Source: Enterobacter phage EspM4VN
Reading direction: 5' to 3' (one strand)
Sequence record: LC373201.2
DNA length: 64,000 nucleotides
The notes beneath the pieces are model-generated. The model worked only from the letters and a program-made list of their open reading frames with translations. It made no database searches and was not told the DNA's origin. Of the stretch, positions 1 through 64,000 are shown in pieces. The stretch's first letter is position 1, and every line of letters starts with the position of its first letter. The translations under genes and the position numbers were made by a program.

Positions 1-202
1 GAATTACAGTCTGCAGCACAGCAAGCTCGGCGGCAAGGATACATTCACCAAGAACGTCCGTTCTGCTACGCCTCGGGGATTTGCTCTGGCTGTGTTCATG
101 GTTCACAACGGATTATGTCGCGAGCACGTAGAGGGAATTCGAAGCCGTAATCTGCTAGAGTTGCTCGGGAAGTAGTTTTCAATAACGGGGCGAGAGGTAT
201 TA

Positions 203-457
203 TTGCCCCGTCTACTATCCGAGGGCTGTGCCATGTACCTGAAAAAGATCGTGAAGAAGCCGAAAGGCGATATTGTTGAAGTGTGCCTTGTTGAGGTTTA
301 TGTTGACTCCTGGAACAATGAGCAGCGTTACTTCATGGTCAACACATTGGTGTACGTGCCAGCCTCTCACCTGAACCGTGATTTCATCACACCAGAAAAT
401 ATCGTCCGCTGGGAGATTGCAACGCAGTCCGACATCGACGAAGATCAAATTCTTTGA
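203..457 (+). CDS. hypothetical small protein (probable ATG start at 233)
   Basis: ORF in track; in-frame ATG at 233 with upstream GAGGG; follows hairpin ACGGGGC..GCCCCGT at 185-211. Confidence 0.4.
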   Translation: MPRLLSEGCAMYLKKIVKKPKGDIVEVCLVEVYVDSWNNEQRYFMVNTLVYVPASHLNRDFITPENIVRWEIATQSDIDEDQIL

Positions 458-474
458 ACTGAAGGATCTATATC

Positions 475-915
475 ATGTCAAAAGAGAAATACATTTTCAT
501 CAGTCCGGCCACGAAGGAGTTCTTCATCTCCGAAGTGAAAGATCGTGTTGAGAAGTTCCGCTACATGCGCAGCTATGGCCTGGCGTCCGGTGAGATCGAT
601 TATCAGTCACTGGACAATGACCGCCAGGATCTGATCGACGACGGCTGGCGTCTGGTCCCGTCCCCTCAGTACATCCACATCAAGTTGTACTACATGAAGG
701 ACAGCGGGAAGTATTATTCTGAAGGTGAACTCGTCCTCAATCGTGGCGAAGCCGAAGCCGAACCCGCCAAGAACTGGATGTTGGCAATGGACCAGATCCG
801 CGAACTGCTAGACTCTGGCAATCTGCCTGGCCTGATCAAGGGTTCGAAGTTCGACGTGTTCGTTACGGGTCAGGGTCATCCTGGCGGTTATCCACATCTG
901 TTCCGTATTAACTGA
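475..915 (+). CDS. hypothetical protein (146 aa)
   Basis: ORF; preceded by conserved TIR motif TTTGAACTGAAGGATCTATATCATG. Confidence 0.55.
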   Translation: MSKEKYIFISPATKEFFISEVKDRVEKFRYMRSYGLASGEIDYQSLDNDRQDLIDDGWRLVPSPQYIHIKLYYMKDSGKYYSEGELVLNRGEAEAEPAKNWMLAMDQIRELLDSGNLPGLIKGSKFDVFVTGQGHPGGYPHLFRIN

Positions 916-923
916 GGTTGATC

Positions 924-1160
924 ATGAGGATCAAAACTATCGGCGCAAGCCCATTGGGTGGAACTATCTATCAGGGTACTCTCGACACAGTCAAGTCCAT
1001 GTGGGTTGGCAACAAGACTGATATCACCGATGAGTGTGTTCGGGCTACCGCAGAGCACCTGAAGATCGTGAAGAAGGACTATTGCTTTCCGACCAAAGAT
1101 GGCAAGTTCCTGGTCATGTCAGCTGAACTGCACGACACCCTTCCCGACCGCTTCAAATAA
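924..1160 (+). CDS. hypothetical protein (78 aa)
   Basis: ORF; RBS TGAGG 5 nt upstream of ATG 924. Confidence 0.5.
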   Translation: MRIKTIGASPLGGTIYQGTLDTVKSMWVGNKTDITDECVRATAEHLKIVKKDYCFPTKDGKFLVMSAELHDTLPDRFK

Positions 1161-1186
1161 ATTTTAAATTTATTCAATAAACGGGG

Positions 1187-1214
1187 TTTACTTCTTCAAT
1201 AAACCCCGTATACT
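1187..1214 (+). promoter_or_regulatory. T4-type early (sigma70-like) promoter TTTACT-N16-TATACT
   Basis: -35 GTTTAC/TTTACT 1186-1192 and -10 TATACT 1209-1214; -35 lies in loop of hairpin CGGGGTTT..AAACCCCG; element repeated at 37680. Confidence 0.55.
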
Positions 1215-1263
1215 TCATTCCATAAGCAGCACAACACTGACTCTGAAATGAAGGAACTACACC

Positions 1264-1560
1264 ATGAACAACATGCCAACCACCAAAACTGCTCTGGTAA
1301 TCGATTCTCGCTTTATCGTTGAAGCATGGGCCAATAGCCAAAACTCTTATGTGTATTCCCTTTACGTCGGCGACACCTATATTTCTTGCCTCGGCATCGA
1401 TGGTTCCGTGAATGAGCACGGCGTGAACGAGCGCTATACCAAAAAGCAGGCTATCGCCGATGCCACCAAATTCGCGACCGACATTCTGGGTCGCATCAAT
1501 GCGGGCAAGCCGTACAAGCGCGGTGAAAAAGGCTACGCCACCCAATTGCTTGGTGCTTAA
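1264..1560 (+). CDS. hypothetical protein (98 aa)
   Basis: ORF downstream of early promoter and conserved TIR motif. Confidence 0.55.
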   Translation: MNNMPTTKTALVIDSRFIVEAWANSQNSYVYSLYVGDTYISCLGIDGSVNEHGVNERYTKKQAIADATKFATDILGRINAGKPYKRGEKGYATQLLGA

Positions 1561-1629
1561 TTTGTTCTAAACCTTTGAACGGGGTATGTTAAGCGCATAC
1601 CCTATCCCCTACAAATAGAGGACTTTATC

Positions 1630-1950
1630 ATGGCTAACAGCATCCCAATTTTAGAAGCGGTCGTAAAAGAGAACCCTCGAGCGCGCAAACCACGTCGCCG
1701 CCTGGTCACCAAGCTGGATCTTCTGAAACAGAAGTTTGGCGATCACAGCGTGTTCACCCGTATCCGCAATGCATTAAAGGAAGGCAGAACCGAGCTGGAG
1801 CTATACCGTCCGAACGGTTCGACACGCGCGTATCAGACCACCGACGGCTTGCTGGAACTGATCCGCCTGAGCGGGATGACGATCGAACCGCGTTCGTCAG
1901 GCACCCCTCTGTGCTCCCTGTATGTCATCGGCAATCTTGGGGCGCTGTGA
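1630..1950 (+). CDS. hypothetical basic protein (106 aa)
   Basis: ORF with RBS AGAGG; N-terminal Arg/Lys-rich stretch. Confidence 0.5.
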   Translation: MANSIPILEAVVKENPRARKPRRRLVTKLDLLKQKFGDHSVFTRIRNALKEGRTELELYRPNGSTRAYQTTDGLLELIRLSGMTIEPRSSGTPLCSLYVIGNLGAL

Positions 1951-1955
1951 GTTCT

Positions 1956-2378
1956 ATGAAGAAGTATATCGTTGTCATCACTGGTTCCCGCTCAATTACC
2001 GAGCGGGATAAGGTCTTCGCCAAGCTGGATGAACTCCTCGATCCTCATGAAGTCTATACGTTGATCGAGGGCGAAGCCACGGGCGTCGACACGATTTGTC
2101 GTGATTGGGCTGAAATCAATTATGTTAATGTCACCCCTATGCCAATTCCACCGGGCTATTATGAAAAATATGGCAAAGGGATGGGTAACAAACGCAATCA
2201 GGACATGTTAGACAAGGCATTGGAACTCGCCAGACAGACCAAGCTGGAAGTGTATCCGATTGCGATGTGGGATGGTTCGTCCACTGGCACCCTGGACATG
2301 ATAAACAGGCTGAAGAAGGCAGGTCTCCCTGTGGATATCACTCTGATGGGTAAACCCAAAACCAAGCGCCTTTTGTAA
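1956..2378 (+). CDS. SLOG/DUF2493-like Rossmann nucleotide-binding protein (tentative)
   Basis: Start MKKYIVVITGSRS..GEATGVD; glycine-rich motifs reminiscent of the LOG/DprA/YpsA SLOG fold. Confidence 0.35.
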   Translation: MKKYIVVITGSRSITERDKVFAKLDELLDPHEVYTLIEGEATGVDTICRDWAEINYVNVTPMPIPPGYYEKYGKGMGNKRNQDMLDKALELARQTKLEVYPIAMWDGSSTGTLDMINRLKKAGLPVDITLMGKPKTKRLL

Positions 2379-2419
2379 CCTGTCATAAATAATCTGAGTT
2401 CACACAGCGGAGATACATC

Positions 2420-2587
2420 ATGTTTGTCGTCAATCTGTTCTGCTATATCTTCACGGCGTACTTCCTGGGAGCAGTGGGGTTCGAGACCTACAATGACCTG
2501 AAGGATGGGGAATACGCCACCCGAACGGTCTATGCCAAGAAGTTTGTTCGCAAGTTCTGTTCAAACTTCGTTTACAAACTGCCCTGA
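2420..2587 (+). CDS. small hydrophobic protein (55 aa), not in ORF track
   Basis: ATG 2420 after GGAG RBS; product MFVVNLFCYIFTAYFLGAVGF... with one predicted TM helix. Confidence 0.35.
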   Translation: MFVVNLFCYIFTAYFLGAVGFETYNDLKDGEYATRTVYAKKFVRKFCSNFVYKLP

Positions 2588-2609
2588 TCCCTAAATACCC
2601 CCATCATCC

Positions 2610-3353
2610 ATGGGGTATTTTCTTATGAACGCACAGATCTATGACGCCCTATCCCAGGGCAACGCCTTTACCAATCCTCTCCCGTCCCTCAGCAGCACCT
2701 CACAGGGATTAATCACCAGTGGCAAGGCGACTACAGCCGGATTGGCTAACACCGGAAATACGCAGATCCAGAACGCCCTGACGGCAGGTGGGTTAACGAC
2801 AGCCAAACTCAATGAATCGACGGCGATGTTCAACTCAGCCAACGCCAGCATCACCACTCTGAACAACTATGGTGACCAGTCAGTGAACGAAGCCTATTCC
2901 CGCATCGGCACATCGGTGTCGTACAAGTCCGGTCTGAAGTCTATCGACCGAGAGCCGAACAACTGTGATCTGATCAACAATGCCTTTGGGGTTATCCAGA
3001 ACCTCGGCAAGCAATGGCTCAACACCATGCAAAGCGTGCTCACAACTGTCACAGACAAGATGAATGAGCTGGCCGAGTTGGTAGCACAGGGTGTCAGTGC
3101 GGGGCTTGCTGCTATCCAGGCGCTGGCCGCCGAAGTCACCCAGGCCATCAACAATGCTGTGACAGCAGTCGCCTCTGTTGCTCAAGACATCACGAACGGT
3201 ATTGCAGCAGAGTTGGCCCACATCCAAGACATGATTGGCAAGTGTCTGAACTTCTCTTTTGCCAACGTGATCTCAGAGTGGGCGAAAGATATCTGCGCCG
3301 GAGGTGTCATCAACAGCATCGGTTCTGATAATCTGAAGAATGCCCTGAAGTGA
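2610..3353 (+). CDS. low-complexity Ser/Thr/Asn/Ala-rich protein (247 aa)
   Basis: Long ORF; repetitive composition suggests fibrous or structural/injected protein; no motif recognised. Confidence 0.5.
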   Translation: MGYFLMNAQIYDALSQGNAFTNPLPSLSSTSQGLITSGKATTAGLANTGNTQIQNALTAGGLTTAKLNESTAMFNSANASITTLNNYGDQSVNEAYSRIGTSVSYKSGLKSIDREPNNCDLINNAFGVIQNLGKQWLNTMQSVLTTVTDKMNELAELVAQGVSAGLAAIQALAAEVTQAINNAVTAVASVAQDITNGIAAELAHIQDMIGKCLNFSFANVISEWAKDICAGGVINSIGSDNLKNALK

Positions 3354-3995
3354 TCATCTAGATCTCGCTGGAAGAACTCCCACTGGTTCAATCCCATCCA
3401 ACAGTAGGGAGTTCACCCCAACGTTGCTCAGCCTGATCCATATCGTTCCTTCCGGCTTCACCTCAAATATGTTCATCTCATTCCCAACTGCTTCCCCATT
3501 CACAAACACGCCCTGTGTTGCTATCCTCACGGGTTTGGTCGAGTCATTCACTATCTTGAATGTTACAGTGAGTTCAGAGTTGACGTCAAGGCGACCTACA
3601 GTGTGTTGCTTCAGCTTTGCATAGAACGATGGGTTGAACGTGATGATGATGCTGTTGTTCTGGGAGTAATAAATACTGGCAGACAGGTAAGGTATCTTCC
3701 CCTCATCACCCTTTCGAAGCAGGGGGATGGTAGTCTTCCAGTAAGGCTTGAGGGTGTTGGTGTTCTCCTCGAAGCAACCCAGAGGTATCAGCTTTTGGAA
3801 CGTCTGGAACTCTTGGACGATCCCATCAAGGATTCCTTTGTTGCAGGTCTGAACATCAGCCGATATCGTGACAGGCAATGTGCGCACTTCTGGGTTCCAG
3901 AGTTCGGAAACAGAAATGATTGGCGTGACAAAGATGCGACAGCTCACAAGAAGGAGCACCGCACATGCCAACAGCAATCTACTGATCCCGCGCAT
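3354..3995 (-). CDS. predicted lipoprotein (minus strand)
   Basis: ORF 3354..4022(-); probable start MRGISRLLLACAVLLLVSC with lipobox LVSC. Confidence 0.5.
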   Translation of the reverse strand: MRGISRLLLACAVLLLVSCRIFVTPIISVSELWNPEVRTLPVTISADVQTCNKGILDGIVQEFQTFQKLIPLGCFEENTNTLKPYWKTTIPLLRKGDEGKIPYLSASIYYSQNNSIIITFNPSFYAKLKQHTVGRLDVNSELTVTFKIVNDSTKPVRIATQGVFVNGEAVGNEMNIFEVKPEGTIWIRLSNVGVNSLLLDGIEPVGVLPARSR

Positions 3996-4033
3996 CAGGG
4001 TCACAAAATATCTCCACAGCAAAAGGTGCTATT

Positions 4034-4534
4034 ATGTCTGACGTACAATTCAAGAACGAAAACCCTAATTTTGCGGCGTCTGATAAATGGCGCTTATCAA
4101 TCGGCGACTTAACGCTTGTGTCCCGCAATATTCATGACTTCAGCATTCCTGGCCTCTATTCAGAGGGTATCGATGGTCCATCACCAGGCGATGTGCTTGT
4201 ATCCATACCGTCGGAACGTTTAACATATGATCCCATCGTATTTACTTTCGTTATAGATGAGGACTGGAAGTCATGGCTTCAGATCCACAACTGGATTAAG
4301 TCCAACGTTGGCTTGGATATGCCTGTCAGCAAGGATATCGTGATCGAGTTGTTGGACAACCTCAACCGCCCGATTGGCCTGACCCTGGTACTGGAAGATG
4401 CTCGCCCGACGGCTCTTGACAACGTTCTGGTCGACGTCGATGCTGCAGTGCCTCAGCTGGTGACGACTGTGACCTTCAAGTTCCAGCAGATGGTTCCTCA
4501 GCTGGCGACCAAAGAAGTTGTTCCTAACCCGTGA
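4034..4534 (+). CDS. tail-tube-family protein (gp19/gp54-like fold), tentative
   Basis: 166 aa; FVIDEDWKSWLQIHNW and IVIELLDNLNRPIGLTLVLED resemble T4 gp19 FDDWTVTVMNDEAHDARQKFVDWQ / IEIKGLWPTNVGELQLDW; same length as gp19 (163 aa). Confidence 0.35.
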   Translation: MSDVQFKNENPNFAASDKWRLSIGDLTLVSRNIHDFSIPGLYSEGIDGPSPGDVLVSIPSERLTYDPIVFTFVIDEDWKSWLQIHNWIKSNVGLDMPVSKDIVIELLDNLNRPIGLTLVLEDARPTALDNVLVDVDAAVPQLVTTVTFKFQQMVPQLATKEVVPNP

Positions 4535-4576
4535 AATGCGGTATAATTCTATGACATTGACAAGCTGGGATATTTT

Positions 4577-5029
4577 ATGAAAGAACAACTACAGACAATG
4601 GCAACCGAGGACATCATGAACGAACTGGAGCCGCTGATTACAGTGGACCCAGAAGACATGAACCTCGACCAGATCTCACTAAAGATCGGGCGCTCTTGGA
4701 TGGCTGTACAGCGACATTACCTGCGTGAGGGACGTTATCTTGAATTCCTCAACGGGCGCTTCCGCCAGATCGATCTTTATCTGCGCCGCTATTATGCAGG
4801 GGAGTTACCACCGAACATCTATGCGGAGCGTCCCCTGAAGGTTCGCCCCCTGAAGTCTGACTTGGACACATGGGTCAAAGCCGACGATGACTATGTAGAA
4901 TTGTCTGTTCTATTGCAAGAGCAGAAGGCAAAGGTCAAATTTATTGAGACTTGTTTGGATCGTCTGAACAAGCTCGGGTATGAAGTGAAGAACGCCATCG
5001 ATTGGCGTCGTTACATGGATGGTTCCTGA
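4577..5029 (+). CDS. uvsY: UvsY recombination mediator
   Basis: C-terminus FIETCLDRLNKLGYEVKNAIDWRRYMDG matches T4 UvsY FCSGALDAIKSRGFAIKHIQDMRAFEAG pattern; 150 aa. Confidence 0.7.
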   Translation: MKEQLQTMATEDIMNELEPLITVDPEDMNLDQISLKIGRSWMAVQRHYLREGRYLEFLNGRFRQIDLYLRRYYAGELPPNIYAERPLKVRPLKSDLDTWVKADDDYVELSVLLQEQKAKVKFIETCLDRLNKLGYEVKNAIDWRRYMDGS

Positions 5030-5775
5030 TGGCATCTCTCCAAGCCCTGCGCAAGCTGAACGACTTCGAAAATCGCCATTACACATTCCAGCAGTACGAA
5101 CTTCCTCATAAGGAACTGGAGTGTGTGACGACGGAGAACGGTCGTCATTATGTGTCACCAACTGGTGTCAAGCTGACGTCTGTCACGACTATGCTGGGGC
5201 GCACTGGTGATCATGAATGGCTTGAGGCTTGGAGGGAGAAGCTTGGTGCAGAGGCCGCCGACCTCGAGACCATGCGTTGTGCCGACCGAGGGGAGAAGCT
5301 GCATCTTGCATGTGAACTGTATTTGAAGAACCGCCCAATGAAAGAAGTGTTGGAAGCGGCTGGCGAATACATGTTCATGTTCAAGCAGCTGTTCCCCTAC
5401 CTGAACAAGATGACAAAGATCTATGCTCAGGAGATCCCATTATATAGCGAGGTGCTTGGCCTCGCAGGTCGAGTGGACCTTATCGGGGTTTATGAGGGCA
5501 AGCCTGCCATCATCGACTTCAAGACGTCGAACATCATGAAGACGCGGGGAATGATCGAGGACTACAGTATCCAGCTGTGCTTGTACTCTGTTATGTTCCA
5601 GCAGATGTTCGGTGTCAAGATCACCCGCCTCATCAATGTGATTGCCAACGAGTCTTCCCCTCTACCAACCGTCATTGAGTTCAACCGTGATGACATCCTG
5701 ACAAAGATGTTTGAGCGTGTTCGTCTGTACCATCGCATGGATAAAGAACAGAACGGAGTCTGGCCGGATCGCTAA
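5029..5775 (+). CDS. PD-(D/E)XK-family nuclease (RecB/Cas4-like core)
   Basis: Start ATG 5029 overlaps uvsY stop (TGATG); motif RVDLIGVYEGKPAIIDFKTS fits D...(D/E)xK. Confidence 0.45.
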   Translation: MASLQALRKLNDFENRHYTFQQYELPHKELECVTTENGRHYVSPTGVKLTSVTTMLGRTGDHEWLEAWREKLGAEAADLETMRCADRGEKLHLACELYLKNRPMKEVLEAAGEYMFMFKQLFPYLNKMTKIYAQEIPLYSEVLGLAGRVDLIGVYEGKPAIIDFKTSNIMKTRGMIEDYSIQLCLYSVMFQQMFGVKITRLINVIANESSPLPTVIEFNRDDILTKMFERVRLYHRMDKEQNGVWPDR

Positions 5776-5803
5776 ATACCCCATAATCCTTGGGAGATTT
5801 TGT

Positions 5804-7311
5804 ATGGCAGACATTCAGATTGTTAAGGTTAACGAAGTCCGCATGCGTTGCATCGCAGATCTTTCTATCAGGGAAGAACTGAATGACTACTTCAAATTCG
5901 AAGACCCGAACTTCGTTCCCAACCCTTCTCTAAATGGGACGGGGTTGTTCGCTTGTTTACCAAGTCATCCGGCCTGATCGATATCGGCCTACTGTTTGAG
6001 GTGTTCAAGTTCTGCAAGAACAACAAATACACCATCGAACTGGATCCGGCTCTGAAGTACATTCAGGACATCCCAGATGAAGAAATCCATGACTTCATCG
6101 ACAGCCTGCATCCAAAGATTCGCACCGAAAATCACGAATACATCGATGCCGAGACCCGTGACTATCAGTACGACACCATCGCCAAGGCTATGCGTCAAAC
6201 CAGATGCGTCTGTGAACTGGCTACGAGTGCTGGTAAGTCCTTTATTCTGTATGTCATGGCGCGGTACTACAGGCAGCGCAGAGAAGCTCTCGAAAGCCCT
6301 CTGAAGACGCTTATCGTGGTGCCGTCGATTCACCTGGTTACTCAGCTGTACGACAACTTTGAAGAGTATGCACACGGCAGTGATTGGAAGCCCGTTGTCA
6401 ACACTCAGCTGATCTATGAGGGTGCGACTAAACAGATCAGCAAGCCGATCGTCATCAGTACATGGCAGGGCATTCAAGACCAGCCGAAGGAATGGTTCCA
6501 TCAGTTCGGTGACATCGTGGTGGATGAAGTGCACACCTCCAAGTCTGAGAAGCTGTCCTACATCCTGAACAACTGCATCTATGCAGATCAGCGTCTGGGT
6601 GTTACGGGTACGCTGGCAAACACGAAGGTCGCAGGCCTGCAGGTCGTGGCCCACTTCGGGGCATACCACAAGATCATCACGGCTCGCGACCTTATCAATC
6701 TCGGGTATGCCACCGACATCAAGGTGAAGATGATCCAGCTGAAGCACACTTCAGCAGATGCAGTTGGTCTGGACGGGGATTATACCAAGGAAATAGAATA
6801 CCTTATTACACACCAATCCCGCAACGAACTGATCGCCAAGATGGCACTGAATCTGAAAGGGAACGTGGCGATCATGTTCGAGCGTATTGATGGCCACATG
6901 ATGGTCGTGTATGATATGCTGAGCGCAGTTAAGCCCAACGTGTTTGTCATCAACGGGGAAGTGAAGATCGAAGACCGCCGCCGCATACAGAAAGCGATGG
7001 AGGATGGAGAAGATATCACCCTGTTGGCTTCATATGGGACAATGCAGCAGGGTGTGTCAATCAAGAAGTTACATCACCTTGTGCTGGCGCACCCGAGCAA
7101 GTCGTATATCCGCGTCATACAGACATTGGGTCGTCTGATGCGTCAGCACTCCTCTAAGGACGTCGCATGGATATGGGATTTAGTGGATGATGTGTCTTAC
7201 AACGCAAGCACGAACCACGCTATCAGGCACTCTCATGAGCGTTACAAGTTCTACCTGACAGAGCGCCACCCTGTGGAGTTCATGAAGGTGGCGCTGGGTA
7301 ATCACGATTGA
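5804..7311 (+). CDS. uvsW: UvsW RNA-DNA/DNA helicase, interrupted by a 1-nt frame break near 5932
   Basis: N-term MADIQIVKVNEVRMRCIADLSIREELNDYFKFEDPNFVPNP vs T4 MDIKVHFHDFSHVRIDCEESTFHELRDFFSFEADGYRFNP; TSAGKSFILYVMARYY, STWQGIQDQPKEWFHQFG, KKLHHLVLAHP match T4 UvsW; adding one A to AAA at 5932-5934 restores ..NPSLKWDGVVRLF.. Confidence 0.85.
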
Positions 7312-7679
7312 TCTTGATTCACATAGGCGGGGGTGGCCTCGCCTTCATCAGTTACTGCACCGAACAATTTGTCTAGAGAAGCCAGACACTGTGCGTTCAG
7401 GTGTTCACTGATCGTATCCTTCAGCATTTGTTCACTACCCAATTTGAATGGCAGCACCTTCGCTTCGATACCGTTTTCAAACGTCACGACAGCGACATAC
7501 AGACCAACTTTCAGGCCTGCCATCAGACCTAGAGGGAAGAAGCGCGGCTCCGATGGTAAGTTCTTGTCTGACGCCAGCTGTGCCAGATAAACTGGGGTGC
7601 CTGTGACAAATTGCCCTGCGGTGAGGATGGCGTCTGGCTTGCTGCATCCCACCGCATATAATCCTACGAACTGTTTCAT
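7302..7679 (-). CDS. hypothetical protein (125 aa, minus strand)
   Basis: ORF with ATG at 7679-7677; overlaps uvsW 3' end by 10 nt on the opposite strand. Confidence 0.45.
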   Translation of the reverse strand: MKQFVGLYAVGCSKPDAILTAGQFVTGTPVYLAQLASDKNLPSEPRFFPLGLMAGLKVGLYVAVVTFENGIEAKVLPFKLGSEQMLKDTISEHLNAQCLASLDKLFGAVTDEGEATPAYVNQDQS

Positions 7680-8023
7680 ATATTACTCTCGTGTGTTGGT
7701 TAACCTGACATACATATTATTTCGCGTGCATGTTTAGACCAAATTAAATTAATTTTGCTGTTGAATAAAAACTGCTTTCCTGTTGAACAAATGGCGTGGT
7801 ATTATACGAGTTGTGAGTGTTAACGAGCAACGAGTATTAGCAGTTATGAGCGAAGCGAATAGGATTAATAAAGATTATTATCTTTAATAAAGTCCATAAA
7901 TGCCGAAGGCATTTATTAATAACGCGTAGCGTAATTTGCCACTTGTTCTATAAGCACAACACAGCGATACTAGATTGCGTCAAACATGACTTGAACCCCA
8001 CTATATTTTGAGGATACATACAA

Positions 8024-8692
8024 ATGCAAGAGATCACTCTCTCCGAACGTACACTTCAGTTGCTGGCCAACTTTGAGACCATCAACCCGTCAATCGTTCT
8101 GACACCGGGTAAGATGCTGCGCAGCATTAACGATTCGTCTACTGTAATCGCCGTGGCGCAGATCGAAGAAGACTTCCCGTTTGAGTTTCCGATCCTGGAC
8201 CTGACAAAGCTGCTGGCCATCCAGCGCCTGCCTTCCTTCAAAGGCGGTAAAGCCGAATTCCATCAGGACTACATCCTGCTGAAAGGTGAAAGCTCCCAGC
8301 TGCAGTTCTGGCGTTCTGCTAAAGAACTCACTGTTGTTCCGGCTGACACTATTGAACTGCCGTCTGTCGACTTTGAAGCGATTATCACTCCAGAAAAGAT
8401 GAAAGAACTGACCCGCGCCTGTTCTACCCTCGGCCACAAGACTGTACGCCTTGTTGCTCAGGGTGGCAAAACCCGCCTGGTTGCGACCACCACTACACTG
8501 GATAACTCCAACAACTACACCGTTGAGCTGGGTGAAACCGCGCTGCCGGACTTCGTAATGCCGCTGGATGTTGCGAACCTGAAGATGATCGAAGGCAACT
8601 ACACTCTGCGTGCCTGCGCTGAACTGCAGATGGTGAACTTCCAGTCCTCCGACGCGACGATCAATTACTTCGTCGGCGCACAGATTGAGTAA
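8024..8692 (+). CDS. 45: sliding clamp (gp45)
   Basis: 222 aa; MQEITLSERTLQLLANFETINPSIVL.. parallels T4 gp45 MKLSKDTTALLKNFATINSGIML; RBS GAGGA. Confidence 0.85.
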   Translation: MQEITLSERTLQLLANFETINPSIVLTPGKMLRSINDSSTVIAVAQIEEDFPFEFPILDLTKLLAIQRLPSFKGGKAEFHQDYILLKGESSQLQFWRSAKELTVVPADTIELPSVDFEAIITPEKMKELTRACSTLGHKTVRLVAQGGKTRLVATTTTLDNSNNYTVELGETALPDFVMPLDVANLKMIEGNYTLRACAELQMVNFQSSDATINYFVGAQIE

Positions 8693-8771
8693 TCAATCTC
8701 CAGCCTGATGCTATAATGTGTGGGCGGGGCTTTCCTGCCCATTTGAAATGATTCTTCTACAAGAGGCTGAA

Positions 8772-9761
8772 ATGTCTAATATCACTATCGTTTCCGACCA
8801 GTACGCATGGGAAAACAAATACCGCCCCGACAACCTGGATGAGATCATCATCCCTCAGGACGTCCGCGCCAAAATCCATGGCTACATTACCAGCGGCAAC
8901 GGCAACATCCCGTCTATGCTGTTCTACTCCCCTGGACCTGGTACTGGCAAGACCACTTCTGCTCTGGCCGTGTGTAATGAAATCGGCTGTAAGCAACCTC
9001 TGTTGATCAACGCATCCCTAGACAACAGCATCGATGTGATCCGTGATCGTGTGATTCAGTATTCTACTGGTGTGAGCGTATTCGGCGGTCGCAAAGTCGT
9101 TATCCTCGACGAAGTAGAGCGTCTGTCTATGGCAGCACAGGAGTCGCTGAAGGGTATCGTGGAGAAGGTCTCCAAGAACTGTTCATTCATCCTGACCACC
9201 AACGCCAAGCAACGCGTGAACGAACCTCTGCGCTCTCGTTGCCGTGAAATCGACTTTATCTGGAACGAGCAGGAAGCACTGGAAGTTCAGAACAAGTTCT
9301 GCCTGCGTTGCGTTGAAATCCTCCGCGCCGAAGGTGTTGAGTTCGTTCCTCAGGTGTTGGCCGCCATCGTCAAGCGCAACTTCCCTGACAACCGCCGCAT
9401 CATGGGTGCCCTGCAAGACAACGTCACCACCTACGGCAAGATTGATGAACGCGCTCTGGCTGTCCTGAAAGCTGCCGACCTCGGTACTCTGGTCAGTATG
9501 CTGAAATCCAATGACTGGGCTGGCATGAAGCAGTGGGTGACCGACAACCAGAACTACATCACTGAAGACTTCTATTCCCGCTTCTTCCAGTTCTGTGTAC
9601 CACAGGACAAAGAGAAGTCGATGGCTGTGCAATCCGAGTCTATTCCTGATCTGGTGTGCGTGTGTGGTCAGTCTCAAATTGAGCACCGTCAGGTCGGGGA
9701 CGTATGGCTGCATGCCGTGTACTTCCTGACCAACATCATGCTCAACATCAAGTGGAAGTGA
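8772..9761 (+). CDS. 44: clamp loader large subunit (gp44, AAA+)
   Basis: ENKYRPDNLDEIIIPQD..SPGPGTGKTT Walker A, VVILDE Walker B, SRC motif; start at ATG 8772 (RBS GAGG) rather than upstream GTG 8718. Confidence 0.9.
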   Translation: MSNITIVSDQYAWENKYRPDNLDEIIIPQDVRAKIHGYITSGNGNIPSMLFYSPGPGTGKTTSALAVCNEIGCKQPLLINASLDNSIDVIRDRVIQYSTGVSVFGGRKVVILDEVERLSMAAQESLKGIVEKVSKNCSFILTTNAKQRVNEPLRSRCREIDFIWNEQEALEVQNKFCLRCVEILRAEGVEFVPQVLAAIVKRNFPDNRRIMGALQDNVTTYGKIDERALAVLKAADLGTLVSMLKSNDWAGMKQWVTDNQNYITEDFYSRFFQFCVPQDKEKSMAVQSESIPDLVCVCGQSQIEHRQVGDVWLHAVYFLTNIMLNIKWK

Positions 9762-9765
9762 TACT

Positions 9766-10188
9766 ATGGCCGCTCCTGGATTGTTCGATTATCTGTCTGC
9801 CCTGAACAGCAGCAAAGAGAACCTTCTGCAAACCGATGATCCGGAAGTGCTGAAGGGGTTCGACCCGTTCATGACGCGGCGTGGTCTCGCTCAGAGCAAA
9901 GACACTCTGGTGTTCGCTCAGCAAATGAACAAGCTGCATGCCATCACTCCATGGATGCAATGGTCATACGCCTTTCATTCCATTCCGGCGCGGAAACGCT
10001 ACGACAAATGGTCTAAGAAAGGTCCGATCGATCCTGACGTGAAGTTACTCTCTGAGTACTTCTACATCAGCATGGAGAAGGCATCCGAGTACGTCCGTTT
10101 CTTGCCGAAGGAAGTCCTGGCCGAGATACGTGAGAAGATGGGACGTACTGAGCTGAACGCCAAAGCGAAACCGCGCAAGGCTAAGTAG
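9766..10188 (+). CDS. 62: clamp loader small subunit (gp62)
   Basis: Position after gene 44; PARKRYDKWSKK matches T4 gp62 PRGKRYGKWAK. Confidence 0.6.
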   Translation: MAAPGLFDYLSALNSSKENLLQTDDPEVLKGFDPFMTRRGLAQSKDTLVFAQQMNKLHAITPWMQWSYAFHSIPARKRYDKWSKKGPIDPDVKLLSEYFYISMEKASEYVRFLPKEVLAEIREKMGRTELNAKAKPRKAK

Positions 10189-10217
10189 TTCAAACTATTG
10201 TAAAAGGGGAATGAGTC

Positions 10218-10682
10218 ATGGCGCGCAATACGCTAGACATATTGAACATTTCAGCCGTCAACGATGAGGCCAGCATCGTTGATTGTATGGTTGAAGTTCA
10301 ATTGAACCAAGATCGGCCAGGGATCTTCCTGGGGATCAAGGAAACACTGAGCCGAATTGGGGTAAACACGCGCCAAGAGCCGAATACTCTGTATCAGACT
10401 TGCCATATCCTCCATAAGTACGGCAAGTATTATATCGTTCACTTCAAGCATTTGTTCATGCTGGACGGCCATTACAACGGCTTCAACCGTGAGGACATCC
10501 TGCGGATGAACCGTATCATCAAGCTGCTTGAGCAGTGGAACATGGTGAAGGTCATTCATCCCGAGCAGGTCACCGAAGCCGCCGATATGTCACGCATCAA
10601 AGTGGTCAAACACGATCAGGTTCCCGAATGGAAACTGGTCCCAAAATACATTATCCGGCCTACAAAGGCCAAAAGCGAATAA
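10218..10682 (+). CDS. regA: translational repressor RegA
   Basis: KETLSRIGVNTRQEPNTLYQTCHILHKYGKYYIVHFKHLFMLDG vs T4 RegA KETLTRMGIANNKDKVLYQSCHILQKQGKYYIVHFKEMLRMDG; C-term EWKLVPKYIIRP vs EWKLVPKYTIGN. Confidence 0.8.
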   Translation: MARNTLDILNISAVNDEASIVDCMVEVQLNQDRPGIFLGIKETLSRIGVNTRQEPNTLYQTCHILHKYGKYYIVHFKHLFMLDGHYNGFNREDILRMNRIIKLLEQWNMVKVIHPEQVTEAADMSRIKVVKHDQVPEWKLVPKYIIRPTKAKSE

Positions 10683-10698
10683 CTGGAGTCGCTAAATC

Positions 10699-11562
10699 AT
10701 GACAACTACATTTTCTAAGAACGTGAATCTGAATCTGGCTTTCGGTAATGCAAAGGGCGATGTGACGTCGCCCGACTTCACTAAGATCCGCAACCAGGCC
10801 AAACTGGTACTGGAAGAAACTCGTGAACTGCTGGAAGCGGCTTATTTTGACCACGATGTAAAAATCGAGTTCACTGCTATTCCTCGCGAAGCCGCTGTAG
10901 TGGACATCAAAGATGTTATGCGACAAATCCTGGACGCCCAGGGTGACATCACCACTGTAAACGACGGCGTGGCGCACATTGCTGGTTTCGACGGCGACGA
11001 GTGCTTACAGCGCGTGTATGCCTCCAACATGAGCAAGTTCGTCCGCAGTAAAGATGAAGTTGTGCCAGCGCTGGACTACTATTACAACAAAGGCTTCCCA
11101 CGTGAAAGCCTGCGTATCGAAGGTGAATTCCCTCAGGCCTGCATCAAGGTGGTGGACACGATCACCGTTGACGGCAAAGAGTATCCAGCAGGTAAGTTCC
11201 TGAAGAACATGGCCACTTTCAAAGAGCCTGACTTCAGTGATATGCTGACCGCCGAGCCTAAGCGCCAGATCACCGAAATCATCGTGACGGGCACTGCCAC
11301 TGCGGGTCGAATGGGCATGAACGAATCCATGGGCGTTGCATACGCACCTTTCGATTTCCCAGAAGAGATCCTTCGGTACGCCGAGATGGGCTTCCAGGCG
11401 TATTCTGGGGAAGCGCTGGAGAGTTACATCCCTGTGTTTGAGCTGAACGAAGTAAACTTCCCGACTCTGCCTCTCCTGTGGGGTACGTGGAAAGCCAACA
11501 TCCGCGTTTACGTTTCCAGCCCAGTGCAATCTTCAATCACCCAGCTGACCCGTATCGATTAA
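10699..11562 (+). CDS. hypothetical protein (287 aa) at the position of T4 gene 43
   Basis: Long ORF; EETRELLEA motif is MazG/NTP-pyrophosphohydrolase-like only weakly; unknown. Confidence 0.5.
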   Translation: MTTTFSKNVNLNLAFGNAKGDVTSPDFTKIRNQAKLVLEETRELLEAAYFDHDVKIEFTAIPREAAVVDIKDVMRQILDAQGDITTVNDGVAHIAGFDGDECLQRVYASNMSKFVRSKDEVVPALDYYYNKGFPRESLRIEGEFPQACIKVVDTITVDGKEYPAGKFLKNMATFKEPDFSDMLTAEPKRQITEIIVTGTATAGRMGMNESMGVAYAPFDFPEEILRYAEMGFQAYSGEALESYIPVFELNEVNFPTLPLLWGTWKANIRVYVSSPVQSSITQLTRID

Positions 11563-11630
11563 GATATCCGGTTATTCACTAAACAACAGAGGCTATAATG
11601 GCCTCTGTTTTCGTATTCTAAGAGGATACC

Positions 11631-12845
11631 ATGAAAGATAAAGCCCTGGACGTCCCGTACTGCGGTGTCCGTGAAGACAAGATAAAGTCGGCCAAACCGG
11701 TTCTCAGTCCGACCCATACCCGCCTGTCTTATGACTGGATGAGCGAGCGTTATAAGATCCACGTTCGAAAGGACGTCCAGCGTCTTCCTGCTCCTTGGAC
11801 TAACAATCCTATACTACGGCAGGTCAAGTTCTGTAACGTCCGGAGAGAGCACGACAGGCAGTCTCTCAACCTGATCAATAACATTGTCAAGAACGATGCT
11901 CTGGGCATGGCAGACAAGATGTTCAACTGCGTTCTGTTCCGCATGTTCAATCTCTGGGATCCGATTCAGGCTATCGGCGGCGCGATGACGATCAACGATT
12001 TCGCCAAGATTAATCTTGACGCAACCCGTGAACGTCTGCAGAAATTCGAGGCTGACGGTGGTAAGGTATTCACCAATGCCTTCAACACAGGCGGCCTGAA
12101 GCAATGCCTGGCTTTCCCTGAGCTGGTTGTCAACCACAAGGAGCAGCGCTTCGGTGGGATGATGGTGAAAGTGTATCGCGTTGGTCAGGGTATCGTTGAC
12201 GAGATGGATTACAAGGTCGCCAAAAAGCTCGCCGAAGAGAATCCTGGTGAGTACACCATCGAAGGATGGGAACCGTACATGCCAATGCGTGTCATCCGTT
12301 CCCTGAAGGCATTCGTCAACAAGTATCCAAATTACTTCCATGACCTGCTGCGCCTTGATACTCCTTTGGAAGTATACCAGCGCATGTATGACGACATCGA
12401 AGGGCTTGGTCCATTCTTGGCCTATCAGATCTGGGTTGATTTCACGTACATGCCTGGTTATCCTTTCAGCGAGAACCACTTCACGATCGCCGGACCAGGC
12501 TGTCGCGCAGGCATCGATCTGCTGTTCCTGAACAAAGACGGCATGACTCACGAAGAATGCATCTTCTGGTTGCGGGACAATCAGGACGCAGTGTACTCCC
12601 AATATGGGTATGTTCGCGAGCAATTCTGGTCGGCCGAAGAGCCTGTAGACCAATGCATGAACGTCATGCAGCTGGAGAACATGTTCTGTGAACTGAGCAA
12701 GTACACGCGCTGTGTTGAGGCCGTCGGGCGTGGTGAAAAACCTCGGGGCAAAGTCGGTTACAACGGCGGGGAAGTACATGTGTCGCCGCCAAAGACGCAT
12801 GTACTCTCCGTCAATCTACTCAACCGTTTGAAGAAACCTGAATAA
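11631..12845 (+). CDS. hypothetical protein (404 aa)
   Basis: Long ORF with RBS AAGAGGA; no motif recognised. Confidence 0.55.
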   Translation: MKDKALDVPYCGVREDKIKSAKPVLSPTHTRLSYDWMSERYKIHVRKDVQRLPAPWTNNPILRQVKFCNVRREHDRQSLNLINNIVKNDALGMADKMFNCVLFRMFNLWDPIQAIGGAMTINDFAKINLDATRERLQKFEADGGKVFTNAFNTGGLKQCLAFPELVVNHKEQRFGGMMVKVYRVGQGIVDEMDYKVAKKLAEENPGEYTIEGWEPYMPMRVIRSLKAFVNKYPNYFHDLLRLDTPLEVYQRMYDDIEGLGPFLAYQIWVDFTYMPGYPFSENHFTIAGPGCRAGIDLLFLNKDGMTHEECIFWLRDNQDAVYSQYGYVREQFWSAEEPVDQCMNVMQLENMFCELSKYTRCVEAVGRGEKPRGKVGYNGGEVHVSPPKTHVLSVNLLNRLKKPE

Positions 12846-12960
12846 AGATTCCCTTTACTTCATTCTTCAATAACTCTTTTCAACGTATTATTGACCTCAC
12901 TTAAACGAAGCGCCCTAGCAAACGGGGCGCACATTTGAACTGAAACAGGAAGACTACATC

Positions 12961-14991
12961 ATGTCAGAATTTAAGCCCTTCGCAGTAGCTGTTAACAATA
13001 ACGTGCTGGCCATGTCGGCAACTGGTCTGTTCATGACCAATATCGATAAAGATGCTCTGTGGGATCTGTATCTGTCTTCTTTCCCTGCTGGTACCAACCC
13101 GCTTTACCGTGAGCGTACCGAGCACGACTGCACCTGCTGCAAACAATTCATCCGTAACATCGGCGGTGTGGTGACCATCACCCCTGATTACGAAATGATT
13201 ACTATCTGGGACGGTATTCAGCTGGGTAACGAATACGATGTTGTCGCTGCGGCGCTGTCTGCGTATGTTAAGCAGCACGCAATCGTCGACGTGTACTTCA
13301 ACGACACCAAGAAAGTCGGTGTTGAGTCGAATCACGAAATGAAAGACGGCAACGTCCGCACGTACAATCACTTCCACACCGACCTGCTCAGCAAATTCGT
13401 TTTGCGCGGCGACGACATTGCTTCTAAGAAGGGTGAAATCCGCCAGGCTGTAGAAGTATTTCGTCGCTCGGCTGAAGAATTGACTCTGGAGTCGGTTGAA
13501 ATCGTTCTGGAACTCATTGATCAGAATTCTCTGTACCGTGGCGACGAACACAAGCACACGGTCAAGAACTTCTTTGATTTCAAACGTAAACTGTTCCCTC
13601 GCGTTCAGCAAATGCCAGAAGCGCAGAAATCTATGTTCTACTGGTACGAAGGTACTCGTGAAAACGTGGCTCGTTCCTTGGGTATCCGAAACACTGTCAT
13701 CGGTACGTTGCTGCAAGATCTGTCAGAAGGCCGCGACCTGGAAACCGCCGTCAAGTCTTTCGAAGCCAAAGTCGCTCCGACGAACTACAAGCGCCCAACC
13801 GCGCTGGTCACGAAGTCCATGATCGAAAATGCGCAGAAAGAAGTTGAAGCGCTGGGGCTGACTGATTCGCTCGGCCGCCGTTATGCTGTGTATGACGACC
13901 TGACCATCAACAACGTCCTGTTCGCCGATCTGGCGGCTCAGAAGAAGATGGACCCGTTTGCTCAGCTGGCGTCTGAAGTGAAGACTCCGACCAAGTCCCT
14001 AGATAAGGTTGAAGAGATCACGATCGACGACTTCCTGGCCAATGTGCTGCCGAAAGCGCACTCAATGGAAGTGCTGGTTGAGAACTCTCATACTGGCAAC
14101 CTGATGTCTCTGATCGCTCCGGCTACCGCAGGCGCTCCTAACCTGTTCAAGTGGAACAACGGCTTCAGCTGGTCGTACAATGGCGAAGTGGCCGACTCCA
14201 TCAAAGAGCGTGTGAAGACAGCAGGCGGTAACGTCGACGGTTTCCTCCGTGTGTCGCTGGCGTGGCATAACAACGACGACCTGGACCTGAGCATGAACGA
14301 TCCGCTGCACAATCATGTGTATTACCACAACCGTCGTTCGGCAACTGGCGCAACCCTGGATATCGACATGAACGGTATGGACGGTATTGATCCAAACCGC
14401 CGTCCGGTTGAGAACATCTTCTTTAGCGATGAGCGCCGACTGCGTGATGGGGAATATAAATTCTATGTCACCAACTTTAGACAGCGCGAAACCTGTGATG
14501 CGGGCTTCGAAATCGAAGTCGAATACAAAGGTCAGACCAAGCGTTATTCGCATCCTGTTATGAAGGACAAAGATCGCATTCTGGCTGTTGTGATTGATGT
14601 CCGTGCTGGTCAGGTAGTGGATATTCGTTCAGACCTGAAAGACGATGCTCGCTCTCAGGAAATCTGGGGTATCAAGACTGCCGTCTTCCAGAAGGTGCAG
14701 CTGGTTCTGAACTCACCAAACCATTGGGACGGCGAGCAGACAGGCAACAAGCACGTGTTCTTCATCCTGGAAGGTTGTGCTAACCCTGTCGGCACCCGTG
14801 GCTTCTACAACGAGTATCTGAAGCCGGAACTGGATAAACACCGCAAGGTTTTTGAAATGTTAGGCGGTAAGATTAAGGTACAGCCAAGCACTGAGCAGCT
14901 GTCCGGTCTGGGCTTCTCCACCACCCAACGCAACCACGTGTTCGTGAAGGTGAGCGGCTCGTTCAACCGCACTGTGAAAGTTGTGTTCTAA
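12961..14991 (+). CDS. hypothetical protein (676 aa)
   Basis: Long ORF, optimal-looking codon usage, Cys cluster HDCTCCKQF; no family recognised. Confidence 0.55.
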   Translation: MSEFKPFAVAVNNNVLAMSATGLFMTNIDKDALWDLYLSSFPAGTNPLYRERTEHDCTCCKQFIRNIGGVVTITPDYEMITIWDGIQLGNEYDVVAAALSAYVKQHAIVDVYFNDTKKVGVESNHEMKDGNVRTYNHFHTDLLSKFVLRGDDIASKKGEIRQAVEVFRRSAEELTLESVEIVLELIDQNSLYRGDEHKHTVKNFFDFKRKLFPRVQQMPEAQKSMFYWYEGTRENVARSLGIRNTVIGTLLQDLSEGRDLETAVKSFEAKVAPTNYKRPTALVTKSMIENAQKEVEALGLTDSLGRRYAVYDDLTINNVLFADLAAQKKMDPFAQLASEVKTPTKSLDKVEEITIDDFLANVLPKAHSMEVLVENSHTGNLMSLIAPATAGAPNLFKWNNGFSWSYNGEVADSIKERVKTAGGNVDGFLRVSLAWHNNDDLDLSMNDPLHNHVYYHNRRSATGATLDIDMNGMDGIDPNRRPVENIFFSDERRLRDGEYKFYVTNFRQRETCDAGFEIEVEYKGQTKRYSHPVMKDKDRILAVVIDVRAGQVVDIRSDLKDDARSQEIWGIKTAVFQKVQLVLNSPNHWDGEQTGNKHVFFILEGCANPVGTRGFYNEYLKPELDKHRKVFEMLGGKIKVQPSTEQLSGLGFSTTQRNHVFVKVSGSFNRTVKVVF

Positions 14992-15035
14992 ACCTGATTT
15001 GAAACTGTAACCCATTCATCATTGAGGATAGTAAA

Positions 15036-15407
15036 ATGTTTGATAAAGCAACCCGTCTGAAACTGCGCTTCGAGTCTAACAAAGGTCTGCTGTCTGTTGA
15101 GCAGGTTTGGGACCTGAGCCTGACCGCTCTGAACGAAATGGCGAAAAGCCTGAGCCGTCAGGTGAAGGCAGCGGAAACCGATGAAGAAGATTTCATCGGC
15201 ACCAAAAGCAACGTTGACTCCGAACTGCAGCTGCGCTTCGACGTTGTCAAGCACATCATCGGCGTTAAGCTGAAAGAGCGTGACGACAGCAAAGACGCGG
15301 CAGAGCGTAAGGCGAACAACCAGGTTATCCTGGAACTGATCCAGCGTAAGAAACAGCAGGAGCTGGAAGGCAAATCTGTTGAAGAACTGGAAGCGCTGCT
15401 GAAATAA
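15036..15407 (+). CDS. hypothetical charged coiled-coil protein (123 aa)
   Basis: ORF with RBS GAGGA; followed by terminator. Confidence 0.5.
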   Translation: MFDKATRLKLRFESNKGLLSVEQVWDLSLTALNEMAKSLSRQVKAAETDEEDFIGTKSNVDSELQLRFDVVKHIIGVKLKERDDSKDAAERKANNQVILELIQRKKQQELEGKSVEELEALLK

Positions 15408-15428
15408 CCTGTCGGCCTCGGCCTGAGC

Positions 15429-15457
15429 AACCCCGCCATGTGCGGGGTTTCTTTTGG
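15429..15457 (+). terminator. rho-independent terminator
   Basis: CCCCGC-CATGT-GCGGGG then TTTCTTTTGG. Confidence 0.6.
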
Positions 15458-15466
15458 ACAAAGAAT

Positions 15467-15868
15467 ATGAAACCTGTCATCTGTGATTACTGCGGCCTCC
15501 CAGCCGAATTCGTCGGTGGTGATGTTCTCTACCCTCATCGCCCTGACCTTCGCAATCTGAAGTTCTGGGTTTGTACCCCATGTGACGCTCGTGTCGGTTG
15601 TCATACCCATGGCGACGGTAGACAGCCTCTGGGAAGGATGGCGAATGCCGCTCTCCGTGCCGAGAAGCAAAATGCCCATAGATCGTTTGACCCACTGTGG
15701 AAAAGCGGAGAAAGGAGCAGGAGCGACGCTTACAGTTGGCTGGCGCATAAGCTGGGGATCAAGAAGCGCGATTGCCATATCGGCTTGTTCGATATCGACA
15801 TGTGCCGTAAAGTAGTTGCTGTATGCAACCAATTACGGGAAACACAGAATGGCAACCATCAATCGTAA
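15467..15868 (+). CDS. zinc-finger protein, DUF3268-like
   Basis: MKPVICDYCGLPAEFVGGDVLYPHRPDL..FWVCTPCDARVGCH resembles the enterobacterial prophage DUF3268 family. Confidence 0.5.
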   Translation: MKPVICDYCGLPAEFVGGDVLYPHRPDLRNLKFWVCTPCDARVGCHTHGDGRQPLGRMANAALRAEKQNAHRSFDPLWKSGERSRSDAYSWLAHKLGIKKRDCHIGLFDIDMCRKVVAVCNQLRETQNGNHQS

Positions 15869-16643
15869 TGAACCCAAAGGTGTTGAGCTGAAGGGTAAAT
15901 CTGTTCGCGAAGGTCTGAAGCTGTCTCCAGACCTCCTGAAGTCACACATCGCCGAAGTCATCTATGAAGACCGTGAAGTCGGCGGCCACCGCGTCATCAC
16001 CTGCCACTTCAAGATGGACAACGGATTTATCGTCTGGGGCAAGAATAGCTCTACTTCCATCGACCCTGCCAACTTTGATGAAGAGTTGGGCAAGAAGCTG
16101 GCCTATGACAAGACCTTCTCCCAGTTGTGGGAACTGGAAGCCTACCGCGCCGTCGTAGAGAAGCAGATGTTGGAGGTGGCTACCGCCGATGCGAAGATAG
16201 ACATTTTCCAGTACATCTCCGAAAGGGGGAAGATAAATCAGATGGCTGGCATGGAATTCTTGAAAGGTCATGGCCAGTCTTTCTTGTTCCACCACTCACG
16301 AGATCCGAGTCGAGGGTTCGTTGCTGATTTTGTTCAAACAGACAATGAACGATACAACGACCAACACAACAGTAAAGCCCAAGCTGGGGTGGAAGCATAT
16401 CTGCGTTCGCACATGCTACCAGATGAACTGTATTCTGAACTCGTTGTTCGTCTGGCCAAGACTTGCGCGGCGGCTTACAAGGGTGGGATCTACTTTAATG
16501 CCACCACTTGGGATAAGATGAGCGCTGAAGAACAGAAAGACTGCTGTGAAGACATCAGGCGGCTCTTGCTGGCTCCGGTGGATTATATCCCAACCGACCA
16601 GAAGGACGCGCTGTTCAAGGCCATCGTAGACTCCTACAAATAA
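15849..16643 (+). CDS. Phage_gp49_66-family protein (N4 gp49-like N-terminal domain)
   Basis: HRVITCHFKMDNGFIVWGKNSSTSIDPANFDEELGKKLAYDKTFSQLWELEAYRA fits the family signature; start ATG 15849 overlaps the upstream gene. Confidence 0.5.
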   Translation: MATINRNEPKGVELKGKSVREGLKLSPDLLKSHIAEVIYEDREVGGHRVITCHFKMDNGFIVWGKNSSTSIDPANFDEELGKKLAYDKTFSQLWELEAYRAVVEKQMLEVATADAKIDIFQYISERGKINQMAGMEFLKGHGQSFLFHHSRDPSRGFVADFVQTDNERYNDQHNSKAQAGVEAYLRSHMLPDELYSELVVRLAKTCAAAYKGGIYFNATTWDKMSAEEQKDCCEDIRRLLLAPVDYIPTDQKDALFKAIVDSYK

Positions 16644-16674
16644 CTGAATTATCAAACTCCTTCAATAACAATGA

Positions 16675-16705
16675 CGCCCAGTATATTTGCTGGGCGTTTC
16701 AATTT
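16675..16705 (+). terminator. rho-independent terminator
   Basis: CGCCCAG-TATATTTG-CTGGGCG then TTTCAATTTG. Confidence 0.55.
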
Positions 16706-16753
16706 GTGCATCACAGTATAATACGGCTGTACAATACACCATGAGGCTACATT

Positions 16754-17608
16754 ATGTTTCGTTTGAAATTGAACGACCAAGATGTGTTCTACAAACACTT
16801 CACCTTCCCAGGTGGTGAGGAACACGTCAAGATCCAAAAGGCTGGCATCCCTGTCGGAAGAGTAAGAACCGTGGAAATCGAAGCCCATATCAAAACGTCG
16901 GCAGGCTTCATTGAACTGGCGCTATTAATGGACGCCTTGCGTGGTCTGGGTAACGTGGATCGCATGACGGAATATCACGTCACTATCCCTTACTTCCCAT
17001 ATGCCCGCCAGGATCGCCGTTGCGACTTTGGTGAGCCTCTGTCGGTGAAGTGGGCGGCTGAGTTCATCAATAGTATGAACTTTGACAATGTGTGGATCAA
17101 AGACCCTCACAGCAATGTCGTTACTTCTCTGATCAACAACGTCCATGTGGTCCCGCAAGATTACATCGTGCGTCAGTATCTGGGCTGGTTCATCCGTGGG
17201 AACAACGCTGTGTTGGTAGCCCCTGACGGCGGCGCGGCGAAGAAGACCGAAACCCTCAGCCTGTCATTGGATGGCGTTCCTGTTGTCTACGGGCACAAGA
17301 ATCGTGACACCAAGACTGGTGAGATCATTGGGGTGAGCATTACAAACCCTGAACTGATCAAAGACCGCTATCTGGTAGTGGTCGATGATATCTGTGACGG
17401 TGGGCGCACGTTTGTTGAGCTGGGCAAAGAGCTTCAGAAGCACAAGCCTAAGCACATGACGCTCTTCGTCACCCATGGCATCTTCAGCAAAGGTCTCTCT
17501 GTTTTCGACGGGATCTACGATGCTGTGTATGCCGACACTGTCTGGTGGGAGAACATCACCGCCGACGGTCTTCCTTTCAAAACTGAAAATACAGGACGTG
17601 TAAAATGA
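16754..17608 (+). CDS. ribose-phosphate pyrophosphokinase homologue (Prs/Adps-like)
   Basis: PRPP-binding loop VVVDDICDGGRTF; 284 aa; stop overlaps start of next gene (ATGA). Confidence 0.8.
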   Translation: MFRLKLNDQDVFYKHFTFPGGEEHVKIQKAGIPVGRVRTVEIEAHIKTSAGFIELALLMDALRGLGNVDRMTEYHVTIPYFPYARQDRRCDFGEPLSVKWAAEFINSMNFDNVWIKDPHSNVVTSLINNVHVVPQDYIVRQYLGWFIRGNNAVLVAPDGGAAKKTETLSLSLDGVPVVYGHKNRDTKTGEIIGVSITNPELIKDRYLVVVDDICDGGRTFVELGKELQKHKPKHMTLFVTHGIFSKGLSVFDGIYDAVYADTVWWENITADGLPFKTENTGRVK

Positions 17609-19269
17609 GCATGCGCCACTTAGATCCAATCCATGCAATCGACTTCTACAAATCAGGTCACATCTATCAATTCCCTGAAGGCAGCGAGCTGGTGTTCTCC
17701 AACGGAACTCCGCGTTCCAACAAACTGTTCAACTCTCACCTGCCGAAGAACGGCGTGGTGGTCTGGGGTATCCAGGGCTTCATGACCTGGTTCCACGAAC
17801 TGTTTGACGAAGCGTTCTTCCAGCGCCCAAAGGCCAAGGTGCTGAAGAAGTATGCCCGTCGCATGAACAAAGTGCTGGGACCAGGCCGCGTCGGCACAGA
17901 GCATATCGAAGCCCTGCACGACCTCGGCTACCTGCCTATCGAAGTCCGTGCTCTGCCTGAAGGCACCATGTGCCCGTATGGCGTTCCGGTGTATGTGATG
18001 TTCAACACCTTGCCGGAGTTCTACTGGCTGACCAACTATCTGGAGACTGTATTCAGCTCTGAGATCTGGAAGCCGATGACGAACGCCACCATCGCCCTGC
18101 ACTACAAAGCGTTGATGGTGAAAGCTGCTATCGCTACAGGCGTGTCGCCGGACCATTGGTTCATCGACTACCAAGGCCATGACTTCTCCTTCCGTGGTAT
18201 GAGCGGGTGGCATGACGCTGCGTCTTCCGGTTCCGGCCACCTGGTGTTCTTCAAAGGCACCGATACCAACCCTGCCCTAGACTTCGTTGAAGAGTACTAT
18301 GGCGCAGACATCGACGAAGACTATGTCGTTGCTGGCTCCGTTGCGGCTACCGAACACGCCGTGATGTGTATGGGCACGAAGGATGGCGAATTCGAAACCT
18401 TCCGCCGCCTGGTGCAGGACGTGTATCCTGATGGCATCGTCAGTATCGTGTCTGACGCGTGGGACTATTGGCAGGTCATCGACGACTATCTGCCTCGCCT
18501 GAAAGACATTATCATGGCACGCAACGGTAAAGTCGTGATCCGCCCTGACTCGGGCGACCCTGTACACATCGTTGGCGGCTACCGCATTGAATCATTCCGC
18601 AATCGTGGGACGCTTCAGTTAAGCAGCGTGTCCAGCAGCACCGAAGTCATTCACATCGAAGAGACGAACACCTATCACCTGATCACAGGCGAAGGCACGA
18701 TCAACTCTCTGATGGCAGATGACCGCAATATCATCAGCCGTTCTGAAGCGGTCGGCTCTATTCAACGCCTGTGGGAGATCTTTGGTGGCACCCAGACCGA
18801 AACTGGCCACTTCCTGTTGGATGAGCACATCGGTCTGATCTACGGTGACTCCATCACCCTGGCACGTGAAGACCAGATCTTTGGCCGTCTGGCTGGCCGG
18901 AACTTCGCTTCCATCAACGTGGTCTTCGGTATCGGTTCCTACACCTACCAGATGAACACCCGTGACAGCACTGGGACGGCGGTGAAAGCCACGGCTGGTA
19001 AAGTGAACGGTGAATTCCGTGAGATCTTCAAAGAGCCGAAGACTGACAAAGGCGGGACTAAAAAGTCTGCGCGTGGTTTCCTTAAAGTCATTAAAGACTC
19101 TCAGGGTAAACTAGTGTTGGTTGACGGTATCACCTTTGATCAGGTACAAGACGCCGACAACCAGCACCAGCTGGTGTACCGTGATGGTAAGTTCTCCAAC
19201 ACTCAGACTCTGGAAGATGCGCGTGTTCGTGCCGCTCCTCTGGTGGCGGAACTGGCCTCACAAATCTGA
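17605..19269 (+). CDS. nicotinamide phosphoribosyltransferase homologue (NAMPT/NadV or Namat-like)
   Basis: 554 aa; N-term MSMRHLDPIHAIDFYKSGHIYQFPEG typical of the NAMPT family. Confidence 0.85.
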   Translation: MSMRHLDPIHAIDFYKSGHIYQFPEGSELVFSNGTPRSNKLFNSHLPKNGVVVWGIQGFMTWFHELFDEAFFQRPKAKVLKKYARRMNKVLGPGRVGTEHIEALHDLGYLPIEVRALPEGTMCPYGVPVYVMFNTLPEFYWLTNYLETVFSSEIWKPMTNATIALHYKALMVKAAIATGVSPDHWFIDYQGHDFSFRGMSGWHDAASSGSGHLVFFKGTDTNPALDFVEEYYGADIDEDYVVAGSVAATEHAVMCMGTKDGEFETFRRLVQDVYPDGIVSIVSDAWDYWQVIDDYLPRLKDIIMARNGKVVIRPDSGDPVHIVGGYRIESFRNRGTLQLSSVSSSTEVIHIEETNTYHLITGEGTINSLMADDRNIISRSEAVGSIQRLWEIFGGTQTETGHFLLDEHIGLIYGDSITLAREDQIFGRLAGRNFASINVVFGIGSYTYQMNTRDSTGTAVKATAGKVNGEFREIFKEPKTDKGGTKKSARGFLKVIKDSQGKLVLVDGITFDQVQDADNQHQLVYRDGKFSNTQTLEDARVRAAPLVAELASQI

Positions 19270-19276
19270 TAACCGA

Positions 19277-19300
19277 AGGGGAGGAAACTCCCCTGTTTTG
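19277..19300 (+). terminator. rho-independent terminator
   Basis: AGGGGAG-GAAA-CTCCCCT then GTTTTG. Confidence 0.6.
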
Positions 19301-19310
19301 AGGTCGAGGA

Positions 19311-19481
19311 ATGTCCAAACCATTCAAAAATGCGGGTGTCGACAACCTCGACCGCCGCTTTACTCCATCGGAAACGCTGATGAGCCAGATTGAACTCAAT
19401 CGCGATTTCCTGGAACATATGCTGGTCAAGCCGGAAGGTGAGGCCGAAGACAACCCTGAAGAAGGCAATAACGATGATTGA
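19311..19481 (+). CDS. small acidic protein (56 aa), not in ORF track
   Basis: ATG 19311 after GAGGTCGAGGA; MSKPFKNAGVDNLDRRF...EGNNDD; stop overlaps next start (ATGATTGA). Confidence 0.35.
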   Translation: MSKPFKNAGVDNLDRRFTPSETLMSQIELNRDFLEHMLVKPEGEAEDNPEEGNNDD

Positions 19482-21705
19482 ATCATTAGAATTTAAGAAT
19501 GCGGTTGCGACTGCTGCTCCGTCCAACCATGTAATCGTTGTGGACATCTCTTATTCGATGTACCGTGCGCTCCCTGAAGTCCGTAAGCATCTGAAGGAGA
19601 ACCTGCCTTCTCTGGTGAAACCGGAAGACACTGTGAGTGTTCTGTACTTCTCATCCCGTGGCGACTTTGGTACTGTGTTCGCTGGCCGTCAGGTTAGTGC
19701 AGCATCTGACCTGAGTGAGCTGAACAAACTGATCGACCGCTTCCTGCAGCCATCTGGCTGTACTGGCTTTGTTGAGCCTTTAAAGCTGGCGTTCGATACT
19801 GCAGACAGCCTGAAGAAGCCTGGCTATGTCAACAACCTGGCGTTCATGACCGATGGTTATGACAACTGCTGGCGTACCAACGAAATCCTGCTGGTCGCCG
19901 AGACCCTGCCTCATGCATTCGACAACATCACGTTCATCGAATACGGCTGGAACTGTAACCGCGAACTGCTGTCGCAGATGGCTGAACGCTCTGGTGCGAC
20001 TCACGTGTTCGCCGAAGGCCAGACTGAATATCAGACTGAGCTGGAAAACGTTCTGAAGTCCTCGGTGCCGAAGGTTCGTGTCGACATCAGCGCCCTATAC
20101 ACGCATGCCATCTACGTTGAAAATGGCGTAGCAACTGTGTTAGCTGCTCAGTCGGACGTGAAAGATTCGGATATCCCTGGGGTGAAGGTCGAAGTAAGCG
20201 CCTACGTTAACGTCCCTGAGAGCGTCACCAAGCTGTGGGTTGTAAACCCTAACATGATCGACCAGATGGATAGCCTGACGGATATCCAGGCGGCATACGT
20301 GCTGGCGTTCTACGGCGTACACACGATGGACGCAGATCTGGTTTGGGCTGCTCTGAAGAAGACTGGTGACGTGCGCTTCATCAAGCGTTACAACAACTGC
20401 TTCACCAAGCAGGACTACTCCAACATCAAGATCGATCTGGTACAGGCTATCGTTGACGACCAGCTGCGCGGCGTTGAAGGCATCGACTACAACCTGGTTC
20501 CGGCTGAAGACGCAACCACCGTCGTTGATGTGCTGACGTACCTGGCCGAAGCTGGTGTGTCTGTTGCAACCAAGCATCCTATGTTCTCCTATCGCAGCAT
20601 TGGTCGCGGTACTGTGCAGAAAGCCGACGACACCGAAGACAAGCTGGCTGAAGAGATCGCGAATGCTCAGTCCAAAGAAGAGCGTAAAGCCCTGGCTCTC
20701 AAGCTGGCAGAGCACGAAGAGTGGACGCCGTCGTTTGAACCTGCGAACGATCTGGGCGTGGTTCCAATCAGCGACCTGGTCTATAACTCCGAGCGCCCGA
20801 ACATCAGTGTGCGTACAATTCAACACGGTACTGTGGCGGTGCCTGAGTTCGCGCAGAAGAAGTTTGGCCTGCCTGAAGAACTGGACACCTTCCAGTGGCG
20901 CAACTACACCATCGTCAAAGATGGCATCATCAACGTGAAGACCCTGCCGTTCAAGGCTGACGCCGAAGTTGCGACTGTTCTTCATCAGATGGGCGTTCAC
21001 GTGTTCGGTGGCCAGAACGACGTGTTCATCCTGAACCTGGAAAGCGTACCGCTGGTCAACCGCGCCATGACCAAGAACATCAGTGCTGCTCAGTTCTTTG
21101 CCGACAACGTCCGCCTGGAAGCCCTGAAAGGCAAACAGAAGGTGCTGAAGTTCTACCGTGACGCCCTGGTTGGTAAGGGTAACGCCAAAGGTCTGGCTAT
21201 TCAGTACGGTGCCGAGGCCGCAGAATACCTGTCTGGCGTTGGCATCCGTGATTACGGCTTCTCACCGAAGACTGAGACCAAGGAGTCTACCGACTTCTAC
21301 ATGAGCCGTGAGCTGAACGTGAAGATCGCTGGCGCTTCTTCCCTGCCGTCTATCGCAGCGGTGCAGAAGAAGATTGCCGACAAGAAGAACCTGAATGCTG
21401 GTGACATGTTCATCGCCAATGCGCTGAAAGAGTACGATGCATTCGTGAAGTCTCCGGCCATTACTGCTGTACCTGAAGCCGTACAGAAACAGCTGATCGA
21501 AAACTGGATCGACGCTGCTGCCAAGGCGGCCATCACCGAAGTCCGCGCCCTGAACAAGACGCTGTCTAAAGTGGTGTACGGTATCGTTGCTGGCCACGGC
21601 TGGTTCACCGACCTCGATCTGGAAGAGTCAACCATGGAAGTTGAAGTGGATGGCGTGAAGTACAAGGTCACTGCCGAACTGGCAGAGAAAGAGATCAAAA
21701 TCTAA
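19474..21705 (+). CDS. von Willebrand factor A (vWA) domain protein (743 aa)
   Basis: N-terminal VIVVDISYSMYRALPEV...DTVSVLYFSS is a MIDAS-type vWA motif; start ATG 19474 (RBS GAAGG). Confidence 0.6.
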   Translation: MIESLEFKNAVATAAPSNHVIVVDISYSMYRALPEVRKHLKENLPSLVKPEDTVSVLYFSSRGDFGTVFAGRQVSAASDLSELNKLIDRFLQPSGCTGFVEPLKLAFDTADSLKKPGYVNNLAFMTDGYDNCWRTNEILLVAETLPHAFDNITFIEYGWNCNRELLSQMAERSGATHVFAEGQTEYQTELENVLKSSVPKVRVDISALYTHAIYVENGVATVLAAQSDVKDSDIPGVKVEVSAYVNVPESVTKLWVVNPNMIDQMDSLTDIQAAYVLAFYGVHTMDADLVWAALKKTGDVRFIKRYNNCFTKQDYSNIKIDLVQAIVDDQLRGVEGIDYNLVPAEDATTVVDVLTYLAEAGVSVATKHPMFSYRSIGRGTVQKADDTEDKLAEEIANAQSKEERKALALKLAEHEEWTPSFEPANDLGVVPISDLVYNSERPNISVRTIQHGTVAVPEFAQKKFGLPEELDTFQWRNYTIVKDGIINVKTLPFKADAEVATVLHQMGVHVFGGQNDVFILNLESVPLVNRAMTKNISAAQFFADNVRLEALKGKQKVLKFYRDALVGKGNAKGLAIQYGAEAAEYLSGVGIRDYGFSPKTETKESTDFYMSRELNVKIAGASSLPSIAAVQKKIADKKNLNAGDMFIANALKEYDAFVKSPAITAVPEAVQKQLIENWIDAAAKAAITEVRALNKTLSKVVYGIVAGHGWFTDLDLEESTMEVEVDGVKYKVTAELAEKEIKI

Positions 21706-21712
21706 TCCAACG

Positions 21713-21737
21713 GGCGGGGCAACCCGCCTTTCTTTGG
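21713..21737 (+). terminator. rho-independent terminator
   Basis: GGCGGG-GCAA-CCCGCC then TTTCTTT. Confidence 0.6.
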
Positions 21738-21747
21738 GAGAAGTAAC

Positions 21748-22074
21748 ATGAGCAGTAAACCAACATATGTTGAAGTCATGCGTCATCTGGCTCAGTACGC
21801 CACTGACAATCTGAATCTGGAAGTCAGTGATGAGGACAAGAGTAGCATCAAAGGAATCGTCGACGCCGAAGTGGTAATCAACGATGCCCTGGACAAGCTG
21901 GCTGGCCTCCGCACCAAGAAAGACCTCGGTGGTGATGAACTCGATGCTATCGAAATCGTAATGGACCTCGAAGAAGAGTTTCAGGTAGAAATCGACGATG
22001 GTTGGCTGGGTAGTAAAGGCGATGACCCTACCATGGGCGAACTCGCTGAACTCGTGGTTGCCCTGCGCAAATAA
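21748..22074 (+). CDS. acyl-carrier-protein-like protein with Ser to Glu at the attachment site
   Basis: LGGDELDAIEIVMDLEEEFQVEIDD aligns to the ACP motif [26 protein letters not shown] but has DELD instead of DSLD. Confidence 0.5.
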   Translation: MSSKPTYVEVMRHLAQYATDNLNLEVSDEDKSSIKGIVDAEVVINDALDKLAGLRTKKDLGGDELDAIEIVMDLEEEFQVEIDDGWLGSKGDDPTMGELAELVVALRK

Positions 22075-22080
22075 CAGAAG

Positions 22081-22106
22081 TCCCCAACGTTTGTTGGGGA
22101 TTTTTA
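22081..22106 (+). terminator. rho-independent terminator
   Basis: TCCCCAAC-GTTT-GTTGGGGA then TTTTT. Confidence 0.65.
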
Positions 22107-22116
22107 CTTTTAGGGG

Positions 22117-22145
22117 TTTACTTCTTCCAAGTAATGTCCTATTAT
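22117..22145 (+). promoter_or_regulatory. T4-type early promoter TTTACT-N17-TATTAT
   Basis: GTTTACT 22116-22122, TATTAT 22140-22145. Confidence 0.5.
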
Positions 22146-22197
22146 TCAATAACTGGCGAACGATGGGGTTCACCAGATTGAGATGAAGGGTTACATT

Positions 22198-22437
22198 ATG
22201 AAACTGCCTGGTTACGTTGAAATCTATGTCCGCCTCGATAAAGACGGTAATCTGAAAGCCAAAGAGTTGACGCACATGATTATCAAGTACGGCGTCGACA
22301 CTGTGGTCGAAGTTGAAAACGAACAAGTTAAAGGTGAGTATGTCAAAATTAAAGGGCGTGGCCTCAGAACAAACCCGACTTACTTTGTGGGAGTTCACCT
22401 TGACACAGGTAAAGAAGTCGTGGAGATGGTGGCATAA
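22198..22437 (+). CDS. hypothetical protein (79 aa)
   Basis: ORF 22183..22437; second ATG 22198 has better RBS (AAGGG). Confidence 0.45.
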   Translation: MKLPGYVEIYVRLDKDGNLKAKELTHMIIKYGVDTVVEVENEQVKGEYVKIKGRGLRTNPTYFVGVHLDTGKEVVEMVA

Positions 22438-22682
22438 TGTCAAATAAGAACAAAATGGTCGAAACTTCAGTAGAGATTGATCGCAATTGGGGTTTGCTGC
22501 GCGCCAAAGGGTTCCGTCGTGTGTATGCGACCAAAGAAGTCTATGCCCAGCGCCGTGACGTTATCATCAGCAAGAAAGGCAAAGAGTGGGTTGCTGAAGA
22601 AGTCGATGTTGAGACGGGCGTCGTCGGTAAGGTGAAGGCCAAGGCCGCGATCCTCTTCGCTCTTCTGAAGCATATCAATTAA
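22437..22682 (+). CDS. hypothetical protein (81 aa)
   Basis: ORF overlapping upstream stop (ATAATG). Confidence 0.45.
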   Translation: MSNKNKMVETSVEIDRNWGLLRAKGFRRVYATKEVYAQRRDVIISKKGKEWVAEEVDVETGVVGKVKAKAAILFALLKHIN

Positions 22683-22741
22683 TTCTATAAACTCCGGCGG
22701 GGTATGATTACCCCGTCTATTTGAAATGCAGGAACTATATC

Positions 22742-23197
22742 ATGACCCGTATCAATGTTATTCCCGTTGAATCTCTTTGTGACCAGCACCTCCTTGCCGA
22801 GTACACCGAACTCGCGCCTGTCGTTCTTAATGTGGTGAACGGCAAGCGCCGCAACCTCAAGGGTGCTCCGAAGCAGTACAAACTCAACGAAGGTCATGTG
22901 CTGTTCTTCCGCGACAAGCTCATTTATCTGATTGAGCGATATGATCAGCTTGTTACCGAACTGCTGTCCCGTGGGTACACTGTCAACTATCCGTCCCTCC
23001 GCAATCAGGTGACCTCCGATAATCGACAGGAACTCGCGATCTATCTGAACGATTACCAACCGACCCAAGCCGCAGTCCAAGAGAATGTCGAGCGCATTGT
23101 CGAACGCCTGAATGGGATGGGTAAAATCACGTATAACCGCACACCAGTAGACCCATCCTACATGGTGAACGTTATGAAACAATCATTCCAATTCTGA
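22742..23197 (+). CDS. denV: endonuclease V, pyrimidine-dimer DNA glycosylase (DenV)
   Basis: MTRINVIPVESLCDQHLLAEYTELAPV...NGKRR vs T4 DenV [27 protein letters not shown]...NGKRV. Confidence 0.85.
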   Translation: MTRINVIPVESLCDQHLLAEYTELAPVVLNVVNGKRRNLKGAPKQYKLNEGHVLFFRDKLIYLIERYDQLVTELLSRGYTVNYPSLRNQVTSDNRQELAIYLNDYQPTQAAVQENVERIVERLNGMGKITYNRTPVDPSYMVNVMKQSFQF

Positions 23198-23209
23198 AGA
23201 GACTATATC

Positions 23210-23584
23210 ATGAAAAAGTTAATCCTTGTCGTTGCCATGCTGGGCGCTTCCTTCTCTGCTGTTTCCGCTCCTCCTGTCATCACCGGAGTGTCTACCAACG
23301 GTGTTTATGCTTTCAAGGCGTATGGCCAAGACCTCGTTCTGTATAAGAACGGGAAGATGATTGAGCGCTGCGTATCAGACGGCGTAAACCGTGGGATCGA
23401 CAATCAGGGCAGCCCGTTCATTCTAGACTTCTATGCCTGCTCCAACGGGACTAAGACCTTCGGTGTCAAGACCTTTGGTAACGTTGCCGACGGTGGTTGG
23501 GGCTTCATGATTGAAACCCGCAATCGCCGCCCAGTCACCACCATGGAAGAAGAGTTCATGATCTCTGTTGGGGGCACGTTATGA
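23210..23584 (+). CDS. secreted protein (Sec signal peptide)
   Basis: MKKLILVVAMLGASFSAVSA-PP signal peptide; 124 aa. Confidence 0.55.
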   Translation: MKKLILVVAMLGASFSAVSAPPVITGVSTNGVYAFKAYGQDLVLYKNGKMIERCVSDGVNRGIDNQGSPFILDFYACSNGTKTFGVKTFGNVADGGWGFMIETRNRRPVTTMEEEFMISVGGTL

Positions 23585-23868
23585 CTCCTGAACAACGCCG
23601 TTCCGTGAAAGTCATGGTGAAAGGCAAGACACATCTGAGTTATGTCCAGTCTGCCAATGTTGTCCGCCTGATGGAAGTCAAGAACGACATCGACAACTCC
23701 CGATTCCAATCGGCGCTCTATGGGCTTCTCGAGTTCGTTCTGCGCCAGGCTGATCTTGGTCATGTCGATACTCTTGATGATCTGACCAATCTGTTGAATA
23801 CGGGCGGGGAAGGTTTCGACACCGCCCGTATCCTGATTGATGGCGGACCTGAAGAAGACGAGGTGTAA
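23581..23868 (+). CDS. hypothetical protein (95 aa)
   Basis: ORF, start overlaps upstream stop. Confidence 0.45.
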   Translation: MTPEQRRSVKVMVKGKTHLSYVQSANVVRLMEVKNDIDNSRFQSALYGLLEFVLRQADLGHVDTLDDLTNLLNTGGEGFDTARILIDGGPEEDEV

Positions 23869-23869
23869 T

Positions 23870-24028
23870 ATGGATAAAGAATTGGTTTGGGAAATTGTGA
23901 AGGGTGTCCTGGTAATAATCGCGGTGGTTTTCATCTTGGGTGGGAACTTCTTCTATTGGTTATTCCGATCCGACCAGAAACGTCGCGAACGCAAGGAGAA
24001 AGAGAGAAAGGATCGCTGGATGCGCTAA
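23870..24028 (+). CDS. small membrane protein (52 aa)
   Basis: ATG 23870 after GAGGTG; one TM helix then KRRERKEKERK tail. Confidence 0.4.
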   Translation: MDKELVWEIVKGVLVIIAVVFILGGNFFYWLFRSDQKRRERKEKERKDRWMR

Positions 24029-24061
24029 CTAAGGGATAATCCATATCCCGAGGTGAATCTC

Positions 24062-24511
24062 ATGTTCATGTCTTCCTTCATAGACTGGTTGAACATTATC
24101 AACGGCCTGAGGATTCCTGTTGGAAACCTCGGGCTTTCTCGTTCTTCTATGCCACAGATTGACGATGACAAGCAGCAGGCGTTCCATGACTACCTGGAGG
24201 AACTTGGCATCACCATCGACGCTGGCCAGGTTCCAATCAGATCCCTCCGTCTCACCCAGAACGAAATCAACAAGATGAAGGTCTGGAAGATCATGAAGAA
24301 CATTCGGAACAAGAAGCCCATGGGACGGGTTTGGGTTTCTTCTGACAATTATGTGGTCGACGGCTCACACCGCTATGTCGCCGCCCTGAACATGGATGAC
24401 CGCCAGCGCCTCAAGGTCTACAAAGTGGACATGCCTGCTCTGGAGTTCGTCAAGGTTGCCAAGCAGTTCAAGGGTGTGAAGTTCAGAACCGTGTCTGACG
24501 CTCGCTTCTGA
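24062..24511 (+). CDS. hypothetical protein (149 aa)
   Basis: ORF 24053..24511; ATG 24062 has RBS GAGGTG at spacing 6. Confidence 0.45.
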   Translation: MFMSSFIDWLNIINGLRIPVGNLGLSRSSMPQIDDDKQQAFHDYLEELGITIDAGQVPIRSLRLTQNEINKMKVWKIMKNIRNKKPMGRVWVSSDNYVVDGSHRYVAALNMDDRQRLKVYKVDMPALEFVKVAKQFKGVKFRTVSDARF

Positions 24512-24590
24512 ATACGATAGTTTATTGAAACCCTTTACTCAACATGGTGAGCCGCCTATCATTTCATCCAATGAAATAAGGAGAATCACC

Positions 24591-25276
24591 ATGAAACGTT
24601 TAATCCTCGGGTTGTGCTGGCTGGTCTGGCATTACCCGCCGCTGCCAAGCTGAACTCCACAGGTGACAAACTGTGGTCTGATCTTTCCTACTGTGCTGGG
24701 TTCTCCCAGGCAGTTGCCATCGATAAGTCTGGTTCCATAGAGAACTTTGCTGAACTCTGGAACACAGGCAACGTCTCAACCGCTGTGGTCAACGCTGGGA
24801 TTGAGTTCAACCGTTACAAACAGGGAGCCTATAACCTCAAGGGCTACCTAAATGACGATGAATTTAATCGAGGAGGCATGGAGGCAGGCGATTTGATCAT
24901 GACTGGCCGAATGGGCACACAAGGTCGCATAAAGGTGAGAGAGTGCCGTTCGCTCCCTTCTCCGGCATTACAGAAGGGTGTGCAGATAGGCCGCCGTCAC
25001 CTGAACCTGATCAACGATGGCAACCAGTGCATCAAGGTCTTCGAATACAGCGCCACACAGACCTCTGATCGTGTCCTGAAGAAGGAATGGCGCACCCGCG
25101 CTCTCGGCCTCAGAGCCTGGTTGGTAGAGAATGACCGTTATTTTGAGGATCGTGTTCAGAACGGCCTGAAAGATCTGGCCACTGACCTGAGCGTGAACCT
25201 TGATGACCCTCGCATGTCACACGAACTCCAGCAGACTCGTGTCGACTGCGACAATATGATGAAGGAGAACGAATGA
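24591..25276 (+). CDS. secreted protein, signal peptide split by a 1-nt frame break near 24612
   Basis: Strong RBS AAGGAGA 8 nt before ATG 24591 gives MKRLILGL then stop; +2 frame continues LAGLALPAAAKLNSTG...; adding one T in TT at 24612 gives MKRLILGLLLAGLALPAAA. Confidence 0.55.
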
Positions 25277-25605
25277 TGTTACGCAAAATCATCCTCCTGC
25301 TGTTGCTGGCTGTTGTCGTGAGTTACGTTGCTGGTGCGTATGCAGCACCGCCGTCTAAGCTGAACACGTGTGCGGCTTGGATGAACACGTATCAACAGTT
25401 CCATCCAGACGACAAGGACACTTCCATTCTTCTGTCTGACTTCGAGGGTGAGATGAAGCGCCTAGACCTGTTCAGCGTGGACGAGATTGAGAATGCTCTG
25501 GACCTACCCATGATGCTGTCTGCCGCCGATAACAGTCCACAGACGAAGAAAGATCTGATGTATTGTCGTGGAATTGCTCAGGACTTTGTCGGCTTTCAAA
25601 AATAA
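25273..25605 (+). CDS. secreted or membrane-anchored protein (110 aa)
   Basis: MMLRKIILLLLLAVVVSYVAGAYAAPPS signal peptide/anchor. Confidence 0.5.
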   Translation: MMLRKIILLLLLAVVVSYVAGAYAAPPSKLNTCAAWMNTYQQFHPDDKDTSILLSDFEGEMKRLDLFSVDEIENALDLPMMLSAADNSPQTKKDLMYCRGIAQDFVGFQK

Positions 25606-25654
25606 GTTTCGGGTTAAAATTTAGCCCTACATTGAACTGAAGGAATACACTGTG

Positions 25655-26581
25655 ATGCTCCCGACCAAATCAATCGCTGCGGCGATTATCGAAAAGAATA
25701 AGGCTTTTGCCCCCAACACAGCCAAAGTTATGTTGGTGCACGAAGACGCTCGCGTGATCTTCGCTGAGAAGTTCGAGATGGGCGCAAAGTTCTGGTATGC
25801 CGACAACTTGCGTGAGAGCAAACTTCAGGGCATCATCCACAAACTGACTCTGGTCGCCAAGCGCAATGACCAGGGTGATTGGGTGGGTGTTTCCGACTTC
25901 AGTACGAAGATCACGCCAAAGGCTCCGCTTTCTCGTCAAGAGCGCGTGCTGCAAGCCCAAGAAAAGCTACGGCTGGCAAGAGGTGCACCGAAGGCGAAAC
26001 CGGATGCAAGTCCTGTTATAACGCCTGCCACCAAACTGCCTCCGGTGAGCGAAAAGTCTGTTGAGCAATATGCGGAGAAGCGCAAGGGTGTGGTGAAACC
26101 AGAGAATGGTCACGCAGTTGTCAAGACCGACAAGACTGTAGAACCCTTTAAGGATTCTTCAAAATCAGCTGTTGAAGTCGTTTCAGCAGTAACTGATGTT
26201 GTCAACAAAGTGCGCCAAGACATGGTTGCGCTGGGTACTCTGGATGATCCATCCGAATTCATCTCCCTGCGTGAACTTGAGCCGCCTGCTCGCCGTCGCA
26301 TTGCCAACGAAATGTTTGTGTCCTTCAGGCCGGACGGGAAGATCATCCTGTGCAAAGCCCTGCGCGATGCACTCCCGTGGACAACTCTGAACATGATGGT
26401 GACACGCGACTTCAAGCGCTTCGGCATCATGCAAGGCAAGGACTACAATGTGAATCAGAGCGGGACTTATGTCAATCGTGCCATGTGCGACAAGCTAACC
26501 TTCCCAGAAGATGCCGGAACGATCCGCGTCGTTCTGACCTGGGACGACAAGCTGAACATGTATGTTGGTGAATTCCAATAA
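25655..26581 (+). CDS. hypothetical protein (308 aa)
   Basis: ORF; ATG 25655 after TIR-like motif CATTGAACTGAAGGAATACACTGTGATG. Confidence 0.5.
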   Translation: MLPTKSIAAAIIEKNKAFAPNTAKVMLVHEDARVIFAEKFEMGAKFWYADNLRESKLQGIIHKLTLVAKRNDQGDWVGVSDFSTKITPKAPLSRQERVLQAQEKLRLARGAPKAKPDASPVITPATKLPPVSEKSVEQYAEKRKGVVKPENGHAVVKTDKTVEPFKDSSKSAVEVVSAVTDVVNKVRQDMVALGTLDDPSEFISLRELEPPARRRIANEMFVSFRPDGKIILCKALRDALPWTTLNMMVTRDFKRFGIMQGKDYNVNQSGTYVNRAMCDKLTFPEDAGTIRVVLTWDDKLNMYVGEFQ

Positions 26582-26637
26582 TCAATAACCTCGGGCGGCT
26601 TATCATAAGGTCGCCCTTTCATTTGAGAGACTATATC

Positions 26638-27289
26638 ATGGAAAAACTTTATTCTATCATCGTCGGTCCTGATCCTGACGGATTATTCTTCGCGCCGTTG
26701 TCTTATATTGCCCACGCCCGTATCGGCAGCCATTATGCATATTGCACACATGGCCACGACGGTTCCAACGTCCTCCATTATGGTCGTTTTAACGATTTTC
26801 TGGCTCTTCAACCTGAAGATGTTGTGTTGGCGCGTCGCGTGTTCATCGATTTCAACGCGATGCACAACAACGAAATCGACGCTCGCTACCATGCCATGCG
26901 TTCTATGGAAGGGCGAGACTGCATTTACCGTGTCGACCATTTTGGTGAGTTTGCCCAATCGATCGATTGGTTCGTTTCGGACAAGACATTGGGCGACGAC
27001 TCCGTGGGCGCATGCAGAACAACTTCGCGTGTCTACCGATGCGTACAAAGAAGTCGACAATCTGTGCAACAAGTTCCGCATCTCCGTGACCTGTAATCAA
27101 GACCTCGGCGAAGTGGTTCAATGGACGGCGCAGTCTCCTCACTTCAGTGACCTGGTGATGCGAGCTGAAACACGTTCCCGCGCTGTCGTTCAGTTGGTTC
27201 TGTGGGCGTTCTACCAGCGCACCCCATTCTCCTATATGGGGCAGAAAGCGATTGATGAACTCCTGAAGTCTCACGCGGTGGAGGTGTAA
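26638..27289 (+). CDS. hypothetical protein with apparent +1 frame break near 27005-27015
   Basis: Frame of ATG 26638 is protein-like to ..DKTLGDDSVGA then turns Arg/Ser-rich; +1 frame is protein-like from ..HAEQLRVSTDAYKEVDNLC.. to stop 27289; both frames open for about 390 nt. Confidence 0.45.
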
Positions 27290-27290
27290 C

Positions 27291-27740
27291 ATGGGTGGTG
27301 TATGGTGTGATGTCTTGCTGGTTCGCTACAGCATAAATGGGACCACGCAAGTGTGTTCCGCCTTCTATCCAGTTCCATTCTCTTCTGGCGGCCTGACGGT
27401 TCAGCGAGTTCTCGATATTGAAGCAGAACTGAACAAACGATCTTGGGGTGTGCGTGATGTGCAAGTCCTGGGGTACGATCTTCTGAATGAAATGTTGGTT
27501 GAAGAAGACAAAGTTGAGACTGTCATTGGTCGCCCAGAGATGCAGGTCTTGATGAATCTGGCTGGCACCGAAACAACCGAAGTCGAAACGGTGTCTGCGC
27601 CTGTCATACCAACACAGGAACGCCTTAACGCCATCGCCGGATTATTCAAGGATGGTTTTTGTGATGACCGCATGGCTCACGAGATCTATGCCGTCGCACT
27701 GGGCATTGAAGATGCCCAAATGCGTGATAACCGATCATAA
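27291..27740 (+). CDS. hypothetical protein (149 aa)
   Basis: ORF with RBS GGAGGTG. Confidence 0.45.
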   Translation: MGGVWCDVLLVRYSINGTTQVCSAFYPVPFSSGGLTVQRVLDIEAELNKRSWGVRDVQVLGYDLLNEMLVEEDKVETVIGRPEMQVLMNLAGTETTEVETVSAPVIPTQERLNAIAGLFKDGFCDDRMAHEIYAVALGIEDAQMRDNRS

Positions 27741-27832
27741 TTTTTCGCTTTATTCAATATGTTTTGTTAGGTAAGCTGTAGTCCTCTTGTAGTGAACATG
27801 AAAGTAAACATTAACCCAACGGAGAAATCCAG

Positions 27833-28111
27833 ATGAATCGTACTGAATTTGTTGCCCACATTGCTTCGACCCAGAACATCACCAAAGGCGAAGCGGAGAA
27901 AGTAGTGGCATCCTTTATCGACGGCGTTAAAACTGCAGTTGCTGCAGGCGCATCTGTACAGCTGGTCGGCTTCGGCGCGTTCGAAGTGAAGCACCAGGAA
28001 GCTCGTGAAGGTCGTAACCCTCTGAACGGTCAGACCATTCAGATCGAAGCGAAAAACGTTGTGAAATTCAAAGTGGGCGAAGGTCTGAAGAACGCTGCCA
28101 ACGGCAAGTAA
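27833..28111 (+). CDS. HU/IHF-family histone-like DNA-binding protein
   Basis: MNRTEFVAHIAS...VQLVGFGAFEVKHQEAREGRNPLNGQTIQIEAKNVVKFKVG matches the HU consensus. Confidence 0.8.
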   Translation: MNRTEFVAHIASTQNITKGEAEKVVASFIDGVKTAVAAGASVQLVGFGAFEVKHQEAREGRNPLNGQTIQIEAKNVVKFKVGEGLKNAANGK

Positions 28112-28161
28112 TTCAACCTGGTTCGGTCCGACCTCTGCAACGCAGGGGTGTGACAAAAGAG

Positions 28162-28197
28162 AAAGCCGGAGTACAATGCTCCGGCTTTTTCTTTCTT
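28162..28197 (+). terminator. strong rho-independent terminator
   Basis: GAAAGCCGGAG-TACAAT-GCTCCGGCTTT then TTTCTTTCTT. Confidence 0.7.
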
Positions 28198-28240
28198 GGG
28201 AATCGGGTAAACTATAGGCGAATCCCATAGGAGGAAGCAA

Positions 28241-29958
28241 GTGACAGCATTCAATCAATATACCAAGGCGCTTGATGGCGTCGGACCAGTCAGCATAGAC
28301 CGCATCAAGTCTCTTGCCGCTGAGTTCTTCCCATACGACACCGCCAACCCAGGACAGATGGAATGCATCGTTGAAGCCGTGGACGCCCTTTTGAACAAGA
28401 AGGTCAAACACGTGATCATCGAGGCTCCGACTGGTGTGGGTAAATCCTCATCGGCACTACCATTCATAATGTGCTTCGCCATCTGGTTCTTGAGCGCAAT
28501 CCGTATGGCCAGTTCCGCACGTCTATCACGACGCCGACCAAAGGTCTGCAGGATCAGTATGCGGCGGAGAAAGCCGTGGCGATAGACATCCTGAAGGGCA
28601 AGAAGAACTATCGTTGCCATATCAGCCCTGACCTGTACTACAACGCCATCCAGTGCCGTATGGCATGCCGTGACGGCCACTGTAACAAGAATCGTTGCCC
28701 ATATGTTCAGGCTCGTCGCCTGTGGACGGATATCTCTTCCCTGCGCTGCACCAACGCCGCCATGATGGTGGAGATGTGTACGACGATCTGTATGAAGCCC
28801 GAAAACCGCGCCGATATGCTGATCCTTGACGAGTGCCATAAAATGCCCTCTACGCTCCTAGAGCACACGATCATGGAATACAGTATAAATGCTGTAAGGG
28901 GGTTGCTTACAATCCCCGAGGGAGTGCCTATCGTGGAGACCATCACGGATATCGTCAGGCGCACAGAAAACTATGAGCTGGGCAAGCTGTACTCGCTGAC
29001 AGGTGAGATGCATGCGATATTTGACGACCTGCATGAAAAGGTTGAATCCCTGTTGGAAACTCTTGAGGAACTGGTAGAAGACGAGCGCCTGACGGAAGCC
29101 CAGGTGATGAAGCTGTCTGACATCATTGATACTCTTCACAACCTCAGCGACTACTGCGGCATCATGGGGCAAACCAACGCCAGCACCTTCATCGTACAGG
29201 AGAAAGACAAGGGCATGATTCAGTTCAAGCCTGTCATCGCCTCTGACGTGTCCCAGTTCGGCCTGTTCCGCAAAGGCGACTATCATGTTCATATGTCGGC
29301 AACGATCTGTGGGATTGAGTCCTATGCTCGTTCCCTGGGCATCCGTGAGGGTGAGTACCACAAGATTCAAATCGGCAACCCAATCCCGATAGAGAACCGG
29401 AAGGTCAACTACATGCCCATCATGAAGATGACAGCGAACATGGGTGACTACGAGATGAAGAAGCTGGCCGAATACGTGGATGAGATCATCGCATTCCATC
29501 CTGGTCAGTCTGGCATCATTCACACAGTCAGCTACGACCGCGCCCTGGCTCTACAGAAGTTCAGCAAGTACAGGAATATGATTCACGTTCCTCGTACTCG
29601 TAAGGCTCTGATGGATATCATGGAACAAGCGTTCAGGACGAAGACGCCTTGTGTCATCGCCAGTCCGGCTATGGAGGAGGGGTATGACTTCAAAGGCGAT
29701 TACAGTCGCTTCCAGATCCTGATCAAGGTTCCATACGATTACCTTGGTGATCCTCTGGTGGCTCACGTTAACAGTGTGGACCCATCGGCGTACTTCAGGA
29801 TGGCGGTACTGCGTATCGTTCAGATGTGTGGGCGTTCGGTCAGGGGCGTGAATGACTGGGCTGCGACATACATCCTTGATTCTTCTTTTGAATCACTGAT
29901 GATGCGCAACCCAGAGTTCTTCCCCGCTTGGTTCACTGATGCCGTGTTCGAGGTTTAG
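28241..29958 (+). CDS. DinG/XPD-family Fe-S DNA helicase, frame break near 28447
   Basis: GTG start after AGGAGGAAGCAA; Walker A EAPTGVGKSS; four-Cys cluster CHISPDLYYNAIQCRMACRDGHCNKNRC; DEAH-like ILDECH; restoring one C at 28446-28447 joins the two ORFs (28241..28585 and 28471..29958). Confidence 0.6.
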
Positions 29959-30722
29959 TAACCAGCAACGAACGACAGATGGCACTTGACGTTCGGTTCC
30001 AGTGATGTCACAGAAACCGTCATACTGTCCGTATCTTGGCTGAAGTTAATCTCGGCGAGTGGTTTGGTCTGCACATGGTTGTACGTGCTGTAGAACAGAT
30101 CCTCGCCGCGATACCCGACTTTTCCGTCGGTGTCCTGCCAATGGCCCAGTGTCTCATCGTAGACATGCACTCGGAACTCAATCATATGGAAGAGCGCCTT
30201 GGGGATGTCCTTGAGTACGCTGGTGCCAATCACAGGCATCTCAATGGAAGAGTCATTGGAGTTCCCTTCATAGACCGAAGCCCATGCAAAGGTGGGATCT
30301 CCCCCAGCAACAGGGGTTCGCTTCCAGTATTGGAACTCAGGGTTGCCTGAAGTGTTCTTCTGAAGTAGAATGACCTCGCCACCTGTGAAGTTCGTGGTGT
30401 CAATGTCATCTCGCTCAAGTTCATCGGCCGGAGATCCAATAAATTTCCAGCCTTCGCGATCCAGAAGAGACTTATAATAGTCGGTGAACACGTTGCTGTC
30501 TTCTGCGGCGTTGATGGCGTCTTTGAGGCCTTCGCCAGTCACCATCTCGTTGAGACGGAGCCACATGTCTTTGACGGCGGACGCAGCTGCGACCTGCCCA
30601 ACAGTCCCACCTGCAGTGTAATCATAGACGATATCAGTCAGCTTGATAGCGTCATTGATAGACAAGAGCAGTTGCTCAATCTGCGGTGCGGTGAGACTGA
30701 AACGATATGCGCGGGGTGCCAT
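29955..30722 (-). CDS. hypothetical protein (255 aa, minus strand)
   Basis: ORF 29955..30881(-); probable start MAPRAYRF at 30722 with RBS GAGGA. Confidence 0.45.
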   Translation of the reverse strand: MAPRAYRFSLTAPQIEQLLLSINDAIKLTDIVYDYTAGGTVGQVAAASAVKDMWLRLNEMVTGEGLKDAINAAEDSNVFTDYYKSLLDREGWKFIGSPADELERDDIDTTNFTGGEVILLQKNTSGNPEFQYWKRTPVAGGDPTFAWASVYEGNSNDSSIEMPVIGTSVLKDIPKALFHMIEFRVHVYDETLGHWQDTDGKVGYRGEDLFYSTYNHVQTKPLAEINFSQDTDSMTVSVTSLEPNVKCHLSFVAGY

Positions 30723-30767
30723 AGTTTCATTCCTCTTTCTATAAAACCAGTTTGGGATATTTATATC

Positions 30768-31295
30768 ATGATAGAAATTTATTCTGACGGGGGTTCTAAC
30801 CCGAAGACCAACCAGGCCGCAGGCTGGGCATTTGCCATTAAGCCGATGTCGGGTATGCAATGGAAGGTATTCTTCGGTCACCTGCCTCCTCCGTCCACAA
30901 ACAACATCGCCGAATTGTTAGGTGTCACCAATGCATTGAAGCTGCTGTGGGCATTCTCTGGAAAGGGTGAGCGCAGCATACCGGACGTCCGCATCTGGTC
31001 CGATAGCCAATACACCATCAAGAGCGTCACTGAATGGCGAGCGAAGTGGGAGTATCAGGGCTTCCCAGACAAGAACGTTGATCTCATCAAAGATCTGTTC
31101 AGAATCTATGATCTCGTTTGTTCAATTTGTGAAGTTGAACTAAAATGGGTTAAAGGTCATGCGGGTGTTGAAGGTAACGAAATCGCTGACACTTGGGCCA
31201 CCGCCGCCAAGAACGACAGCAACTTCCTGATAGAGAATGAAAGGATCTCTGTGAAGAAAGTTGTTGGATCTTTTGATGAATTTATCGGTATCTGA
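30768..31295 (+). CDS. ribonuclease HI
   Basis: MIEIYSDGGSNPKTNQAAGWAFAI...NIAELLGVTNALK...IWSDSQY...KWVKGHAGVEGNEIADTWA: RNase HI catalytic motif pattern. Confidence 0.8.
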   Translation: MIEIYSDGGSNPKTNQAAGWAFAIKPMSGMQWKVFFGHLPPPSTNNIAELLGVTNALKLLWAFSGKGERSIPDVRIWSDSQYTIKSVTEWRAKWEYQGFPDKNVDLIKDLFRIYDLVCSICEVELKWVKGHAGVEGNEIADTWATAAKNDSNFLIENERISVKKVVGSFDEFIGI

Positions 31296-31306
31296 GGGTT
31301 CCCACA

Positions 31307-32098
31307 ATGGGTATGAATTATGTTGATCGTGGCGAGAATGTCGTCAAATATTTCACGGACGAAGATAACGAGCGTGTCATCAGTATCCTTCGTGATTGGA
31401 TCCCCGCTCGCAAGAAAGCACTTGCCGAGGGCACCAGGCTTCCAAAGATCCCCAACTATGTTGCTCTGCAGGTCCAGCGCATCATCACCAAGATGAGCAC
31501 CCGCTACAACTATCGTGATTATCCCTTCCGCGAAGACATGGTCTCCGAAGCAATCGTCAACATCCTGCGTTACCTCCACACTTTCGACGTCGGCCACATT
31601 GGAAAGAAAGGGAAGATCAACTTCTTCTCTTGGGTGACCATGTGCGCTGATCGATCATTCGCCCGTAAGCTGAACATCGAAGAAGAGCACACGTACATCA
31701 AATTGCGCTCCTTTGAAGAGGCGGGTGGGTTCGCAGGCCTGGCCGACGACCCCGACTTCCAACAAGAAACCTTCGTCGATGCCACAGGGATTGGTATGGA
31801 CTTCCGTGAACGCATCGGCAACTTTGAGAACAAGAAGGACGCTCAAAGACAGAAGGAAAGGGAGAAGGTGGAGACAGCCCGCGCCGCCGAATCGAACAAA
31901 AAGATTGCGAAAGGCATACTTCAATACATGTCCCAGGGTAAGAATACCCCAACAGCACAGGCCGAAGACGATTCAGATCAGGACTTTGGCAAAACCCAAT
32001 TCAATCTGGAAGATGACATCTGTGCGATGGAACCAGATTGGGAAGCCCTCAAACAAAGATCAGAAGAACGGGAGAAAAATAATAATGGCGATTGCTAA
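31307..32098 (+). CDS. 55: late-transcription sigma factor gp55 with acidic C-terminal extension
   Basis: VALQVQRIITKMSTRYNYRDYPFREDMVSEAIVNILRYLHTFD vs T4 gp55 [44 protein letters not shown]; 263 aa vs 185 aa. Confidence 0.75.
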   Translation: MGMNYVDRGENVVKYFTDEDNERVISILRDWIPARKKALAEGTRLPKIPNYVALQVQRIITKMSTRYNYRDYPFREDMVSEAIVNILRYLHTFDVGHIGKKGKINFFSWVTMCADRSFARKLNIEEEHTYIKLRSFEEAGGFAGLADDPDFQQETFVDATGIGMDFRERIGNFENKKDAQRQKEREKVETARAAESNKKIAKGILQYMSQGKNTPTAQAEDDSDQDFGKTQFNLEDDICAMEPDWEALKQRSEEREKNNNGDC

Positions 32099-33200
32099 AA
32101 TAGGCGATCTGCATATCGGGAGCCGTAATGGTTCCCGTTACGTTCGCGACTTCATCAAGAACTATCTCATCAATTACTTCATTCCCGAGCTGGTAGACTC
32201 TGACATCAAAGAGGTCTGGCAGTTTGGCGATACTTTTGATGTCCGCAAATTCATGTACGGGCGTGACAAAGACTGGCTGAAGGATGAGTTCACTCCTGCG
32301 CTGAAAGCCGCTGGTATCAAGTGGAATGGCATTGTAGGCAACCATGACATCACCCTAGAAGAGTCCAACCGCATCAACTGGCCATCCTACCTGAACGAGC
32401 TGGACCCCGATGTGTTCTGCTACTACAGCGAACCGACCGAAGTGATGATCGAGGGCGTGAAGACTCTGCTGCTGCCTTGGATCAACAAGGAGAACTATGA
32501 TGCGTCTATTAAAGCGATACAAGATACAGACGCCGAATACTGTTTTGCGCATCTGGAGCTGGCAGGGTTCAAAATGTACCAGTCTTCTACTTGTGATCAC
32601 GGTCAGATCGACGTTGCGTTGCTTTCCAAGTTTACCAGGGTCGACACGGGGCATTTCCATACCCGTTCGATGGAAGGTAACATTCAATATATTGGGACTC
32701 CGTATCACCTGAACTGGGAAGACTACAAAGACGGCACCAACCGTGGCTTCTATGTAGACGACATGCGCGGCGGCGAAGTGTTCATCCCGAACGCCGAGCA
32801 CCAGACGCTGTTCCGCTATGTGGAATATGATTACACCAAGCTATCTTCAGACAGTGAAGGCAACTGGATCGACCCAGATTGGCTGAACACAGGTTTGGGT
32901 ATTGAAGGGCAAATCGTTAAGGTAATCGTACAGAACCGTGACAATGCCAAGCATTATGAAAAGTTCTGTGATGCCATGAAGCGCTGCAAGTGTATCGACT
33001 ACAACTTCATCGACCGGACGATTACTGTTGCTGCTGAGAAGGTTGAGGTCACCGAAGAGATGGTGGCAACCGATGCAGTGGAAGTCCTGAAGAAGGATAT
33101 CCGCGCTGGCAACAACATCCAACGGCCTGAGAACGTCTGCAAGTTGGCAGAGCACTTCTACAACGCCGCCCAACAACGCCTGAACAAACTGGACGCATAA
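32085..33200 (+). CDS. 47: recombination endonuclease subunit gp47 (Mre11/SbcD-like)
   Basis: MAIAKIGDLHIGS..WQFGDTFD..VGNHD..GHFH phosphoesterase motifs as in T4 gp47; start ATG 32085 overlaps gene 55 stop. Confidence 0.8.
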   Translation: MAIAKIGDLHIGSRNGSRYVRDFIKNYLINYFIPELVDSDIKEVWQFGDTFDVRKFMYGRDKDWLKDEFTPALKAAGIKWNGIVGNHDITLEESNRINWPSYLNELDPDVFCYYSEPTEVMIEGVKTLLLPWINKENYDASIKAIQDTDAEYCFAHLELAGFKMYQSSTCDHGQIDVALLSKFTRVDTGHFHTRSMEGNIQYIGTPYHLNWEDYKDGTNRGFYVDDMRGGEVFIPNAEHQTLFRYVEYDYTKLSSDSEGNWIDPDWLNTGLGIEGQIVKVIVQNRDNAKHYEKFCDAMKRCKCIDYNFIDRTITVAAEKVEVTEEMVATDAVEVLKKDIRAGNNIQRPENVCKLAEHFYNAAQQRLNKLDA

Positions 33201-33202
33201 CC

Positions 33203-35539
33203 ATGACCCAAAGTACAGATATCCTGTCCAAGTTTGGCGCTCTCCTGCAGGAAGCCGATGCTCCTGTTCAGGTTGACGTGCCATTCGAAGTGCGTGACAA
33301 CATCACGCACAAGCTGACCTTCCACAAAGGCCGCGCCAAGAACTTCCGTTCCATCGGCAATCAGTTCATGGAGATCGATTATCAGCGAAACCCGGCCACG
33401 CTCGTCACCTCCGACGATAACGGCGCGGGTAAGTCCACTATGTTGGTATGGCTCCTGTTCTTCGTATTGTACAACGACACGTACAGTAAGAAGGAGAAGA
33501 AGGCAGGCCTGGTGAACTCACAAAGCCGTAAGGAATGTGTGGGTGAGGTCGAATTCTCATGCCGTGGGAGCGAATGGAAGGTGCGCCGTGGCATCAAGCC
33601 TGACTTTGTTGAAGTCTACCAGATGGTGGACGGCAAGTGGATGCAGATCGATAACGAAGCAGCCAAAGCCGACATGAACAAGTACATCGTGAACCTCATC
33701 GGCGTGGACCAGAAGATGTTTGAGAACTCTCTGGTGCTGGGCAAAGAGAAGTTCATTCCGTTCACGGAGATGTACACCGCCGACCGCCGCGCTATGGTAG
33801 AGACGATCTGGGACTTGGGATTCTTCAGCCTGATGAACGAAGATGTCAAGGCTTCCATCAAGAACGCCAACGCCGTACTGGACAGCATCTCTACTGAGTG
33901 TGCACTGAAGGTCGTTGACCATACCAACAAGAAGACGCAGCTGCAGCAGATCGAGCAATCCAACGCCCTGATACAGCAACAGTCAGCCGATATTCTTTTA
34001 CAGCAACAGGAAGCCCTGACGTCCCTGAACGCTGACATCGCTACCCAGAACGAAGAGCGCACCCGCCTCGCTGGCGTGGAGTTCGACGCCACCCAGGAAA
34101 TGAAGACGGTAGAAAGCCGCCTGCATGATGAATCCATGGTAGAGATCGAGGCGATCAAGAAAGATTTTGAAGCCCGAATCCAGTCTGTGAAAGACGCCGC
34201 GCAGGACAAGGCTGACGATTATGAGCGCATCGAAGTGTCTACTGCGGAGCATGATCTCCAAGTCTTGCGTGACCGCGCCTATACCGTGTCTGAAAGCAAG
34301 ATGACATTAGTCAACGAGCGCAATGCAAACATGGACGCTCTGAACGCTGCTATCCAGCGCCGCCAACAGGGTGAAAACTTCCGTATCAAGTTCCAGACCG
34401 AAATGGACGGACATCAGTCGGCGATTAAGCGCTTCCATGACATGGGGACTTGCCCTACGTGCACCCAACTGGTCTCCGATGATACCAAGGCGCGTATTGA
34501 AAGCGAGTACAATCCTCAGATTCAGGATCTACAGGCGAAACTGGATCAGCTGGATAAAGTCACCACCGAAGTCACTGCGCTGATTGATGACCACAAGGCT
34601 CAGGACGACAAGCTGGTTGCTGATATTGCTGTGATCGATGCTGAACTGGATGCAATGCGCAAGCAGGCTGACGAAATCGTTGACAACATCAAGCAGTTGC
34701 GCCGTGATATTCAAGGGTTCCATGATGCCGCCACGATTGAGTGTAACTCTCTGAACCGTGAATGCCAACAGAAGATCCTTGACATCCGCAAGGCGTTGAA
34801 CGTTCGTTTTGAAGACATCACTGCGTCTCTGCAACAGACGCGAGAGAATGCCGTCAGCGGGATTAAAGTCGTTGATGATAAGATCGCCGAGCTGAAAGCC
34901 CGTCGTGCTCCCCTCGTGGCGTCTATTGCCGATCTGGAGCGCAAACTGGCTGTACAGCCGACGCCTACAGCCGATCTAGAGAACGCTATCTCTTCCATTG
35001 AGAGTGAACTGGAGGATCTATACCAGCGCCGCGAAGATGCCGATCAGGAACTCCAGGATCTACAGCACCTGTTATTCTTCCTGAAGGATGACCAGACCAA
35101 GGCGCGCATCATCGCCCTGTACCTGCCATTCCTCAATAGCAAGATCAATGAGTATCTTGAAGCCCTCAACATGTTCTTGGACATCGTTGTTGACGATACC
35201 TTTGAGATCACGATGAGCGCAGCAGGCCGCAAGGGGCAGAGCATCTTCTCCCTGTCTACTGGCCAGCGCAGTCGTCTGAACCTGGCTGTGACACTAGCTC
35301 TGCGCGACGTGGCTAACCTCAAGGCATCAGTGCAATGTAACCTGTTTGTCCTGGATGAAATCCTTGAGAACATGAGCGAGCGCGGGGTGCAGGAATCGGT
35401 TGAGATGCTGAAGCATAAGTTCGGCGGGAACAACCTGTTTGTCATCAGCCAGCGTGAGCAGGAGTTCCAAGAGTACTTCCCTCACAACATCCGCTATGGC
35501 CTGCGCAACGGCCTGACCGAAGTTATCAAGAAGGATTGA
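33203..35539 (+). CDS. 46: recombination endonuclease subunit gp46 (Rad50/SbcC-like ATPase)
   Basis: Walker A NGAGKST, long coiled coil, CPTC zinc hook-like motif, signature SLSTGQRSRL, Walker B LFVLDE. Confidence 0.8.
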   Translation: MTQSTDILSKFGALLQEADAPVQVDVPFEVRDNITHKLTFHKGRAKNFRSIGNQFMEIDYQRNPATLVTSDDNGAGKSTMLVWLLFFVLYNDTYSKKEKKAGLVNSQSRKECVGEVEFSCRGSEWKVRRGIKPDFVEVYQMVDGKWMQIDNEAAKADMNKYIVNLIGVDQKMFENSLVLGKEKFIPFTEMYTADRRAMVETIWDLGFFSLMNEDVKASIKNANAVLDSISTECALKVVDHTNKKTQLQQIEQSNALIQQQSADILLQQQEALTSLNADIATQNEERTRLAGVEFDATQEMKTVESRLHDESMVEIEAIKKDFEARIQSVKDAAQDKADDYERIEVSTAEHDLQVLRDRAYTVSESKMTLVNERNANMDALNAAIQRRQQGENFRIKFQTEMDGHQSAIKRFHDMGTCPTCTQLVSDDTKARIESEYNPQIQDLQAKLDQLDKVTTEVTALIDDHKAQDDKLVADIAVIDAELDAMRKQADEIVDNIKQLRRDIQGFHDAATIECNSLNRECQQKILDIRKALNVRFEDITASLQQTRENAVSGIKVVDDKIAELKARRAPLVASIADLERKLAVQPTPTADLENAISSIESELEDLYQRREDADQELQDLQHLLFFLKDDQTKARIIALYLPFLNSKINEYLEALNMFLDIVVDDTFEITMSAAGRKGQSIFSLSTGQRSRLNLAVTLALRDVANLKASVQCNLFVLDEILENMSERGVQESVEMLKHKFGGNNLFVISQREQEFQEYFPHNIRYGLRNGLTEVIKKD

Positions 35540-35541
35540 TC

Positions 35542-35706
35542 ATGAACTACGAACAAATTAAACTGGCTATTCTGATCTTTGCATGCATCATTGACATCAT
35601 TGCATTTTCTCGTGAAACCGAAAGGAAAAACTACCTGAAAGCACTGGGGTATCTCGGGCTTTCTGTCTGGTTCTGTTATCTACTTGCAGGTCAAATCCTG
35701 AAATGA
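35542..35706 (+). CDS. small membrane protein (54 aa), not in ORF track
   Basis: ATG 35542 after AAGGA; MNYEQIKLAILIFACIIDIIAF...; stop overlaps next start (ATGA). Confidence 0.4.
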   Translation: MNYEQIKLAILIFACIIDIIAFSRETERKNYLKALGYLGLSVWFCYLLAGQILK

Positions 35707-36032
35707 AAGTCGTCCACTTCAAGAAGGAGCCATACGACGTCTACATTGGTCGGCCTGGTAAATGGGGAAACCCGTTCGAGGTCAAAGACCATGGACGAGG
35801 CGTCTGCATCGAACTGTTTGAGGACGACCTGTATGTGCGCCTGATTGAAGGGGATATCACTGAGGATGAACTCCTTGAGCTTGACGGGAAGGTGCTGGGG
35901 TGCTGGTGTAAGCCGCGCCCCTGCCACGGAGATGTTTACGTCAAAGTCATTGGTCGTATTAAACTATTCCGCAAGCTGGGTAAATCCTTTACTGAACACC
36001 TGAGACAAACATATGTCAGAATCAAAAGATGA
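35703..36032 (+). CDS. hypothetical protein (109 aa)
   Basis: ORF; RBS AAGGAG. Confidence 0.45.
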   Translation: MKVVHFKKEPYDVYIGRPGKWGNPFEVKDHGRGVCIELFEDDLYVRLIEGDITEDELLELDGKVLGCWCKPRPCHGDVYVKVIGRIKLFRKLGKSFTEHLRQTYVRIKR

Positions 36033-36297
36033 AATCCAAGACTCCTGTGCCATTGCGGTTGAAACCTGGAACCGCAGGAATCCTCATTACCAGGTGACTG
36101 TCACACCAAATCGCTACCTCGAGCAGGGCGGCCTGATTGTTGTTGATGCTGTGCTTGCGTTCAACAAGTACACTGACATGCAGATCTTGGACGGCAACTT
36201 CACTGTCGCGACCAAGACAGCTTGGGATGATCCCATGGAGTTCGTCTACGGCTGGCTAGAGTGCATCGAGGAATCCTACCACCTCATCTATGAATGA
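36013..36297 (+). CDS. hypothetical protein (94 aa)
   Basis: ORF. Confidence 0.4.
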   Translation: MSESKDEIQDSCAIAVETWNRRNPHYQVTVTPNRYLEQGGLIVVDAVLAFNKYTDMQILDGNFTVATKTAWDDPMEFVYGWLECIEESYHLIYE

Positions 36298-36396
36298 GGC
36301 TAAAGGGCACTAAATACTACGTGCCCTTTATCTTTCAACCCCTGTCAGGAGGCTCAATCGAGCTGCAAGTCGACAAACCACATAAGGAACGCCATC

Positions 36397-37011
36397 ATGA
36401 CGATGACAACGTTGAAGGCCATGGCCTTGTCCGTGACCTTTACCATTGCCAGCGGGAATGTGCACGCTTCCCAAAATACAAGTCAATGTGTTTATGATTT
36501 CTCTGAGCAACAACTTAATACGCTGGCAACTGCCTATCACATAGGCAAGACACAAGACCTTGGTTACACTCTGGCCGCCATATCCTGGCGAGAGAGTCGC
36601 GCTGGTGAAGATGTAGTGTCAATGCGATACGGCCTCAAGGCGGCCAACATGGGAGCCTTTCAGAACAAGGTGAAGACAGTTGGTGATCGCGAAGGTTGTA
36701 AGAATCGCAAGTGCTATGCCAATGTCGCCATCAAGTTGCTGACCGACCAAGAATATGCCGCGCAAGCCGCCCTCGATGAGATGCAGTTCTGGCTGACCTA
36801 TCACAAGCAGAATGTACGCAAATCCCTCTCCTCTTACAATGCTGGCTTCGCCCGTAATCCCGCATCGAACGCCTATGCTGCCGACGTCGTGAAGAAAGCT
36901 AAATATCTTCAGAAATGTGTATCCTTCAAAGGCCGGACCATCTCCGAGGTAGATCCTCAGGTGATCGCCATGAACAAGCGCACAATAGAGAAACTGAAGA
37001 GGACAAGATAA
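36397..37011 (+). CDS. secreted SLT-domain lytic transglycosylase-like protein
   Basis: Signal peptide MTMTTLKAMALSVTFTIASGNVHA; AAISWRESRAGEDVV resembles the SLT catalytic Glu-Ser motif. Confidence 0.5.
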   Translation: MTMTTLKAMALSVTFTIASGNVHASQNTSQCVYDFSEQQLNTLATAYHIGKTQDLGYTLAAISWRESRAGEDVVSMRYGLKAANMGAFQNKVKTVGDREGCKNRKCYANVAIKLLTDQEYAAQAALDEMQFWLTYHKQNVRKSLSSYNAGFARNPASNAYAADVVKKAKYLQKCVSFKGRTISEVDPQVIAMNKRTIEKLKRTR

Positions 37012-37649
37012 TGAACATCACTCCATCCCAGACCGGATATGAACATATCTTGGTCTTCATTGCCCTACAGGGTGCGAAGGAAGGCATCATCGTATCCGAG
37101 TACTCGGGCACAGTTCGCCTTGCTGACTACGTCGCGCCGGAGGCATTCATCAAGAAGTGCATTGATGCATGGTGCCTCTATGCCCTCGGCACGTATCCTG
37201 CTCCTCCGGCTGGTGAGCTGTTGTTTACCGTACCGACTCCGGCTGCTGGAGATACAGACGCGATCTTTGCCGATATGCTGGCCAAGGGGTATCTGGTGTA
37301 TGACATCACCCACGATGTCTATTCCTTCACCTCCCTGAACACTGTGTTTGGGTTCACCATCACATCTGAAGCCAACATTCCCGACTGGGGTATCTTGGCA
37401 TGGGGTGTTGACGGCCTGGGCGCAACTTATGCATCGTCCGACGTCGGTCCCGTTCTGATTGACGAGGGTGTAACCATGGAGCAGTACCTTGCCCAGTTCC
37501 CTCAGCACAATATCACAGGCAGCGACATCATTTTGGTCCAGCCTGGCGCTATCGCTCTACCCCGTTTGGTGGATGGCTGGAAACCACAGCTGAAGGACAT
37601 CATAGCAGGAATCAGATTCCACATTCCGGTTGTGAATCCGACGCCGTAA
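37011..37649 (+). CDS. hypothetical protein (212 aa)
   Basis: ATG 37011 overlaps upstream stop (TAATG), RBS GAGGA. Confidence 0.5.
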   Translation: MNITPSQTGYEHILVFIALQGAKEGIIVSEYSGTVRLADYVAPEAFIKKCIDAWCLYALGTYPAPPAGELLFTVPTPAAGDTDAIFADMLAKGYLVYDITHDVYSFTSLNTVFGFTITSEANIPDWGILAWGVDGLGATYASSDVGPVLIDEGVTMEQYLAQFPQHNITGSDIILVQPGAIALPRLVDGWKPQLKDIIAGIRFHIPVVNPTP

Positions 37650-37679
37650 AAATAATTCAATAAAAGGGGCTTTTGCCCC

Positions 37680-37708
37680 TTTACTTCTTCAATATCCTTC
37701 CTTATACT
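37680..37708 (+). promoter_or_regulatory. T4-type early promoter TTTACT-N17-TATACT (copy of the 1187 element)
   Basis: TTTACT 37680-37685, TATACT 37703-37708; flanks near-identical to 1161-1262. Confidence 0.55.
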
Positions 37709-37756
37709 TCATTCCATAAGCAGTACGACACCAACTTGAAAAGCAGGAACTATATT

Positions 37757-38128
37757 ATGAACGCAATCGAAACAGATTTCACCAAATCAGAAATGTCTAT
37801 CCTTGAATCCTTTGGCTTCGGCGTTGTAACCCTCGAAGGTCAAATCGTCGACCGTGGCTTACCGGACAACGTTGAAATGGGTATCATGACTAATGGTGAT
37901 CGCGACGCCGTGATGAAGGCAGTTCACGCAAAATTCCTGGCCGAAGGTTGGAATTTTAAGAATTCCCCCATTGACGGCAAACCAGTCAACCACATGCACC
38001 ACACGATCTTCCTGAAAGACGGATTCCAGATCGGTTTCTATTCTATGGATGCCGTCGTCGAATCTGGCGCATCCCTGGTTGAGTATAAAGACCATTACCT
38101 GAGCGTTTCTAAATCCACTTGGGCTTAA
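37757..38128 (+). CDS. hypothetical protein (123 aa)
   Basis: ORF after early promoter and TIR motif. Confidence 0.55.
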   Translation: MNAIETDFTKSEMSILESFGFGVVTLEGQIVDRGLPDNVEMGIMTNGDRDAVMKAVHAKFLAEGWNFKNSPIDGKPVNHMHHTIFLKDGFQIGFYSMDAVVESGASLVEYKDHYLSVSKSTWA

Positions 38129-38150
38129 TTTGAACTGAAGGAACTATATC

Positions 38151-38462
38151 ATGAAAGCTAAAATCTCTGTTTGGGCGTTCAACAATTTTACTCGTTTCGA
38201 TGCCATCGCAAACGCTCTGGGTTGTGAGTCCAATCCCACGAAAACATATGACCGCGCCGACTCAGTAAAAATGGTCAACTCCAACAATGACTTCAAAATG
38301 GATTTACTGCCCTTCTTGAGCGTCATAAAAGAACGTGTTTCCGAACAAGAATTTTCTTGCCTGAACAACACATTGTTTAAGAAGAACGGTGAAATCCGTA
38401 AATTGGAAGGCAAGGAAATCAAGTGGGCGTTTGACGACTTCTTTTTAGTTTTCAATTTCTAA
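38151..38462 (+). CDS. hypothetical protein (103 aa)
   Basis: ORF after perfect TIR motif TTTGAACTGAAGGAACTATATCATG. Confidence 0.5.
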   Translation: MKAKISVWAFNNFTRFDAIANALGCESNPTKTYDRADSVKMVNSNNDFKMDLLPFLSVIKERVSEQEFSCLNNTLFKKNGEIRKLEGKEIKWAFDDFFLVFNF

Positions 38463-38535
38463 ACCACAACGGCTTCGGCTCCCTTTTGGTTTCGCTAATT
38501 AAGGGAAACCGCCATATTCCATCAGGAGATACAAA

Positions 38536-40176
38536 ATGTCAAAGCCAAGTTTCCTCCAGTTCATGCAGGAGAAAGACCAGTTGGACGAAGCGTTCAACTC
38601 CGCTCCGTATGAGCTGACCATGGGTAAGAAGAACGCAGGCGATGTGTTCTTCACCTTCATCGACGAAGATGAAAAGGAATACCGCATTCAGTTCTATACC
38701 CCACAGGGGCTGGGCAAGAACGTTCGTCAGGTCTTCATCGGCCAGAAACGCGGCTCCGTCTATCCTGATGCTATCGCTCGCTTCAAGAACCCAATGCGTG
38801 TTATCGCCTCCATGATCGAAGCGACCAAGCAGTTCTTGGCGACTCCTCTGGGCAAGACCATCGATGGCTATGCTGTCAACTTCTCTAAGAAAGCGCTGGA
38901 TCGCGGGATGACCCTGATTCCAAAGATCATCCGCCAGTCCGGCCTGAAGCAGAAACTGAACGTCATGGATCTGACCTACGCGCCTGTCCCTGACCGTGGT
39001 TATGTTTGGCTGGTTCGTAAGGGCAAAGATCCGGCTCAGGTATTCGACGGTCCGAAGATGCAGGGCATCACCTGGGACGATCCGGACAAGGTCGGCGACG
39101 TTCCGGTTCAGTCCAATGCTCCAGACGTAGGGGCTTCGTCAAACAATCCCGATTGGAACATCTCCGTCATGGCGAAATCCAACGGCATCTTCAGTTCTGT
39201 TGTGAAGGTAGTCGGTGCCAACGACGTGACTCTGAGTTCCAACGATCTGGCCATCATGGTCAAAGATGGCGCAATGGCGAAGATTGCTCGCACCCAAACC
39301 ATCGCCCAGGTAACTGTGTTCAACAAAGAGTATGTTGGTCGTGGGGAAGTGGATCGCAAAATCATGGCGATGTCAGATCGTCAGGGTATGGGTTGGGAAC
39401 TGAAGTCTGGTGGTAAGATTGTGGCCTATGTTGAATTTGGCGTTGGGGCTGTGGCTCCTGTTCAAACCACTGCAGCCGAACTCACAACAGACCGCTGGCG
39501 TGCTCTGGTAAACGCATTCTACAAAGTAAATGAACTTCGTGGTGTGTCTTCTTCTACGATGGCCTCCGGTAGTGTCTCTTTTGGTGCGAAAGGGGCTGTA
39601 ACAGCGACGATAAACCGTGGCATCAGAAAAGAAGACGATCCCGTCGTATTGACTGTCAAAGCAATTACCGAATATGGACCGAATGGGAAGACCATCGGCC
39701 AGCCTATCGTCATCCGCGACATCGACATCACCAAACCTTCCAAACTGACCGCAATAGTGCAAACCGCTATTGACCGCTTGGCACCCTTGGTTCTAGCGAC
39801 CACTAAAAAGACTGGTGTAGACCTTGCAACATACGCTGGTTCCATCCGCGACAACGCTCCAAAAGGCCGCGACCTGGATTGGCAGATCTATGCAAGCCGC
39901 GATGGCCAGACCCTGAACGTGGACTGGGATATCACCTTCCGTCGTAACACAACCGAAGGTGCTTTCCGTGAGTTCAAGGCTCAAATCGATCGCGCTAACC
40001 AGTACCTGCAGACCCTGTATCAGGATGCGAAGTCTAAGGGATACAACCCGACCGAGCCAAACCTGATGACTCTGGCTCGTGCCCAGCAGTCTGACGAATG
40101 GGCTGCAAGCAACGGGGAAAGCGCGTACAGCGAGTACGAGCAGTCCCTGGGCGGCAACATGCAGATTAAGATCTGA
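38536..40176 (+). CDS. hypothetical protein (546 aa)
   Basis: Long ORF with RBS AGGAGA; no family recognised. Confidence 0.55.
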   Translation: MSKPSFLQFMQEKDQLDEAFNSAPYELTMGKKNAGDVFFTFIDEDEKEYRIQFYTPQGLGKNVRQVFIGQKRGSVYPDAIARFKNPMRVIASMIEATKQFLATPLGKTIDGYAVNFSKKALDRGMTLIPKIIRQSGLKQKLNVMDLTYAPVPDRGYVWLVRKGKDPAQVFDGPKMQGITWDDPDKVGDVPVQSNAPDVGASSNNPDWNISVMAKSNGIFSSVVKVVGANDVTLSSNDLAIMVKDGAMAKIARTQTIAQVTVFNKEYVGRGEVDRKIMAMSDRQGMGWELKSGGKIVAYVEFGVGAVAPVQTTAAELTTDRWRALVNAFYKVNELRGVSSSTMASGSVSFGAKGAVTATINRGIRKEDDPVVLTVKAITEYGPNGKTIGQPIVIRDIDITKPSKLTAIVQTAIDRLAPLVLATTKKTGVDLATYAGSIRDNAPKGRDLDWQIYASRDGQTLNVDWDITFRRNTTEGAFREFKAQIDRANQYLQTLYQDAKSKGYNPTEPNLMTLARAQQSDEWAASNGESAYSEYEQSLGGNMQIKI

Positions 40177-40200
40177 TCATCGAAAGCCCCTTCGGGGGCT

Positions 40201-40208
40201 TATAAATA
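40201..40208 (+). promoter_or_regulatory. T4-type late promoter TATAAATA
   Basis: Exact TATAAATA 25 nt upstream of ATG 40233, abutting hairpin AAAGCCCC-TTCG-GGGGCTT. Confidence 0.55.
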
Positions 40209-40232
40209 ACTGAAATCCCCGAGGAGATTAAG

Positions 40233-40802
40233 ATGAAACCGTTCCTTCAATACTTCAAAGAACAAGCCGCTCAGCCTCAGACCCATGCTGGCATCCAGGG
40301 CAAGAGTGTATCCATCAAAAGCCAAGCTGATGGAACATTGTGGTGCTCTGGAGCAGTCATCACCCAGATCACCCCCGACAATCAGGCCGACGTCTATAAC
40401 CTGGAACTCACTGACGGCAACACAGCAAAAGTCAGACTGACACCAGATCAGACCCATGGCATCACCCAAGGCCAGGAAGTTGTTGCTGTCCACGGCGGGT
40501 TCGAATTCTTCTTCGGCAAGTCTGCTGACAAAGGCCAGGTGACTGAAGCCTATGCTCAGGAACTGGCGAACATGGACAAGATGATCGGCAACGCGCTGGG
40601 TGTTGGCAAATCTCGTAAGAGTGGTCGCACCGAGTTCGAATACTCCGGCATCCCAGGCCATGGCAAAGCCATCACCGTGAACTTCGGCGGCGAAGACGAC
40701 CCGTATGTGATCGTCACCTGCAACGGCAAGGAGCAGGACATCAGCAAGGGTAAAAACCTGGCTGCTGATATCGCCAAGTTCCTCGGCGTTAAGCCTGTCT
40801 AA
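40233..40802 (+). CDS. hypothetical protein (189 aa), late-promoter driven
   Basis: ORF with RBS GAGGAG downstream of TATAAATA. Confidence 0.5.
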   Translation: MKPFLQYFKEQAAQPQTHAGIQGKSVSIKSQADGTLWCSGAVITQITPDNQADVYNLELTDGNTAKVRLTPDQTHGITQGQEVVAVHGGFEFFFGKSADKGQVTEAYAQELANMDKMIGNALGVGKSRKSGRTEFEYSGIPGHGKAITVNFGGEDDPYVIVTCNGKEQDISKGKNLAADIAKFLGVKPV

Positions 40803-40811
40803 GGAGGTTGT

Positions 40812-41294
40812 ATGAAAGGGTTTAAAGACTTCCTAACGGAGGCCAAGCAAGTTGGATGGCGTTTAGTCAAGACTGAATGGACTTGTTCCCTTGTGTACGA
40901 CAGCAAAGGTCCGAGCTATTCAATCTATCAAGGCAAGACTCCTGGTACGTTCTACGGGCACAAGTCCCCTAGTGGTTCGGCCATCAAAGGTGAGCCACAG
41001 GAATTGGCCGAGAAGCTGAAGCTACCTCCTATCCCAGACGATCTGCTCAAAGCATTCCTGGAGGGGGTTAAGAATCTAAAGACCGAAGGCGTGGATCACC
41101 GGGCGCTGGGGCAGCGTGGCCTGTACGACATCACCGACGTTGGCCGCCCCAACAAAGGCGATCTGATTGATTTTTACGATCGCAACGGGGACAAACATCA
41201 GGGGAAAGTGAAGTCTGTGAACGCACAGAATATTATGACCCTGACAAACACCAGCACGGGTGAAACCGTCAAGCTGACTCTGATCAAGCCGTGA
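40812..41294 (+). CDS. hypothetical protein (160 aa)
   Basis: ORF with RBS AAGGAGG. Confidence 0.5.
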   Translation: MKGFKDFLTEAKQVGWRLVKTEWTCSLVYDSKGPSYSIYQGKTPGTFYGHKSPSGSAIKGEPQELAEKLKLPPIPDDLLKAFLEGVKNLKTEGVDHRALGQRGLYDITDVGRPNKGDLIDFYDRNGDKHQGKVKSVNAQNIMTLTNTSTGETVKLTLIKP

Positions 41295-41299
41295 TTACA

Positions 41300-41330
41300 A
41301 TCCCCCTAAATACAGGGGGATTTCTTTTTC
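41300..41330 (+). terminator. rho-independent terminator
   Basis: ATCCCCC-TAAATACA-GGGGGA then TTTCTTTTTC. Confidence 0.65.
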
Positions 41331-41344
41331 TGAGGAAACAAATC

Positions 41345-41698
41345 ATGGTTAACGCGAGTATTTTCATCAACCGTGGACTGCTTGCTATAGCCCACTCTCA
41401 TGCCTTGCACTTCGTTACAACGTCCTATGCCAAGCACAAGGCGCTCGGGGAGTTCTACGGGGAACTGGAGGACTTGCTGGACACGTTTACCGAAGCATAC
41501 ATCGGCGCGGGTGGTCAGTATGTTCCGTCATTTGAGAACATCAAGCTCTACAACCCAGACCCTATCTCCTATGTCAACAGCGTGGTGATAGACGTCGATG
41601 GCATCTACAGGCAATGTGACTCCCACCTTCAGAACACGCTTGATGAAATCAAGACGCTGTGCTATCAGACGATCTACAAACTGAAGCAACTCGGGTAG
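41345..41698 (+). CDS. hypothetical protein (117 aa)
   Basis: ATG 41345 after TGAGGAAACAAATC. Confidence 0.45.
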   Translation: MVNASIFINRGLLAIAHSHALHFVTTSYAKHKALGEFYGELEDLLDTFTEAYIGAGGQYVPSFENIKLYNPDPISYVNSVVIDVDGIYRQCDSHLQNTLDEIKTLCYQTIYKLKQLG

Positions 41699-41757
41699 TT
41701 TCTATACAACATGGCGTGAGTATCATATGAGAATCTTTCCCAACAAGGACTCACGCC

Positions 41758-42267
41758 ATGACCTGTATATCCATCCCGCATTACATCGCTGGTTTCAATC
41801 GCCCAGACAATTCAACTCCGGAAGTGTTCAGGAAGTCACAAAAAGTCATAGAAAAGGCATTGAAGACAGCCGTGATTTGTGGTGGGTTTCATCTGTACAA
41901 GAAAGTGAAGCATTTCGCTTCACCGAATCTGATCTCTGTTTGTGACCCCTATATTTCCGAAGCGAATTGCGTGCCTGTCAATTGTTTCACTTTGCCAAGC
42001 GTTGTTATGTCGGAACAATTCAACACTCGTTGTTCTGAAGAATTATTGACGGACTGGCGTTCCCTGAAGGATCAATATGTGTCATGGGTCAGAACTGCCT
42101 ATCCCAGCATGGAAATTTACACAGACATCCGTTGTGAAGAAGAGGTGGCCTGTGCTCGCATTTGGGCGATAGACATTGAGTGTGTAGACTACAGCATGCA
42201 GACCCTGCGGTTTATCAACAAAGAAGACGCTATTGCCGCTGTCGAGATGATCAGGGGTGCGATGTAA
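41758..42267 (+). CDS. hypothetical Cys-rich protein (169 aa)
   Basis: ORF; start uncertain. Confidence 0.4.
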   Translation: MTCISIPHYIAGFNRPDNSTPEVFRKSQKVIEKALKTAVICGGFHLYKKVKHFASPNLISVCDPYISEANCVPVNCFTLPSVVMSEQFNTRCSEELLTDWRSLKDQYVSWVRTAYPSMEIYTDIRCEEEVACARIWAIDIECVDYSMQTLRFINKEDAIAAVEMIRGAM

Positions 42268-42878
42268 TGGCCAAGATCTATGTCCCAACGCATCGTGAAG
42301 GATGTGAGATCGCGGCCAACTACCTGCGCGGTCGTATGAACTGCGGTGCAGTCTTCATCGAGCCAAATTCGTTTGACAACAAAGAGTCACCAGATGCAAT
42401 CGGATTCCGCTCGGGTGGTTGCTCTATCCTGGCTGAAGTCAAAGTCTCCCGCGCCGACTTCCTCACTGACAAGAAGAAGCCTCACCGCATGGATCCAACG
42501 ACGGGCATGGGCGCATACCGATTTTATGTCTGTCCTCAGGATGTGATCAGGGTTGAAGACCTGCCGCCGAAGTGGGGACTGTTCTACTTCACATCCCGCA
42601 AATCTCTGATGCCCGTTCATGTGCCAGACATGCAGTACTCTTCATTGTCATCACCAGAGCATTATCAGAAGTATCTTGATGAACAGATCAAGAGAGGAAG
42701 AACCGTCACCCGGCATATGCGCAGCTACATGGAACTTCTCGACGGCTTCGCCCACTTTGAGCGCAACACGGCTGGAGAACAGAATATCCTGTATGGGGCT
42801 TGGCGGCAACTGTGTATAGCTCAAAGTCGTGGTGTAGACTATACTGTGACCGAAGTGTTCCAGAGGCCGAAGATCTAA
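42267..42878 (+). CDS. PD-(D/E)XK-like nuclease-fold protein (tentative)
   Basis: ATG 42267 overlapping upstream stop; SPDAIGFRSGGCSILAEVKVSRADF fits D..(12)..EVK. Confidence 0.35.
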   Translation: MAKIYVPTHREGCEIAANYLRGRMNCGAVFIEPNSFDNKESPDAIGFRSGGCSILAEVKVSRADFLTDKKKPHRMDPTTGMGAYRFYVCPQDVIRVEDLPPKWGLFYFTSRKSLMPVHVPDMQYSSLSSPEHYQKYLDEQIKRGRTVTRHMRSYMELLDGFAHFERNTAGEQNILYGAWRQLCIAQSRGVDYTVTEVFQRPKI

Positions 42879-43936
42879 TGAAATTTCTTGACGAGCAATT
42901 TATCAACAACGTGTCACCCCGCCTTGACAAGTTCAAGTGGGAGCGCGTTGGTACTGTCGCAAACTTCCGTTGTCCCCTGTGTGGTGACTCCACGAAGTCT
43001 GCCAACAAGCGCCGTGGATACTTCTTCTATGATCGGGATCATGACTGCTTCCGGTTCAAGTGCCACAACTGCAACCAGATGAATGGCTGGTCATTTGAGT
43101 TCTGGCTGAAGAAGTTCGATGAGCGTCTCTCAACCGAATACAACATGGAGAAGTTCCGCCTGCTGGGCGATACGTCGGGCAGACCACTTCCTTCCCTGAA
43201 GCCGTTGCCAAAGCTGACACAGACCGCCCGTATCGGCTCGGTGGCGGCGAAACGCGATGAGAGCCTCCTCGGCAATATGCTGCGCCTTGATCTGCTACCG
43301 CCTGACCATAAGGCTCGCCAGTACGTACAGTGGCGTGGACTGCCGGAGAGCACTTGGTCTTTGCTATACTATACGCAGCGCTTCCGCGAAGACCTGAAGC
43401 TGTTTGAAACAGATCCTGAAAAGCAGCTGAAGATCCCCGACGATGAGCGGCTGGTGATCCCATTCTGGACGCAAGATGGACGGATGAAGATCGTCCAGGG
43501 GCGTGCATTCGACGAATCAGCCACACTGCGGTACGCAACAGTCAAGCCCAAGGATGAAGACACGAAGGTGTACGGTGAAGACCGTGTGATGTTCAACAAG
43601 ACCAAATTGGTGGTGGAAGGTCCGATTGACAGCCTCTTCCTGCCCAATTGCATGGCATCAGCTGACGCCGACTTATTGAGTGTGAAGGGCGACATCTATA
43701 TCCCTGACAACCAGTACCGGAACCCACAGGTGTGTGACGGCATTCAGAAGATGATAGATAAAGGTGTCAAGGTCGTGCTGTTCCCGCCTGACGTTCCGTG
43801 GAAGGATATCAACGACATGCTCATGCCCAGCAAGGGTAACATGGCAATACAAGACCTCCTGAAGCTGATCGCCAAGAACGTCTACCAGGGTATGGCCGCC
43901 TCATTACAATTTGCTGAACTGAGGAAAGTGCGATGA
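42878..43936 (+). CDS. 61: DNA primase gp61
   Basis: Zinc finger FRCPLCGDSTKSANKRRGYFFYDRDHDCFRFKCHNC vs T4 gp61 FRCPVCGDSKTDQNKARGWYY..IHCYNCNY; VVEGPIDSLF vs T4 VLEGPIDSLF. Confidence 0.8.
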   Translation: MKFLDEQFINNVSPRLDKFKWERVGTVANFRCPLCGDSTKSANKRRGYFFYDRDHDCFRFKCHNCNQMNGWSFEFWLKKFDERLSTEYNMEKFRLLGDTSGRPLPSLKPLPKLTQTARIGSVAAKRDESLLGNMLRLDLLPPDHKARQYVQWRGLPESTWSLLYYTQRFREDLKLFETDPEKQLKIPDDERLVIPFWTQDGRMKIVQGRAFDESATLRYATVKPKDEDTKVYGEDRVMFNKTKLVVEGPIDSLFLPNCMASADADLLSVKGDIYIPDNQYRNPQVCDGIQKMIDKGVKVVLFPPDVPWKDINDMLMPSKGNMAIQDLLKLIAKNVYQGMAASLQFAELRKVR

Positions 43937-44139
43937 CGTTAGAAGAACTGAACAAACTGGACGACGGGGAGATTGTGCGGGGGTACTTGAAATCTCGTGA
44001 GGGGTATGTCCTATCTGGGGAAGAGTCTCCGAGTTTCATCCACGGCTGGAAGAACGGTCAGGTGGACTTCCATGGGGTTCCCATCAGTGCTGAGCAGGCA
44101 GAATTGGCTCGCGAGTTTGTAAGAGTCCGCCCGAACTAA
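43933..44139 (+). CDS. hypothetical protein (68 aa)
   Basis: ORF overlapping primase stop (ATGA). Confidence 0.4.
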   Translation: MTLEELNKLDDGEIVRGYLKSREGYVLSGEESPSFIHGWKNGQVDFHGVPISAEQAELAREFVRVRPN

Positions 44140-44167
44140 AACTTTTTACTTCACATTAATTCCCTCC

Positions 44168-44192
44168 AGGCCTCGTCGAATGAGGCCTTTTA
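44168..44192 (+). terminator. rho-independent terminator
   Basis: AGGCCTC-GTCGAAT-GAGGCCT then TTTTAAAAT. Confidence 0.6.
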
Positions 44193-44232
44193 AAATACTT
44201 CAAAAATATTTTAAAAATTTATTGAAAAAGAC

Positions 44233-44261
44233 TTTACTCTTCAATAATGATGCACTATTAT
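44233..44261 (+). promoter_or_regulatory. T4-type early promoter TTTACT-N17-TATTAT
   Basis: TTTACT 44233-44238, TATTAT 44256-44261. Confidence 0.5.
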
Positions 44262-44334
44262 AGTTCACATAGGGCGGTAACACACCGCCGAATGAAAAGT
44301 GAAACGAACCAACTACATTATGAGGAATTACATC

Positions 44335-44823
44335 ATGGCTACTACCAAAACTCTGATCACCAACGGCACCATCTCTTTCGAACTGAACACCGAAGTTGCT
44401 AAAGTTGAAATGTTCCGCATCGCTCAGGCAGCTGGCTTCACTGGTGGCAAAACTTCCTTCATGAACCTGCTGAACGGCAAAGTGAAAGCGACCAACGGCT
44501 TCACTCTGATCGAGCAGGTTGTGGTTGACAAAGCTGTGGTTGCTAAAACTGCTGACAAAGTTGGCATGCTGAAAGGCCTGGGTCACGACATCCACGTCGT
44601 TGAAGCGAACACCGAAACTTACGGCACCATCGTAGTCGGTAAAGGTCGCATCCAGCTGAACCCGCTGAACAACGGTTCCTTCTCTGTGATGGTCTTCCCT
44701 AAGAAAGGCTACGCAAACGAAGACATCGTGAAAGCAGCAGGCGGCGAAGCCAAAACCCAGTACGTCAAAATGGGTAAACTGAGCGCCGACGCAGTTGAAG
44801 CTCTGGTGAGCAAACTGGCCTAA
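44335..44823 (+). CDS. hypothetical protein (162 aa), probably highly expressed
   Basis: ATG 44335 after TGAGGAATTACATC; strongly biased codon usage. Confidence 0.5.
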   Translation: MATTKTLITNGTISFELNTEVAKVEMFRIAQAAGFTGGKTSFMNLLNGKVKATNGFTLIEQVVVDKAVVAKTADKVGMLKGLGHDIHVVEANTETYGTIVVGKGRIQLNPLNNGSFSVMVFPKKGYANEDIVKAAGGEAKTQYVKMGKLSADAVEALVSKLA

Positions 44824-44884
44824 GCCAGACGCATAACAGGGGAGGCAACTCCCCTCCCATTCAGATTTTTGGTAGGAGATTACC

Positions 44885-45073
44885 ATGCCCCGCGCTGTCA
44901 TTCAAGCCTCTTCAGGCGCTCTCTGGGTTGCTGACCGCATTCCGAACAAAGTCTTCCCTCAGTTCCAAGAGGAACTCGAGCAGGCGATGTTAGCAGTCCT
45001 GGAAAAATACGGGTACGACACTGAAGTTCGTACGTCCTTCAACGAAGTCATGCCAGTGGTGGTAGCAAGATGA
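44885..45073 (+). CDS. hypothetical protein (62 aa)
   Basis: ORF with RBS GGTAGGAG. Confidence 0.4.
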   Translation: MPRAVIQASSGALWVADRIPNKVFPQFQEELEQAMLAVLEKYGYDTEVRTSFNEVMPVVVAR

Positions 45074-45357
45074 TCACTAACGCTGAATTGGTAAGGCAAG
45101 CCAAATTAGATTTGAAAGTGTCATTGGGTCAGACTGACTGGGTGGTCCTATCCGATGACGAAGATTTCGAGCCGAGATTGGTTCGCAGGTTGACTCGCGA
45201 AACCATCATTCTTTCATATCATCGCCGCAATTGCAATTGGTCTGCAAGAGTTATCGGTCAACCATTTTCTGCCGAGGTCGGACCTTCGGCTCCGGAAGCG
45301 TACATCAAATTGCGCAAGGTGGTAGAATTTATGGCATCGATGCTCAAAGACATGTAG
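45070..45357 (+). CDS. hypothetical protein (95 aa)
   Basis: ORF overlapping upstream stop. Confidence 0.4.
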   Translation: MITNAELVRQAKLDLKVSLGQTDWVVLSDDEDFEPRLVRRLTRETIILSYHRRNCNWSARVIGQPFSAEVGPSAPEAYIKLRKVVEFMASMLKDM

Positions 45358-45426
45358 TACAGCAGTTCCTCAAGTAGTTCACTTTCACTTTAAATACCTC
45401 TGCATTCATTGTGGAGGTATTTTCTT

Positions 45427-46221
45427 ATGGCCATTCTAAAACTTGGCACACGCGGCTCTGAAGTCAAATCACTTCAGCAGAGCCTCAACAAAATCGGCTT
45501 CACTCTCGTCGCCGACGGCATCTTTGGTAAGGCAACAGAGAACGCCGTCAAGACCGTTCAGGCGGGTGCGGGGCTTGTCATCGATGGTATCGTGGGTCCA
45601 AAGACCTCCTATGCTATTCGCAACGCCGGAGACGCTCATCAGGATCACCTGACTGAGGCTGACCTTATCGACGCAGCCAACCAGCTGGGAGTTGATCTCG
45701 CCTCTGTGAAGGCAGTCAACCAGGTGGAATCCCGTGGCACTGGCTTCACCAAGTCTGGTAAGATCAAGACATTGTTCGAACGCCACATCATGTACAAGAA
45801 GCTGATGGCGAAGTTCGGCCAGGCTCGGGCGAATGCCATGGGGCAGATGTATCCGACGTTGGTCAGTCCTGCAGCAGGCGGGTATACGGGCGGCGACGCG
45901 GAGTTGGATCGACTTCAGGCGGCGATCAACATCGACGAGGATTGTGCGTACGAGAGCGCTTCATATGGCCTCTTCCAGATCATGGGCTTCAACTGCCAGG
46001 TCTGTGGGTACGCCAACGCCAAGGAGATGTTCAATGACTTCCTGACGGGAGAACGTGCTCATCTGATGGCATTCGTGAAGTTCATCAAGGCCGACGCCAA
46101 GCTCTGGCAGGCTCTGAAGGACAAGAACTGGGCTGAGTTTGCGCGGCGCTATAATGGTCCGGCGTATGCCAAGAACCAGTACGACACGAAGCTTGCAGCA
46201 GCATACAACAGCTTCAATTAA
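45427..46221 (+). CDS. endolysin: N-terminal peptidoglycan-binding domain plus C-terminal muramidase-like domain
   Basis: ATG 45427 after GGAGG; N-term LGTRGSEVKSLQQSLNKIGF...DGIFGKATENAVKTVQ is PG_binding_1-like; C-term resembles DUF3380-type muramidase endolysins. Confidence 0.7.
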   Translation: MAILKLGTRGSEVKSLQQSLNKIGFTLVADGIFGKATENAVKTVQAGAGLVIDGIVGPKTSYAIRNAGDAHQDHLTEADLIDAANQLGVDLASVKAVNQVESRGTGFTKSGKIKTLFERHIMYKKLMAKFGQARANAMGQMYPTLVSPAAGGYTGGDAELDRLQAAINIDEDCAYESASYGLFQIMGFNCQVCGYANAKEMFNDFLTGERAHLMAFVKFIKADAKLWQALKDKNWAEFARRYNGPAYAKNQYDTKLAAAYNSFN

Positions 46222-46226
46222 TCACA

Positions 46227-46250
46227 AGGCCGGAAACGGCCTTTTTCTTT
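46227..46250 (+). terminator. rho-independent terminator
   Basis: AGGCCG-GAAA-CGGCCT then TTTTCTTT. Confidence 0.65.
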
Positions 46251-46325
46251 ATCCAAGCCTCGGGTATGCTGGGTGTGTCGCCTTAATTAAAGGTGATGAC
46301 ACCCCTGAGATATAGGAAGGTTCCC

Positions 46326-47168
46326 ATGCAATCTGCCACCAAAGTTGTAAGTATGAAGCCAGCGGGCAAGACCAAGTCAGCACGTAAGAAGGAGACAATC
46401 CAGAAAGAAGATGACTGGATGAAGTTCTCCAAAGGTGACTTCAGAATCGCTCCGTTCAATGGCCTCTCAGAGAATCAGAACCTCGCTTATCAATCTGCTC
46501 TTGAAGAAAACCTCACCATCGCGATCGGTCCGGCGGGTACAGGTAAATCGTACTGTGGTGCCTCAGCCGCCGCCAAGCTCCTGATCGATAAAGTTGTCAG
46601 CAAGATTGTCATCACGCGCTCTCCGCTGCCAACAGGCCAGACAGCAGGCTTCCGTCCTGGTGACACGTACGAAAAGCTCATGCCATACCTGATGCCCCTG
46701 ATTCAGACGTTGAAGAAGGTACTGAAGACCGACACGGGCAATGATGGTTTCTTCAACTACCTGTGGGAGAAGCGGATCATCGAGATCCAGGATCTGGAGA
46801 CCATCAAGGGGATGACCTTTGAAGACACCTTCCTGATCATTGAAGAAGCCCAGGAATGCGATATGGAGCAGCTGAAGAACCTGCTGACTCGCAACGCAGA
46901 TTCAACCTACGTCTTTGTAAACGGTGACATCAAGCAGTCCAACAATCGCCTGCGCGACAATGCCCTTGAGAGATACGTCCATGCTTTCCGTGACTTCAAT
47001 GCCAAACTCGAAGCCGGAACTCTGGTGATCGACGATGTTGGCGTCGGTGATGAATATCCTGAATGGGTTCAACCGTTCAGTATCATCGAATTCAACAAGA
47101 CCGACCGCAACGGACGCGGGGACTTCACCCGCCGTATGCTGGAAGTTAACGATCTGTACGACATTTAA
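46326..47168 (+). CDS. phoH: PhoH-like ATPase
   Basis: Walker A GPAGTGKSY and the PhoH-family pattern; ATG 46326 after AGGAAGG. Confidence 0.8.
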   Translation: MQSATKVVSMKPAGKTKSARKKETIQKEDDWMKFSKGDFRIAPFNGLSENQNLAYQSALEENLTIAIGPAGTGKSYCGASAAAKLLIDKVVSKIVITRSPLPTGQTAGFRPGDTYEKLMPYLMPLIQTLKKVLKTDTGNDGFFNYLWEKRIIEIQDLETIKGMTFEDTFLIIEEAQECDMEQLKNLLTRNADSTYVFVNGDIKQSNNRLRDNALERYVHAFRDFNAKLEAGTLVIDDVGVGDEYPEWVQPFSIIEFNKTDRNGRGDFTRRMLEVNDLYDI

Positions 47169-47253
47169 GTAACTCACCAACACTCCCCGCCGCCTTCAAT
47201 CTAAGAGGGCGGCGTATAATAAAACCTGCTTATAACACAAACCGAGGATCGCT

Positions 47254-49533
47254 ATGATTAACGTCATTAAGCGGGACGGATCTTCTGTCCCCTTTGATAT
47301 TGAGAAACTACACGCAGTCGTAGACCGCGCATGTGACGGCCTGCCTGGTGTATCAATGTCAGAGGTGATCGCTGCATCGAAGATTCAGTTCACCGACAAC
47401 ATGAGAACAGATCGCATTCAGGATATCCTCATCCAGGCTGCGGCTTCGCTGATCTCTGTAGACAAACCCAATTACCAGTATGTGGCTGCTCGTCTGAAGT
47501 CATATGATCTGCGCAAGGCTGTCTATGGCCAGTACAAGCCGCCTCACCTGCTGGATATCTTCGTCAAGAACATCAAACAGCGTGTGTATGATCGTGAGTT
47601 CCTTGATCTCTACACGACCGAAGAGTTCAACGAACTGAACGATGTCATCAATCACAAACGTGACAAGAACTTCACGTGGGCGGCCATGGGCCAGCTGACT
47701 GAGAAGTATCTGCTGCGCGACCGTTCCAAGAAAGACAGCAAGATCTTCTACGAAACCCCTCAGGTCATGTACATGGGCATCGCCATGGCGTTGTTCTCTA
47801 ACTGGGACAAAGACAGCCGCCTAGAGATGGTGAAGAAGTTCTATGAATACGCCAGCACAGGCAAGTTCAGTCTTCCAACCCCGATTATGGCAGGCGTTCG
47901 TACTCCTACCCGTCAGTTCAGTTCCTGCGTGTTGATCAAAACTGGTGACACCCTGGATTCTATCAACGCAACAGCCAAAACCATCGTTGACTATGTGTCC
48001 AAACGTGCGGGTATCGGCTTCGACATCGGGGCTATCCGTGGGATCGGCAGTCCTATTCGCGGCGGAGAGATGGTTCACACAGGCCTGATCCCGTTCATCA
48101 AGTATCTCACTGGGGCGCTCAAGTCGTGCTCTCAGGGCGGCATTCGTGGTGGTGCAGCAACAGCTTATATCCCTCTGTGGCATTACCAGTTCGATGACGT
48201 TGTCGTTCTTAAGAACAACCGTGGCACTGAAGAGAACCGCGAACGCCGTATCGACTACGGTATTCAGATCAACCGCGTGATGTTTGAGCGCCTGGTTGCC
48301 AAGCAGCCTCTGTATCTGTTCGACCCGAAAGACAACCGCGAAATGTACGAAGCATACTTCGCCGACGTTGACAAGTTCCGTACTCTGTACGAGAACATGA
48401 TCAAGGCCGCCGACGCTGGCCTGGTACGTTCTAAGAAGCTGCAGGCCGAAGAAGTGTTCCAGATGCTGTTGGATCAGCGTTCAGACACAGGCCGCATCTA
48501 CATCGCATTTGTCGATCACATGAATGAATACAGTCCATTCAACCTCGACACCATCTACAGCTCCAACCTGTGTCTTGAAATCGCCCTGCCGACCCGTGAG
48601 TTCGAGCAGTACAACGATGAAAATGGACGCGTCGCCCTGTGTACCCTGGCTTCCTTTAACCTGACGGCGTTCGAAGATCCTACGGAAATGGAAGACGTGG
48701 CGTTCGTGTTGGTGTCGGCACTGGACATGCTGCTTGAATATCAGGACTATCCAGCGATTCAGGCTCGTAAGGCTGTTGAAGACTATCGTCCTCTAGGTGT
48801 TGGTATCGTGAACGTGGCGCACTTCTTGGCCAAGAACTTCACGGGCTACGGCTCACCAGATGGTCTTGAGATGTTGGATGCGTGGATGGCACACCTGCAC
48901 TACTATCTGGTCAAGGCATCCAACCGTCTGGCGATGAAGTTCGGCGCTTGCAAACGTGGAACCATCCATGGTATGGGACAGGTCACCGCCGATCTTCAGC
49001 CGCTTCCGCTTGACATCCTACCAAACGGCAAGAAGCCGGAAGGCATGGCATACGGTCTGGACTGGGATGAGTTGAAGGATGACCTGAAGACCTATGGTAT
49101 CCGCAACGCCACCCTGCTGGCAGTAGCCCCTACCGAAAGCTCCTCACAGGTCCTCAACGCAACGAACGGCATTGAGCCACCGAAGGGCTTGGTAAGCATT
49201 AAGGGCAGCAAGGACGGCACGTACAAGCAGGTTGTTCCGGATGTAGAGACCCTTGGACCGCTGTATGACCTCAAGTGGGACCTGGACTGCATCGAGTACC
49301 TGAAGACCGCTGCTGTTATCCAGCGCTGGGTTGACCAGTCCATCAGTACCAACACATGGTATGACCCAGAGAAGTACCCTGACGGCAAGATCCCTCGTTC
49401 CAAGATGATGCAGGATATCCTGTCGTTCTATATGTGGGGTGGTAAGACTCTGTATTACAACACGAACAAGGACGCCAAGGAAGACGAAGAGCTGAAACAG
49501 GCTGAGGAAGTTTGTGACACCTGTGTCGTCTGA
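47254..49533 (+). CDS. nrdA: ribonucleoside-diphosphate reductase alpha subunit NrdA
   Basis: 759 aa; ATP-cone start MINVIKRDGSSVPFDIEKL; catalytic motifs typical of class Ia RNR. Confidence 0.9.
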   Translation: MINVIKRDGSSVPFDIEKLHAVVDRACDGLPGVSMSEVIAASKIQFTDNMRTDRIQDILIQAAASLISVDKPNYQYVAARLKSYDLRKAVYGQYKPPHLLDIFVKNIKQRVYDREFLDLYTTEEFNELNDVINHKRDKNFTWAAMGQLTEKYLLRDRSKKDSKIFYETPQVMYMGIAMALFSNWDKDSRLEMVKKFYEYASTGKFSLPTPIMAGVRTPTRQFSSCVLIKTGDTLDSINATAKTIVDYVSKRAGIGFDIGAIRGIGSPIRGGEMVHTGLIPFIKYLTGALKSCSQGGIRGGAATAYIPLWHYQFDDVVVLKNNRGTEENRERRIDYGIQINRVMFERLVAKQPLYLFDPKDNREMYEAYFADVDKFRTLYENMIKAADAGLVRSKKLQAEEVFQMLLDQRSDTGRIYIAFVDHMNEYSPFNLDTIYSSNLCLEIALPTREFEQYNDENGRVALCTLASFNLTAFEDPTEMEDVAFVLVSALDMLLEYQDYPAIQARKAVEDYRPLGVGIVNVAHFLAKNFTGYGSPDGLEMLDAWMAHLHYYLVKASNRLAMKFGACKRGTIHGMGQVTADLQPLPLDILPNGKKPEGMAYGLDWDELKDDLKTYGIRNATLLAVAPTESSSQVLNATNGIEPPKGLVSIKGSKDGTYKQVVPDVETLGPLYDLKWDLDCIEYLKTAAVIQRWVDQSISTNTWYDPEKYPDGKIPRSKMMQDILSFYMWGGKTLYYNTNKDAKEDEELKQAEEVCDTCVV

Positions 49534-49603
49534 GTTGGTCTAAACCTGCTACCGTTATATCATCAGGGGTGAGAGATCACCCCTTATTTATCAGGAAAGA
49601 AAC

Positions 49604-50707
49604 ATGAGCGAACAGAAACAATTCTCCGTATTCGACCCAAGCTCGAACAACACTGGTCTGCCGTTCTTCGGCGATCCGGTGAGCATCCAGCGCTATGACA
49701 TCGTGGCCTGGCCATTCGTGCAGAAGTGGTATGAGAAAGGCCTCAGCCAGTTCTGGCGTCCGGAAGAGGTGGACATCACCAAGGACAAGGCCGACTATGC
49801 AACCCTCACACCTGCTGAAAAGCGCATCTATGAGAGCAACCTGAAGCGCCAGACCATGCTGGATTCTATTCAGGGTGCGGCTCCGTTTGAAGCATTTGGT
49901 CCATGGGCGTCTACCCCTGAAATGCAGTTCGCCGTACTTGAGTGGACGCGCCAGGAAGCCATCCACTCCCTGTCGTACACCCACATCCTGCGCAACACTG
50001 TGAACGATCCTGGCATCGTGTTTGATCACGTGTTGGACGTTGCGGAGATTGTGGATTGTGCCCATCAGATTAGTACTCACTATGACGATATGGTTCGTTA
50101 CAGTGGCATGCGTATGGCTGGCCGCGCCTTTACTCGTGAAGACATTATGAATGCCAAACGTGCATTCTGGCGTGCTCTATTCGCTGCCAACACGCTGGAA
50201 GGCATCCGCTTCTACGTGTCTTTCGCATGCTCTTGGGCGTTCACGCAGTTCCAGAAGAAGATGGAAGGCAATGCTAAAATCATTCGCCAGATCGCACGTG
50301 ATGAGCAAGATCACCTGATCCTGACCCAGACTCTGCTGAACCGCCTGCCTGGCATGGACCCTGACTTCGAAATCATCCGTGAGGAACTACGTGGTGAGAT
50401 GACCCAGATGTTCCTGGACGTGGGAAATCAGGAGAAGCAATGGGCTGACTATCTGTTCCAGGACGGCTCTATGCTTGGTCTGAACGCGAAGATCCTACAC
50501 CATATGGTAGACTGGTTGCTCACCCACCGCATGGGCGCTATCGGACACCCATATCCTGGGGAACCACGTAAGGAATGCCCAGTGCCATGGATCAACGAAT
50601 GGCTAAATAATAAGACAATGCAATACGCGTTGCAGGAAGCTGAAGCTCCTGATTATCTGATGGGTGTACTGACTGGTTCAGTATCCGATGGCCTCAAATT
50701 CGCTTAA
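49604..50707 (+). CDS. nrdB: ribonucleoside-diphosphate reductase beta subunit NrdB
   Basis: 367 aa immediately after nrdA; ferritin-like di-iron motifs (EAIHS, EGIRFY). Confidence 0.85.
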   Translation: MSEQKQFSVFDPSSNNTGLPFFGDPVSIQRYDIVAWPFVQKWYEKGLSQFWRPEEVDITKDKADYATLTPAEKRIYESNLKRQTMLDSIQGAAPFEAFGPWASTPEMQFAVLEWTRQEAIHSLSYTHILRNTVNDPGIVFDHVLDVAEIVDCAHQISTHYDDMVRYSGMRMAGRAFTREDIMNAKRAFWRALFAANTLEGIRFYVSFACSWAFTQFQKKMEGNAKIIRQIARDEQDHLILTQTLLNRLPGMDPDFEIIREELRGEMTQMFLDVGNQEKQWADYLFQDGSMLGLNAKILHHMVDWLLTHRMGAIGHPYPGEPRKECPVPWINEWLNNKTMQYALQEAEAPDYLMGVLTGSVSDGLKFA

Positions 50708-50716
50708 AGGTGAGAA

Positions 50717-50941
50717 ATGATTACGATCTATTCCAAACAAGGTTGCGCTCAGTGTGTAACAGCTGAAAATCTGTGCAAGATGAAAGGGCTGGAACACAAG
50801 ATCCTCAAGCTGGACAAAGACTACCAGCTGGAAGAACTTCAGCAGTTGACGGGTAAGCAGCGCATGTCGATGCCTGTAATCGTCCTCGCTGACCAGACCG
50901 TGACCGACGTTACTGGACTCGCCGCCAGCCTCAAACGCTGA
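50717..50941 (+). CDS. nrdC: glutaredoxin/thioredoxin-like NrdC/NrdH
   Basis: 74 aa; MITIYSKQGCAQCV CxxC redox motif; adjacent to nrdB. Confidence 0.6.
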   Translation: MITIYSKQGCAQCVTAENLCKMKGLEHKILKLDKDYQLEELQQLTGKQRMSMPVIVLADQTVTDVTGLAASLKR

Positions 50942-50947
50942 TCTGTC

Positions 50948-50977
50948 AAAGCCCCTCATTGAGGGGCTTTACTTTTG
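50948..50977 (+). terminator. rho-independent terminator
   Basis: GCCCCTC-ATT-GAGGGGC then TTTACTTTTG. Confidence 0.6.
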
Positions 50978-50996
50978 AAACCCCCTCCCCTATACT
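50968..50996 (+). promoter_or_regulatory. T4-type early promoter TTTACT-N17-TATACT
   Basis: TTTACT 50968-50973 (overlaps terminator T-run), TATACT 50991-50996. Confidence 0.45.
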
Positions 50997-51046
50997 TCCC
51001 AGTAATTCATTGGCATTCGCCACAAATTGAAAGCGGGAACTATATC

Positions 51047-51508
51047 ATGACAAACAAAGTACTCACCAACCCACTGCACAACTTCGGTTACATTCAGCTC
51101 CCTCTGGTGATCGACACCCTCTTCCCTGAAGACAAGGAAGCTATCTGCTGGTCACCATCCGCTCTGATTGAACGCGAAATCTTCAAGTCTGTGGTTGATG
51201 TCATGTTCCGTATCGGGCGCAATGGACCTCTGGTCTACCTCGGCAAGGCGACCGAGTTGAAGACAAGTCACAACGAACGCTTCCTCCGTATCGATACCAC
51301 AGGGTGCTCTCAGCAGGACTTCAACACATTGCGCAATTATGTGCTGGTCAATCGCCCAATCAGCCAGCACCGCCCGTATCTGACGTCTATGCATATCGAC
51401 AACTTCATCACGGATGTGCACCTGCAGGCCGATACGCTCTATGATGACGATCAATGCGTCGCTACCGACACAGTCTTAAATATGGTTGTGATCACCCTGG
51501 CGGAGTAA
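51047..51508 (+). CDS. hypothetical protein (153 aa)
   Basis: ATG 51047 after TIR motif ATTGAAAGCGGGAACTATATCATG. Confidence 0.5.
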   Translation: MTNKVLTNPLHNFGYIQLPLVIDTLFPEDKEAICWSPSALIEREIFKSVVDVMFRIGRNGPLVYLGKATELKTSHNERFLRIDTTGCSQQDFNTLRNYVLVNRPISQHRPYLTSMHIDNFITDVHLQADTLYDDDQCVATDTVLNMVVITLAE

Positions 51509-51514
51509 ACCATC

Positions 51515-51904
51515 ATGAACTACCCTCTTGACGCGAAGTTTATTCTCCCAAGGAAGGAACTGGACACCTTCCGAGTTCTGCATCAACTCTTGGCCGCTGG
51601 AGAAACAATCCCATTATACGAGGGCGGAAAGAAGGTAGGGAAAGGGGTTTCGTGCGCGATAGAAGACAGTGAATACTGGGCATTTGATTTCAATCGCACC
51701 GAGAATTTCAAGCCAAGGGATTCATCAATGATGATGAGGTTCATGATTGACAAACCAATTGACCTACAGAAGTATGATCTGTTCTTGGACGCGATCCCAT
51801 ACGAATTCAGGGAGGATGGTCTGAATTACAGATTTGCGTTGTTGGTGTGCTTCAAAATGACTATCGTCCTGAAGCCTATGTTCACACCACCCAACGCAAG
51901 TTAA
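51515..51904 (+). CDS. hypothetical protein (129 aa)
   Basis: ORF. Confidence 0.4.
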   Translation: MNYPLDAKFILPRKELDTFRVLHQLLAAGETIPLYEGGKKVGKGVSCAIEDSEYWAFDFNRTENFKPRDSSMMMRFMIDKPIDLQKYDLFLDAIPYEFREDGLNYRFALLVCFKMTIVLKPMFTPPNAS

Positions 51905-52285
51905 TCAGTTCGTCCGCTTCAACCACACGGTGTCTGTTATTGGATCTGGGTTGTTGACCACATAGAATGTGATGGTCACGCCCAAAGAGTGGTAATCCTC
52001 TGACAGACTCACCGTGACTTCCTCTACCTCTGCACGTGGTTCATACAGAGCAATAGCATCTTCAACTTTGTTCTTCACATCCACCTGAATCGTTGGGGTG
52101 GTGTTCTCTCCAAGAAGATTATACAGCCCTGCGCCGATCCCAGGATAAGTGGGCCAGTCCCCGACTGAAGACATGACGATATTCCGCACAGATTGCAAGA
52201 CAGCATAAATCCCAGATTTCATGGTGACATCTTTGGTCACCGGATGCATGCCGAACTTCAGATCGACATCTTTGTACTCTTTCAT
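51905..52285 (-). CDS. 25: baseplate wedge protein gp25
   Basis: 126 aa; PTYPGIGAGLYNLLGENTTPTIQVDVKNKVEDAIALYEPRAEVEEV vs T4 gp25 PFDPEFGCDLSDQLFENMTPLTADTVERNIESAVRNYEPRIDKLAV. Confidence 0.7.
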   Translation of the reverse strand: MKEYKDVDLKFGMHPVTKDVTMKSGIYAVLQSVRNIVMSSVGDWPTYPGIGAGLYNLLGENTTPTIQVDVKNKVEDAIALYEPRAEVEEVTVSLSEDYHSLGVTITFYVVNNPDPITDTVWLKRTN

Positions 52286-52357
52286 TTCGCGATCCTCTCA
52301 GGATGCCTATAAGGAGCAGAGAGACGTGCTGCCCCTCTGCCACTAAACTATACCAAC

Positions 52358-53968
52358 TTACTCTTCGGTGCCGAAATTACCACCATTGTCTTTTAATTCT
52401 GCCTTGATATCAATCTCACCTGGACCCGTAGGGGATGCAGGGGTTGCACCTGACAGAGAAGAAGCGCGACCAGCACCTTCGGCATATATGATGTTGCCAT
52501 TGATCGTCTGCGCCACAGTCAGTTTGTCGGCAATAATCTCAGTCGCTAGAATCTTAGGAACCTTCAACGTCCCGCCGACCTCCAGAGTCTCACAGATGAT
52601 GCGCAGAATATTCTGTGCCTGCATCTCAGCCAGGTTACTGAATTTCATCAACGCTGTGCCTGCAACCACGTTGGAGTAGTTGTTAGAATGCAGATGATAG
52701 ACTTCACCTTTCTTGCGCTGGACTTCGGTGCCGTTGATCGTCAGGTTGTGATCGCCGCCAACATAATAGCGCTTGTTGAACATCGTCAGGTCATAGTGGT
52801 CTTTGACGGCCTTGTTGACCACATCACCGTCTGGCAACATTTGCTTGTACGACCCAGACATATGCATCCAGTGAAGACGTTCACCGCCAGGAGTGTCATC
52901 CACTTCCATAATATGCCCAGCGCGGGATGCCATGACATTGTTGTATGGGTATTTGGATCCACCCGCAGCCGGAACCATGGTCTCGCCAGTGTTATCAATA
53001 TCCTGAACTCGCCCAGTAGGAGCCGGAGTCGGTTGTTCCTTTGGAGTACGATCTGGGATAGGTTCTGACCATTTACCATTCTGCTGTGCAGGCGCGGCTG
53101 TGGCTGTGTTAGCAGGACCAGGCCAGCGATAACCCAAGACTGAAGAACGGCTGAAACGACTGACCTTGACTGAATCGGATTGGTTGCCCCCGATACACCA
53201 GACATAGTTTGCATCGAACTTCTGTACAAACGCCACGTGACCAAACGTAGGGTTGTTGCCGCGCCGGAAGACTACGATAGCACCATATTGTGGTGCTGAC
53301 AGTGCACTACCCCATGTTAAGTAAGATCGGGCAAGAGCGGAGCGTGTAGACGTGTATCCGGCCTGCAACATAACCCAGCCCACGAACGCCGCACACCATG
53401 ACACTTCATCTTCAGAAGCACCAAGGGAGGTTGTCTTGTGGTATTCTACAATGCGCGGGTTGTTGTTGAACTTTCCGGCGTACTCCTTGACGCCCAATTC
53501 ACCACGAGCGATTGTCATCCACTTCTCTGGATCATACCCGCCAACAGGTGGTTGTGGATCTGGTTGTGGTTCGTCTTCTTGTTTCACAGGAACGTCAGTG
53601 ACAGCGTTGTACGCCTGACGTTCTACAGATTGAACAACCTGCCCCAGCGCCAGCGGGTTTGTGTCCGCGCCGTCTGTTGGGGTAGCACCAGGCCATGTCC
53701 ATGTGATACGCAGATTCTGATATGCATCATCCAGGGCGAAGCCCATGACCTCGGTGCCAACGATAATACCCGTCGGAGACCAGCCTAATCCAGCAGAGGA
53801 GGCATTGGACGCAGGCATCATCACCTTTGCCCATGGGAGTTTGTCCGAAGGCAGGAGAACGGGATCTTCGGTATGAATACCACGGACACGGACGGCAACG
53901 CGTCCATTTTCATCTGGATCGTTGACGTCCTCAACGGTGCCATAAAACCATCTCATTTTGTCTAACAT
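52358..53968 (-). CDS. 5: gp5-like baseplate hub/cell-puncturing protein with CHAP/NlpC-P60-like (TIGR02594-type) enzymatic domain
   Basis: N-term MRWFYGTVEDVNDPDENGRVAVRVRGIHT vs T4 gp5 NWFVGVVEDVMDPNLLGRVRVRVHGIHT; middle SWCAAFVGWV...GHVAFV Cys/His pattern; C-term beta-helix-like repeats. Confidence 0.7.
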   Translation of the reverse strand: MLDKMRWFYGTVEDVNDPDENGRVAVRVRGIHTEDPVLLPSDKLPWAKVMMPASNASSAGLGWSPTGIIVGTEVMGFALDDAYQNLRITWTWPGATPTDGADTNPLALGQVVQSVERQAYNAVTDVPVKQEDEPQPDPQPPVGGYDPEKWMTIARGELGVKEYAGKFNNNPRIVEYHKTTSLGASEDEVSWCAAFVGWVMLQAGYTSTRSALARSYLTWGSALSAPQYGAIVVFRRGNNPTFGHVAFVQKFDANYVWCIGGNQSDSVKVSRFSRSSVLGYRWPGPANTATAAPAQQNGKWSEPIPDRTPKEQPTPAPTGRVQDIDNTGETMVPAAGGSKYPYNNVMASRAGHIMEVDDTPGGERLHWMHMSGSYKQMLPDGDVVNKAVKDHYDLTMFNKRYYVGGDHNLTINGTEVQRKKGEVYHLHSNNYSNVVAGTALMKFSNLAEMQAQNILRIICETLEVGGTLKVPKILATEIIADKLTVAQTINGNIIYAEGAGRASSLSGATPASPTGPGEIDIKAELKDNGGNFGTEE

Positions 53969-54002
53969 ATTGAGTTCCGGTTGTCAAACAAGGATTTGAA
54001 GG

Positions 54003-54010
54003 TATTTATG
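54003..54010 (-). promoter_or_regulatory. late-promoter-like CATAAATA on minus strand upstream of gene 5
   Basis: Plus-strand TATTTATG 54003-54010 is minus-strand CATAAATA, about 35 nt upstream of the gp5 ATG (53968). Confidence 0.35.
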
Positions 54011-54312
54011 CGCAGTGGATTTTGCCTTATATACTATAGGAAGCTCTGCTTCCGTTCAGTTAATTGTCCTTATCGATCTTATTCGCTTCGCTCATCAAAC
54101 CGCCCTATGCAGGCAGCACCATTCCAATGCCATGGAGGCATAAGAGCGAGGCAATAACTGTACACCTCAGAACACTCCTTGAAAAATGGTATTTTACTGA
54201 CAATCTGATTCAAAACAGACTATCACCAACAAATGACTCAGGGATACACCTATTATAACAATTTCGGGTAAAGAGAGCACGTGTTAACCTGTTTTACAGT
54301 TAAGCCAGTAAA

Positions 54313-54342
54313 AATCCCGCCGAAGCGGGATTACTGTTTCTT
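54313..54342 (-). terminator. rho-independent terminator (minus strand)
   Basis: Minus-strand AATCCCGC-TTCG-GCGGGATT then TTTTACTGG. Confidence 0.55.
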
Positions 54343-54478
54343 AGACAACCTGACCTTGAGGCTTCGGTTAACAAGTCAAGATGCCACGGCATCGACTCGT
54401 TGATTTCAAATATGCTATAGCCGTGTAACTTCAATTCATCACACATCACGAAGTAGGATAGTAAATCAGTTTCAAACA

Positions 54479-55285
54479 TTAGATGAAAATTTCATTAATG
54501 CTATTGAACTCGATCGGGTGGTCTTTACCACATTTAGGACACTTGATCTTGTTCTTGTAGTAGATGCGCGGGATCTTATGGAAGAAGTCCTTGGTGATCT
54601 GTTCAATAACATCAGACTCGAGGTTATCTTTCACCCAATCAACAAACGCTTCTTTCACACGGCGGCGCTCAATAGCTTCATCAGGCGCGATACCTGCTTC
54701 ATCAGGGTTCTCAATTCGCCAGACCTGACCATCGTCGTCATACAGGCAATCAATGAACGTGGCCAACATCACCTGAATGCTGTCCGCGTCTGAGAGCGCC
54801 GAGGCATCAGAGAAGGAAGGTTGACGCATCTTGAGGTGATAGCCGCCGGGTAGATCAAACACATCCCTGAATCCCTCTTTCGCCACGCATTTAACGTTCT
54901 GTAAAGGGATTGGCAATGTGAGTTCTTGTTCACACGGAACCATCTTCTTCTGTTGTGTGCCGTCACCGAGGTCGATGGTTTCTTCAACCTGGTTGTTGCA
55001 CTTGTAACGAATCTTCATCAATTCACCGATGGCGATGCAACGCATGCGGATGAACACTTCCTCAACAACTCCGATTGGCAGTTTGCTGAAAGGAGCGCCA
55101 GCCTCCACACATTCACCAAACAGGCTCTCCATAATGGTGGCGCGTTCGGCAATCGGCGTTTGCGGATCAGACACCTGAAGCAATAAAGTTTGTTGCCCTG
55201 CAGTGAAAGCGCGATACTTAATGGTGCTCGGCCAGAAATCACTTTTGAACGTTTTCTCCGTTCTGGGCAATGATGGTAAATTCAT
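54479..55285 (-). CDS. late-gene product with C-terminal zinc ribbon; possibly baseplate-hub associated (gp26/gp51-like, tentative)
   Basis: 268 aa; C-term KIKCPKCGKDHP; perfect late promoter upstream; adjacent to genes 5 and 25. Confidence 0.35.
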   Translation of the reverse strand: MNLPSLPRTEKTFKSDFWPSTIKYRAFTAGQQTLLLQVSDPQTPIAERATIMESLFGECVEAGAPFSKLPIGVVEEVFIRMRCIAIGELMKIRYKCNNQVEETIDLGDGTQQKKMVPCEQELTLPIPLQNVKCVAKEGFRDVFDLPGGYHLKMRQPSFSDASALSDADSIQVMLATFIDCLYDDDGQVWRIENPDEAGIAPDEAIERRRVKEAFVDWVKDNLESDVIEQITKDFFHKIPRIYYKNKIKCPKCGKDHPIEFNSINEIFI

Positions 55286-55314
55286 AATGTATCTCCACAG
55301 TATAGTTGTACAGA

Positions 55315-55322
55315 TATTTATA
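55315..55322 (-). promoter_or_regulatory. T4-type late promoter TATAAATA (minus strand)
   Basis: Plus-strand TATTTATA 55315-55322 is minus-strand TATAAATA, 30 nt upstream of ATG at 55285. Confidence 0.55.
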
Positions 55323-55329
55323 ACGAGGA

Positions 55330-55860
55330 ATGAAAATGCGCGGATTTTGTTTTAGTGAAATCGGCAAGGAATTGTCCATACAATATCCTGACCCCAACAC
55401 CGACTTCTTTATTTTCTTGTCAGACTATGCCAAGAAAGAAAATGCCACCCATATTGCGATGAAGCATGATGATTATAAGTTCTGTCGTCTGGGTGTCAAA
55501 GATCTATTGCGCGCCGGACTGAACGTAATCATCGTCGATCCCAGTTATAGCCCAATAGATGATGAAGAAGTCCTTCCTGTGTTTGTCCATCGAAATATCA
55601 ATACACTAGACAAACATTTCCCAGATTGCGTTGTTATCGGAGAATTGGTCTCTTATTTCCACCATGGGCGGAAGCTCAAACAAATTAAAAGTTATTTTCA
55701 AGAGGGTGTTGGTCAATATAAGATGAACGCCCTCAGTAGTGGATGGAGGGTGTTGTCGACAGCTGGCGGCACCGACTATATTAAAATGCGTGTCTACGAA
55801 TATGTTGTGGAGCGCGATTATGAACTGGAGAAAGGTAATGCAAAACGAAACCGCCATTGA
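55330..55860 (+). CDS. hypothetical protein (176 aa)
   Basis: ORF divergent from the minus-strand late gene; ATG 55330 or 55336 after GAGGA. Confidence 0.45.
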   Translation: MKMRGFCFSEIGKELSIQYPDPNTDFFIFLSDYAKKENATHIAMKHDDYKFCRLGVKDLLRAGLNVIIVDPSYSPIDDEEVLPVFVHRNINTLDKHFPDCVVIGELVSYFHHGRKLKQIKSYFQEGVGQYKMNALSSGWRVLSTAGGTDYIKMRVYEYVVERDYELEKGNAKRNRH

Positions 55861-56329
55861 ACGCACCCCGATTGAGGAAGTGCAGCAGCATGTTCTGGAT
55901 CTGATGAAGCACACGGTGTCGGATGCAGATGGTAAAGTTCCTGATGAATTTGTCGGCGCGTTCGAACAAGTTGCTCTGGATACAGAGGGTGTTCCTTTGA
56001 TCCAGACTATCGGTGGCCTGCTGATGTTTGAAGAAAAGGCTCTGGCCGATGGCGCTGTTTTGTACTCTGCCAACATTGGCGTGGACGGTGAATCACTGTC
56101 TATCGAAGTGTGCAACTTGGCCAAGTACCTTCTGCAATGTGGCTATGACCTGCGTGTGGTGACAGCCCACTACATCGACCCACAGGGGCAGATCTCTTAC
56201 GGTGATGAAGGTCGCAAAGTGAAGCGTCACATTGAAACCTCATTCATCCTGCAGAGCATCCAGCAGATGCAGAAGAACCTGGACCACCCTGGCCTGATCC
56301 TGCCTGACAGTAAAATCATCACCCGTTAA
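55838..56329 (+). CDS. hypothetical protein (163 aa)
   Basis: ATG 55838 after GAGAAAGG. Confidence 0.45.
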   Translation: MQNETAIERTPIEEVQQHVLDLMKHTVSDADGKVPDEFVGAFEQVALDTEGVPLIQTIGGLLMFEEKALADGAVLYSANIGVDGESLSIEVCNLAKYLLQCGYDLRVVTAHYIDPQGQISYGDEGRKVKRHIETSFILQSIQQMQKNLDHPGLILPDSKIITR

Positions 56330-56368
56330 TCCGGCGTAAATACCCATAACACTACATGAAACTTCGTT

Positions 56369-56971
56369 ATGGGTATTTACATGAAATATTGCGGAATTGA
56401 CTACTCGTATGGTTGCCCATCCCTGTGCTTCTGGGATGACAAAGACCCTCTTGATTTTGACCATCTGCGCTTCTACGCGTATTACACCGTGGAGAAGTAC
56501 TGCACTCAGATTCGCCAGAACATCCTCATCATGAAGCAGCCGAAGTGGGACACTCCTGAGGAGCGCTTCTACAACATCTGTAAATGGGCTGAGGCCGTCC
56601 TGTTGACTGAGAAGCCGGATGCCATCACCCTTGAAGGGTATGCCATGGGCAACTCCAAGAACTCCAACAACATCTGTCAGACAGCGGAGAATACTTCCCT
56701 GTTGAAGCAGGTGCTGCGTCGTCACGGTTTCGACTTCCAGATCGTGTCACCGTCCCATGTGAAGAAGATGTTCACAGACAAAGGCAATGCTGATAAACTC
56801 GCCATGATCGCCCACTTCGAAGCCCTGTTCAATGTTAATATGCGCGGTATAATGGATATGTTGGAAGTTAAGGATCCCAAGCCGATCGATGACCTTGTAG
56901 ATGGGTTCGCGATCATGACCTGTGGTTCCTACTTCATTGAGAATAATCCAGACTTCAACAGAGGTGTATGA
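56369..56971 (+). CDS. RuvC/RNase H-fold Holliday-junction resolvase-like protein (tentative)
   Basis: MKYCGIDYSYG... start resembles RuvC/YqgF first-acidic-residue motif (GIDxG); alternative ATG 56381. Confidence 0.35.
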   Translation: MGIYMKYCGIDYSYGCPSLCFWDDKDPLDFDHLRFYAYYTVEKYCTQIRQNILIMKQPKWDTPEERFYNICKWAEAVLLTEKPDAITLEGYAMGNSKNSNNICQTAENTSLLKQVLRRHGFDFQIVSPSHVKKMFTDKGNADKLAMIAHFEALFNVNMRGIMDMLEVKDPKPIDDLVDGFAIMTCGSYFIENNPDFNRGV

Positions 56972-57511
56972 TGGTCGATTACTGGTTGTTGGCGAACTTC
57001 CTGACGTTCGCTTTGTTGTTAGTGGTTGTGTTGGTCTGGGTGAAGTCATTCTTCACTCTGATTCACGCGTATGTGTATCAGATCAACTTCTATACACTGT
57101 CGCCATATCGTGACACGAACGTCCGTGCCGATCAACAGGCCGAGGCCATACTCTCGTATCAGTTTATCCATATGCGTGACAAAATGATTAAGCGCGTTGT
57201 GTTTTCTACAGTGGCGTTGCTGGTTATCATTATGGTTCGTTTCGTACTGACAACTGTGGGGTGTTCCATGCCGTTGTATGATTATCAATGTCAAGGGTGT
57301 GGCGATACCAAAACTCTGCGGAAATCCATCGCCGACCGCCATGAACCAGAGTCCAACCCATGCGTAGAGTGTGGATCGGAAGTGAAGATGGTCATCTATG
57401 CCCCGAAGATTGTTTCTGGGTTAAGGGACCACAGTCTGCGCCGGACTCCTTCAAGGACGTTCTGCGCACGATCAAGAAGAGTTCTGGCAAGGGGAACACG
57501 ATCGATGTCTG
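56968..57511 (+). CDS. membrane protein with FmdB-type zinc ribbon; -1 frame break near 57413
   Basis: Two TM helices, then MPLYDYQCQGCG...CVECG (CxxC..CxxC); downstream frame turns Arg-rich; restoring one T in TTT at 57413-57415 gives ..IYAPKIVFWVKGPQSAPDSFKDVLRTIKKSSGKGNTIDV, the FmdB-family tail. Confidence 0.45.
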
Positions 57512-57750
57512 ATGATAAATCACCAGCACAGGTGCTGACAGCAGACTCCTTCTCAGAAGCCGTGTTGCTCCGCGCCGCCCGTACCAGGGAAACTATCCTT
57601 GAGACCCTCGTGGCTGTCTGTGAAGAAAACGACATAGACGAAACAAAGGTCAGAAAAATGATCACAGCACCTCTTCTGTCCCGACTGACAGCTGAGTGCT
57701 CCGATGCACGTTTGATCAAAGACGTGCTGAAGTCGAAGAAATTAGTGTAG
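57505..57750 (+). CDS. hypothetical protein (81 aa)
   Basis: ATG 57505 overlapping repaired upstream stop; MSDDKSPAQVL... Confidence 0.4.
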   Translation: MSDDKSPAQVLTADSFSEAVLLRAARTRETILETLVAVCEENDIDETKVRKMITAPLLSRLTAECSDARLIKDVLKSKKLV

Positions 57751-57757
57751 GTGTAAT

Positions 57758-57997
57758 ATGAGCAAAGAATCAATTTACAGCGCAATGAAAGCTGCGGAGT
57801 TCCTTCCAGGCTCTATGCGCTGGCGTGTGGGTAGCATCAACGAGAACGCCGATCAGACGGATCGTATTCGCTACGTCACCCCTGATGGTCGCTCATATGT
57901 TGTTGAGTACCACACCCACGACGAAGGCAAGAAGACGTTTTCGGACGTGTTCGACATTATTGAAATTGACCCAGCGAATCAAGTGCTTAAAGGTTAA
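57758..57997 (+). CDS. hypothetical protein (79 aa)
   Basis: ORF; followed by CGGGGTA hairpin. Confidence 0.45.
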   Translation: MSKESIYSAMKAAEFLPGSMRWRVGSINENADQTDRIRYVTPDGRSYVVEYHTHDEGKKTFSDVFDIIEIDPANQVLKG

Positions 57998-58095
57998 TTC
58001 AATGTAGTAACGGGGTATAATTACCCCGCTGTAAATTAAATTGACAATACATGTGACAGAATAGCCCTGAGGGCGGAAACAGAGGAATCAACAAA

Positions 58096-59142
58096 ATGGG
58101 TAATTTATTCGACCGTCTGAAGCAGTCCCGTGGTCAGCAGACCGATGCAATGCAAGCGCGTCTGGCTCAGCAAGGTCAAAAGTCCGGCTTCCAGAAGGAT
58201 CCTCGCATCTGGAAATGGACTTGGAACAAAGATGGTATCTCCCAGAACACCATCCGCTTCCTGCCAGTTCCGCTGGTAGACATCAAGGCACAGGATGAAG
58301 GTACGATCGATAAAGATCAGATCCTTACCCCGTGCGCCATGGTGATGAAGCATCAGTTCCAGGGACCTGGTGGTTGGTACATCGAAAACTCACCTCAGAC
58401 GTTCGGCAACGACGATCCGGTGCGCGACCATGACCGCCCGCTGTGGAAGCAGCAGAAAGATACAAACGATGACAAGCTGAAAGACGTGCTGAAGAAGCGT
58501 CTGCCAGACACCAAATACTACGCCAACATCCTGGTGATTGAAGATGTCAACGTACCGGAAAACAACGGCAAGGTCTTCCTGCTGGAGTTCGGTCCTGCCA
58601 TCCTGAAGATCCTAGACCAGGCGCAGAATCCTAAGTTCCCAACCGACCCTAAATTCGATCCGTACGATCTGTGGGAAGGTGCGAACCTGAATCTGAAGCT
58701 CTTCAGTGAGCAGAAGAAGTTCGGGAACTGGGAAGGTCCGGTGGCTAACTTCTCCAACGTGAGCTGGGCTGCGCCTGCGCCGTTGAGCGACGATGAAGCC
58801 TACATGGAAGACGTGTGGTCTCGTGAACACAGCCTGTTTGAATTCTTCAATCCGGCTAACTTCAAGAGCTACGAAGATCTGGAAAAACGTCTGCGTAAAG
58901 TTCTGGCGATCCCTGATGACCAGCCTCTGGTTGAGAACGGCGCGGCCACTATGGCTCATGCACCGACCAGCCAGACTGCAGGTCAACAACCAGTGAAGCA
59001 ACAGACTGCCCAGGATAGCCTGAACCAACAGCAGTCTCAGCAGTCTCAGTCTGCTGTAAATCAGCAGTCGGCGGCTCAGCAGCCGGATCCGAAAGGCACA
59101 GGGTCGATCGAAGACTTTGAAGCGTTCCTGAAGCAAAACTGA
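58096..59142 (+). CDS. 32: ssDNA-binding protein gp32
   Basis: YYANILVIEDVNVPENNGKVFLLEFG vs T4 gp32 [26 protein letters not shown]; acidic C-terminal tail; RBS GAGGAA. Confidence 0.8.
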   Translation: MGNLFDRLKQSRGQQTDAMQARLAQQGQKSGFQKDPRIWKWTWNKDGISQNTIRFLPVPLVDIKAQDEGTIDKDQILTPCAMVMKHQFQGPGGWYIENSPQTFGNDDPVRDHDRPLWKQQKDTNDDKLKDVLKKRLPDTKYYANILVIEDVNVPENNGKVFLLEFGPAILKILDQAQNPKFPTDPKFDPYDLWEGANLNLKLFSEQKKFGNWEGPVANFSNVSWAAPAPLSDDEAYMEDVWSREHSLFEFFNPANFKSYEDLEKRLRKVLAIPDDQPLVENGAATMAHAPTSQTAGQQPVKQQTAQDSLNQQQSQQSQSAVNQQSAAQQPDPKGTGSIEDFEAFLKQN

Positions 59143-59146
59143 TAAC

Positions 59147-59176
59147 AAAGCCCTCTTCGGAGGGCTTTTTATTTGC
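59147..59176. terminator. bidirectional rho-independent terminator
   Basis: AAAGCCCTC-TTCG-GAGGGCTTT with T-run on + strand and A-run upstream (T-run for the convergent minus gene ending at 59169). Confidence 0.65.
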
Positions 59177-60110
59177 CCATCACGTCTTGCAATATCCCCA
59201 ACAGGCTCGTCTTCTCCGCCGCCGTCAGGTTGTCATTGCCCATGATGTCACGAGAGATACCCACTGAGATGCGCTCGAAGTCCTGCAGGCTAATCCCAGC
59301 CAGATTGTTCACCAATTGGTCCAGCTGTTTGTAAGCCAAGAGAGCCTCGCCTGTGAAGTTCCCTTCTTTCACCTTGCGATAAAGCTGTCCGGCTTTGGAG
59401 GCCGCAGTTTCCCAATCGCCACTGGCAAGAGCATCAGCAATCCCAAGAGGAAGAAAATCGCTGGCAAGGCTGCGTGTTTCATATTCAGTCTCCGATAGCA
59501 CTTTGTTGTATGAGAATGTGACATTGTACTGGTTGAACTGGTCTGTTGCGCCCTTGTCAAGTTCGATTGTGCTGAAGTTGATCGGGTGGCTTCGACGATG
59601 TATACACGGTGAACAACCTGGTCTTCGGTATCCAGCTGCTCAATACAGATGTCTGTTACGAAGTCTTCGTAATAACCCATCTTGGTCGTGTACGGATCAA
59701 AGATCAGATTCTTCCATTTGTCCATTACAGACTTTTCGTAGTAATCATTGGCAAGCAGGAATGTCAGGTCCAGATCCACGTTCGATTTGTTGTTCGGCAT
59801 CTTGATGTGGTTGCCGTTGTTGTTCATGGGCGTGGTGTCGATACCGACCCCTGGCATTCCAGCAACCATACACATCATCTGGAGGAACGGGATGTCTGGT
59901 TTGTCCCTCCAAAGAAAGCGTTTACAATACGTGCAGACTGTTTGAACAGATCACCAAATGAAGAACTGGTGGAGTACGCCTTGCCGTCATTGGTGAGGGT
60001 TGCATTACTGTCAAACACGCCAGGAGGAAGTGGGATGGTGACCCGAAACCGTTCTTGCGTGAGATCCCACGCTGCAACAATTCAGTGATGAAATTGCGAT
60101 AGTCTTCCAC
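59169..60110 (-). pseudogene. minus-strand gene of unknown function split into three ORFs by two frame breaks
   Basis: ORFs 59922..60110, 59369..59878 and 59169..59501 (all minus) are consecutive with protein-like segments and junk-like tails; GTG start at 60110. Confidence 0.45.
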
Positions 60111-60164
60111 GATGAGGACTCCACTTAAATATGATATCTGTTGTTACTTATAAGGAGTTGACAA

Positions 60165-60865
60165 ATGGCAAAGAACTCAGCAGGCGAAGAAGATCCGTTG
60201 CTGTTTCCGGCCGAGATGGACGCCCCCGAGTTGGTGAAGCGCTACATCCGCAAATACCGTCAACACTTCGGTCCTGAGGCGAAGCGTAATATCCGCCGCT
60301 CTCATGTGTGGTTCATGGAGCGTGTGTCGAAGGATGCCAACCTGACACCAAACCACATGAAGCAGGCGTTCGCCGAGAACAAGCGCCCTGTGCAGGGTGT
60401 GCGTTATATGGTCGGGCGTATGTTCTACTTCAAATATGATGCTCTGACGAAGGATGAACTACCCTACTGGATATGTACCCTCTGGTGTTCTTCTTCAACT
60501 TTGCCAAGGGCGATGGTATCACCTTCGGAGAGAAGGGTGTGACATACCTCTGGGGATTGAACATGCACTACCTGCCACCGAAGCTCAGGCTGTTAGTGTT
60601 CGAAGATCTCATCAAGTTGCGCAACGAACGGGCGTACCGTTCAAAGACGCGCCTGAAGCTCACTTGGGATGCCCTGAAGCGGTTCGCTAACCACCCGCTG
60701 TACAATCACTGTGTGAAGCTGTACCGCGCCGACCGCTTCCGCACTCAGCTCTATGAGATTGAGCCGCAGTACTGGGAAGTTGTCCTCTTCATGCGCACGG
60801 CTCGCTTCCAGAAACAGAGTCAGATGTCTGTGTGGAAAGATGCACGACGCGTTCATAAGAAGTAA
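60165..60865 (+). CDS. hypothetical protein (about 233 aa) with frame break at 60468-60470
   Basis: ORFs 60165..60542 and 60473..60865 overlap; adding one G to TGG at 60468-60470 gives ..KDELPYWDMYPLVFFFNFAKGDG.. continuous. Confidence 0.5.
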
Positions 60866-60930
60866 TAGTTCTATAACCCGTTCCGAGGATAATTCGTGAA
60901 CGGGTAATCCTTCAACAATGAGGCTATATC

Positions 60931-61682
60931 ATGTCACAAATTTATCGTCTGTTCGGTCTGGAGTTCACGCCAGCCCGTCTTGAAATGAAACTCCCAAACT
61001 TTGAAAAGAGCGGGTTCGAAGTCGGTTGCGTTCTGGGTTCGATCGCAATGGCAGGTCTATCCGTGAACACAACATCTTTGACGTGCTGGGATTGAAACCA
61101 GACAGTGAAACAGCAATCCAGTTCGAAGAAGACATTCGTTTTGGTCATGCCGACCTGTACGATTATGTTCGCGACGTTATCGCTGGCTACGAGCATGCCA
61201 AAGCGCACATGAAGATGGCGACAGAGGCTTGTTTGAAGCTATCGCACTGTCTGTACTTCTTCGGCCGCAAACGTCAGGACTTCTGTATGCAATTCCCATC
61301 AGAAGTTCTCGCTCGCTTCTCTGAAACCGAATTCCTGGTGAAGCAGGCGGACGGCGTTGCTATCAAATCCAGCGACGTGTTCCAACATCCAGTCAATTTG
61401 GTTTCAGGTCATCTGCTGGTCGGGCGCGATCAGGTTGACCTGGCTATTCATCCGGATATGGAATACGACCAGAACTCTTGCCGTGCCATCCATAACTACA
61501 TTGGTGTCATCCTCGACACTCTGTATGCTGCGATGGAAGAAGTAATGGCCGCCGAGCAACAAGAAGAGGTCATTCGTCGTATCCGCGCAGACATCGAAGG
61601 GAAGGTGAAGCAGGACGTCCTGGGTCATAACCTCCCAGAGCACTGTCCCGAAGTTCCGAACTTCTATCTGGCCAAAGAATAA
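60931..61682 (+). CDS. hypothetical protein (about 250 aa) with frame break near 61046
   Basis: ATG 60931 after TIR-like motif gives MSQIYRLFGLEFTPARLEMKLPNFEKSGFEV then junk; adding one A at 61046-61047 joins it to ORF 61026..61682. Confidence 0.45.
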
Positions 61683-61749
61683 TTGGTTTTCAATATTGAC
61701 GTTGAAAGTTAATATTCACGCAAGTTCGCGCCCCGCTTGGCTGGGCGCT

Positions 61750-61778
61750 GTTTAACACGAAGGTGTTAACTTCTTTTC
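61750..61778 (+). terminator. rho-independent terminator
   Basis: TTAACAC-GAAG-GTGTTAA then CTTCTTTTC; preceded by a second hairpin GCGCC..GGCGC. Confidence 0.55.
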
Positions 61779-61789
61779 AATAAAAAGTG

Positions 61790-61818
61790 GTTTACATCTA
61801 TGAAAAATGCAGTATATT
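61790..61818 (+). promoter_or_regulatory. T4-type early promoter GTTTAC-N17-TATATT
   Basis: GTTTAC 61790-61795, TATATT 61813-61818. Confidence 0.55.
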
Positions 61819-61888
61819 ATGTTCTCACTACACGGTCAGAACAGCAATATGCCGCGAAGACGGTCTTAATAACGAAAGGGTTTTTATT

Positions 61889-62814
61889 ATGTCATATATT
61901 CTTCATGTAGAATCTGGTTCCAAATTTGATATTGAAGGCAAAGACGTTGCGGCTATCCAGGCTGAGATCAAGGCCGCAGGCCTGCTGATTGGCAACGTTA
62001 CCCTGCGCCGCATGGTTGAAGGTGCGCTTGAATCCGCTAACGGCTTCGAACTCATCGAAGGTCTGAGCGCTGAAGAGCAGGAAGAAACTCAGCAGGCTCT
62101 GGCGCAAGCCCAAGAGCAGGCCGATGCAACTGAAGCACTGAACGTAGCCGAAAACGTCGCTAACGATACCCCGATTTCTGCTGACGCAACTTCTGGTGTT
62201 GCTTCTGCTGGCGACGGCGTTGCTGACACCGATACTGGTGCCCAGGACGTGAAACCTGCTGAAGATGATCAGGCTGCCGACACTGGCACTTCTACCGCTT
62301 CATCCGATGCAATTAAAGACGCCGTGAATACTGCGCTGAAAGAAGGCGACCAGCCGTCTGACGCGAAGGTGGGTTCCCTGGCTTCCTCAATGCTGAAAGA
62401 AGCGGCGAAGGGCAAGACGTTGACGCCTATGCACCGCTGGAAGAGCGTAAGCGCCGCCACACCAAACGCGAAGAAATGGTTGACGCCGCTCGTGCGTCCG
62501 AGCACGGTGCTATCTTGGCCGCGATTGAAGCGGGTGTGGTTCCAGGCGTCTTCCTGAGCTATGTTAACCCTGACATGCGTTGGTTCCAGTTCCCTGTGAC
62601 CGAACTGGCGAACCCTGAAAACCTGCACGCCCGCACCAACACATACGTTGATGTCGCGCCTATCGTTTCTGGTGGTTGGGGCTTTAGTCTGTACGTGAAC
62701 GGCAAGTCTTTCACCAAACGCCAGAAGATCAAAGAGGCTGATGCCGAGTCTCTGGTCAAAGCAATCAACGCATGGTTGCCTCAGGCGCTGGCCGAAGCGA
62801 AAGCTGCTGCGTAA
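61889..62814 (+). CDS. acidic low-complexity protein (about 308 aa) with frame break near 62417
   Basis: ATG 61889 gives MSYILHVESGSKFDIEG... with a Glu/Asp/Ala/Gln-rich middle; frame switches to ..DVDAYAPLEERKRRHTKREEMVDAARASEHG.. ending at 62814; adding one G at 62416-62417 repairs it. Confidence 0.5.
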
Positions 62815-62868
62815 TTTAAGTTCAGAAGCTGTTCAATAGATGAAGGGCTGCTATAATAGCAGCTCCTT

Positions 62869-63564
62869 TTGTTTATCGGAGCAGTCTATGTCCTACTCCC
62901 TCAAGGGCTACTGAAGCGCCCCGTACACACATTTGTCAAGCCGCCTGTCGTAAAGGGATCTATCCGGCACGGGGGCAACTCTATTACGTCAAAGGCTCCA
63001 ACGGTAGTGGTAAATCAACCGTGCCTTCTCAGCTGGCGGAGAGGATCCTCGGGCATATGTCGTGACGCATGATGGCAAGATCATGTTGACCGTCTGCCCT
63101 TCGTTCAACGTCATCTGTGTCGGCAAATACGATAAATCGAACTCCAAAGGGTTGACACCCTGAAGGATACTGAACAAATGCTGTTTGCCCTGAGCATCGC
63201 CGATCTACCTGAATATCAGGTATACGATGTGATCTTTGAAGGCATCATCCCTTCAACTCTGCTGAGTTCCTGGATCCCCCGCCTGACGCGCCCACCGCGC
63301 GAACTGGTCGTGCTCTTCATGGACACGCCTCTTGAAACCTGCATCGCCCGTGTCAAATCACGCAACGGCGGCGCGGACTTCAATGAAAGTCTGGTGGTCG
63401 AGAAGTGGGAGCGCGTTCAGGACCACCGCCAGCGCCATAAGGGCTTGTTCCCTACGGTGGCCGCAGGTATGATGAAGTCTCACGGTCTAACAGTAGACCA
63501 GGCTGTAATGGCATTCCTCTGTCGTGATTTTGGGAGTATTGATGATGGAAATCAAAGCAATTAA
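62869..63564 (+). pseudogene. P-loop (PNK-like) kinase gene broken into at least three frames
   Basis: Walker A YYVKGSNGSGKSTVPSQLAERILG (cf. T4 PseT [22 protein letters not shown]); downstream ELVVLFMDTPLETCIARVKSRNGGADF vs T4 PNK [27 protein letters not shown]; pieces lie in three frames. Confidence 0.4.
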
Positions 63565-64000
63565 CAACAATGACATGCTGAAGCAGGCTGTCTTGGCTAT
63601 CCGTGAGCACGGAATTGAATCTGATCCTGGTAATGCGGAGATCAACACTGACGGCACTCGCTTCCTTGATGGCGTGACGATTACCGTCTCTGACATCCGC
63701 GATCGCTGGCTGTCTGTTGAAGGCGCAATTCATCAGCCATCGCCGCCATCGGCGAGACGTTCTGGGTTCTGTCTGGGCGCGATGATGTTCGCTTCCTGTC
63801 CCGCGTGTTACCCCGCGCCGCCAACTTTTCTGACAACGGTCACACATGGCGAGCCGCTTATGGTCCGCGTCTGTACGCCCATGGCCAGCTGGATAGCGTT
63901 ATCAACCGCCTGCGCAAGAACCCAAACACCCGCCAGGCGTACCTCACCATCTATGATCCGGCTCTGGATTCGGATGCTGGTCTGGCGAAGTTCAGCGAGA
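63542..64000 (+). CDS. thymidylate-synthase-family pyrimidine hydroxymethylase/TS (5' portion; frame break near 63730; truncated by window end)
   Basis: ATG 63542 after GGGAG; other frame reads ..GETFWVLSGRDDVRFLSRVLPRAANFSDNGHTWRAAYGPRLYAHGQLDSVINRLRKNPNTRQAYLTIYDP, matching TS/dCMP-HMase motifs (ELLWFLRG.., GPVYGFQWR, Q.D.V...L..NP.SRR). Confidence 0.55.
   Translation, partial: MMEIKAINNNDMLKQAVLAIREHGIESDPGNAEINTDGTRFLDGVTITVSDIRDRWLSVEGAIHQPSPPSARRSGFCLGAMMFASCPACYPAPPTFLTTVTHGEPLMVRVCTPMASWIALSTACARTQTPARRTSPSMIRLWIRMLVWRSSAR

What the first reader, a model, noticed from the sequence alone, without database searches (positions are those of the whole stretch)
16754..19269. Prs-like plus NAMPT-like gene pair with overlapping stop/start: candidate NARP1 NAD+ reconstitution module
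A PRPP-synthetase homologue (PRPP-binding loop VVVDDICDGGRTF) is translationally coupled (ATGA overlap at 17605-17608) to a 554-aa NAMPT homologue. Established knowledge: phages carry either NadV+NMNAT (NARP2) or an Adps (Prs homologue, makes ADPR-pyrophosphate) plus Namat (Nampt homologue) pair (NARP1). These rebuild NAD+ and defeat NAD+-depleting defences (Thoeris, DSR, SIR2-HerA, SEFIR). No NMNAT is recognisable in this window, which favours the NARP1-type reading. A terminator (19277-19300) closes the unit.
Basis: partly seen in the sequence, partly recalled or inferred. Interest (0 to 1): 0.65.

Follow-up and report, generated by a model that had tools for sequence, protein, structure and literature searches.

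The report
Known phage NARP1 NAD+ rebuilding operon

Summary
A 284-aa Prs-like ORF (16754-17608) overlaps a 554-aa Nampt-like ORF (17605-19269) by ATGA, and conserved hairpins bracket the pair.

The NARP1 interpretation is supported.
- Both proteins group with the experimentally validated Adps and Namat of phages ICP1, Bas63 and SPbetaL1, not with canonical Prs or Nampt/NadV (bootstrap 88% and 100%).
- Adps keeps the catalytic Lys, the acceptor-site residues and the remodelled DDICDGGRTF PP-loop, and lacks the PRPS regulatory C-terminus.
- Namat keeps the catalytic Arg and His and 10 of 11 positions of the Namat selectivity-helix signature. Its model superposes best on the Namat crystal structure (TM 0.95).
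- No NMNAT was found in the window or in the closest complete genome held.

It is not new. Both proteins are identical to Enterobacter phage EspM4VN proteins, which Osterman et al. 2024 list in Supplementary Tables 1 and 2 as a Namat-adjacent Prs/Adps homologue and an "Adps-associated" Namat. A 2024 Ackermannviridae review makes the same link.

One side finding: the gene immediately upstream is an orthologue of a published RyR-domain (RyDEP-family) protein, but a ~39-aa deletion has removed its ligand-binding core.

Activity has not been tested in this lineage. Interest is low.

The parts
15849..16643 (+). Upstream neighbour, included as context and not shown to be part of the pathway. It is a 264-aa protein with an N4 gp49/Sf6 gp66 domain and a core-deleted RyR (RyDEP-family) remnant.
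   Evidence: Pfam PF13876 only, and no RyR hit even at E<=10. It is 39% identical over its full length (E 2e-63) to P0176, which is nearly identical to RyDEP homologue H6 of bioRxiv 10.64898/2026.05.28.727677. A ~39-aa gap removes the equivalents of RyDEP H75, W78 and H100; the D117 equivalent is kept. The order RyR-protein, adps, namat is seen in L018 and L019.
16673..16698 (+). Stem-loop between the upstream gene and adps, followed by UUUCAAUUU. Probably the terminator of the upstream gene.
   Evidence: -19.2 kcal/mol, z -4.9, 0 of 200 shuffles fold as well. The scan lists it on the minus strand. The single difference from P46FS4 changes a G-C pair to G-U.
16717..16722 (+). TATAAT, a -10-like hexamer with no recognisable -35. 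Promoter function is inferred, not shown.
   Evidence: Read from the sequence. The sigma-70 scan found no full promoter in 15000-19800. The whole 16640-16760 stretch is 120/121 identical to P46FS4, while flanking coding DNA is about 93-97% identical.
16744..16747 (+). GAGG ribosome-binding site 6 nt upstream of the adps ATG.
   Evidence: Read from the sequence.
16754..17608 (+). adps: ADP-ribose pyrophosphokinase (Prs homologue), 284 aa.
   Evidence: 100-137 bits to the validated ICP1, Bas63 and SPbetaL1 Adps against 72-76 bits to E. coli and human Prs. Falls in the Adps clade with 88% bootstrap. Scores below the cut-off of every NCBIfam Prs model. K182, R85, H119, D158, D211, D212, D215 and the DDICDGGRTF loop are conserved. 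Identical to EspM4VN YP_009877053.1.
17605..17608 (+). ATGA stop/start overlap between adps and namat (translational coupling is inferred).
   Evidence: The same overlap occurs in P46FS4 (46832-46835) and L018 (6929-6932).
17605..19269 (+). namat: nicotinamide ADP-ribose transferase (Nampt homologue), 554 aa.
   Evidence: 453 bits to SPbetaL1 Namat (9W5W/9W5X), 356 to H. ducreyi NadV and about 173 to mammalian NAMPT. Falls in the Namat clade with 100% bootstrap. R313, H251 and the SCH motif GSYTYQMNTRD are present. The model has pLDDT 93 and its best fold match is 9W5X with TM 0.95. Identical to EspM4VN YP_009877054.1.
18580..18753 (+). Insertion in Namat (residues ~326-383) relative to the SPbetaL1 and ICP1 Namat. 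It is modelled as a small beta/alpha subdomain.
   Evidence: Alignment; Bas63 Namat has a longer insertion at the same site. The model is confident there, with strands 328-331, 348-351 and 356-359 and helices 366-371 and 379-383. Seven of the ten amino-acid differences from P46FS4 lie at residues 330-341.
19277..19299 (+). Stem-loop AGGGGAG-GAAA-CUCCCCU followed by GUUUU. Probable terminator closing the unit.
   Evidence: Not listed by the consensus scan.

Best explanation
The two genes are a NARP1 (NAD+ reconstitution pathway 1) operon.

When a host defence such as SIR2-HerA, DSR1/2, type I Thoeris or SEFIR cleaves NAD+ into ADP-ribose and nicotinamide, Adps (16754-17608) transfers the beta,gamma-pyrophosphate of ATP to the terminal ribose of ADP-ribose and makes ADPR-pyrophosphate. 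Namat (17605-19269) then replaces that pyrophosphate with nicotinamide and regenerates NAD+ directly, with no NMN intermediate and no NMNAT.

The genes are probably transcribed as one bicistronic unit between two hairpins and translated in a coupled way through the ATGA overlap.

What is shown here: the gene anatomy, clade membership, conservation of catalytic and specificity residues, the fold, and the absence of an NMNAT. What is inferred: the two enzyme activities and the anti-defence phenotype. These rest on experiments with the Bas63, SPbetaL1, FADO and ICP1 homologues (33-43% identical), not on this lineage.
For: Clade membership:
- Adps scores 100-137 bits against three validated Adps and 72-76 bits against Prs. 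Namat scores 369-419 bits against three validated Namat and 139-155 bits against KVP40-genus and human Nampt.
- Trees support Adps versus Prs at 88% bootstrap and Namat versus Nampt at 100%.
- tblastn identities to phage homologues are bimodal: 37-47% to NARP1-type and 24-29% to T4-like Nampt.
- Adps fails every curated NCBIfam Prs cut-off.

Adps residues (numbering from PMC13586617):
- K182 aligns with ICP1 K185 and SPbetaL1 K162.
- R85, H119, D158, D211, D212, D215 and F18 are conserved.
- The PP-loop DDICDGGRTF is identical to that of Bas63.
- The canonical PRPS N-terminal segment and the alpha11-alpha12 C-terminus are absent.

Namat residues (signature from PMC12774641):
- R313 aligns with R306, and H251 is present.
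- SCH is GSYTYQMNTRD, against GAQTYQRNTRD in the true Nampt HdNadV and GGGLLQ(K/Q)L in other Nampt.
- SCL residue 3 is Lys40, as in Bas63 and ICP1.

Fold: best match 9W5X Namat with TM 0.95 and rmsd about 2.0 A.

No NMNAT in the window or in P46FS4.

Prior classification: the identical EspM4VN proteins are listed as a Prs/Adps homologue with Namat within 10 genes, and as an 'Adps-associated' Namat.
Against: - No biochemical or genetic test exists for any Ackermannviridae NARP1.
- Two adenine-stacking positions of the published Namat clamp are not aromatic here. SCH position 7 is Met450, where all three validated Namat have Tyr. The residue after SCL Lys40 is Leu41, where Bas63 has Trp and ICP1 has Tyr.
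- ICP1 Adps Phe92, an adenine contact, aligns with Cys90. This position is also not conserved in Bas63 (Met) or SPbetaL1 (gap).
- Only 64 kb of this genome is held. Absence of an NMNAT elsewhere rests on a 91%-identical relative and on the label in the published table.
- My trees are neighbour-joining with only two canonical Prs sequences.
Confidence: 0.9

Rival explanations
1. Classical salvage, as the GenBank and RefSeq names say. The first enzyme is a true ribose-phosphate pyrophosphokinase making PRPP. The second is a true Nampt/NadV making NMN. A host enzyme (NadR or NadD, or PncC plus NadD/NadE) finishes NAD+, giving a NARP2-like route that borrows the host NMNAT.
For: The Pfam and PHROG names are Prs and Nampt. 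The Namat-like protein passes NCBIfam NF006629. SPbetaL1 Namat keeps about half of human Nampt's NMN-forming activity in vitro (PMC12774641). The closest true Nampt, HdNadV, is 36% identical with TM 0.91. Met450 and Leu41 weaken the adenine clamp signature.
Against: - Both proteins fall inside the validated NARP1 clades.
- Adps is below every Prs model cut-off and has the Adps-type PP-loop.
- SPbetaL1 Adps gave no product in the Prs assay of the discovery paper.
- Bas63 overcame SIR2-HerA in a pncC nadR deletion host.
- At SCH positions 2 and 3 and SCL position 3 the window protein is Namat-like (S, Y, K), whereas HdNadV has A, Q, E.
- 97% of Adps-clade genes sit next to a Namat, whereas bacterial prs genes rarely do.
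Confidence: 0.05
2. A NARP1 variant with altered or relaxed donor specificity. The pair still rebuilds NAD+. However, the Ackermannviridae Namat, with Leu41/Phe42 and Met450 in the clamp plus a 58-aa inserted subdomain, would use ADPR-PP and PRPP (or another ADPR derivative) with a different preference from the SPbetaL1 enzyme.
For: Clamp deviations are seen. Met at SCH position 7 is fixed in the Ackermannviridae cluster and rare elsewhere, in about 5 of 113 other homologues. The insertion is confidently folded and is the most variable part of the protein between close relatives. Clamp double mutants lose ADPR-PP activity but keep NMN synthesis.
Against: The most important clamp residue by mutagenesis, the F392 equivalent, is aromatic here (Tyr446). 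Mutations in a single clamp element cost only 1.3-1.7-fold. The paper states that the X positions are 'most often' aromatic, not always. Phe42 could take the stacking role. Bas63 Namat, validated in vivo, has an even larger insertion at the same site.
Confidence: 0.08
3. A general metabolic booster and not a counter-defence. The pair would raise NAD+ for phage replication in any host, whether or not a defence system is present.
For: The genes sit among DNA replication and nucleotide-metabolism genes in the relative P46FS4: clamp loader, MazG and helicases. NARP2 raises NAD+ even without a defence system.
Against: In Bas63 infection, ADPR-PP appeared only when the NADase defence was present. 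The pathway needs free ADP-ribose, which is the product of NADase defence. NARP1 did not help against the non-NADase type II Thoeris.
Confidence: 0.04

Closest known systems
NARP1 of Escherichia phage Bas63 (genes 79-80), Bacillus phages SPbetaL1 and FADO, and Vibrio phage ICP1 (Osterman et al. 2024; PMC12774641; PMC13586617)
   Same: Gene order is adps then namat. Clade membership is the same for both proteins. The catalytic Lys, Arg and His are conserved. The Adps PP-loop DDICDGGRTF is identical to Bas63. The Namat selectivity-helix signature is present. No NMNAT is found. Like Bas63, the Namat has an insertion after the RPDSGDP motif.
   Different: Identity to the validated enzymes is only 33-35% for Adps and 42-43% for Namat. 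The ATGA overlap is absent from Bas63 (45-nt gap) and ICP1 (33-nt gap). Met450 replaces Tyr at SCH position 7, and Leu41 replaces Trp or Tyr after the SCL lysine. No experiment exists for this lineage.
NARP2 of Vibrio phage KVP40 (NadV/Nampt plus the bifunctional Nmnat NatV)
   Same: The purpose is the same, restoring NAD+ under NADase defence. One enzyme belongs to the Nampt superfamily.
   Different: The window protein is only 29% identical to a KVP40-genus Nampt and lies across a 100%-bootstrap split from it. The partner is a Prs homologue, not an Nmnat. No NatV, NadD or NadR homologue was detected. The chemistry runs through ADPR-PP, not PRPP and NMN.
Extended NARP1 operons: NARP1-AP (Macro-domain phosphatase Adpp, Vibrio phage Gary) and RyDEP-NARP1 (RyR-domain cADPR glycosidase, mycobacteriophage DyoEdafos)
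   Same: An accessory gene of the RyR-domain family sits directly next to adps-namat in Ackermannviridae. The intact form is homologue H6 of the RyDEP preprint.
   Different: In this window the RyR domain has lost the segment carrying the H75, W78 and H100 equivalents and no longer matches Pfam PF02026. No Macro-domain protein lies within two genes. The phage is therefore predicted to have plain NARP1 and to remain sensitive to aRES, which produces ADPR-1''-phosphate.
Canonical ribose-phosphate pyrophosphokinase (E. coli Prs, human PRPS1) and nicotinamide phosphoribosyltransferase (human NAMPT, H. ducreyi NadV)
   Same: Same folds. The catalytic lysine and the ribose-binding aspartates of PRPS are conserved, and so is the nicotinamide-ribose coupling core of Nampt.
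   Different: Adps lacks the PRPS N-terminal strand-helix and the regulatory C-terminal alpha11-alpha12. It has a remodelled PP-loop and a KTGEI hairpin. Namat carries the aromatic selectivity helix that Nampt and NadV lack.

Membership tests
NARP1 / Adps | Prs-like two-domain phosphoribosyltransferase fold | tested here: met
   Pfam Pribosyltran plus Pribosyltran_N. PDB hits are all PRPS chains.
NARP1 / Adps | Groups with validated Adps and apart from canonical Prs | tested here: met
   100-137 bits against 72-76 bits. NJ split at 88% bootstrap. Below the cut-off of all 11 NCBIfam Prs models, the best being 104 bits against a cut-off of 113. The tree holds only two canonical Prs.
NARP1 / Adps | Catalytic lysine on the beta-hairpin (ICP1 K185, SPbetaL1 K162) | tested here: met
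   K182 aligns with both.
NARP1 / Adps | Acceptor-site residues R87, H121, D161, D212, D213 and D216 (ICP1 numbering) | tested here: met
   R85, H119, D158, D211, D212 and D215.
NARP1 / Adps | Remodelled PP-loop conserved among Adps homologues (DDICDG...F) | tested here: met
   DDICDGGRTF is identical to Bas63, against DDM(I/A)DT(G/C)GT(L/I) in Prs.
NARP1 / Adps | Aromatic contacts to the ADPR adenine (ICP1 F18 and F92) | tested here: inconclusive
   F18 is conserved. F92 aligns with C90, but this position is Met in Bas63 and a gap in SPbetaL1, so it does not define the family.
NARP1 / Adps | Loss of the PRPS C-terminal alpha11-alpha12 regulatory and filament module | tested here: met
   The alignment ends before the ...ILAEAIRR...SVS segment of Prs.
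NARP1 / Adps | Namat gene within ten genes | tested here: met
   Adjacent, with a 4-nt overlap.
NARP1 / Adps | Converts ADPR plus ATP to ADPR-PP and does not make PRPP | not testable with these tools
   Needs purified protein and LC-MS.
NARP1 / Namat | Nampt-like fold, closest to the Namat crystal structure | tested here: met
   PF04095. Model pLDDT 93. Foldseek top hits are 9W5X and 9W5W with TM 0.95, ahead of HdNadV at 0.91 and NAMPT at 0.90.
NARP1 / Namat | Groups with Adps-associated Namat and not with Nmnat-associated Nampt | tested here: met
   100% bootstrap. 369-419 bits against 139-155 bits.
NARP1 / Namat | Catalytic core: Arg (SPbetaL1 R306) and the catalytic His | tested here: met
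   R313. H251 lies in the ATEH motif and is invariant in 77 homologues.
NARP1 / Namat | Selectivity-clamp helix GS-X-phi-X-phi-X-phi-TRD with aromatic X at position 3 | tested here: met
   GSYTYQMNTRD with Tyr446. HdNadV has GAQTYQRNTRD.
NARP1 / Namat | Aromatic X at position 7 of the selectivity-clamp helix | tested here: not met
   Met450. Among 133 homologues the counts are Y 92, M 25 (20 of them in the Ackermannviridae cluster), F 8, H 7 and C 1. The paper says 'most often' aromatic, so this is a minority state and not an exclusion.
NARP1 / Namat | Selectivity-clamp loop: third residue Arg, Lys or Tyr, with a stacking residue | tested here: inconclusive
   Lys40 is present, as in Bas63 and ICP1. 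The next residue is Leu41, not aromatic, followed by Phe42. Which residue stacks on the adenine cannot be told without a ligand complex.
NARP1 / Namat | Prefers ADPR-PP over PRPP and makes NAD+ directly | not testable with these tools
   Needs an enzyme assay.
NARP2 | Nmnat (NatV-like) gene in the same genome | tested here: not met
   Best tblastn E 0.2 in the window and in P46FS4, and jackhmmer found nothing, while controls were positive. None of the 212 annotated P46FS4 features is an Nmnat. The remaining ~97 kb of this phage's own genome was not available.
NARP1-AP | Macro-domain phosphatase (PF14519, PF01661 or PF20016) within two genes of NARP1 | tested here: not met
   hmmscan of the flanking ORFs gave DUF3268, Phage_gp49_66 and VWA, or no hit. 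The original study used the more sensitive HHpred.
RyDEP / R12-domain family (upstream gene) | Pfam PF02026 match and ligand-binding residues H75, W78, H100 and D117 | tested here: not met
   No PF02026 hit. The H75, W78 and H100 equivalents lie in a ~39-aa deleted segment, and only the D117 equivalent remains. Homology to the intact family member H6 is clear at 39% identity, E 2e-63.
NARP3 | NadR-like bifunctional enzyme plus PnuC-like transporter | tested here: not met
   E. coli NadR finds nothing in the window or in P46FS4. PnuC was not searched.

The most novel reading that the evidence does not exclude
In Ackermannviridae, NARP1 may be the surviving part of a three-gene counter-defence island. 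The island would consist of a gp49/66-RyR fusion protein that binds or cleaves Thoeris cADPR signals, followed by Adps and Namat.

In the EspM4VN lineage, and in most sequenced relatives, the RyR ligand-binding core has been excised. The Adps N-domain has been swapped by recombination. The Namat carries a rebuilt adenine clamp (Leu41/Phe42/Met450) and a variable inserted subdomain.

If these changes alter function, for example a different donor preference or a new role for the truncated RyR protein, this lineage would be a distinct NARP1 variant shaped by an ongoing arms race.
Probability: 0.12. Interest if true: 0.4.

Novelty: already known. Interest (0 to 1): 0.12.

Why it matters
It matters mainly for annotation and for phage use.

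RefSeq and GenBank name these two genes "ribose-phosphate pyrophosphokinase" and "nicotinamide phosphoribosyltransferase". Those names describe reactions that the validated homologues do not perform or do not prefer.

EspM4VN is a proposed biocontrol phage against plant soft-rot Enterobacter. Carrying NARP1 predicts that it resists SIR2-, TIR- and SEFIR-type NAD+-depleting defences. It has no Macro phosphatase and no intact RyR domain, so it is predicted to stay sensitive to aRES and not to neutralise cADPR signals by the RyDEP mechanism.

None of this opens a new question. The pathway, its structures and its distribution, including this phage, are published.

Tried and rejected
- Sigma-70 promoter scan of 15000-19800 found nothing. 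A search for recurrence of the CACAGTATAATAC element in the window found only the site itself and one 2-mismatch hit, no more than chance. The promoter and the timing class therefore remain undetermined.
- My first suspicion was that the upstream ORF is a functional RyR protein. Pfam did not support this. It was then refined to a core-deleted orthologue.
- NARP1-AP (Macro phosphatase), NARP2 (Nmnat) and NARP3 (NadR-like) were considered and not found.
- A Biopython bootstrap run timed out and was replaced by a numpy NJ bootstrap.
- A literature search for PDB codes 9KE8 and 9KEO returned only irrelevant papers. The entry title from the fold search identified it as H. ducreyi NadV.
- The solved Adps structures are not in the PDB copies available, so no fold-level Adps test was possible.
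Full report
**Observation.** The window holds a 284-aa ORF at 16754-17608 and a 554-aa ORF at 17605-19269, both on the + strand. The first ends ...GTA AAA TGA and the second starts at the ATG formed by the last A of AAA plus TG, so the two share ATGA at 17605-17608. The first protein matches Pfam Pribosyltran and Pribosyltran_N, and the second matches NAPRTase.

**Transcription-unit anatomy.** A strong stem-loop at 16673-16698 (-19.2 kcal/mol, z -4.9) lies between the upstream gene and adps. A weaker one at 19277-19294 (-15 kcal/mol, z -2.1, followed by GUUUU) lies just after namat. The consensus scan did not list the downstream hairpin and found no sigma-70 promoter. The 121 bases around the adps start are 120/121 identical to Salmonella phage P46FS4, although flanking coding DNA is about 93-97% identical, and the one change keeps the stem paired. 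The downstream stem is conserved in P46FS4, and a more distant relative has an unrelated, stronger hairpin with a T-run at the same place. I read the pair as a bicistronic unit bounded by terminators. It has a conserved upstream region containing TATAAT (16717-16722) and a GAGG ribosome-binding site. The promoter type is not determined.

**Source.** Nucleotide searches place the window in Ackermannviridae, genus-level Agtrevirus, at about 91% identity to P46FS4, SKML-39, Ag3 and MK-13. Both proteins are identical, residue for residue, to YP_009877053.1 and YP_009877054.1 of Enterobacter phage EspM4VN. That record is absent from the phage collection I could search by DNA.

**Is the Prs-like protein an Adps?**
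- It scores 137, 128 and 100 bits against the Adps of ICP1, Bas63 and SPbetaL1, which are validated biochemically or genetically. It scores 72-76 bits against E. coli Prs and human PRPS1, which score 300 bits against each other.
- It falls below the curated cut-off of every NCBIfam Prs model.
- In a neighbour-joining tree of 18 sequences, the split between the two canonical Prs and all the Namat-adjacent phage Prs/Adps homologues, the window protein among them, has 88% bootstrap support.
- Using the ICP1 structure paper as the rule book, the window protein keeps the catalytic lysine (K182), the acceptor-site residues R85, H119, D158, D211, D212 and D215, and the adenine contact F18. Its PP-loop DDICDGGRTF is identical to that of Bas63.
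- It lacks the PRPS N-terminal strand-helix and the regulatory C-terminal alpha11-alpha12.
- ICP1 F92 aligns with Cys90, but this position is not conserved among the validated enzymes either.

**Is the Nampt-like protein a Namat?**
- Against PDB sequences it scores 453 bits to the SPbetaL1 Namat crystal structures 9W5W and 9W5X. The Namat structure paper confirms the identity of these entries. It scores 356 bits to H. ducreyi NadV and about 173 bits to mammalian NAMPT.
- It is 42-43% identical to three validated Namat and 27-29% identical to a KVP40-genus Nampt and human NAMPT.
- The Namat/Nampt split has 100% bootstrap support.
- tblastn identities across 2045 phage records are bimodal in the same way.
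- An AlphaFold model built on 77 homologues (pLDDT 93, pTM 0.92) superposes best on 9W5X, with TM 0.95 and rmsd about 2.0 A.
- The catalytic Arg (R313) and His (H251) are present.
- The published Namat signature GS-X-phi-X-phi-X-phi-TRD reads GSYTYQMNTRD here. The closest true Nampt, HdNadV, reads GAQTYQRNTRD, and other Nampt read GGGLLQ(K/Q)L.

**Two deviations from the Namat signature.** Position 7 is Met450, not an aromatic residue. The residue after the clamp-loop lysine is Leu41 (followed by Phe42), where Bas63 has Trp and ICP1 has Tyr. Met at position 7 is fixed in the Ackermannviridae cluster and occurs in about 5 of 113 other homologues. Mutations in a single clamp element cost only 1.3-1.7-fold in the SPbetaL1 enzyme. 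I therefore treat this as a minority state of the family and not a failed membership test. It does leave room for a somewhat different donor preference.

**The Namat insertion.** The protein has a 58-residue insertion (about 326-383) after the RPDSGDP motif, relative to SPbetaL1 and ICP1. Bas63 Namat, validated in vivo, has a longer insertion at the same site. Homologue lengths range from 484 to 581 aa. The insertion is modelled confidently as a small beta/alpha subdomain.

**NMNAT and other pathway variants.** I retrieved KVP40 NatV through a primer sequence in the discovery paper's supplement. NatV, E. coli NadD and E. coli NadR find nothing better than E 0.2 in the window or in the complete P46FS4 genome, while the positive controls work. 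None of the 212 annotated P46FS4 features is an Nmnat. No Macro-domain protein flanks the pair, so this is not the NARP1-AP form. No NadR-like NARP3 enzyme was found.

**Prior knowledge.**
- Supplementary Table 1 of Osterman et al. 2024 lists LC373201_00156 (EspM4VN) with the identical sequence and "Namat within 10 genes: Yes". Table 2 lists LC373201_00157 as "Adps-associated".
- Other Ackermannviridae appear in the same tables: SenASZ3, SKML-39, 0507-KN2-1 and Ag3.
- A 2024 review of the family already suggests that its NAMPT and RPPK genes help evade NAD+-depleting defence.
- The EspM4VN genome paper does not discuss the genes.

The finding is therefore already known, although no Ackermannviridae NARP1 has been tested experimentally.

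**Side finding: the upstream gene.** The ORF just upstream (15849-16643, 264 aa from its ATG) has an N4 gp49/Sf6 gp66 domain and an unassigned C-terminal half. Six of the 36 homologue clusters carry Pfam RyR (PF02026) in that half, scoring 41-43 bits against a cut-off of 27.4. One of them is nearly identical to homologue H6 of the RyDEP preprint. [quoted passage not shown]

The window protein is 39% identical to the intact form over its full length (E 2e-63). It has a ~39-residue gap that removes the equivalents of RyDEP H75, W78 and H100 and keeps only the D117 equivalent. The order RyR-protein, adps, namat is conserved in a 156-kb metagenomic phage contig. Only 39 of 263 member sequences carry the intact core. 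Between the window and P46FS4, the N-terminal half shows 12 synonymous to 4 non-synonymous codon differences and the C-terminal half shows 9 to 12. This fits relaxed constraint on the remnant, but the numbers are small. I predict that this protein cannot act on cADPR by the RyDEP mechanism. Its actual role is unknown.

**Side finding: mosaicism.** Adps is only 90-93% identical to any record in the phage collection, whereas Namat reaches 99.3%. Against P46FS4, nucleotide identity falls to 69-79% over about 16800-17000, between flanks of 95-100%. Twenty-four of the 27 amino-acid differences lie in Adps codons 25-124. This is the pattern of a recombination patch from an unsampled relative.

**Verdict.** The locus is a plain two-gene NARP1 operon that is already catalogued, so interest is low.

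Noticed in passing
window 15849-16643 (+): The gene directly upstream of adps is an orthologue of the published RyDEP-family homologue H6 (an N4 gp49/Sf6 gp66 domain plus a RyR R12 domain). A ~39-aa deletion removes the equivalents of the ligand-binding residues H75, W78 and H100, and the protein no longer matches Pfam PF02026. Intact and deleted forms coexist in Ackermannviridae: 6 of 36 clusters are intact.
   Followed up: yes
window ~16800-17000 (Adps codons ~25-124): Nucleotide identity to P46FS4 drops sharply to 69-79% between flanks of 95-100%. The patch holds 24 of the 27 amino-acid differences in Adps. No record in the phage collection has an Adps more than 93% identical, while Namat reaches 99.3%. 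It looks like a recombination patch in the Adps N-domain.
   Followed up: partly
window 18580-18753 (Namat residues ~326-383): A 58-aa insertion relative to SPbetaL1 and ICP1 Namat, confidently modelled as a small beta/alpha subdomain. Seven of the ten Namat differences from P46FS4 lie at residues 330-341. Bas63 Namat has a longer insertion at the same site. Its function is unknown.
   Followed up: partly
window 16640-16760: The intergenic region upstream of adps is 120/121 identical to P46FS4, more conserved than the flanking genes. It holds a hairpin and a perfect TATAAT but no recognisable -35 box, so the promoter class is undetermined.
   Followed up: partly
Shigella phage Ag3 (FJ373894; P0038), not in the window: Ag3 carries a single 547-aa ORF that fuses Adps residues 1-222 to Namat residues ~226-554, an internal deletion. 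This chimera explains why PHROG phrog_12872 matches both window proteins. The fused protein lacks part of both enzymes and is probably inactive.
   Followed up: no
window 15440-15868 (+) versus L005 44704-45072 (-): A DUF3268 zinc-finger ORF (Pfam E 6e-37) lies on the + strand two genes upstream of adps. At the corresponding place, the P46FS4 RefSeq annotation calls a 122-aa gene on the opposite strand, which may be a strand mis-call in that record. In the L018 relative, a 90-aa gene occupies this position.
   Followed up: no
window 19390-21705 (+) and 21748-22074 (+): Downstream of the pair lie a conserved large protein of about 740-771 aa with a weak vWA domain (PF13768) and a phage acyl carrier protein (PP-binding; phrog_4154). 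Neither has a known link to NAD+ metabolism.
   Followed up: no
P0069, P0116, P0124 (bacterial chromosomes), not in the window: Namat-like proteins about 50% identical to the window protein occur on megabase contigs of Chitinophaga, Fibrella and Paludisphaera. This is consistent with the bacterial NARP1 homologues already reported in PMC12774641.
   Followed up: no

Follow-up and report, generated by a model that had tools for sequence, protein, structure and literature searches.

A kinase and thymidylate synthase homologue pair that very probably opens thymidine hypermodification in Enterobacter phage EspM4VN, an Ackermannviridae phage

Introduction

The 5-hydroxymethyluracil DNA kinases (5-HMUDKs) of several phages, namely gp67 and gp243 of Salmonella phage ViI, gp54 of M6, gp37 of phiW-14 and gp186 of SP10, convert 5-hmdU to 5-phosphomethyl-dU in SP8 DNA in vitro, with ATP as the phosphate donor and ADP as the sole by-product (Lee et al. 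2021, PMC8989533). 5-HMUDK co-associates with dUMP hydroxymethyltransferase, the DNA of ViI contains 5-NeOmdU, and the phages tabulated as carriers of 5-HMUDK include LIMEstone (NC_019925) (Lee et al. 2018, Table 1; PMC5889632). In phage PP35, ORF43 has been assigned to a dUMP hydroxymethyltransferase, ORF44 and ORF183 to kinases, ORF169 to a PLP enzyme, and ORF113 and ORF187 to aGPT-Pplases, while the chemical structure of the PP35 modification was described in the same paper as not yet settled (PMC6336734). According to a 2024 review, the modification genes are conserved throughout the family, and canonical T accounts for ~60% of the thymidines in the virion DNA of ViI (PMC11721090). The literature (2013-2021) already covers the gene pair considered below, what it does and how it is conserved among Ackermannviridae. 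As far as we could find, the hydroxymethylase activity of the ViI-type thymidylate synthase (TS) homologue has itself been deduced from homology and from the chemistry of virion and replicating DNA.

Here we analyze 64,000 nucleotides of the genome of Enterobacter phage EspM4VN (LC373201.2), referred to as the window throughout. A first-pass annotation, made from the letters of the window without database searches, had pointed to the last 1.1 kb as a candidate start of thymidine hypermodification. We compared this locus with related phage genomes, protein families and solved structures.

Source phage and organization of the locus

Megablast searches against phage genomes with positions 61700-64000 and 39001-64000 identified the window as part of an Ackermannviridae genome of the subfamily Aglimvirinae. 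Nineteen Dickeya Limestonevirus genomes (LIMEstone1, PP35, XF4 and others) matched at 91.6-92.4% nucleotide identity with 94-100% query cover, and Agtrevirus and Kuttervirus phages ranked after them. Closer in DNA, both at 96% identity, are two contigs, L011 from Logan (SRR22111717) and L015 from IMG/VR. The latter, which served as the third reference for the locus, is the one 5.6-kb UViG that the repaired locus sequence (see below) matched in IMG/VR; an exact-match search of IMG/VR with the frame-broken sequence gave no match.

The local gene order is common to the window, LIMEstone1 and ViI, and consists of genes for a gp32-type SSB, a gp54-type tail-tube protein and a gp2-type DNA end protector, two to three small ORFs, the kinase and the TS homologue. 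In relatives, the genes that lie past the position corresponding to the window end encode a gp1-like dNMP kinase, a dUTPase-like protein, an ACT-domain protein and UvsX. On the forward strand, a terminator-like hairpin with a T-tract (62845-62875; stem at 62845-62865, followed by CTTTTGTTTA) separates the upstream gene for an acidic protein (61889-62814) from the kinase start. In the LIMEstone1 annotation, its counterpart is labelled 'putative factor-independent terminator'; the left arm of the hairpin carries one single-base deletion (62845-62847). No second TS or kinase paralogue was detected within the window by tblastn.

Reading frame and family of the kinase

The kinase gene occupies positions 62888-63564 of the forward strand, with an ATG at 62888, eight bases past a GGAG, and a stop codon at 63562-63564. 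Position 62869, with which the region marked at first pass begins, is only the TTG at which a mechanical ORF begins, and the list of such ORFs splits the kinase region into three pieces (62869-63072, 63062-63163 and 63178-63564). All four peptides quoted in the first-pass annotation (GSNGSGKST, LFMDTPLETCIARVKSRNG, GETFWVLSG and HTWRAAYGPRLYAHGQLDSVINRLRKNPNTRQ) are present in the forward-frame translation. The frame that begins at 62871 contains the Walker A P-loop GSNGSGKST (62994-63020), and the one that begins at 62869 contains the other three.

Alignment to three independent relatives, LIMEstone1, L011 and L015, in which the positions concerned are intact, revealed single-base deletions in the kinase gene at ~62905, ~62955, ~63043 and 63149-63151, and the same three references revealed one single-base deletion in the gene of the TS homologue, at 63722-63724. 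Insertion of one base per site yields a kinase of 226 aa and a clean 152-aa N-terminus of the TS homologue. If the absence of a T at 63543, seen in comparison with two relatives, is an error as well, the kinase would be 220 aa long instead of 226.

The repaired 226-aa kinase matches Pfam family PF18748 (HMUDK_HMUD1, '5-hmdU DNA kinase') with 351 bits (E = 2e-105) over positions 1-195 of the 196-position profile, the curated cut-off being 27 bits. Matches to the Pfam families Thymidylate_kin, dNK, Zeta toxin and AAA_33 stay under the respective cut-offs, with E-values between 4e-5 and 0.2. The protein is 87% identical over 220 aa to ViI gp67 (YP_004327432, orf00067), whose neighbors also match, 95% identical to LIMEstone1 ORF046 and 97% identical to the proteins of Shigella phages Ag3 and SKML-39. 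A sequence search of the PDB with the kinase returned only P-loop noise, such as CFTR and ABC transporters, with no 5-HMUDK structure detectable. Taken together, sequence comparisons support the assignment of the kinase as a 5-hydroxymethyluracil DNA kinase and a positional orthologue of ViI gp67.

Other identities of the kinase can be weighed against the same results. The likeness to T4 polynucleotide kinase (Pnk) remarked upon at first pass comes down to generic P-loop similarity. If the protein were a Pnk-type polynucleotide 5'-kinase acting on nucleic-acid ends, its weak match to PHROG 505 'polynucleotide kinase' (E = 4.6e-4) would be explained, as would the AAA_33 match (E = 3.7e-5), which is below the cut-off and covers the P-loop only. 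However, there is no polynucleotide kinase among the best 60 PDB matches (E up to 10), the protein consists of one domain of 220-226 aa with no space for a phosphatase domain, and the match to the HMUDK family is stronger by ~100 orders of magnitude, so that we give this identity next to no credence. The comparison of the repaired kinase with such families had been proposed in the first-pass annotation; the protein groups with HMUDK, and not with dNMP kinases or with Pnk possessing a 3'-phosphatase domain.

Another identity is suggested by names in databases. RefSeq lists the product as a small terminase subunit, and PHROG 800, labelled 'terminase small subunit', is matched with E = 1.7e-69, but the match spans only positions 4-224 of a 511-position profile. 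Moreover, the small terminase of ViI is a separate protein, Vi01_162c, encoded directly beside the large terminase, the kinase activity of ViI gp67 has been demonstrated (PMC8989533), and the protein of the window combines a Walker A motif with a match to the HMUDK family over the whole profile. The probability that the protein is a terminase subunit is therefore negligible, and the name looks like a propagated mislabelling. Public records of this kinase are often wrong in this way ('thymidylate kinase', 'terminase small subunit'), with the consequence that automated pipelines will mislabel it.

Affinities of the TS homologue

The gene of the TS homologue, an orthologue of ViI Vi01_060c and of LIMEstone1 'td', starts with the ATG at 63545, overlaps the end of the kinase gene and leaves the window at 64000 (63545-64000, forward strand). 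The window thus holds 152 of ~348 codons, the N-terminal 44%, and full-length orthologues stood in for the part beyond 64000. Over the shared 152 aa, the fragment is 99% identical to its counterparts in L011 and LIMEstone1; it is 88% identical to the neighbor of gp67 in ViI. The first-pass placement of a TS-family enzyme after the kinase is borne out by the match of the fragment to PHROG 3676 (E = 5e-90). Against PF00303, the fragment alone scores 20.0 bits, under the cut-off of 24.3, whereas a full-length orthologue scores 57.5 bits and passes.

Comparison with ThyA, also proposed at first pass, separates the TS homologue from the methyl-forming enzymes. Full-length orthologues reach only 36-56 bits against the NCBIfam ThyA equivalog models, which have cut-offs of 108-405; the best score of a full-length orthologue is 55.6 bits versus a cut-off of 327 (NF002495), and with TIGR03284 it is 39.9 versus 108. 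Among solved structures, the best match is to MilA, a CMP 5-hydroxymethylase (E = 2e-17), compared with E-values of 1e-8 to 1e-6 for ThyA structures. Outside the family, the nearest phage homologues come from Ralstonia phage RP13, M6-type Pseudomonas phages and the SPO1 genus, whose members have hmU in their DNA. With the TS homologue as a query, the E-values are 1e-27 for the M6-type and 9e-25 for the SPO1-genus enzymes, versus 7e-6 for a T4-type td. One of the M6-type homologues is annotated as a deoxyuridylate hydroxymethyltransferase.

We then aligned the TS fragment with E. coli ThyA (the sequence of which was verified against PDB 1AOB), T4 gp42, M6-type and SPO1-genus enzymes, and the orthologues from L011, LIMEstone1 and ViI. 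Residues E71, W74, Y106 and R130 of the fragment correspond to E58, W61, Y94 and R127 of the E. coli enzyme and are invariant across the alignment. By contrast, the cofactor-shielding motif WDEW (W80/W82) of ThyA is absent, the place of the ThyA segment 'TIWDEWAD' being occupied by 'RAANFSD' in the window, and a motif (F/Y)SD(D/N)G is common to the fragment and the M6-type and SPO1-type enzymes. The codons of the catalytic Cys and of the base-specifying Asn fall past the window end, and these residues were seen in the orthologues only. There, the catalytic Cys lies in 'CNLALLF', with Cys-Asn replacing the Cys-His of ThyA (His147), and the Asn of 'GMSSIN' is found at the uracil-specifying N177 position, at which T4 gp42 has Asp. 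The orthologues also carry an unrelated C-terminal extension of ~110 aa in place of the short ThyA C-terminus with its cofactor-closing carboxylate. These comparisons support grouping of the TS homologue with hydroxymethylases and not with the methyl-forming ThyA, and its features fit a dUMP-specific hydroxymethylase, which is the activity that we predict. To our knowledge, no sequence rule is decisive for water addition versus hydride transfer.

If, on the other hand, the GenBank labels of LIMEstone1, XF4, PP35 and other phages ('putative thymidylate kinase' and 'putative thymidylate synthase') were right, the pair would consist of ordinary enzymes providing dTMP/dTDP for replication. The passing score of the full-length TS orthologue against PF00303 and the Asn retained at the uracil-specifying position are compatible with such enzymes, and so is the majority of canonical T in ViI virions (PMC11721090). 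Yet the kinase matches Thymidylate_kin with an E-value of 0.2 versus 2e-105 for HMUDK, and the substrate of ViI gp67 is DNA, not dTMP (PMC8989533). The TS homologue, for its part, lies far under all the ThyA equivalog cut-offs, lacks WDEW, His147 and the ThyA C-terminus, and is closer to hydroxymethylases. In addition, a separate gp1-like dNMP kinase comes after the TS homologue. In view of this evidence, an ordinary thymidylate kinase and thymidylate synthase pair appears very unlikely.

Origin of the frame breaks

As stated in the first-pass annotation, both genes carry frame breaks in the sequence as given; these are, however, most likely sequencing errors and not a property of the genes. 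The window has 16-19 single-base deletions that are not compensated, all of them between positions 57258 and 63724. Over the 57 kb upstream of that stretch, indels of one base occur in nearby compensating pairs, as is typical of alignments of diverged sequences. Twelve of the 14 deletions relative to L015 shorten a G-run by one G, on one strand. L011 has 12 G4 runs in the stretch where the window has 5, with no change in the runs of C, A or T. The deletions also break genes unconnected with the pair: the tail-tube gene (gp54-type), the end protector gene (gp2-type) and the gene for the acidic protein at 61889-62814. After repair, most codon differences from relatives are synonymous: the kinase shows 30 synonymous and 6 non-synonymous differences from L011, and the TS fragment shows 24 and 1. 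The two genes contain neither stops made by substitution nor larger deletions.

The five frame breaks within 1.1 kb of the sequence as given might be taken at face value, in which case the phage, or a defective copy of it, would have lost the kinase and the hydroxymethylase, and both genes would be pseudogenes. This is hard to reconcile with breaks that occur only at 57.2-63.7 kb and, with few exceptions, remove a single G from a G-run of the same strand. Furthermore, a viable phage needs the tail-tube and end protector genes that are broken in the same manner, the codons are under strong purifying selection once the indels are set aside, and neither substitution-made stops nor larger deletions have accumulated. 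Real decay of the pair is thus highly improbable. Since almost all the losses shorten G-runs of a single strand, lie within the last 7 kb, hit essential structural genes as well, and leave mostly synonymous codon differences, the frame breaks most probably reflect strand-specific homopolymer errors of sequencing or assembly in a poorly covered stretch. Such systematic deletions would lead gene callers to report pseudogenes.

Programmed frameshifting was also considered and rejected, as it would require four shifts in 680 nt, all of them at G-runs, and unrelated neighbor genes are affected alike.

Other pathway genes in the window and in relatives

Further genes of the pathway, which the first-pass annotation advised looking for, do exist. 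The window encodes, 50 kb upstream of the pair, an intact aGPT-Pplase of clade 1 (11631-12845, forward strand; 404 aa) that is an orthologue of ViI gp160, itself part of the hypermodification set known from the literature, with 84.5% identity over 407 aa in tblastn and a match to Pfam PF18723 (HMUDK_hel; E = 7e-82). Beside it, at 10699-11562 on the forward strand, lies an orthologue of ViI gp161 (60.7% identity over 287 aa, tblastn). Its product name, 'MazG-like pyrophosphatase', comes from the ViI RefSeq record, and the protein has no Pfam match; a role in clearing dNTP pools might be imagined for it by inference only. The ViI proteins gp226 (PLP decarboxylase), gp243 (second kinase) and gp247 (serine:DNA transferase) gave no tblastn match within the window. 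Their genes sit near the DNA polymerase gene in ViI and map elsewhere in related genomes; gp247 is present in 19 of the 19 Dickeya phages, at 88.6% identity.

Proposed pathway

Altogether, it is very probable, judging from orthology and sequence, that the gene pair constitutes the conserved Ackermannviridae start of thymidine hypermodification and that its frame breaks are technical. The first-pass proposal holds up in this respect, given the match of the kinase to PF18748, its identity to ViI gp67 and the hydroxymethylase-like TS homologue, but the locus is no new candidate, this very pair having been assigned in print for its closest relatives, and the finding carries little weight as a discovery.

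Based on orthology to characterized proteins, the following steps can be proposed. Before replication, the TS homologue would add the methylene group of 5,10-methylene-tetrahydrofolate to C5 of dUMP via its catalytic cysteine and would resolve the intermediate by water, not hydride, to give 5-hmdUMP. The gp1-like dNMP kinase and the dUTPase-like enzyme, encoded just past the window end in relatives, may then act together with the host NDP kinase to produce 5-hmdUTP, which the phage polymerase would put into DNA instead of T. After replication, 5-HMUDK would phosphorylate 5-hmdU in DNA at its hydroxymethyl group, with the gamma-phosphate coming from ATP, to yield 5-phosphomethyl-dU. In ViI, the aGPT-Pplase2 gp247 then swaps this phosphate for serine, and the PLP enzyme gp226 decarboxylates the product to 5-(2-aminoethoxy)methyl-dU, a base that protects the DNA from restriction enzymes. 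The genes for these last steps are situated outside the window, but its closest relatives have conserved them.

Any novelty would lie in the final base made by Aglimvirinae. Because the PP35 paper leaves the structure unsettled, one could envisage that Aglimvirinae phages like this one end the pathway unlike ViI, with a thymidine hypermodification other than 5-NeOmdU, which we regard as unlikely. In a weaker variant of this idea, the one-strand G-run deletions in the last 7 kb might have arisen through an effect of modified bases on sequencing, and not through ordinary low-coverage error.

Comparison with known systems

Two of the systems compared are MilA (PDB 5B6D/5JNH) and the dCMP hydroxymethylase gp42 of T4, which share with the TS homologue the status of TS-superfamily hydroxymethylases. 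Both are cytosine-specific and have Asp where the phage orthologues have Asn, and T4 gp42 is only 18% identical. The dUMP hydroxymethylases of the hmU phages of the SPO1 genus and of M6-type Pseudomonas phages have several features in common with the predicted enzyme, namely the TS fold, the (F/Y)SD(D/N)G motif, the Cys-Asn pair, the base-specifying Asn and a long C-terminal extension. Nevertheless, identity to them is only 29-31%, and the C-terminal extensions need not be homologous.

Much closer are the pairs of LIMEstone1 (ORF046/ORF045) and PP35 (ORF44/ORF43), which show 91.6% nucleotide identity across the locus and have the same flanking genes. In LIMEstone1, the kinase gene is 78 nucleotides longer at its 3' end (240 aa), and an intergenic spacer separates it from the TS gene. 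In L011 and L015 (96%), the kinase and TS genes abut, and these contigs match the window better than LIMEstone1 does.

Another close system is the 5-NeOmdU pathway of ViI, with gp67 and Vi01_060c as the adjacent pair (PMC5889632, PMC8989533). The phage of the window belongs to Aglimvirinae, whereas ViI belongs to Cvivirinae, and the chemistry is a predicted one for the former lineage. In addition, the kinase of the window, as read, is longer by six residues at its C-terminus, and its gene runs into the start of the TS gene. On the other hand, the kinases fall into the same Pfam family and are 87% identical over 220 aa, the TS N-termini are 88% identical, the local gene order is the same, and an orthologue of gp160 is present in the window.

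Frame breaks near the window end

Comparison with three relatives, namely, LIMEstone1 (Dickeya Limestonevirus), a Logan contig (L011) and an IMG/VR contig (L015), revealed 16–19 uncompensated single-base deletions at 57258–63724 of the window. Almost always a single G is missing from a plus-strand G-run; over the deletion-bearing stretch, G4 runs drop from 12 to 5, and C, A and T runs are the same. No such deletions were found in the 57 kb upstream of 57258 when the window was compared with the relatives. The genes broken in this way are those for the gp54-type tail-tube protein (59169–60110, minus strand), the gp2-type DNA end protector (60165–60865) and an acidic protein (61889–62814), as well as for the 5-hmdU DNA kinase (62888–63564) and the thymidylate synthase (TS) homologue (63545–64000, plus strand, cut by the window end). 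Within the same stretch, the gp32-type ssDNA-binding protein (58096–59142) has an amino-acid sequence 100% identical to its counterparts in several Dickeya phages (Ds20CZ, Ds23CZ, PP35) and in the Logan contig, even though the DNA around it shares just 92–96% identity with these relatives.

Kinase and TS genes

The kinase is labelled 'terminase small subunit' in PHROG 800 and RefSeq (NC_015296, NC_019925, NC_019910 and others); several GenBank records call it 'thymidylate kinase'. Salmonella phage ViI, which encodes a kinase orthologue (gp67), has a distinct small terminase gene adjoining that of the large terminase. These kinase labels look like propagated misannotation.

A sigma-70-like promoter (61791–61820; TTTACA, 16–18 nt spacer, TATATT or TATTAT) lies 5′ of the acidic-protein gene and coincides with a 'putative early promoter' annotated in LIMEstone1. 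Neither the kinase gene nor the TS gene has its own promoter-like site, and a terminator-like hairpin precedes them; from this sequence arrangement, both may be expressed through read-through.

The junction of the two genes (63540–63564) differs between relatives. In the window it reads GATGATGG, giving a 226-aa kinase that overlaps the TS gene by 20 nt. This longer reading may be natural, since its full 226 residues are matched in Salmonella phage Marshall. In L011 and L015 the junction is GATTGATGG, and the TGA of a 220-aa kinase overlaps the TS ATG, whereas LIMEstone1 has 78 additional nucleotides, resulting in a 240-aa kinase followed by a spacer.

Region absent from LIMEstone1

About 5 kb of the window (13773–18953) has no counterpart in LIMEstone1. 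A 676-aa ORF at 12961–14991 gave no match in a Pfam search. The region encodes a PRPP-synthetase-like protein (16754–17608; Pfam Pribosyltran and Pribosyltran_N) and a NAMPT/NadV-type phosphoribosyltransferase (17605–19269; NAPRTase, E-value = 2e−31). The latter has 554 aa, whereas nadV of LIMEstone1 is merely a 110-aa remnant.
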